From Flavobacterium agricola (GTDB lineage Bacteria > Bacteroidota > Bacteroidia > Flavobacteriales > Flavobacteriaceae): a stretch of 32,000 bases of DNA. The stretch covers positions 391,166 through 423,165 of the forward strand of contig NZ_CP081495.1 of assembly GCF_025919725.1 (NCBI RefSeq). The letters run 5' to 3'. A model generated the notes under the pieces. The model saw only the letters and a list, made by a program, of their open reading frames with translations, was not told the origin of the DNA and did no database searches. Each line of letters begins with the position of its first letter. Position 1 is the first letter of the stretch. Below, in pieces: positions 1-32,000 of this stretch. The translations under genes and the position numbers were made by a program.

Positions 1-1890
1 GCAACCGGTTTGGTGGTAGATGATGGAATTGTAGTAACCGAAAATATTTATAAAAAGGTTGAAGAAGGCATGTCGCCAATTGAAGCTGCAATAAAAGGAT
101 CTAACGAAATTTTCTATGCCGTAATTTCCATTTCAGTAACCTTAGCAGCCGTATTTTTACCCGTAATCTTTTTAGAAGGATTTGTGGGCCGATTGTTCCG
201 GGAATTTGGTGTGGTAATTGGAGCCGCCGTTTTAATTTCGGCCTTTGTATCGCTTACGTTAACACCAATGTTAAATGCATATTTGGTAAAAGGTGGCCAG
301 CAAAAACAAACCAAGTTTTACCAACGTACCGAAAAATATTTTGTGCGTATGAACAAATCGTACGCAGGCAGCTTGCAGTTCTTTTTAAATCGCAAATGGT
401 TAAGCGCAGCAGTTATTGTGGTTTGTTTAGGTATGATTGCTTTATTTTTTACCATTTTACCAAAAGAAACTGCACCTTACGACGATCGTAGTAATATTTC
501 TGTTCGTGCAACCGGTCCAGAAGGTGTTTCGTATGATTATATGCAAAAATTCATGAATGAATTAACGGATATGATTAACGATTCTGTTCCAGAAAAAAAT
601 GTAAGCTTAGTAATTACATCACCAAGTTACGGATCTGGATCAGCAAACAGCGGGGTAATTCGTTTAGGATTGGTACAGCCGCAAGATCGTGAAAAAACAC
701 AAGGCCAAATTGCTAACGATTTAAGCGTTTGGACTCGTAATTTTACCGATGCTAAAGTTTCTATTTCCCAACAACCAACCATTTCGGTTGGGCGCCGTGG
801 TGGGATGCCAATTCAATACATTATTCAGGCAACTAATTTTGAAAAACTAGAAGAAAAAGTTCCGGAATTTATGGATGCGGTTTCACAAAGTCCTGTTTTT
901 TCAAACTTCGATATCAATTTAAAATTTAACAAGCCCGAAGCGTACATTACCATTGCTCGTGATAAGGCCGAAAATTTAGGTGTTTCTATTTTAGATATTG
1001 CACGTACCTTACAAATGTCATTATCTGGGCAGCGTTTTGCTTATTATATGATGAACGGAAAACAATACCAAGTAATTGGGCAGTTTAACCGTACCGACCG
1101 TTCGGCACCTATGGATTTAGCTGCTATGTATGTAAAAAATAACAAAGGGCAACTAATTCAGATGGATAACTTGGTTACGATTGAAGAAAAAAGTAGCCCA
1201 CCGCAGTTGTATCACAACAACCGTTATATGTCGGCAACCGTTTCAGCATCTTTAGCACAAGGTCAAAGTTTAGAAGATGGAATTAAAGAAATGGATCGCA
1301 TTAAAGAACAAGTTTTAGACGATTCTTTTACAACTGATTTAGGTGGTGAAGCGCGTGATTTTATGGAAAGTAGTTCAAATACCTTATTTGCATTTGGTTT
1401 AGCTATTGTTTTAATATTCTTAATCTTAGCCGCGCAGTTTGAAAGTTTTATTGATCCAATTATTATTTTAATTACGGTGCCAATGGCTGTAGCTGGAGCT
1501 TTATTTTCGCTGTGGTTGTTTGGACAAACCTGGAACATTTTTAGCCAAATCGGAACCATTATGTTAATTGGTTTGGTAACTAAAAACGGAATTTTAATTG
1601 TTGAATTTGCGAATCATTTACGCGATCAAGGTCTATCTAAATACGATGCCGTTTTACAAGCGTCAGAATCACGTTTACGCCCAATTTTAATGACCTCGCT
1701 AACCATTGCTTTAGGAGCTTTACCAATTGCTTTATCAATCGGTGCTGCATCTATTAGCCGTATGGGAATGGGTGTTGTAATTGTTGGTGGAACCTTGTTT
1801 TCATTGGTTCTTACCTTATTCGTAATTCCTACTATTTATTTAATGTTTTCACGCAAGCGCAAGCACAATCCAGAATTAGACAAATATTAG
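1..1890 (+). CDS. RND (AcrB/HAE1-type) efflux permease, C-terminal portion; 5' end lies outside the window
   Basis: The frame is open from nt 1 (ATGLVVDDGIVVTENI...), so the tracked start at 10 is not the real start. There are two blocks of multiple TM helices separated by a large periplasmic loop, and a typical C-terminal VIPTIYL motif. A TolC-like gene follows 6 nt downstream. Confidence 0.9.
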   Translation, partial: ATGLVVDDGIVVTENIYKKVEEGMSPIEAAIKGSNEIFYAVISISVTLAAVFLPVIFLEGFVGRLFREFGVVIGAAVLISAFVSLTLTPMLNAYLVKGGQQKQTKFYQRTEKYFVRMNKSYAGSLQFFLNRKWLSAAVIVVCLGMIALFFTILPKETAPYDDRSNISVRATGPEGVSYDYMQKFMNELTDMINDSVPEKNVSLVITSPSYGSGSANSGVIRLGLVQPQDREKTQGQIANDLSVWTRNFTDAKVSISQQPTISVGRRGGMPIQYIIQATNFEKLEEKVPEFMDAVSQSPVFSNFDINLKFNKPEAYITIARDKAENLGVSILDIARTLQMSLSGQRFAYYMMNGKQYQVIGQFNRTDRSAPMDLAAMYVKNNKGQLIQMDNLVTIEEKSSPPQLYHNNRYMSATVSASLAQGQSLEDGIKEMDRIKEQVLDDSFTTDLGGEARDFMESSSNTLFAFGLAIVLIFLILAAQFESFIDPIIILITVPMAVAGALFSLWLFGQTWNIFSQIGTIMLIGLVTKNGILIVEFANHLRDQGLSKYDAVLQASESRLRPILMTSLTIALGALPIALSIGAASISRMGMGVVIVGGTLFSLVLTLFVIPTIYLMFSRKRKHNPELDKY

Positions 1891-1896
1891 TACCTA

Positions 1897-3201
1897 ATGA
1901 AAAAGCTATATATATTTATAACAACGCTTGCTTTGGGTAGCTTTACAAGTTACGCGCAAGAATTGTTAACCATAAAAGATGCCGTAGCAATTGCTTTAAG
2001 CCAAAACTACGACATTCAATTATCTCAAAACGACAAAAATATTACTGCCGAAAGCGTGAGCATTGGTGCTGCAGGTTTTTTACCCAATCTAACAGCCAAT
2101 TTAACGCAAAATAACAGCGTAATGAATTCTGAACAAACGCAATCTAGCGGCGTAGTTCGATCACTTAAAAATGCTAAAAATAACAATTTAAGTTACGGAG
2201 TAAGTTTAGGTTGGACCGTTTTTGACGGATTGGACATGTTTAAACGCTATGATATTTTAAAAGAAACCGACAACTTTCAGGAAGCACAATTTAAGCAAGC
2301 GGTGCTTGAAACCATTTCGTTGGTTATGGTAAATTATTACAATATTGTTGAGCAAACCAATGTACATAAAGCGTTAGAATCGGTTAAAGAAATATCGCTA
2401 GAACGTTATAACATTGCCGAAGCGCGTTTTAAAATTGGTAAAGCTTCTAAGCTTGAAGTTTTAAACGCTCAAGTTAATTTAAACGAAGATGAATCAAATT
2501 TAATACGTCAGGTAAATACCATTCAATCATTAAAAATTCAATTAAATAGATTGTTAGCTCGTGAATTAGCTACTAATTTTGAAGTTGAAAAAGAAATGAG
2601 CTACGACGAGCTGTTAACCTACACCGATTTGTACGAAACGGCAATGCAGCAAAATCCAGAAATCATGAAGATTGAAATTAGCCGTCGTTTAGCCGAATTA
2701 AATTTGCAACAAGTTAAAGCAAAACGTTATCCAACTGTTCGAGTAAATGCCGGATATAATTTTAATGAATCTGAATCGAGCCTTGGGTTTACCACCCACG
2801 CCAATTCGCACGGATTTAATTACGGCTTGGCTGTTTCTATGAATTTGTTTGACGGATTAACCCAACATCGTAACGAACGCATTGCTAAAATAAATATTGA
2901 AAGCATGGATTTACGAGTTAAAAACCAAAACGAACAGCTTTCTACTTTGTTGTTAACTGCGTTTAATAATTTTCAAACCTTTCAATCTTTGGTTAAAGTT
3001 GAAGAAAATAACGTTGGCTTGGCTAAAAATAGTTTAGATATTACCAACGATAAGTTTAAAATCGGAACGGTAAGCTCGGTAGAATTTAGAGATTCACAAG
3101 AAAACTACATCAACGCTGTTTCCCGTTACAATGCTGCCTTATTAGATACCAAATTAGCAGAAATTGAACTGAAGCAAATTATGGGTAAATTAGATATTTA
3201 A
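1897..3201 (+). CDS. TolC-family outer membrane efflux protein (outer membrane factor of the RND pump)
   Basis: Has a signal peptide (LALGSFTSYAQE) and two internally repeated coiled-coil/beta-barrel halves. The 434-aa size and its position directly downstream of the RND permease both fit. Confidence 0.85.
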   Translation: MKKLYIFITTLALGSFTSYAQELLTIKDAVAIALSQNYDIQLSQNDKNITAESVSIGAAGFLPNLTANLTQNNSVMNSEQTQSSGVVRSLKNAKNNNLSYGVSLGWTVFDGLDMFKRYDILKETDNFQEAQFKQAVLETISLVMVNYYNIVEQTNVHKALESVKEISLERYNIAEARFKIGKASKLEVLNAQVNLNEDESNLIRQVNTIQSLKIQLNRLLARELATNFEVEKEMSYDELLTYTDLYETAMQQNPEIMKIEISRRLAELNLQQVKAKRYPTVRVNAGYNFNESESSLGFTTHANSHGFNYGLAVSMNLFDGLTQHRNERIAKINIESMDLRVKNQNEQLSTLLLTAFNNFQTFQSLVKVEENNVGLAKNSLDITNDKFKIGTVSSVEFRDSQENYINAVSRYNAALLDTKLAEIELKQIMGKLDI

Positions 3202-3203
3202 TA

Positions 3204-3235
3204 AAATCGGAGCATTAGCTCCGATTTTTGTTTTT
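3204..3235 (+). terminator. Rho-independent terminator after the efflux operon
   Basis: Hairpin aaatcggagc-atta-gctccgattt followed by a T-run. Confidence 0.6.
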
Positions 3236-3244
3236 AAAATGCTG

Positions 3245-3252
3245 TACATTTG
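3245..3252 (+). promoter_or_regulatory. Bacteroidetes-type -7 promoter box (TAnnTTTG)
   Basis: Exact match tacatttg, 19 nt upstream of the ATG at 3271. This argues against the TTG start at 3250 in the ORF track. Confidence 0.35.
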
Positions 3253-3270
3253 ATTTTTTTATTTCACAAC

Positions 3271-4521
3271 ATGCAAGCACAACAACTTACTTTTGGCTTA
3301 TATGGGCACACGTTGCATCATACCCAAATTCAATCGCACAACGGACAATATTTGGTTTACGATTCTCGTAATGATGATACGCAGATTGCCAGCACCCAAA
3401 CCATAGAAGTTTTACAGCTAGAAAGTTTAGCAACCCAAGTAATTTACCGTTGTAATCCGGCTGGTGTTTACGGTCCTGGGGTTGGTGCAGCAACCTTTTC
3501 TCCTCAACAATTGCAAACCTTGTTTATACACGGTATAAAAAATGCTTCACCTAGTAATCCGTATAGCATGACGCGCCGTACCGGGGTTAGTATTTTTTTA
3601 AATAATCCTGGGCACCCTATTTACATGGATGCACGTAATATTTACGAACCTTTTACAGCTGGTGCTTTACGTGGCGGCACGCATGCGCACGCTTGGCATC
3701 CAAATGGAAATTTAATATCGTTTACGTACAATGATTTTGTTTTAGAACATGCAACGCATAGAAATGCTGATCGCGATTTGCGTTCGGTTGGTGTTATGTT
3801 TCCTCAATCGGTTTCTGTTTTTAAAGATGAAGAAGGAGAAAATAATTCGGGAGAAATGTTTGCTGTTTTAGTTTCTGAAGTTGTTAATCAGGCGCAACCA
3901 AATACTGACGAAATCGAAAAAGCTTTTGACGAATGTTGGTTGGGTAGTTTGCGTAAACTTGCTTTTCAGGGGCATGTTCGTGATGCAAAAGGTAAATTAC
4001 AATCCGAAATTTTTATTGTTGATTTACCAGATAACTTATCGCAAGCCGGAGCGCATCCTTTACAAGGAACTGCAACCACGCGTTGTGGTGTTCCTTTAGG
4101 AACCAAGCAATACCGAATTACGCATACGCCCAACGGAATATCTAATTTTAGACATTGGTTGCGTAGCAATTCATCTGGTACCCTTGTTTATTTTTTAATG
4201 GAAGATGATTTAGGATGTACACAATTGTTTCAAGTTGCAATTGCAAGTCAAAAAATAAAGCAATTATCTTTTCATGATTCTGGCATTCATTCGCCTTTTA
4301 ATGTGCATGTTGATGCTAAAAATGCTGTTTATTTACAGCATCAAAGTTTGGTGTTGTTAGATTTAGAAACCGGGCAAAGCAACGTGCTTTTTGAATCTAC
4401 TGCCGATATTCAGTTAACTGGGATTCCGCATTTTTGCAACCATTCTAACACCATTTATTTTAATGCTTATGTAAAGTATAATACGGCAAGTTATATTCAA
4501 ATATTTCGAATAACATATTAA
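3271..4521 (+). CDS. YidR/DUF3748-like beta-propeller-type protein of unknown function
   Basis: The motifs GALRGGTHAHAWHPNGNLISFTYND, DEIEKAFDECWLG and EIFIVDLP resemble my recollection of E. coli YidR (DUF3748). I moved the start to the ATG at 3271 on the basis of the upstream -7 box. Confidence 0.6.
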   Translation: MQAQQLTFGLYGHTLHHTQIQSHNGQYLVYDSRNDDTQIASTQTIEVLQLESLATQVIYRCNPAGVYGPGVGAATFSPQQLQTLFIHGIKNASPSNPYSMTRRTGVSIFLNNPGHPIYMDARNIYEPFTAGALRGGTHAHAWHPNGNLISFTYNDFVLEHATHRNADRDLRSVGVMFPQSVSVFKDEEGENNSGEMFAVLVSEVVNQAQPNTDEIEKAFDECWLGSLRKLAFQGHVRDAKGKLQSEIFIVDLPDNLSQAGAHPLQGTATTRCGVPLGTKQYRITHTPNGISNFRHWLRSNSSGTLVYFLMEDDLGCTQLFQVAIASQKIKQLSFHDSGIHSPFNVHVDAKNAVYLQHQSLVLLDLETGQSNVLFESTADIQLTGIPHFCNHSNTIYFNAYVKYNTASYIQIFRITY

Positions 4522-4551
4522 AAAAAGCACTTACTTAAGTAAGTGCTTTTT
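4521..4551. terminator. Bidirectional terminator between convergent genes
   Basis: Perfect 20-nt palindrome gcacttacttaagtaagtgc, flanked by A6 upstream and T4 downstream. Confidence 0.65.
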
Positions 4552-4555
4552 AGTT

Positions 4556-5539
4556 TTATATCGCTTCCGGATTTTGGCTGCTTATCTTGTTTTGTTCAAT
4601 GCTTTGCATCCCATCTTTATACCAGTCTGTTTTTTGTAACAACTTTAAGGTTGGTTTAAAGAATATTAAAAAGAAAACTGAGGTAAAGGTGTTTGACGCC
4701 GTAAATGCAGCAGCAACTTGCAACGCATGGCTGTCTGTTAAATATCTTGCAAATTGTTCTAAAACGCCAAAAAATGGTAACATAATTAATACGCCAATAA
4801 TGTTAAATCCTGTTGCCGAAGCTGCAACTAATTTGGACATGGGCGATAATTTTAAAGAAACCAATAATGCTGTTGAGGTTGTACCAATGTTAGCACCAAC
4901 AACAATTGCAATAGCAGCATTTAACGGAACTACGCCTTGTGAAACCAAAACAATTACTAAACCAACAACAACCGAACTCGATTGAATGATAATCGTAATA
5001 ATGATTCCGTAAATGATTCCTAATATCGGATTGGTTGCTTTTTCCATAATTTGCAACAACATCGGATCATTTTTAATTGGTTCCATAGAAATGCTTATTA
5101 GGTTTAAAGCAAAAAAGATAAAACCGAAGTAAAAAATAGATTTTCCTGCCACTGCGATTCGGCTCGGTGCCATACTTATTAAGGTACCTAAAACAATTAA
5201 GGCTGGACCAAACATATCGGATTGATACGAAACAATCCATCCGGTTGAAGTTGTACCAATGTTGGTTCCTAATAAAATCATTAAGCTATCTCGAAATGAA
5301 ATAATGCCTGAATCTACTAACGAAACGGTTAATGAAGAAACCAAAGTGCTGGATTGAATAACTGCTGTTACGGCTCCGCCTAAAATAAAACCACCTAACG
5401 GTAAGTTTGTCATTTTTTTAATCCATCGTTGTAAGTTTTCAATACCAAAGCTTTCAATTTCTTTACTAAAGCTTTGTAAGCCAAAAATAAATAATGTGAT
5501 TGCCGAAATAATAATAATTACGGTATGCAAAGTTTGCAT
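4556..5539 (-). CDS. Na+/phosphate cotransporter (NptA/type II-related) family membrane protein, short form without a PhoU domain
   Basis: Polytopic membrane protein carrying the duplicated signature GxxxTAxxQSSxxxxxxxV twice (AVIQSSTLVSSLTVSLV and IIQSSSVVVGLVIVLV), each followed by GTNIGTTST or GANIGTTST. Confidence 0.8.
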   Translation of the reverse strand: MQTLHTVIIIISAITLFIFGLQSFSKEIESFGIENLQRWIKKMTNLPLGGFILGGAVTAVIQSSTLVSSLTVSLVDSGIISFRDSLMILLGTNIGTTSTGWIVSYQSDMFGPALIVLGTLISMAPSRIAVAGKSIFYFGFIFFALNLISISMEPIKNDPMLLQIMEKATNPILGIIYGIIITIIIQSSSVVVGLVIVLVSQGVVPLNAAIAIVVGANIGTTSTALLVSLKLSPMSKLVAASATGFNIIGVLIMLPFFGVLEQFARYLTDSHALQVAAAFTASNTFTSVFFLIFFKPTLKLLQKTDWYKDGMQSIEQNKISSQNPEAI

Positions 5540-5661
5540 AAATAATATAGGTTAAGGTTAATATTAGGAGTTGTAATTAAAAAATTTAAACAGAAATGGC
5601 TACTATTTAAATACTTCCGTTTAAAATTTTTATCTTGTACATCAATTCTTATTTAAAAACA

Positions 5662-6759
5662 ATGAATTTTAAAGCTTTTACTTTTATATTTTGTTTGCTT
5701 TTATTGTCGTGTAACACCAAGAATGACATGCAAATTAACAATAATTTAGCAAAATACCAACCCCTTGCATTAGGGGAGGAACAAGCTCAAAAAATTATGG
5801 CTTTGCCGATGCATTGCCTTTTGGTTGAATACCCAAATAAGTTAGGTCAGGTTTTAAATGAAGCAAGCGAATTAAAATCGCCCAAAGCATTGCGTCCGGT
5901 TTTTTACGGATGTTTTGATTGGCATTCATCCGTTCATGGTTATTGGAGCATAATTACGCTTTTAAAACAATTTCCGGAAATGGATGCAGATAGTAAAATA
6001 GCTGCTGTTTTAAACCAGCAAATAACGCCTGAAAATGTGCAAGTTGAAATTGATTTTTTTAATCAACCGCATAATAAATCGTTTGAGCGTACTTATGGCT
6101 GGGCTTGGTTTTTAAAATTGCAACAAGCATTACAAACCTGGGATAATCCGCAAGCGCAACAATGGCATAAAACTTTACAACCTCTAGAAGAAATTATTGT
6201 TACCCGATATACCGATTATTTACAGAAATTGGTTTATCCGATTCGTACAGGTACTCATGATAATTCGGCTTTTAGCTTGGCTTTGTTGCATGAATATGCC
6301 ACAACTACAAATAACGAAATCTTATTGCAAACCATTAAGGATTTTGCTTTAAAACAATACGGTAATGATGTTAATTGCCCAATTGCTTACGAACCAAGCG
6401 GACATGATTTTTTATCACCTTGCTTACAAGAAGCTTGGCTTATGAGCAAAATTTTAGATACGGATGCGTACCGAACTTGGTTAAAGCAGTTTATGTCTAG
6501 CTTATTTAATTCGGAATTTGATTTACAAGTTGCACAAGTTGCCGATCGTACCGATGGCCATTTGGTACATTTAGATGGATTGAACTTTAGCCGTGCCACG
6601 TGTTTGTTTGAAATTGCAAATAAGTTGCCCGAATTGCAACATTTAAAACCATTAGGAGCCAAGCATTTTAATGCTGCTTTTCCAAATATTTCTGATGATG
6701 ATTATATGGGCAGCCATTGGTTAGGTACTTTTGCATTGCAAGCTTTGCAAGCACAATAA
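5662..6759 (+). CDS. DUF2891-like lipoprotein of unknown function
   Basis: An ATG at 5662 gives a lipoprotein signal peptide (FIFCLLLLSC). The motif FYGCFDWHSSVHGYW matches my recollection of the DUF2891 family. The ORF-track TTG start at 5635 is less likely. Confidence 0.65.
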   Translation: MNFKAFTFIFCLLLLSCNTKNDMQINNNLAKYQPLALGEEQAQKIMALPMHCLLVEYPNKLGQVLNEASELKSPKALRPVFYGCFDWHSSVHGYWSIITLLKQFPEMDADSKIAAVLNQQITPENVQVEIDFFNQPHNKSFERTYGWAWFLKLQQALQTWDNPQAQQWHKTLQPLEEIIVTRYTDYLQKLVYPIRTGTHDNSAFSLALLHEYATTTNNEILLQTIKDFALKQYGNDVNCPIAYEPSGHDFLSPCLQEAWLMSKILDTDAYRTWLKQFMSSLFNSEFDLQVAQVADRTDGHLVHLDGLNFSRATCLFEIANKLPELQHLKPLGAKHFNAAFPNISDDDYMGSHWLGTFALQALQAQ

Positions 6760-6761
6760 AT

Positions 6762-6792
6762 AAAAAAAGGAAGCTAAAAGCTTCCTTTTTTT
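6762..6792. terminator. Bidirectional terminator between convergent genes
   Basis: A-run, then ggaagct-aaa-agcttcc hairpin, then T7. It overlaps the stop codon of the TonB-dependent receptor gene. Confidence 0.65.
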
Positions 6793-8656
6793 ATTTCAAT
6801 CTATATTTAGCGCCTAAAACAAACCAACGCCCTGGCATTGGAGTTGCAGCAATTTCGCGATATTGTTTATCAAATACATTAGTAAAATCACCATAGATTC
6901 CTAGTTTATCTAAATTGTAACCTAAACGGAAGTTTGTAATATCGTATCCGTTTCTTAATTCACGTTTTTGGTATTTGTACGTACCTTGCACATACCAATT
7001 TTTATATGAATAATTTACCGTTGCAATGGCTTGATGTTTTAAACTTTCAACCACATATTTAGAGGTAAGTCCATTATTCATCACCATTTCTTCAGGCTTT
7101 AAATAATTGTAACTTACGCTGGCTTGAATTTTAGATGCGTTATTAAGAGTAAAAACATTTCGAACCTGAAAATTTACGCCGTGAATTTTGTTTTTCGCCG
7201 CGTTAAACGGTTGGTACGGTTCGCTGCTGTCGGTTCTAATCCAATCAATAAAATCAGAAATATTTCGGTAAAAATAACCTGCTTGGGCGTGCCATTGTTT
7301 TTTGTTGTAACGAATGTTAGCCTCGTACTGCCATGCTTTTTCGCTATTTAAATTGGGATTTCCAATGTTTCCTGGACGTTGATTTAAATACAAATCAGTA
7401 AACGACGGTACGCGTTGACTTGAACCTACGTTAAGCCCCAATTTAAAGTTTGGAAGAAACTGATAAGCTGCATCAACCCCAGGAAAAAATTCCCAGCCAT
7501 AATCTGAATTGTAATTGGCATATCCACCTGCATTTACAAATAATTTTTCAGCAATAATGGTTTTATATTCTACATAAAAACCGTGGTTGTTGCGTTTGTG
7601 AGAACCAATGTTAGAACTGTTTATTTGTTCCCAACGGCTTTCCCATCCTAAACCAAAGGTTCCGAAATTGGTTAAATAGCTTGCGTTAACTTCCGCATTT
7701 ACAACATTGGTATAATGTAAAGAACGTGCACTTGCTAGATTATGTCTAAAATAGCGGTAATCGTCTTCGTTGTAACGGTTTGAAATTCGAGGTTTAATAA
7801 ATAATCGATCGTTTATTTTGTAGGTCATACCCACGCTAGCAAACGATGTATTTACAACTTCTTCCGATTCTTTATCACCCGGTGCTGCGTAAAAACCATT
7901 TGCACCAAATTTGTTAAAAATTTGACCTAACATAACGTTTAATTCGCTTTTGTCAGAAACGTCAAAATTACCTTGATAAAAACCGCGATAAATTTCGGCT
8001 GCCGTATTGTAGCGATGGCCGTTATACTGATCGGTATTTAAAGCAAATAAATGATTGCTTTTTTCGCGAGCTAAAGTTCCGGTAAGTTGCAAGCCACCGC
8101 CCCAGTAAATACCATTTCCATCGTTCTCATCTTTCGATTTAAAAGAACTTCCCGAATATATATTGGCATATAAGTTGTTTTCTTTTGCCTTTTTAGTAAC
8201 AATATTAATAGCTCCGGTTAAGGTATTAATTCCGTAAATACGTGCTGCTGGCCCTTTAAGCACTTCAATACGTTCAATCGCATCTAATGCTACAGGTAAG
8301 TTTAAGGAATGGTGTGCCGTTTGTGCATCAGAAACTTTAACACCGTTTAATAAAATTAAGGTTTGTTCAAAACTTCCGCCATCAATGCTCACATCAGCTT
8401 GCGTACCAAATGGGCCGCGCTGTCTTAAATCAACTCCGCCAATTAAACCTAAAACTTCGTTTACGCTACGCACCGGAAGTTCGCTAATTTGTTTGGCAGT
8501 AATAACCTGAATGTTTCGTGCCGTTTGGCTAAATGGTAATTCTAATCTATTTTCAGAGATAACAATTTCGTCTAAATTGGTTGCCTGATTATTTTGAGCT
8601 TGTGCGCCGATATTGTAGGTAGCTAATAAAATAATTCCTGCTTTTTTAAATTTCAT
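6791..8656 (-). CDS. TonB-dependent outer membrane receptor; substrate unknown
   Basis: Signal peptide, an N-terminal plug region (DEIVISENR, RIEVLKGPAARIYG) and a 22-strand-like beta-barrel ending in an aromatic-rich C-terminus (GRWFVLGAKYRLK). Confidence 0.85.
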   Translation of the reverse strand: MKFKKAGIILLATYNIGAQAQNNQATNLDEIVISENRLELPFSQTARNIQVITAKQISELPVRSVNEVLGLIGGVDLRQRGPFGTQADVSIDGGSFEQTLILLNGVKVSDAQTAHHSLNLPVALDAIERIEVLKGPAARIYGINTLTGAINIVTKKAKENNLYANIYSGSSFKSKDENDGNGIYWGGGLQLTGTLAREKSNHLFALNTDQYNGHRYNTAAEIYRGFYQGNFDVSDKSELNVMLGQIFNKFGANGFYAAPGDKESEEVVNTSFASVGMTYKINDRLFIKPRISNRYNEDDYRYFRHNLASARSLHYTNVVNAEVNASYLTNFGTFGLGWESRWEQINSSNIGSHKRNNHGFYVEYKTIIAEKLFVNAGGYANYNSDYGWEFFPGVDAAYQFLPNFKLGLNVGSSQRVPSFTDLYLNQRPGNIGNPNLNSEKAWQYEANIRYNKKQWHAQAGYFYRNISDFIDWIRTDSSEPYQPFNAAKNKIHGVNFQVRNVFTLNNASKIQASVSYNYLKPEEMVMNNGLTSKYVVESLKHQAIATVNYSYKNWYVQGTYKYQKRELRNGYDITNFRLGYNLDKLGIYGDFTNVFDKQYREIAATPMPGRWFVLGAKYRLK

Positions 8657-8698
8657 AATAATTATATTTTCTGATGCAAACCTCGTAACTTTCCGGTG

Positions 8699-8706
8699 TA
8701 TATTTG
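8699..8706 (+). promoter_or_regulatory. Bacteroidetes-type -7 promoter box (TAnnTTTG) for the MocR-like regulator gene
   Basis: Exact match tatatttg, 19 nt upstream of the ATG at 8725. Confidence 0.35.
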
Positions 8707-8724
8707 TAGTCCAGTTTTAATATT

Positions 8725-10215
8725 ATGAGTAGTCCGGTAAAATTAAATTTTAAACAAGTTATTACTTATCAAGTTGGTAGTGCTACGCCTATTTATTTAC
8801 AACTTGCGCAACAATTTATTAATGCCATTCAGCGTAGTTGGTTAGAACCTGGTGTTAAGTTGCCCGGTTCCAGGATTTTAGCCGAAAACTTAGGCTTGCA
8901 TCGTAAAACCATTATTGCTGCTTTGCAAGAATTAGAATCGCAAGGTTGGATTTTGGTTAAACCTAATGTCGGAACCTTTGTTATTTTACCACAAGCAACC
9001 GAGTTGTTAAAAAATAAAATAACATCTTTTAGTTCGTTATCTGCTTATCCTGAAAAGGCTGGGTTTACATTTAAAACCTCTGATTTACTTGCGTTAGAAC
9101 CCATTCAGCAGCAACCCAATGATTTAATTTGTACCGATGGCACGCCCGATTTGCGTTTGTCGTATTTTAAAAACCTAACTCAAGGATATAGCGCTACGTT
9201 AAAACGAAAATCAACCCCAAATAAATTAGGCGATTTGCATCATGAAAATAAATATTTTAAAAATCAGTTAACCAATTTTTTAAATGGCACGCGCGGTTTA
9301 CATATTTTACCTGATAATGTACTAATAACCCGAAGTACAGAAATGAGCTTGTTTATATTGGCTCAAACTATTTTACAACCAAACGATGTTGTGGTGGTTG
9401 CCCAATTAAGTTATTACAAGGCTAATATGATATTTCAGCAAATAGGAGCCAAGTTACAAACCATTCCGGTTGATGAACAAGGTTTATCTGTTGATGCATT
9501 AAAGCAACTACTAAAAAAACAAAAAATTAGAGCGGTTTATATTACCCCGCAACACCATTATCCAACAACAGTTACATTAAGTGCAGATCGTAGGTTGGCC
9601 TTATTGTCGTTGGCAGAAACCTACGGGTTTGTAATTATTGAAGATGATTACGATTATGATTTTCAGTATGATAAATCGGCTATGTTACCATTAGCCAGTG
9701 CCGATGTTCAGGGCATGGTGGTTTATACCGGAACTTTTGGTAAAGCTTTGTTTCCGAATTTTAGAACCGGATTTATTGTTGCGCCAAAAAATGTAATTCA
9801 AGAAGCTCGGAAATATTTACATATTATAGATCCGCAGGGTGATGTGGTTTTAGAAAATGTTTTAGCTGAATTGATTGAAGAAGGGGATATGCACCGATAT
9901 TTAAAAAAATCGATTAAAGAATACCAAGCCCGACGTGATTTTGTAGTACAATTTATAAACGATCATTTATCAGAATGGATTGCTGTAAACGTGCCTAACG
10001 GTGGTTTGGCTTTATGGTTTACATTTAAACAACCAGTGGTTTTGCAGCAATTAACTTCTTTTTTTAAGCAGAAAAAAATTGTTTTACCTCGCTTTGTGCA
10101 ATATCAAAATCAAAAAATAACAGCTTTGCGTTTTGGCTTTGGACATTTAAATACGGAAGAATTAACTCAGGTTTTAATGGCTTTTGTGCTTTTTTTTGAA
10201 CAAGAAAAGAATTAG
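8725..10215 (+). CDS. MocR/PdxR-type regulator: GntR winged-helix DNA-binding domain fused to a PLP-dependent aminotransferase-like domain
   Basis: N-terminal GntR HTH (LPGSRILAENLGLHRKTIIAALQELESQGW) followed by a roughly 350-aa fold-type-I aminotransferase-like domain (YITPQHHYPTT, IIEDDYDYDF, TFGKALFPNFR). Confidence 0.85.
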   Translation: MSSPVKLNFKQVITYQVGSATPIYLQLAQQFINAIQRSWLEPGVKLPGSRILAENLGLHRKTIIAALQELESQGWILVKPNVGTFVILPQATELLKNKITSFSSLSAYPEKAGFTFKTSDLLALEPIQQQPNDLICTDGTPDLRLSYFKNLTQGYSATLKRKSTPNKLGDLHHENKYFKNQLTNFLNGTRGLHILPDNVLITRSTEMSLFILAQTILQPNDVVVVAQLSYYKANMIFQQIGAKLQTIPVDEQGLSVDALKQLLKKQKIRAVYITPQHHYPTTVTLSADRRLALLSLAETYGFVIIEDDYDYDFQYDKSAMLPLASADVQGMVVYTGTFGKALFPNFRTGFIVAPKNVIQEARKYLHIIDPQGDVVLENVLAELIEEGDMHRYLKKSIKEYQARRDFVVQFINDHLSEWIAVNVPNGGLALWFTFKQPVVLQQLTSFFKQKKIVLPRFVQYQNQKITALRFGFGHLNTEELTQVLMAFVLFFEQEKN

Positions 10216-10769
10216 TAATAAAACCTAAAATCGAGCGCTTTGCATAATGTATATTTTTGTTCAAACAAGTTTTCAACCAATGCTACCGGATCGTGGTACG
10301 TTTGGCACAAATTAAAATAAAACCCATCTAACGCGGTGCTTAATACCGGGGCTTTAAATCCGTAGCCCGAAAGCCCGAGTGCTCCAGTAATATCTAAAAA
10401 ATATTGTGCATCTTCTTCATCAATATCTAAAGCAAACGTATTGGCAAAATGTACAATTTTGTCTTGCAGCTTGCCTTCAAAAAGTTCGGCAACTTCTTCA
10501 AAGCTGTAAAAGTAATTGTTAATTTCTATTTGATTGTTAGCGCCAGGAACCACAAAATATAGCAGGTTGTATGCCTTGTAATTTTTATCTTCTCGTAATA
10601 AAATATGCAAACATGTTTCAAAATCTTCGATATCTTCAAAAGCCTGATAAACATTTGTAATGTTGTAATGCAACGCCATTTGTTCTAGCCAAGGTAAAAC
10701 CAAGCTATTTTGGTATGCATCGGCTTGTTCTAAAAGTTCAAGACAAAAAACATTTTTAGAAGAATTCAT
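10212..10769 (-). CDS. Hypothetical acidic cytoplasmic protein (185 aa); family not recognised
   Basis: Long ORF with an ATG start and composition typical of the host. Its stop overlaps the stop of the convergent MocR-like gene. I recognise no motif. Confidence 0.55.
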   Translation of the reverse strand: MNSSKNVFCLELLEQADAYQNSLVLPWLEQMALHYNITNVYQAFEDIEDFETCLHILLREDKNYKAYNLLYFVVPGANNQIEINNYFYSFEEVAELFEGKLQDKIVHFANTFALDIDEEDAQYFLDITGALGLSGYGFKAPVLSTALDGFYFNLCQTYHDPVALVENLFEQKYTLCKALDFRFYY

Positions 10770-10875
10770 ATAAAATACCGGTTGATGTTTACTGTAAAAG
10801 TAAAAAAATAAAATACGAAATGGCGCTGTTATTCAAATAACGCTGTATTTTTATTGAAATTAAAAAAACGAACGT

Positions 10876-11780
10876 ATGCAAATTGATTTAATTGGCGATA
10901 TTCATGGCCATGCTGATGAGCTAAAAGCTTTACTTACAAAATTAGGTTATACAGCGGTTGATGAGGTTTTTTCGCATCCAACCAAAAAGTAATTTTTGTA
11001 GGTGATTATATTGACCGCGGACCTAAAATACCCGAAACATTGGCTATTGTAAAAAATATGGTGGATGCCGGCCATGCAATTGCCTTAATGGGAAACCACG
11101 AATACAATGCCATTTGTTTTAATACCTTGCATCCGGATGGTGGCTATTTACGAGCGCATGATATAAAAAATATTAGCCAGCATTACCAAACCTTGAATCA
11201 ATTCAAAAATAATCAAGCGCTGTATGATGAATATATTGCTTGGTTTAAAACGTTACCTTTGTTTTATGAAAATGAAGCGTTTTGCGCCGTTCATGCTTCT
11301 TGGGATTTTGATAGCATTGCTTTTTTAAAACAGCATGTAGTACATGCATCTTTAAGTGAAGAACAACTAATAGCTTCTGCACAATTCGAATCTCCGTATT
11401 ACTTAGCCATAGAAAAAATTTTAAAAGGCTCTGAAATTAAGTTACCCGAAGGTTATGCGTTTCAGGATAAAGATGGCAATGCACGCCAAGTAATAAGAAC
11501 CAAATGGTGGTTAAATCCGAAAGGATTAACTTATAAAGAATTTAGCGTAATTCCGATGACAAATTTGCCCGAAGTTGCCGTTGCTTACGAAGATGAAGTT
11601 TATTACAACGAAAAACATAAACCAGTTTTTTTTGGACATTATTGGTTGCAAGGTACACCAAGTTTAATTCGCGAAAACATTTGTTGTTTAGATTATAGCG
11701 TAGCAAAAAAAGGCCATTTGGTAGCTTATACGTACCAAAGCGAACAACAACTTACCCCGAAAAATTTGACTTTTGTTTAG
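10876..11780 (+). pseudogene. PPP-family metallophosphoesterase (PrpE/ApaH-like Ser/Thr phosphatase) interrupted by a frameshift in an A-run
   Basis: The ATG at 10876 encodes MQIDLIGDIHGHADEL...HPTKK and then a stop at 10990-10992. The conserved continuation VIFVGDYIDRGP...GNHEYN runs in the -1 frame from 10989 to 11780. The ORF track shows only the downstream part (11040..11780). Confidence 0.8.
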
Positions 11781-11852
11781 TTTTTTATAAAAAACCACAA
11801 TTACACCGCAAAAATAATTATATTCGTTACACACAAATAATTTTAAATACGC

Positions 11853-12263
11853 ATGAAAAAACTGTTATTGATTTTTAGTACAGCTTTACTTTTATTCGCT
11901 TGTTCTTCTGATGATAATTCAGGTACACAAGTTGCAAACTTAACACCGCCAGATTGGATTTTAGGCGATTGGAGGTATTTGGTTAACGAAGGAAATGGTT
12001 CGCAATTAACACAAAATGGATTAAATTTTTTATTTAATGATGTTTGCGAAGTTTATTCAACAAATGTTGTTTGTTTTAAAAGCACGTACGGAAATGAACC
12101 TGGATTTTCTTTTACAGAATATCATAAAAACGATTCAGAATATAAGTTTTCATACACAGTAGGAGATCAAACAAAAACGTATTCATTTGTGCGTTTAGAT
12201 GGTAACAAAATTCGTCAGTCAGAAGGCGTAGATTATGACAATGCAATTTTAGAGAAAATATAA
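11853..12263 (+). CDS. Small lipoprotein of unknown function
   Basis: Signal peptide with a lipobox (ALLLFACSSDD), 136 aa, followed by a terminator. Confidence 0.7.
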   Translation: MKKLLLIFSTALLLFACSSDDNSGTQVANLTPPDWILGDWRYLVNEGNGSQLTQNGLNFLFNDVCEVYSTNVVCFKSTYGNEPGFSFTEYHKNDSEYKFSYTVGDQTKTYSFVRLDGNKIRQSEGVDYDNAILEKI

Positions 12264-12271
12264 AGAATAGA

Positions 12272-12298
12272 AAGTTATCCAATTCGGATAACTTTTTT
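12272..12298 (+). terminator. Rho-independent terminator after the lipoprotein gene
   Basis: Hairpin aagttatcc-aattc-ggataactt followed by T6. Confidence 0.6.
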
Positions 12299-12302
12299 GT
12301 AT

Positions 12303-12337
12303 AAAAAAACTACCTTATTATGGTAAGGTAGTTTTTT
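12303..12337. terminator. Second, bidirectional-looking hairpin terminator
   Basis: A7, then ctacctta-ttatgg-taaggtag, then T6. It lies about 105 nt downstream of the minus-strand ATPase gene. Confidence 0.5.
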
Positions 12338-12442
12338 AAGGGGGGAATAAGGGTAAAATTTAAAAAAACGATTTTTATTTTTATGATACTAACTTAACGA
12401 TTTTTTTTACTTGTTGTTGTGCTAAAGTATAATTTTAACATT

Positions 12443-14401
12443 TTAAAATTGCATTTTCTGAATTCGAACCGCATTTAATATTGCCAATAACGCTACGCCA
12501 ACATCAGCAAAAACAGCTTCCCACATGGTGGCCAATCCGCCTGCTCCTAAAATTAAAACAAGGCCTTTTACAACAAACGCTAAGGTTATGTTTTGCCAAA
12601 CAATTTTTTTTGTTTGCTTTCCGATGCGAATAGCAATGGGAATTTTACTTGGTTTGTCATCTTGAATTACTACATCTGCAGTTTCAATTGTTGCATCACT
12701 GCCTAATCCGCCCATAGCAATACCAACATCGCTTAAGGCAACAACTGGAGCATCGTTTACTCCATCGCCCACAAAGGCAACTGTTTGGTTTTGTGTTTTT
12801 AATGCTTTTACAAAGTTTACTTTATCTTCGGGCAATAAATCACCAAATGCATTTTTAATTTGCAATTGTTTTGCAACTTGTTGTACAACGGTTGTTTTAT
12901 CACCGCTAAGCATGGTTGTTTTAACCCCTAATGTATTTAAATTCTGAATGGTTTGTGCAGCATCTTTTTTTATCTGATCTGCAATGGTTATATAACCTAC
13001 AAATTCCTGATTATATGCAATTGCTATAACGGTGCTACCAATTTTGTTTATATTTATTGCGTACGGAATAGAAAATTGATCTAACAATTTAAAGTTGCCA
13101 ACTAACAAATTTTTGCCATAAACGTTAGCACTTAAACCTAAGCCTGGAATTTCCTGAACATTTTTTATTTCAATATCGTTTTTTAAAGAACCAACATATT
13201 CATGAATGGCTGTTGCAACGGGATGCGTGCTGTAACTTTCTAGTTTATTAACCCAATGTAATAATTCGGTTTGGTTGTGTTTGTCAATAAAAATAATTTC
13301 TTGTACTTTAAAAACACCTTCGGTTAAGGTTCCGGTTTTATCCATTACAACCTGTTCAATTTTGGCTAAAGCATCTAAAAAATTACTACCTTTAAATAAA
13401 ATGCCGTGTTTGCTTGCTGCTCCAATTCCTCCAAAATATCCTAAAGGAATGCTTATTACTAATGCACAAGGGCAAGAAATAACTAAAAAAACTAAAGCCC
13501 GGTATAACCAATCGGTAAATACATAATTGCTAACCGTAAAATACGGAACCAAGCAAATTAAAACTGCTAAAACAACTACAATTGGTGTGTAAATTTTAGC
13601 AAACTTTCTGATAAATAATTCTGTTGGTGCTTTTTGTTGGGTTGCGTTTTGTACCAAATCTAATATCCTGCTCAATTTACTATCTTCGTACCTAGTAGTA
13701 ACTTGAACCAAGGTTACGGCATTATTGTTAATCATTCCTGCTAAAACCGTTTCGTTTTTTTGTTTGGTTTCGGGTTTGCTTTCGCCCGTTAAAGCTGCAG
13801 TATTAAAACTTCCTTTTTCAGAAATTAAAATTCCGTCTAAACCCAATTTTTCGCCTGGTTTTAATTCAATAATTTCTCCAATAACAACATTTTTAGCTTG
13901 AACTATTTGAGCGATGCCGTTTCTAAGTACCGTAACTTGTTCCGGACGTTGATCTAAAAGTGATTTTATACTCGATTTTGCACGGTTTACAGCCATATCC
14001 TGAAAAGCTTCGCCAATGGCATAAAATAGCATAACAGCAACGCCTTCGGGATATTCTTTAATAGCAAATGCTCCTAAAGTTGCTAAGGCCATTAAAAAGA
14101 ATTCTGAAAAAAAATCTCCATTTCTAAAACTTTTGTAAGCATCAAACAAAACCGGTAAACCAACCGGAAGGTAAGCCGCTAAATACCATATAAAACGCAA
14201 GTTTCCAACAAACCAATTTGGATGACTTATTTGTTCTAGATACAAACCAGCAGCTAATATAAATAGCGAAATTACTACCGGCAGCGCAGCTTTTAGGTAT
14301 TGTTTTGTGTTGCTTTGTGCTGCAGTATTACTCGATTTTTCTGATGAACAACACGAATTTGTTTCGTGAAATTTTTTTTCTGTATGTTGCTTTTGAGTCA
14401 T
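12443..14401 (-). CDS. P1B-type heavy-metal-translocating ATPase (Zn/Cd/Co-like or similar)
   Basis: Carries the CPC motif in a TM helix (VISCPCALVISIP), the phosphorylation site DKTGTLT, the hinge VGDGVNDAP and a Cys/His-containing N-terminus (HETNSCCSSE). Confidence 0.9.
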   Translation of the reverse strand: MTQKQHTEKKFHETNSCCSSEKSSNTAAQSNTKQYLKAALPVVISLFILAAGLYLEQISHPNWFVGNLRFIWYLAAYLPVGLPVLFDAYKSFRNGDFFSEFFLMALATLGAFAIKEYPEGVAVMLFYAIGEAFQDMAVNRAKSSIKSLLDQRPEQVTVLRNGIAQIVQAKNVVIGEIIELKPGEKLGLDGILISEKGSFNTAALTGESKPETKQKNETVLAGMINNNAVTLVQVTTRYEDSKLSRILDLVQNATQQKAPTELFIRKFAKIYTPIVVVLAVLICLVPYFTVSNYVFTDWLYRALVFLVISCPCALVISIPLGYFGGIGAASKHGILFKGSNFLDALAKIEQVVMDKTGTLTEGVFKVQEIIFIDKHNQTELLHWVNKLESYSTHPVATAIHEYVGSLKNDIEIKNVQEIPGLGLSANVYGKNLLVGNFKLLDQFSIPYAININKIGSTVIAIAYNQEFVGYITIADQIKKDAAQTIQNLNTLGVKTTMLSGDKTTVVQQVAKQLQIKNAFGDLLPEDKVNFVKALKTQNQTVAFVGDGVNDAPVVALSDVGIAMGGLGSDATIETADVVIQDDKPSKIPIAIRIGKQTKKIVWQNITLAFVVKGLVLILGAGGLATMWEAVFADVGVALLAILNAVRIQKMQF

Positions 14402-14451
14402 AATTTATGTTTTTGTAATACAACAAAGTTAGCGAGCACATGCATGCAATG

Positions 14452-14859
14452 CTATTGCAAACATTTTTCGCAAATGCCTTTGGCAAAAAATTTTATTTCA
14501 TCAATTCGATAATCGGTTAAATTGTTCTGAGGTAAAATAAAATCTTCCTTGCAAGTTGTGGTTTTACAAATTTTACAATAAAAATGCAAGTGCCAATCCT
14601 GATGCGTTTGTTCATCACAATCATCATCACATAAAATATATTTGGTAGTATTGTTTTCTGGTACGCTGTGTACAAGCCCTTTTTCTTCAAAAGTTTTTAA
14701 AGTTCTGTAAATAGTTACTCGATCTGCCTTTTCAAAATAATTTTCTATTTCTGTTAAAGAAACGGCATGCTGTTGCTTGGCCAAATAATCGTAAATAAGC
14801 AAGCGCATGCTGGTTGGATTGGTATTTTTATGTAGTAGTTTTTGCTCTATGTTTTTCAT
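14452..14859 (-). CDS. Fur-family metal-responsive transcriptional regulator, first gene of the operon with the P1B ATPase
   Basis: Winged-helix N-terminus (TSMRLLIYDYL...VTIYRTLKTFEEKGLV). The C-terminal metal sites are CDDDCDEQTH, HLHFYCKICK and a terminal CEKC. It sits 50 nt upstream of the ATPase gene on the same strand. Confidence 0.85.
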   Translation of the reverse strand: MKNIEQKLLHKNTNPTSMRLLIYDYLAKQQHAVSLTEIENYFEKADRVTIYRTLKTFEEKGLVHSVPENNTTKYILCDDDCDEQTHQDWHLHFYCKICKTTTCKEDFILPQNNLTDYRIDEIKFFAKGICEKCLQ

Positions 14860-14956
14860 GATTTCAAAGTTGATTTTTTTGCACTGATTAAGTTACGATT
14901 CTTTCTTTTAAAAACGATATAAACCGCGCTGTAATATTGCAAAATTGGCTTTTTAG

Positions 14957-14966
14957 AATCATGATT
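14957..14966. promoter_or_regulatory. Perfect 10-bp palindrome AATCATGATT, a candidate Fur-family operator
   Basis: Lies in the 246-bp divergent intergenic region, about 98 nt upstream of the Fur-family gene start. The surrounding gaatcatgattattg resembles AT-rich Fur-box half sites. Confidence 0.25.
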
Positions 14967-15105
14967 ATTGTTTATTATTTTGCTATTTGTTTGCTTTATA
15001 ATAATATATGGTATTATGTTTATTGCTAAAATTATATTAATTTTAACAACTTAAATTGGGACAAAACTCATTCCCGAAAATGATAACGTTACGCTAAAAA
15101 TAAAG

Positions 15106-15810
15106 ATGAAAAAATTAGTTATTCTTGTTGTTGAAGATGAAAAATTGGTACGTGAACTTTTAATCTCATATATCAGAGAGATTTTGGGTGATATGCAGGT
15201 TGATATTATTACCAGCTCAACCTTTAGCTTGGCTAAACAATTAATACAAACCAATCAACCCGAGCTTGTTTTTTTAGATATTAGATTGCAAGATGCGAAC
15301 AGTTTTGAACAAATAGAAGAACTAAATATTAAAGATTTTAAATTGGTTTTTACAACGGCTTATTCAGAACATATGGCCGATTCTATTAACAATTTAGGTT
15401 GTTTTGGGTATTTGTTAAAACCGATGAGTTTACAAAGCGTAAAAACAATTTTTGATCGTTTTTTTGCCGAACGTGCTTTACCCGAATACAAAAAAATAAC
15501 CCTAAAAATTGCTAACAAACAAGTTTTAGTTTCAGAAAACGAAATTATTTATTGCCAAGCCGATAATAATTATTGCAACATGTTTTTTAAAGGAGAAAAG
15601 CAGCTGTTTACTAAAACCTTAAAAGAATTTGAAAAAACATTATCGCCCGATTTGTTTGTTCGTGCGCACCGATCGTATTTAGTAAATAAAAACTACATTA
15701 AAAGTTTTGATGCAGCCAACAATAAAATTCTTGTTGAAGTTGATGATGTTGCACCGATTGAAATTCCTGTTTCTGAATCACACCGTAAAAAAGTTTCCGA
15801 ATTATTTTAA
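15106..15810 (+). CDS. LytR/AlgR-family response regulator (receiver domain plus LytTR DNA-binding domain)
   Basis: Receiver motifs (VVEDE, LVFLDIRL, LLKP) plus a C-terminal LytTR domain (IIYCQADNNYCNMFF...FVRAHRSYLVN). Confidence 0.9.
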   Translation: MKKLVILVVEDEKLVRELLISYIREILGDMQVDIITSSTFSLAKQLIQTNQPELVFLDIRLQDANSFEQIEELNIKDFKLVFTTAYSEHMADSINNLGCFGYLLKPMSLQSVKTIFDRFFAERALPEYKKITLKIANKQVLVSENEIIYCQADNNYCNMFFKGEKQLFTKTLKEFEKTLSPDLFVRAHRSYLVNKNYIKSFDAANNKILVEVDDVAPIEIPVSESHRKKVSELF

Positions 15811-18779
15811 TGCGCCATTTCCTTTCCTTTTTCTTTTTACTTTGTAGCTTTTTAACTTTAGCTCAAGATTTATATACGCGTAACATTCACGTAAATAACG
15901 GCCTGTTTTCTAACAATGTTAATAAAACTTTTGTTGACTCTGAAGGGCGTGTTTGGATAGGTTCTAGGGGAGGGCTGGCTCGTAAAATAATGGATAAGTT
16001 TGAATTACATCCGGCCGCACAAGAAAAAAAGTTTAATAATATTTTTGATATTACTGAAGACGCCCAAGGCAATATTTGGGCCGGAAGTTATGGTTTAGGC
16101 GTACTTTTACTTAGCGAAAGCGAATCGCGTATTTTTAATACCGATACCGGATTAGTTTCAGATTTTGTTCGCAATTTAATTGTATTAAATAACCGCGTTT
16201 ATGTAGGTACAAAAGATGGATTGTCAGTTATTTCGATAACCGATTTTACGATTCAAAATTTTACACCGCAAAGTAAAGATCAAAAAGATGATCGCAGCTT
16301 TGCTATTACATCAGTGTTTGAGCTGAATCAGCAAATTTACGTTTCAACCTTAAACGACGGGCTTTTTAAAATAGAACATAATAAATTGGTTTTGGTTGAT
16401 GCTTTTGCTGGGCATCGCATCAATTTTTTTAAAACTATAAATCACGAACTTTACTTTAGCTCTTCGCTCGGATTTTATAAGTTAAATCCACAAACATTTA
16501 AGCCCTTAAAAAGTTATAATTTACCCGATGTACGCGAAATGATTCCGCTAAACGGTGCTTTTTTATTGTTGCGATCAAGCATGGTCGATTTTACGGGCGG
16601 TTTGTATCAACTTAAAAACGAAACGTTAACCAATTTTAATACAAATTTTAATTTAAAATCGTTAGAATACAAATCGTTTGCGTACGATTCTGTTTTTGAT
16701 AGGCTATATATTGGCAGTAATGAAGATGGTTTATTTATTTCTGAATTAAATAATAGCATTCAGTACAATCGTAATTTTAAAGAAATAGAAGCCATGCTTT
16801 TTGCCGCTGATAAAAAGTTTATATTTCATGAAAATGGCTTATCTATTTTAAAAAATAATCAAGAAATAAAAACAATTCCTAATAGCCAATTTTTTTCGTA
16901 CCAAAAAGCCAATCCATTAAATACAGCAAACAAGCAAAAACTTTTTAAGTTACTACCTTTTTATCCTGAAGTAGAAAATTTTACATTAAAATTTTATAAA
17001 GATATTTACTTTAAAGATTCTTTTTTTTGGGTTCCAACCAATATTGGTATTTTTAAAATGGATTTAAATGGGAATTTTGTTGCCTATTTGCCTTTGCATG
17101 TGTACCATTTTTATATTCAAAATAATCAGTTGGTTGCACCAATTCCGCATAATGGTACGGTATTAATTTCCAATTTACAAACTTTAGATCATCAATATTT
17201 TTCGGATTTCGAAAACGGAAAATCACATCCGTTTACACCATTAAACGTGGTTGATATGGCCGTAACCGATTCGGCTGTATATTTTGCTTCGGCTTTAGAA
17301 GGAATTTATCAGTTTAAAAACGGAAAATTTACTTCGTGGCGAACCGAAAAATGGTTTTCTGTTAACAAAATCAAACGCATTACCATTAATTCAAAAGGGC
17401 AACTTATTGTTGTTTCTGACTTTAATGATATTTACGTTTTTAATTTAGATGATCCTAAACCAACGCTAATAAAAACAAAAGATTTTAAAAAAATAAAAGG
17501 TGCATCTACCCAATTTGTTGAAGAATTAGACGGCGTTTTATACGTAGGTACCAACTTAGGAATTAATGTTTTTTATATTGATGGCAACGAAAAAAAATAT
17601 TTTTTTATTGACCACGAACAAGGTTTTACCAATAGCGAAAAAAACACGGCAATTTCGCATCAAAACCAAATGTATATTTTAAGTTCTACCGGATATTTTT
17701 ATATAGATAACAGCTATTTTAAAAACAACCGAAACTTTACTGCTAATGTTATGTTAGCTAAATTTACTATTAACGATACCGATAAAATTGCGCAGATAAC
17801 AGATGCCGATAACATTCAGCCATTTGCATTAACTCACGATGAAAATAATATATTTATTGAGTTTTTTTTAGATAAGGTTCGTTTTCCTAACAAGCTAAGT
17901 TATTATTACCAATTGCATGAAGATGGCGAATGGATAGAAGTGCTGCATGACCGTAAAATTTATTTACCTTACTTGGCTCCGGGCGAATATAAATTGGCTT
18001 TAAAAATTATTGATAACGATTCGAGCACCGAAATTACTGAGCCAATTATTCAGTTTAAAATTAAAGAAGCTTTTTATAATACGTTGTGGTTTACCGTAAT
18101 TTGTTTGTTGGTTGCCGGTGCAATTTCGTACATCAGCTTTAGCTCGTTTAAAAAGAAAAAGAAAAAAGAAATTCAGTTTTTAGAATTAAAACATCAGGTT
18201 TTAATTTCACAATTAGATGCTCATTTTTTATTTAATATTTTAAGCGCGATTAAATATTTAAAAAGAACAGCCGATGGCCCTGCTGCCGATGAGGTAATTG
18301 ATTTATTTTCCGATTTTATTCGAAAAACCTTAGTTTTTACTAATGCTAACAAAATTACTTTAAATCAGGATATTTCATATTTAAAAAATTACGTTGATTT
18401 GGTAAATTTAGGCCGTGATGAACCTGTTGAATTTACAACCAAAATTGCAGCTGATATTAATATAGATCAGGTTGAGGTATTGCCAATTTTGATGCAACCT
18501 TTTGTAGAAAATTGTATGAAATATGCTTTTCCAGAATCTATTTCACATCCAAAAATCACTTTAATTATTTCGCGTTATCCCCAAGGGTTAAAATTTGAAT
18601 TGGTAGATAACGGCGTTGGTTTTCAGGTAGAAAAACAAGATGTAAAATCCGAAAAACAATCGCTTGGAATCAGCATTGTTGCCAACCGTTTGCAAATTCA
18701 TAATAAAATAACCAAACAAGGGCTGCATATTAGTTCAGATTCTACCGGTACAAAAGTTGAAGTTTTTTACGAACAATAA
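15810..18779 (+). CDS. Sensor histidine kinase with a periplasmic two-component-regulator propeller and Y_Y_Y domain, fused to a LytS/YehU-type His_kinase and HATPase_c
   Basis: Signal peptide, then repeated propeller motifs (VWIGSRGGL, IWAGSYGLGV, VYVGTKDGL) and a Y_Y_Y-like segment (LSYYYQLHEDGEWIEV...PGEYKLALKI). These are followed by one TM helix, the H-box region QLDAHFLFNILSAI and an ATPase N/G box (ELVDNGVGF). The start overlaps the response regulator stop (TAATG). Confidence 0.85.
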   Translation: MRHFLSFFFLLCSFLTLAQDLYTRNIHVNNGLFSNNVNKTFVDSEGRVWIGSRGGLARKIMDKFELHPAAQEKKFNNIFDITEDAQGNIWAGSYGLGVLLLSESESRIFNTDTGLVSDFVRNLIVLNNRVYVGTKDGLSVISITDFTIQNFTPQSKDQKDDRSFAITSVFELNQQIYVSTLNDGLFKIEHNKLVLVDAFAGHRINFFKTINHELYFSSSLGFYKLNPQTFKPLKSYNLPDVREMIPLNGAFLLLRSSMVDFTGGLYQLKNETLTNFNTNFNLKSLEYKSFAYDSVFDRLYIGSNEDGLFISELNNSIQYNRNFKEIEAMLFAADKKFIFHENGLSILKNNQEIKTIPNSQFFSYQKANPLNTANKQKLFKLLPFYPEVENFTLKFYKDIYFKDSFFWVPTNIGIFKMDLNGNFVAYLPLHVYHFYIQNNQLVAPIPHNGTVLISNLQTLDHQYFSDFENGKSHPFTPLNVVDMAVTDSAVYFASALEGIYQFKNGKFTSWRTEKWFSVNKIKRITINSKGQLIVVSDFNDIYVFNLDDPKPTLIKTKDFKKIKGASTQFVEELDGVLYVGTNLGINVFYIDGNEKKYFFIDHEQGFTNSEKNTAISHQNQMYILSSTGYFYIDNSYFKNNRNFTANVMLAKFTINDTDKIAQITDADNIQPFALTHDENNIFIEFFLDKVRFPNKLSYYYQLHEDGEWIEVLHDRKIYLPYLAPGEYKLALKIIDNDSSTEITEPIIQFKIKEAFYNTLWFTVICLLVAGAISYISFSSFKKKKKKEIQFLELKHQVLISQLDAHFLFNILSAIKYLKRTADGPAADEVIDLFSDFIRKTLVFTNANKITLNQDISYLKNYVDLVNLGRDEPVEFTTKIAADINIDQVEVLPILMQPFVENCMKYAFPESISHPKITLIISRYPQGLKFELVDNGVGFQVEKQDVKSEKQSLGISIVANRLQIHNKITKQGLHISSDSTGTKVEVFYEQ

Positions 18780-18858
18780 TTAAAAGCTGTGCTTACTCAG
18801 TTTTTTATGTGGTTCACCAAATATAAAAGTACAACTTCTGGTTTATAAATAATTTTAT

Positions 18859-18887
18859 GCCGTTACAATATTGTAACGGCTTTTTTT
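18859..18887 (+). terminator. Strong Rho-independent terminator after the two-component operon
   Basis: Perfect 22-nt palindrome gccgttacaatattgtaacggc followed by T7. Confidence 0.75.
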
Positions 18888-18896
18888 ATTATACCA

Positions 18897-20615
18897 ATGG
18901 CAGTAACTTTTTATCCAGAAGAACAAGCGATTGCGTTTGTTGAAAATCAAATTTATACCCCAGAACAAACCCATTTAAAAGGAGAATGGATGATTTACCG
19001 AGAATTAAAACAAGCGTTAAGCAGCAGTAAAGATTCTTGGTACGTGTGGCATAATTATCATTCGGTAATTAAAGAAAATCACGAAGAATTAGGAAAGGTT
19101 GAAACCGAAATTGATTTTATTATTTTAAGTAAATACGGGCTTTTAGTTTTAGAAGTTAAAGGAGGCAAAATTGTTATTGCCAACGACAAATTTTATTGCC
19201 AAACAGCAAACCAAGAACTATCTGAAATTCAGAATCCGTTTATTCAAGCTCAAAAAAGCAAATATGTGCTTTTAAATCAGTATTTACAGCAATTTAAAAA
19301 CATTTTGGTAACGTATGCGGTTGCATTTCCATCGCTAGCTGTTGCTTTAAATCATCCAAAATACAACGAAAAGGCAATTTATAGTAAATATACCAAAGAT
19401 TATACGTTTGCAGATATTGAACAATTTATTGTTTACAACCTCAAACAATCAGCCCAAAATTTACAACAAACCAATCGGTATTTTCCAGAAAACTTGTCGG
19501 ATGCAGTAATGGCATCGGTAGCCAAAAGGTTTAATGTGAATTTATCTGATGCCAATGTTTTTGAATCTTTTAATGTTGATTTTTGGGCGCATACCGAAAG
19601 TTTTAAAATTATTGATGCCTTGCAAGAAAATCCCCGTATCATGGTACAAGGCGATCCCGGAACCGGAAAAACAACTTTAGCTTTGGCTTATGCCGAAAAA
19701 AACAAACAATTTTCGGGCTTGTACGTGTGTTGGAATAAATTATTAAAAACCAGCAATGCATTAAAATTTAAAACCCGTGGGTTAGATGTTGATGTGATAA
19801 GTTATTACGATTTTCTGCTTCAACATTTACCTAATTTAACAGTTGTTCAAGCCAATACATTTTCTTACGAACAATTTGGGCAAGCTATGCAAAACGCTAT
19901 AACGAATTATTTAGCCCAACAAGGTAAAACGTACGATTATATTATTGTTGATGAAGCGCAAGATTTGTTTGATCGAAATCTAGATTATTTTATTGATAAA
20001 ATGTGCGTAACGGGTAAAGGTTTAACCCAAGGTCGATCGTTGCTTTTGTATGATTTAAAACAAGGTTTTGATGCCGAAAAAAGAGAAGTTGATGAATTTG
20101 AGTTTCTGTTAAAACAATATTACACCCATTATCAATTAAACGGAAATAAGCGCAGTATTGTAAACGAAGAGTTGCAAAACTTTGCTTTAGATGTAAGTTA
20201 TCAACCTTTAGATGTTTTAACACCAACTTATTATAACAATAAAAATGCTGTACTATATAAACCAGTAAATGGTGCTAAAGAATTTAAAAAATTAGTGAAT
20301 TTGTATAAAATGAATGTTTTAAAAGCAGATTCATCCTTGTCTGAAAGCGATATTGTTTTGTTGTTTCAATCATCAATATTAAAAAACTACCCACAAATTG
20401 TAAGGGTTTTAAAAGAATTAGAAATTGAAGAATTGACTGAACTTAATTTTGAAACCAAGTATTTAAAATATTCTACTCCAATTAAATTTAAAGGTTTAGA
20501 AAAGAAAAATGTTGTTTTGGTTGTTTCTTCACCCAATGCAACAAGTAAGTTTGAATGGTACATGGGCATAACGCGTGCCGTACAAACAATTCATATGGTG
20601 CATTTAAATTTTTAA
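18897..20615 (+). CDS. NERD (PD-(D/E)xK-type nuclease-related) domain fused to an SF1/UvrD-like P-loop helicase core
   Basis: N-terminal NERD signature TEIDFIILSKYGLLVLEVKGG (D...EVK). Walker A is GDPGTGKTT and Walker B is IIVDEAQD. The C-terminal UvrD_C-like motifs are FKGLEKKNVVLV and MGITRAVQTIHMV. Hairpin terminators flank the gene on both sides. Confidence 0.8.
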   Translation: MAVTFYPEEQAIAFVENQIYTPEQTHLKGEWMIYRELKQALSSSKDSWYVWHNYHSVIKENHEELGKVETEIDFIILSKYGLLVLEVKGGKIVIANDKFYCQTANQELSEIQNPFIQAQKSKYVLLNQYLQQFKNILVTYAVAFPSLAVALNHPKYNEKAIYSKYTKDYTFADIEQFIVYNLKQSAQNLQQTNRYFPENLSDAVMASVAKRFNVNLSDANVFESFNVDFWAHTESFKIIDALQENPRIMVQGDPGTGKTTLALAYAEKNKQFSGLYVCWNKLLKTSNALKFKTRGLDVDVISYYDFLLQHLPNLTVVQANTFSYEQFGQAMQNAITNYLAQQGKTYDYIIVDEAQDLFDRNLDYFIDKMCVTGKGLTQGRSLLLYDLKQGFDAEKREVDEFEFLLKQYYTHYQLNGNKRSIVNEELQNFALDVSYQPLDVLTPTYYNNKNAVLYKPVNGAKEFKKLVNLYKMNVLKADSSLSESDIVLLFQSSILKNYPQIVRVLKELEIEELTELNFETKYLKYSTPIKFKGLEKKNVVLVVSSPNATSKFEWYMGITRAVQTIHMVHLNF

Positions 20616-20635
20616 AAAGACACAAATTGTCTTTT
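20615..20635 (+). terminator. Weak AT-rich hairpin terminator after the NERD-helicase gene
   Basis: aaaagaca-caaat-tgtctttt begins right at the stop codon. The stem is short and AT-rich. Confidence 0.35.
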
Positions 20636-20643
20636 GTAATATA

Positions 20644-20651
20644 TAGATTTG
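20644..20651 (+). promoter_or_regulatory. Bacteroidetes-type -7 promoter box (TAnnTTTG)
   Basis: Exact match tagatttg, 25 nt upstream of the ATG at 20676. Confidence 0.35.
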
Positions 20652-20675
20652 CCTTAAACCTAAAAACTTATAAAA

Positions 20676-21035
20676 ATGAAAAATAACGAAAACCAAAAAG
20701 CTTTAGAAATGTTTGATCAATTCAAACAAAAAAAAGTAAACGATCAAGACATTCATGATGCCGAAGCAAAAGCTAAAAACTTAGGTAAAATTGTAAAAGA
20801 TTTTAGATTGCTTATCGCTATGTTTAAAGATGGCATAAGCGGTGTTTATAGCATTTCGGGTTTAACTTTAGCTACGCTTGCAGGTGCAATTTTGTACGTT
20901 GTTTCACCAATTGATGCAGTGCCTGATTTTATTCCTTTTGTTGGTTGGTTAGACGATGTTGCTGTAATTACTTTTGTATTAGCTAACTTAAATTCAGAAA
21001 TCAGTAAATACAAAAAGTTTAAAAAAATAGAATAA
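20676..21035 (+). CDS. DUF1232 (YkvA-like) small membrane protein
   Basis: Signature SPIDAVPDFIPFVGWLDDVAVI flanked by hydrophobic segments; 119 aa. Confidence 0.75.
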   Translation: MKNNENQKALEMFDQFKQKKVNDQDIHDAEAKAKNLGKIVKDFRLLIAMFKDGISGVYSISGLTLATLAGAILYVVSPIDAVPDFIPFVGWLDDVAVITFVLANLNSEISKYKKFKKIE

Positions 21036-21096
21036 GCATTCACTCAAAAAATCAAGGCGTTCACTAAAATGTTAAATTTTTAAGAATGACTTGTTT

Positions 21097-21104
21097 TACT
21101 TTTG
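21097..21104 (+). promoter_or_regulatory. Bacteroidetes-type -7 promoter box (TAnnTTTG)
   Basis: Exact match tacttttg, 22 nt upstream of the ATG at 21126. Confidence 0.35.
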
Positions 21105-21125
21105 CTGTGAAAATTACTAGTAACT

Positions 21126-21368
21126 ATGCCAAATTATTATTGTGAATATTGCGGTGTTCAAGCGTCAAGTATAATTTCTTTAACTTCTGCAAGTTGTTTT
21201 AAAAACCCAAACGGAGGGAAACATAAACTTTACGAAGGCACTGAAAAAAACATGTACTATTGCAAGTACTGCGGTATTTCAACCGGTTCAATCTTGCAAC
21301 TTACTTCATCTTCATGCTTTAAGCATCCAAATGGCAATTTAAAAGGGAAACATGCGCCAGCATTATAA
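21126..21368 (+). CDS. Small protein made of two tandem Cx2C-x16-C-x(8-11)-H modules (putative zinc-binding); family not recognised
   Basis: Two roughly 35-aa repeats: YYCEYCGVQASSIISLTSASCFKNPNGGKH and YYCKYCGISTGSILQLTSSSCFKHPNGNLKGKH. The protein sequence is conserved while codons differ synonymously (tgt/tgc, tat/tac, tta/ctt, tct/tca), which supports a real coding gene. It has its own -7 box and a downstream terminator. Confidence 0.7.
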   Translation: MPNYYCEYCGVQASSIISLTSASCFKNPNGGKHKLYEGTEKNMYYCKYCGISTGSILQLTSSSCFKHPNGNLKGKHAPAL

Positions 21369-21451
21369 CCTTACAAAAATATTAAAGTAAATAGCAGTTA
21401 TCCTTCTGTTATTTCAAGGGGGAAATAAAAAGGAACATTTGAGGGGAAATG

Positions 21452-21479
21452 CGCCTAGTTTTTATAAGCTAGGCGTTTT
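21452..21479 (+). terminator. Rho-independent terminator
   Basis: cgcctag-(10-nt loop)-ctaggcg followed by TTTT. Confidence 0.6.
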
Positions 21480-21557
21480 CATTTTATAATTATTGCAAAA
21501 AAAAGTTTCGTTTTTTTAAAAATCCCTTAACTTTACCACTCAAATAAACCTCAAAAT

Positions 21558-22184
21558 ATGGACTTTGACAAAATATTCGAACACAACAAAAAGTGGATTA
21601 ACAAGCAATTAGAAAACAATAAAAACTATTTTGGAGAATTAGCCGAAGGGCAATCACCAGAAGTTTTATACATTGGTTGTTCTGATTCACGCGTAACCGC
21701 TGAAGAATTAATGGGAGCAAAACCCGGACAAGTTTTTGTACACCGCAACATTGCTAATATGATTCCGAATACCGATTTAAATTCGCAATCGGTAATTAAT
21801 TACGCAGTAAACTTTTTAGGTGTAAAACACATTGTTGTTTGTGGACATTACGAATGTGGTGGTATAAAATCTGCCATGCAACAATCCGATTTAGGTATTT
21901 TAAATCCATGGTTACGTAACATTCGCGACGTGTACCGTTTGCACAATAAAGAATTAACTGCCATTGCTGACGAAAAAAAACGTTACGACCGTTTGGTTGA
22001 GCTTAACGTACAAGAACAATGCATTAACGTAATGAAAACAGCCGAAGTACAAAAAGCAATTGTGGAGCGCAATTTAAAAGTTCACGGTTGGATTTTTGAT
22101 TTGCATACTGGGCAAATTATTGATTTAAATATTGATTTAGAAGCCAAAATGCAGCACATTCAAAGTATTTACAAATTGGTGTAA
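21558..22184 (+). CDS. can: Beta-class carbonic anhydrase
   Basis: Zinc ligand motifs CSDSR and VVCGHYECGG, 208 aa, typical Can/CynT layout. Confidence 0.9.
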   Translation: MDFDKIFEHNKKWINKQLENNKNYFGELAEGQSPEVLYIGCSDSRVTAEELMGAKPGQVFVHRNIANMIPNTDLNSQSVINYAVNFLGVKHIVVCGHYECGGIKSAMQQSDLGILNPWLRNIRDVYRLHNKELTAIADEKKRYDRLVELNVQEQCINVMKTAEVQKAIVERNLKVHGWIFDLHTGQIIDLNIDLEAKMQHIQSIYKLV

Positions 22185-22228
22185 CAAATTTGTAATTTGT
22201 ACTACTAATAATGTAAATAATATTTTGT

Positions 22229-22930
22229 ATGTCACAACCAATCATTGAAATTAAAGATATTAAACGCAACTTTGCCTTAGGTACAGAAACCGTTTACGTT
22301 TTAAAAGGAGTAGATTTAACCATACATAAAGGCGAATATGTTGCTTTAATGGGGCCGTCAGGTTCGGGTAAATCAACTTTAATGAATCTTTTAGGTTGTT
22401 TAGATACACCAACATCGGGTAAATATATTTTAAACGGTAAAGATGTGTCTAAAATGAAAGATGATGAATTGGCAGATATTAGAAATAAAGAAATTGGTTT
22501 TGTTTTTCAGACCTTTAACTTATTACCCAGAACAACAGCGTTAGATAATGTTGCGTTACCCATGATTTATGCAGGTAAAAATAAAACAGAACGTACCGCA
22601 CGCGCAACCGAGGTTTTAACTCAAGTTGGATTAGAAACCAGAATGGATCACGAACCCAATCAGCTTTCTGGTGGGCAACGTCAGCGTGTTGCAGTTGCCA
22701 GAGCATTGGTTAATTATCCGTCAATTATTTTAGCTGACGAACCTACAGGAAACTTAGACAGTAAAACATCGGTTGAAATTATGCGTCTTTTTGACGAAAT
22801 TCATGCTAACGGAAATACAGTAATTTTAGTAACGCACGAAGAAGATATTGCCGAACATGCGCATCGCATTATTCGTTTACGTGATGGGATTATTGAAAGT
22901 GATGAATTAAATCCAAAACATATAAAATAA
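22229..22930 (+). CDS. ABC transporter ATP-binding protein, LolD/MacB-ATPase-like; no adjacent permease
   Basis: Walker [11 protein letters not shown]-loop, signature [15 protein letters not shown], Walker [12 protein letters not shown] and H-loop VTHE. Confidence 0.9.
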
Positions 22931-22931
22931 T

Positions 22932-22961
22932 AAAAAGCCAGATATTTATCTGGCTTTTTTT
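22932..22961. terminator. Bidirectional terminator between convergent genes
   Basis: A5, then gccagat-attt-atctggc, then T7. Confidence 0.65.
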
Positions 22962-23244
22962 ATTGTAAATCGGTTTCTGTAAGGTTGTTGTAGTTTATTA
23001 GTTCATAAATGGTTTGATCTAATTTATGGCACATATCAACCAATAAAACTACGTTTTGGTTTTCAGAATCTGCAAAATCAGCCAATGTAAATTGCTGATC
23101 TTCTTTAAATTCAAACGTATTATCTAATTCTTTAAATTCGGTTGCAATAGTAAACTGAGTAAGCAATTCAAAAATTGATTGGCGTTTGTCTAATAATTCT
23201 TTTACAATTTTGCGTATTAATTGCTTGTCGTTTAAATGTTTCAT
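22960..23244 (-). CDS. Hypothetical small acidic protein (94 aa)
   Basis: ORF with an ATG start that ends at a bidirectional terminator. I recognise no motif. Confidence 0.5.
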   Translation of the reverse strand: MKHLNDKQLIRKIVKELLDKRQSIFELLTQFTIATEFKELDNTFEFKEDQQFTLADFADSENQNVVLLVDMCHKLDQTIYELINYNNLTETDLQ

Positions 23245-23296
23245 AGTTTATATAATCAATCTTCAATACATAATAAACGAGTTTGTAACCTAAAAA

Positions 23297-24129
23297 TTAT
23301 TTTTTAGTGCTTAAAATTTCATGAATAAGTAAAGCTTTTTTGCGCGTGGTTCCCCACATAAATTCTCCAATTTTGCCCGAAGCTTGTATAATACGATGGC
23401 ACGGTATTAAAACAGCAATTGGATTTTTACCAATAGCTGTACCAATGGCGCGTGCTAATTTTTTTCTTGAATTTGTTCAGCTATTTCACCGTAGGTATAA
23501 ATATTTTTATAAGGTAATAAAACCAATTGTTTCCAAACTTGTTCTTGCAATGGGCTTGCATGCACTAAAACCTGAAGCGGAACATCGTTTTCATGGTTAT
23601 TAATTTTTTCTAAAGCTTCTAAATGTACATTTTTAGATTTTTGTACAAATTGTGCTTTTTCAAAATAAGTTTTCAAAAGATTTTCGGCCTGATTGTCATC
23701 TTCTAAAAAATAAATCAAGCACACGTAATCGCTAATTGAGGCAATTAAAACCTTTCCGAAAAGCGAATGAAAAATGTTGTAATAAATTTCTAAATCGGCA
23801 TATTTATTTTTAACCGCCTCCGCATTAAAAAAGTTTAATTGTACGCTGGCAATAAAATCGGTTTGATTTAGGTTTTTGCTAAACAAGTTGTTCTGAAACA
23901 AATATTTAGGCAACGCATTTTTATTTATGTAGTTTAGTAAAGAAACAAAGTCAGAAAGTTCTATGTTTCCCCATTTTTCTAAATAAAAAGCAAGTTCAGT
24001 AAACCTTGTTTTTGCATCTTTTTCGGTAATAAAAAATTTTTTATCGGCTGCAATTTCGTTCGAGTAAAAATCGATAACCTTACTTACATAGGTATAACTT
24101 GCATAATTAAGATCTATATTCGTGCCCAT
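23297..24129 (-). pseudogene. ogt: Methylated-DNA-protein-cysteine methyltransferase (Ogt/MGMT family) with an N-terminal extension, interrupted by a frameshift in an A7 run
   Basis: The upstream frame ends ...LQEQVWKQLVLLPYKNIYTYGEIAEQIQEKN with a stop at 23455-23457. The -1 frame continues LARAIGTAIGKNPIAVLIPCHRIIQASGKIGEF...stop at 23297-23299 and holds the PCHR active site. The shift lies at T7 on the plus strand (23459-23465). The likely start is the ATG at 24129. Confidence 0.8.
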
Positions 24130-24224
24130 TAGCAAAAATTTCGCTTTAAAAGTTGTTTAATACTGCCCTTAAAATTACGTTTTATTTATTTAATAAATTA
24201 ATTTATATACCCATTTCAAATCAT

Positions 24225-24232
24225 TATTTTTG
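24225..24232 (+). promoter_or_regulatory. Bacteroidetes-type -7 promoter box (TAnnTTTG) for pyrD
   Basis: Exact match tatttttg, 19 nt upstream of the ATG at 24251. It overlaps the ORF-track TTG start at 24230, which is therefore unlikely. Confidence 0.35.
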
Positions 24233-24250
24233 TCCAACAACACAACTATT

Positions 24251-25264
24251 ATGTACAAATCAGTAATTCGACCGTATTTATTTAAAAAGGATCCCGAACA
24301 AGCGCATTATTTAACTTTTAATTGGTTAAAAAAGGTTTCTGCCATTCCTGGCGTTCCGGCTATGTTGCGTGCCAAGTTTTTAGTAGAAGATCCGCGTTTA
24401 GAACGCGAAGTTTTTGGTATTAAATTTAAAAATCCGGTAGGTTTAGCTGCAGGATTAGATAAAGATGCCAATGCCTTTCAGGAATTATCTAATTTAGGAT
24501 TTGGTTTTATTGAAATCGGAACCATAACTCCGAAACCGCAAGACGGAAATCCAAAAAAACGTTTGTTTCGTTTAATAGAAGATTCTGGAATTATTAACCG
24601 AATGGGATTTAATAACGGTGGGGTAGAAGCTGCTGTAAAACGTTTACAAAAAAATAAAAATGTATTAATTGGTGGTAATATTGGTAAAAATAAAATTACC
24701 CCGAACGAAGATGCCGTAAACGATTATTTAATTTGTTTTGATGCTTTGTTTGATGTGGTTGATTATTTTGTGGTAAACGTAAGTTCGCCAAACACGCCTA
24801 ATTTGCGTGCTTTACAAGATAAAGAACCTTTGATGCATTTGTTGCAAACCTTGCAAAATAAAAATTTTACAAAAGCAAAAGCCAAACCTATTTTGTTAAA
24901 AATTGCGCCCGATTTAACTAACGAACAATTGTTAGATATTATTGATATTGTTGCAACAACTAAAATAGCAGGCGTAATTGCAACCAATACAACCATTTCG
25001 CGCGATGGATTAATTTCTAAAAATCAGAGTGAAATAGGTGGTTTATCTGGTAAACCGCTAACCAAACGTGCTACCGAGGTTATTAAATTTTTATCAGATA
25101 ATAGCAACAAAGCTTTCCCAATTATTGGAGTTGGCGGTATTCATTCGGTTGAAGATGCGTTAGAAAAGTTTGAGGCAGGCGCAAGCTTAATTCAGCTTTA
25201 TACGGGTTTTATTTACGAAGGACCACAATTAATTAAAGATATCAATCAAGCGTTATTAAAATAA
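24251..25264 (+). CDS. pyrD: Dihydroorotate dehydrogenase (quinone), class 2
   Basis: N-terminal membrane-association helix ([19 protein letters not shown]), then [34 protein letters not shown] and GVGGI motifs. Confidence 0.9.
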
Positions 25265-25286
25265 CGCTTGAATTTTCTATATTTAC
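25256..25286 (+). terminator. Hairpin terminator overlapping the pyrD stop codon
   Basis: caagcgttat-taaa-ataacgcttg followed by aatttt. Confidence 0.5.
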
Positions 25287-25304
25287 AATTCTATTCTATT
25301 AAAA

Positions 25305-26183
25305 ATGCTAAATACAGAAAAAAAAGCGGTTAAAATTATTGAATGTCCACGCGATGCCATGCAAGGCATTAAAGCTTTTATTCCTACAGATGCTAAGGTG
25401 CGTTACATTCAATCATTACTTCGTTGTGGTTTTGATACGTTAGATTTTGGAAGTTTTGTTTCTCCAAAAGCTATTCCACAAATGCAAGATACGGCTCAAG
25501 TTTTAGCACAATTAGATTTATCACAAACCACAACAAAATTGCTGGCTATTATTGCCAATACGCAAGGTGCGATTGCCGCAGCTCAGCACGCGCAAATTCA
25601 ATATTTAGGTTTTCCGTTTTCAATCTCAGAAAACTTTCAGATGCGTAATACGCACAAAACCATTGCACAATCTATTGTTACCTTACAAGAAATTTTAGAA
25701 ATTGCTCATAAGGCAGATAAAGAAGTTGTAGCTTATTTATCTATGGGATTCGGAAACCCGTACGGTGATCCGTGGAATGTAGATATTGTAGCAGATTGGA
25801 CAGCTAAATTAGCGCAAATGGGGGTGAAAATAATTTCTTTATCAGATACCGTTGGAAGCTCAACACCAGAAGTAATAGATTATTTATTTTCAAACTTAAT
25901 TCCTCAATACCCAAATCTTGAATTTGGAGCCCATTTACATACTACCAAAGATAAATGGTTTGAAAAAGTTGATGCTGCCTATAAAGCTGGTTGTATTCGT
26001 TTTGATGGCGCTATAAAAGGTTACGGCGGATGTCCAATGGCTAAAGATGATTTAACCGGAAATATGCCAACCGAAAAAATACTGTCTTATTTTACGGCCG
26101 AAAAAGCGCCAACTAATGTAAAATTAATGAGCTTTGAAGCCGCTTACAACGAAGCTTTATTAGTATTTAATCAGTACCATTAA
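25305..26183 (+). CDS. Hydroxymethylglutaryl-CoA lyase (HMGL-like TIM-barrel)
   Basis: IIECPRDAMQG near the N-terminus, ISLSDTVG, GAHLHT and GGCP motifs typical of HMG-CoA lyase. Confidence 0.85.
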   Translation: MLNTEKKAVKIIECPRDAMQGIKAFIPTDAKVRYIQSLLRCGFDTLDFGSFVSPKAIPQMQDTAQVLAQLDLSQTTTKLLAIIANTQGAIAAAQHAQIQYLGFPFSISENFQMRNTHKTIAQSIVTLQEILEIAHKADKEVVAYLSMGFGNPYGDPWNVDIVADWTAKLAQMGVKIISLSDTVGSSTPEVIDYLFSNLIPQYPNLEFGAHLHTTKDKWFEKVDAAYKAGCIRFDGAIKGYGGCPMAKDDLTGNMPTEKILSYFTAEKAPTNVKLMSFEAAYNEALLVFNQYH

Positions 26184-26223
26184 TAAAAACCAAATAATAT
26201 TTTTATTTTAAACAATTTAAGTT

Positions 26224-26231
26224 TAAATTTG
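26224..26231 (+). promoter_or_regulatory. Bacteroidetes-type -7 promoter box (TAnnTTTG) for guaB
   Basis: Exact match taaatttg. It abuts the ATG at 26233, so the start at 26257 ([20 protein letters not shown], 490 aa) is favoured. Confidence 0.4.
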
Positions 26232-26256
26232 TATGCAATTCAACAACAATTGCAAC

Positions 26257-32000: not shown

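Follow-up and report, generated by a model that had tools for sequence, protein, structure and literature searches.

The window analysed here, a 32,000-nt stretch of Flavobacterium agricola DNA, encodes a 572-residue protein (P0001) in which a NERD-type PD-(D/E)xK nuclease domain is fused to a compact SF1 helicase. The commonest setting of this protein family, found in most of its lineages, is the second position of a DISARM-like restriction operon, whereas P0001 falls in a single clade of stand-alone copies in the family tree. We think it somewhat more probable than otherwise that P0001 serves in defence, as a nuclease-helicase that is powered by ATP and works autonomously.

Domain architecture of P0001

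ORF calling and translation confirmed a single reading frame for the protein, and the family alignment shows conservation of its initial Met. The original prediction of a NERD nuclease joined to an SF1 ATPase was borne out by Pfam, the family alignment, and Foldseek, with the catalytic motifs intact. All of the motifs it had quoted were found: EIDFIIL...LLVLEVKGG at residues 71-90, GDPGTGKT at 252-259, IIVDEAQD at 349-356, and TRA at 559-561. The gene and its parts are as follows.

18897-20615, + strand: NERD-SF1 helicase gene (P0001, 572 aa), from the ORF call and translation
18978-19331, + strand: NERD / PD-(D/E)xK nuclease domain (residues 28-145) with an alpha-beta-beta-beta-alpha-beta core, from Pfam, alignment, and the fold model
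19113-19160, + strand: catalytic motif D73 ... E86-V-K88, from translation and the family alignment
19605-20612, + strand: SF1 helicase core (residues ~237-572), DUF2075/Schlafen-group-3-like, from Pfam and the fold model, with SF1B enzymes as top fold matches
19650-19676, + strand: Walker A (residues 252-260; G252, G255, G257, K258, T259, and T260 invariant), from translation and the family alignment
19941-19964, + strand: motif II, IIVDEAQD (D352, E353, Q355, and D356 invariant), from translation and the family alignment
20490-20579, + strand: C-terminal SF1 motifs KGLE (residues 532-535) and TRA (residues 559-561), from translation and the family alignment

Profile searches supported the NERD assignment (Pfam PF08378; 54.8 bits, gathering cut-off 22.1, E = 1.6e-14), with positions 4-111 of the 111-position profile aligned to residues 28-145. 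Five residues of the nuclease domain (E30, D73, E86, K88, and Q117) are invariant in 25 diverse family members, and D73 and E86-V-K88 map to the ends of the predicted strands 68-78 and 81-87. Searched alone, the N-terminal domain matched only folds of PD-(D/E)xK nucleases (e.g., Bax1, Can2, McrC, and restriction enzymes), with nothing at E <= 0.001 and a best E of 6e-3; this supports the fold class but points to no close structural relative. By sequence, the N-terminus of P0001 is a PD-(D/E)xK nuclease of the NERD type with intact catalytic motifs, and metal-dependent nuclease activity would be expected of it.

The C-terminal module is a compact SF1 helicase that is SF1B-like by its fold neighbours. 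The structure model of full-length P0001 (pLDDT 82) matched SLFN11/14, Upf1, RecD2, Sen1, Dna2, and UvrD in a Foldseek search of the PDB (E = 1e-15 to 1e-8, probability 1.00), in agreement with an SF1 fold of two RecA domains. Two Pfam helicase families scored slightly above their cut-offs, SLFN-g3_helicase (25.6 bits against 24) and, on the C-terminus, Viral_helicase1 (22.9 bits against 21). A single-sequence search of the PDB with P0001 gave no significant match, and a profile search reached SLFN11 in the P-loop region only. Walker A, DExQD, KGLE, and TRA are invariant among the same 25 family members.

Genomic context of the window copy

The gene lies downstream of a two-component system and upstream of two small genes.

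15106-15810, + strand: LytTR response regulator gene (Pfam)
15810-18779, + strand: Reg_prop/Y_Y_Y LytS-type histidine kinase gene (Pfam)
18859-18890, + strand: strong intrinsic terminator 3' of the histidine kinase gene, with a 9-bp GC-rich stem, a 4-nt loop, and a U-run (terminator scan, folding)
20615-20635, + strand: A/U-rich hairpin of low stability that begins at the stop codon, unconvincing as a terminator (folding)
20676-21035, + strand: gene for a small DUF1232 membrane protein (119 aa), probably co-transcribed (Pfam, neighbour comparison)
21126-21368, + strand: gene for an 80-aa protein with two CxxC...C...H repeats (translation, homologue comparison)
21451-21486, + strand: strong terminator, probably closing a three-gene unit (terminator scan, folding)

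The nuclease-helicase gene had been proposed to form its own transcription unit, and the upstream boundary of that proposal holds. The terminator before the ATG (stem 18859-18880 plus U-run) folds at -13.9 kcal/mol with z = -5.5, none of 200 shuffled sequences folds equally well, and it ends about 7-10 nt upstream of the ATG. It shares part of its sequence with a possible sigma-70-like promoter (18842-18869). The downstream boundary did not hold: the hairpin at the stop codon reaches only -6.6 kcal/mol (z = -1.3), is equalled by 21 of 200 shuffles, and was not called by the terminator scan. A transcription unit of three genes (NERD-helicase, DUF1232, and CxxC-repeat) is more likely than a unit of one, since the next strong terminator on the same strand, at 21451-21476, comes after the DUF1232 and 80-aa genes.

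The small genes downstream had been regarded as unrelated to the two-component operon. We found otherwise, as DUF1232 comes immediately after a LytTR regulator and a Y_Y_Y histidine kinase in four other genomes. In one case the CxxC-repeat gene intervenes between the kinase and DUF1232 genes; the homologue located there in genome G187 is 64% identical to the 80-aa protein. Because these small genes recur beside a two-component system of the same type elsewhere, the nuclease-helicase looks to have been inserted between the two-component system and its small genes. No otherwise identical locus lacking the nuclease-helicase was found: in a DNA-level search of 60 congeners, the carbonic anhydrase and ABC genes were the sole matches, and gene content upstream of the carbonic anhydrase differs in six congeners.

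This arrangement raises the possibility that the LytTR regulator drives the nuclease-helicase, DUF1232, and CxxC genes as one stress- or envelope-responsive unit, with DUF1232 as a functional partner. The three genes are bracketed by strong terminators with only the weak hairpin in between, and the regulator-kinase-DUF1232 order recurs as described. The adjacency of the nuclease-helicase and DUF1232 genes is also repeated in genome G190 (36-nt unstructured spacer, unrelated flanks), although both genes are rare (16/400 and 7/400, respectively). However, a strong terminator lies between the kinase and nuclease-helicase genes, and in the four genomes DUF1232 adjoins the two-component system without any nuclease-helicase. 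All other contexts of the nuclease-helicase lack DUF1232, including those of the closest relatives P0002-P0004, and in G246 the two genes are 1.9 Mb apart. We regard such a regulatory module as distinctly unlikely.

A defence island was not found at this locus: PADLOC and Pfam recognised no defence gene in the neighbourhood, and the neighbours, which are signalling or housekeeping genes, had no PADLOC match.

Relatives in DISARM-like operons

The contexts of homologues, which we gathered from the encoding contigs and from genome protein searches, revealed a strong association of the relatives with defence. (A pattern-based locus scan was swamped by generic P-loop patterns and yielded only 10 loci.) Most lineages are embedded beside DrmA and DrmB, in an operon that runs from a variable methylase module through the NERD-helicase and an unassigned ~830-aa protein (X) to DrmA and DrmB. 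We saw this operon at 13 or more loci (L036, L037, L038, L058-L061, L066-L070, L071, and L073). PADLOC identified DrmA (E = 3.8e-175) and DrmB (E = 5e-57) in the relatives' operons, and C5 methylases matching DrmMII models are frequent in them. X occupies the DrmE position and had no DrmE, other PADLOC, or Pfam match, and neither did the 471-aa and 228-aa upstream proteins of gut-type operons match Pfam or PADLOC.

P0001 is 27-38% identical to the operon-embedded NERD-helicases over 95-100% of its length, with E values down to 1e-109. Those proteins are ~570-580 aa long, share the P0001-like architecture, and have identical invariant nuclease and helicase residues. The original single-gene picture thus gives way on two counts, as the gene is probably co-transcribed with the DUF1232 and CxxC genes, and by parsimony it derives from one part of a multi-gene system.

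A single operon (G212) was examined to its end. There, DrmB is last and is followed by the housekeeping gene XseA; there is no PLD gene, and NERD is the only recognisable nuclease. DISARM can do without DrmC, its PLD nuclease, and the DrmAB structure paper calls the nuclease of the system a mystery (PMC9142583). The NERD-helicase is an obvious candidate for this missing nuclease, being conserved in many DISARM-like operons and accompanied by no PLD nuclease at the examined operon end. Our literature search found no paper describing a NERD-SF1 component of DISARM-like operons.

A single clade of stand-alone copies

Phylogenetic analysis of the family (133 tips, context known for 26) placed all 15 stand-alone copies on one side of a branch with an SH-aLRT of 100, and the 11 copies with DISARM context in other lineages. 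By this sequence-based tree, the stand-alone copies, P0001 included, form a single clade. We infer by parsimony that this clade left the DISARM-like operon; the tree is midpoint-rooted, so the direction from operon to stand-alone rests on parsimony. The closest clade-mates of P0001 sit behind a WYL regulator gene. Copies of the Myroides-type subclade hold conserved chromosomal sites with housekeeping genes around them, in roughly half the related species that were sampled.

P0001 could also be a functionless or decaying orphan, a DISARM component that was left behind by DrmA, DrmB, and X and is retained only for a time. All three partners are absent from the source genome (single contig, 99.6% complete), and P0001 has a long branch and an atypical composition in the tree. 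Decay is nevertheless hard to reconcile with a full-length ORF in which every catalytic and family-invariant residue is intact. The stand-alone clade is moreover diverse, with identities of 39-47% inside the P0001 subclade, and it persists in many species, which implies long-term purifying selection without the operon. We consider decay very unlikely.

Distribution and a possible role in genome maintenance

The NERD-helicase gene is a rare and patchy accessory gene. Presence/absence profiling detected it in 16 of 400 same-genus species, at identities of 39% or less, and a phylum-wide sample of 400 genomes contained one homologue. In G190, whose core genes are 60-82% identical to those of the source genome, the NERD-helicase is 39% identical and located at another site. 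Because the gene is accessory and patchy, homologues are not core and syntenic in all relatives; core and syntenic homologues would have spoken against defence. Homologues at E <= 1e-10 number 645 representatives. Family members were seen here almost only in Bacteroidota, and two distant matches are plasmid-borne. Phage carriage was rejected as evidence of mobility, as the sole match was an unverified 7-kb faecal scaffold bearing the same bacterial operon fragment.

This distribution bears on whether P0001 is a genome-maintenance enzyme, similar to Dna2 or AddAB, that processes host DNA ends or stalled forks. It shares with Dna2 a domain order in which the PD-(D/E)xK nuclease precedes the SF1B helicase, and its fold neighbours include Dna2, RecD2, and RecBCD-RecD. 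The Myroides-type copies at housekeeping sites and the lack of defence genes beside the window copy would also suit such a role. However, the gene was not found in ~96% of the same-genus species sampled or in 399 of the 400 phylum-wide genomes, unlike a repair function, and only about half of the Myroides-like genomes with the conserved left neighbour carry it. Each non-orphan lineage examined lies in a DISARM-like restriction operon. In addition, residues 1-235 contain one Cys, and P0001 therefore has no Fe-S cluster of the Dna2/AddB type. Taken together, we judge a maintenance role unlikely.

Proposed function

We favour, with modest confidence, a defence role in which the helicase would load on DNA ends or single-stranded regions of foreign DNA, either incoming or replicating, and would use ATP to translocate, during which the DNA would be cut at the NERD site. 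From the SF1B neighbours, a 5'-3' helicase polarity is predicted. Such a mode of action would resemble Nhi or Hna by function and not by ancestry. The substrate, polarity, defence phenotype, and autonomy from DrmAB given here are what we infer. Several points count against this interpretation: the window's own neighbours lack PADLOC matches, the Myroides-type copies at conserved housekeeping sites fit a maintenance role as well, the branch of P0001 is long and its composition atypical, and an orphaned component may need partners that are absent from the genome.

A more specific and more tentative idea is that the stand-alone clade represents a natural minimal DISARM effector. A DISARM-type nuclease of Bacteroidota may have escaped its operon once and may now act as an autonomous single-protein defence, perhaps under LytTR control and paired with DUF1232. 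The orphan clade lets this one component of DISARM-type systems be judged alone. If P0001 is active alone, it would be a compact nuclease-helicase defence unrelated by descent to Nhi and Hna, and would show that a multi-gene system can shed an effector that works by itself. Should it be inactive alone, it would be a stranded operon component that is nonetheless retained intact.

Comparison with known systems

The nuclease domains of Dna2 and AddB contain a four-Cys Fe-S cluster, and repair enzymes of the Dna2/AddAB type are widely conserved. P0001 resembles these enzymes, and also Hna, in coupling a PD-(D/E)xK nuclease to a helicase motor, but it lacks the cluster cysteines and its gene is rare (4% of the same-genus species sampled). 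In Hna the helicase is of the SF2 type and the nuclease is C-terminal (PMC13381803), whereas P0001 has an SF1 helicase and an N-terminal nuclease.

The best PADLOC match of P0001 was RTasNERD-Hel (residues 23-563, E = 3.8e-16, 57 bits), a model without a curated cut-off that marks a distant relative only. RTasNERD-Hel shares with P0001 the order of NERD and then a C-terminal helicase. No reverse transcriptase domain was detected in the 20 neighbouring ORFs scanned (window positions 6791-29802) or in any homologue context examined. RTasNERD-Hel itself corresponds to cluster 485, found beside some UG34 reverse transcriptases (PMC9226505).

The relatives' operons resemble DISARM class 2 in that their DrmA and DrmB are genuine and a C5 methylase is often present. 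Ofir et al. 2018 reportedly gave the composition of class 2 as DrmE-DrmA-DrmB-DrmC-DrmMII. The same composition appears in PMC9142583. The relatives' operons differ from it in having X in the DrmE position and a NERD-helicase, and in having no PLD DrmC at the one examined operon end. The window contains none of the class 2 genes, and P0001, unlike the NERD-helicases of DISARM-like operons, is not encoded beside a methylase, X, DrmA, or DrmB.

The original prediction had likened P0001 to the nuclease-helicase immunity protein Nhi. As described in passages of later papers (PMC11470126, PMC11084316), Nhi of Staphylococcus epidermidis (Bari et al. 2022) combines a nuclease and an SF1 helicase in one protein. 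Passages in PMC11084316 and PMC10732053 state that it blocks phage DNA accumulation and is activated by phage replication intermediates or SSB. P0001 likewise unites a nuclease and an SF1 helicase in one chain, but the PADLOC model of Nhi (PDLC02372) did not match it at E <= 1, and this profile rules it out as Nhi at the sequence level. The model is present in the PADLOC set, as the G190 homologue matches it weakly, in the helicase core only (E = 3.4e-7). The best full-length match of P0001 is to a different family (RTasNERD-Hel), and the evolutionary home of its own family is the DISARM-like operon, making membership of the Nhi family extremely unlikely. Nhi is encoded in an SCC-linked defence cassette, whereas the P0001 gene lies among signalling and housekeeping genes. 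P0001 shows no detectable profile similarity to Nhi, and its family differs in evolutionary origin; what it may share with Nhi is sequence-nonspecific degradation of foreign DNA, which is our working model for P0001 too.

Domain architecture and predicted fold of P0001

The gene at 18897-20615 (+) is the sole long frame at that spot and encodes P0001, a product of 572 aa. Every motif quoted in the original prediction was found in this translation, and its domain call, a NERD nuclease joined to an SF1 helicase, is right on Pfam and motif evidence. The NERD domain spans residues 28-145 (54.8 bits against a cut-off of 22.1; model positions 4-111 of 111), and the C-terminal 330 residues match P-loop/SF1 models (AAA_22, PhoH, SLFN-g3_helicase/DUF2075 and the C-terminus of Viral_helicase1). 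We aligned 25 diverse homologues, all of which begin at the same Met. Invariant across this alignment are the PD-(D/E)xK/NERD nuclease site (E30, D73, E86-V-K88 and Q117), Walker A (G252, G255, G257, K258, T259 and T260), motif II (D352, E353, Q355 and D356), R419, K532-G-L-E535 and R560-A561, with T559 nearly so. KGLE and TRA are C-terminal motifs typical of SF1. Both the nuclease site and the SF1 motor are intact, and we regard an inert orphan as a very unlikely description of this gene.

The top PDB neighbours of the AlphaFold2 model (pLDDT 82) were the Schlafen 11/14 helicase domains, Upf1, RecD2, Sen1, Dna2 and IGHMBP2, with UvrD lower. P0001 is thus an SF1 helicase of mostly SF1B-like fold, and these neighbours suggest 5'-3' translocation. 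Residues 1-235, modelled separately (pTM 0.79), form an alpha-beta-beta-beta-alpha-beta core that matches PD-(D/E)xK nucleases only (Bax1, Can2, McrC, restriction enzymes, Hjc and Cas4). All of these matches are weak (best E = 6e-3), so the nuclease domain has no close solved relative by fold search, and PDB sequence searches agree. This region holds a single Cys and therefore lacks a Dna2/AddB-type Fe-S cluster.

A rare family found in DISARM-like operons

The source genome is a complete single contig of 2.71 Mb from Flavobacteriaceae. The closest named homologues of P0001 are from Myroides, and the nearest protein overall is 47% identical. The NERD-helicase family is rare: it was found in 0 of 36 genomes of the same genus in a first draw, in 16 of 400 in a larger draw (identity 39% at best), and in 1 of 400 other high-quality genomes elsewhere in the phylum. 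Among 1.84 billion representatives, searched exhaustively, 52 clusters passed E <= 1e-30 and 645 passed E <= 1e-10. Plasmids carry essentially no members, and the family's sole "phage" match is an unverified faecal scaffold with a bacterial operon fragment. The GenBank record MT837356.1 bears the label "Bacteriophage sp." but is part of a bacterial NERD-helicase operon of the gut-Bacteroidales type.

Outside one clade, all homologues with an examined context come second in a compact operon, in the order methylase module, NERD-helicase, an 804-848-aa protein, DrmA and DrmB (loci L036, L037, L038, L058-L061, L066-L070, L071 and L073). The methylase module is a C5 methylase, in some cases accompanied by Vsr or MutH; gut Bacteroidales instead carry unannotated proteins of ~475 aa and ~228 aa, the larger of which has no Pfam match.

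DISARM-like operons of relatives
L036:6280-17743, L037:6293-17743, L058:7316-18800, L071:6246-19612, L073:6658-19614: conserved Bacteroidota operon, C5 methylase with or without Vsr/MutH
L066:5241-19664, L069:4741-19749, L081:1491-7012: gut-Bacteroidales version, no recognisable methylase, starting with the ~475-aa and ~228-aa proteins

DrmA (1354-1432 aa) and DrmB (728-798 aa) matched their PADLOC models at E = 3.8e-175 and E = 5e-57. The 804-848-aa protein has no Pfam or PADLOC match; it occupies the DrmE position and no DrmE model fits it. The operon of genome G212, the sole one whose end was checked, stops at DrmB and is followed by the housekeeping gene XseA, so the PLD nuclease DrmC is absent there and the NERD domain is the sole recognisable nuclease. 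In DISARM, DrmC is dispensable and the nuclease is not known (PMC9142583).

A stand-alone clade

In a maximum-likelihood tree of 133 family members (midpoint root; 107 tips without known context), a branch with SH-aLRT 100 has all 15 copies that are known to be without DISARM neighbours on the same side. The 11 of known DISARM context are spread over the four or five other major lineages, the most divergent lineage included. Because embedded copies lie on all sides of the stand-alone clade, a single escape from the operon would be the simplest history, by parsimony on a midpoint-rooted tree. The P0001 branch is long and compositionally odd.

The clade has two subclades. The Myroides type occupies either of two conserved chromosomal sites, with housekeeping genes around it; of the ~17 genomes sampled with the conserved left neighbour, only about half carry it. 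That P0001 is a host repair nuclease-helicase seems to us fairly unlikely. Neighbours vary in the P0001-type subclade. The relatives P0002 and P0003 have a WYL regulator 15 nt upstream, followed after the NERD-helicase by DUF4407, a VWA protein and an Endonuclease_NS_2 protein.

Neighbourhoods of the closest relatives
L015:8854-17015, L062:274-6788: Myroides cluster of the closest homologue (47% identity), with DUF6140, WYL, NERD-helicase, DUF4407 (669 aa), a 267-aa unknown, VWA and Endonuclease_NS_2
L063:2-3947: P0004 (46% identity), small overlapping genes (181, 164 and 251 aa) followed by NERD-helicase and 142 aa in one tight operon

The Myroides cluster looks like a defence-type island, in which the WYL gene alone has a PADLOC match. 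The small genes of the P0004 operon gave marginal PADLOC matches only (VakA, HEC-01B and PDC-M40B). DrmA, DrmB and the 804-848-aa protein have no counterpart anywhere in the source genome of P0001, which is an orphan here.

Genomic setting in the window

P0001 had been described as its own transcription unit, and this is doubtful. A strong terminator does lie upstream; the stop-codon hairpin folds only weakly (-6.6 kcal/mol, z = -1.3, equalled by 21 of 200 shuffles). The next strong terminator lies two genes on, so the unit likely comprises three genes.

20676-21035: DUF1232 gene, between the NERD-helicase and 80-aa genes
21126-21368: CxxC-repeat gene, 80 aa, two ~38-aa repeats, each CxxC...C...H
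21451-21476 (+): next strong terminator, after the DUF1232 and CxxC-repeat genes

The 80-aa protein has no Pfam or PADLOC match and, from its repeats, is probably zinc-binding. The upstream terminator and the ATG leave no room for a promoter between them. At 18842-18869 there is a sigma-70-like sequence (TTTATA, 16 nt, TACAAT), a consensus match only, overlapping the hairpin of that terminator in its 5' half. Transcripts initiated at this site would lack the full hairpin and could read through into the NERD-helicase gene.

DUF1232 homologues are rare (7 of 400 genomes). In four of the seven, a LytTR regulator is followed by a Y_Y_Y histidine kinase, an optional CxxC-repeat protein (64% identity) and DUF1232; the 64%-identical CxxC-repeat homologue is that of genome G187, beside the same kinase type.

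Window 15106-21368; L076:591-4841, L077:1204-6432, L079:1849-6400, L080:6029-11171: recurrent module of LytTR response regulator, Reg_prop/Y_Y_Y LytS-type histidine kinase, optional CxxC-repeat protein and DUF1232 membrane protein

Between genomes, the kinases share only 26-28% identity, far below the similarity of the core genes. The NERD-helicase gene lies exactly between the kinase and DUF1232 genes and so looks inserted into an accessory module that recurs and evolves fast. A function tied to the two-component system and DUF1232, which would not exclude other readings, is improbable. DUF1232 also lies 3' of the NERD-helicase in genome G190 (identity 39% and 44%), across an unstructured spacer of 36 nt. 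The site there is unrelated and has no two-component system, so the two genes either travel together as a small mobile cassette or retain part of an arrangement inherited from a common ancestor. Core genes of G190 are 60-82% identical to those of the source genome.

In six congeners, the orthologue of the gene 3.8 kb before the window directly adjoins the carbonic anhydrase gene.

Source genome 387342-412722 (window 1-21557 plus ~3.8 kb upstream): ~25-kb segment between those two genes, NERD-helicase near its right-hand end

This segment contains TonB receptor, GntR-aminotransferase, DUF6642, P-type ATPase and Fur genes; its GC is slightly lower (0.30-0.33) towards the right end, and the block around it is apparently inverted relative to the six congeners. 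In a DNA-level search of 60 congeners, the kinase-to-CxxC stretch was unmatched save for one weak match inside the kinase gene; the carbonic anhydrase gene was matched in most and the ABC gene in all 60.

Proposed function and relation to known defence systems

We favour, at somewhat better than even odds, a role for P0001 as an ATP-driven nuclease-helicase that degrades foreign DNA. Its SF1 motor would load on ssDNA or DNA ends and translocate with ATP, probably 5'-3', feeding or positioning DNA for the NERD site. For embedded relatives, the sensor of unmethylated DNA or 5' overhangs would be DrmAB. An enzyme of the orphan clade would have either to sense its target itself or to be controlled through expression, by WYL in P0002 and P0003 and possibly by the LytTR system in the window. 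The family's home in DISARM-like operons strengthens the defence reading of P0001, which is a candidate defence enzyme. The main value of P0001 lies in offering a simple way to ask whether the NERD-helicase associated with DISARM can act autonomously as an effector.

The best and sole full-length PADLOC match of P0001 is RTasNERD-Hel (E = 3.8e-16, 57 bits), the NERD-helicase "cluster 485" that adjoins 7 of 17 UG34 reverse transcriptases (PMC9226505). No reverse-transcriptase domain was found in the 20 neighbouring ORFs scanned (window 6791-29802). The Nhi model PDLC02372 did not match P0001 at E <= 1, and matched the G190 homologue in the helicase core only (E = 3.4e-7). P0001 is thus like Nhi in architecture yet lies outside that family, and the Nhi membership once entertained, wrong at family level, is scarcely credible. 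The original prediction was otherwise largely right, with the domains as called, a doubtful single-gene unit, and a defence role strengthened through the DISARM-like relatives.

We found no description in the literature of a NERD-SF1 component of DISARM; the nearest described case is the rare TALON system of Chloroflexota, in which the NERD endonuclease is separate (PMC12458937). P0001 belongs with the nuclease-helicase defence enzymes as a candidate variant.
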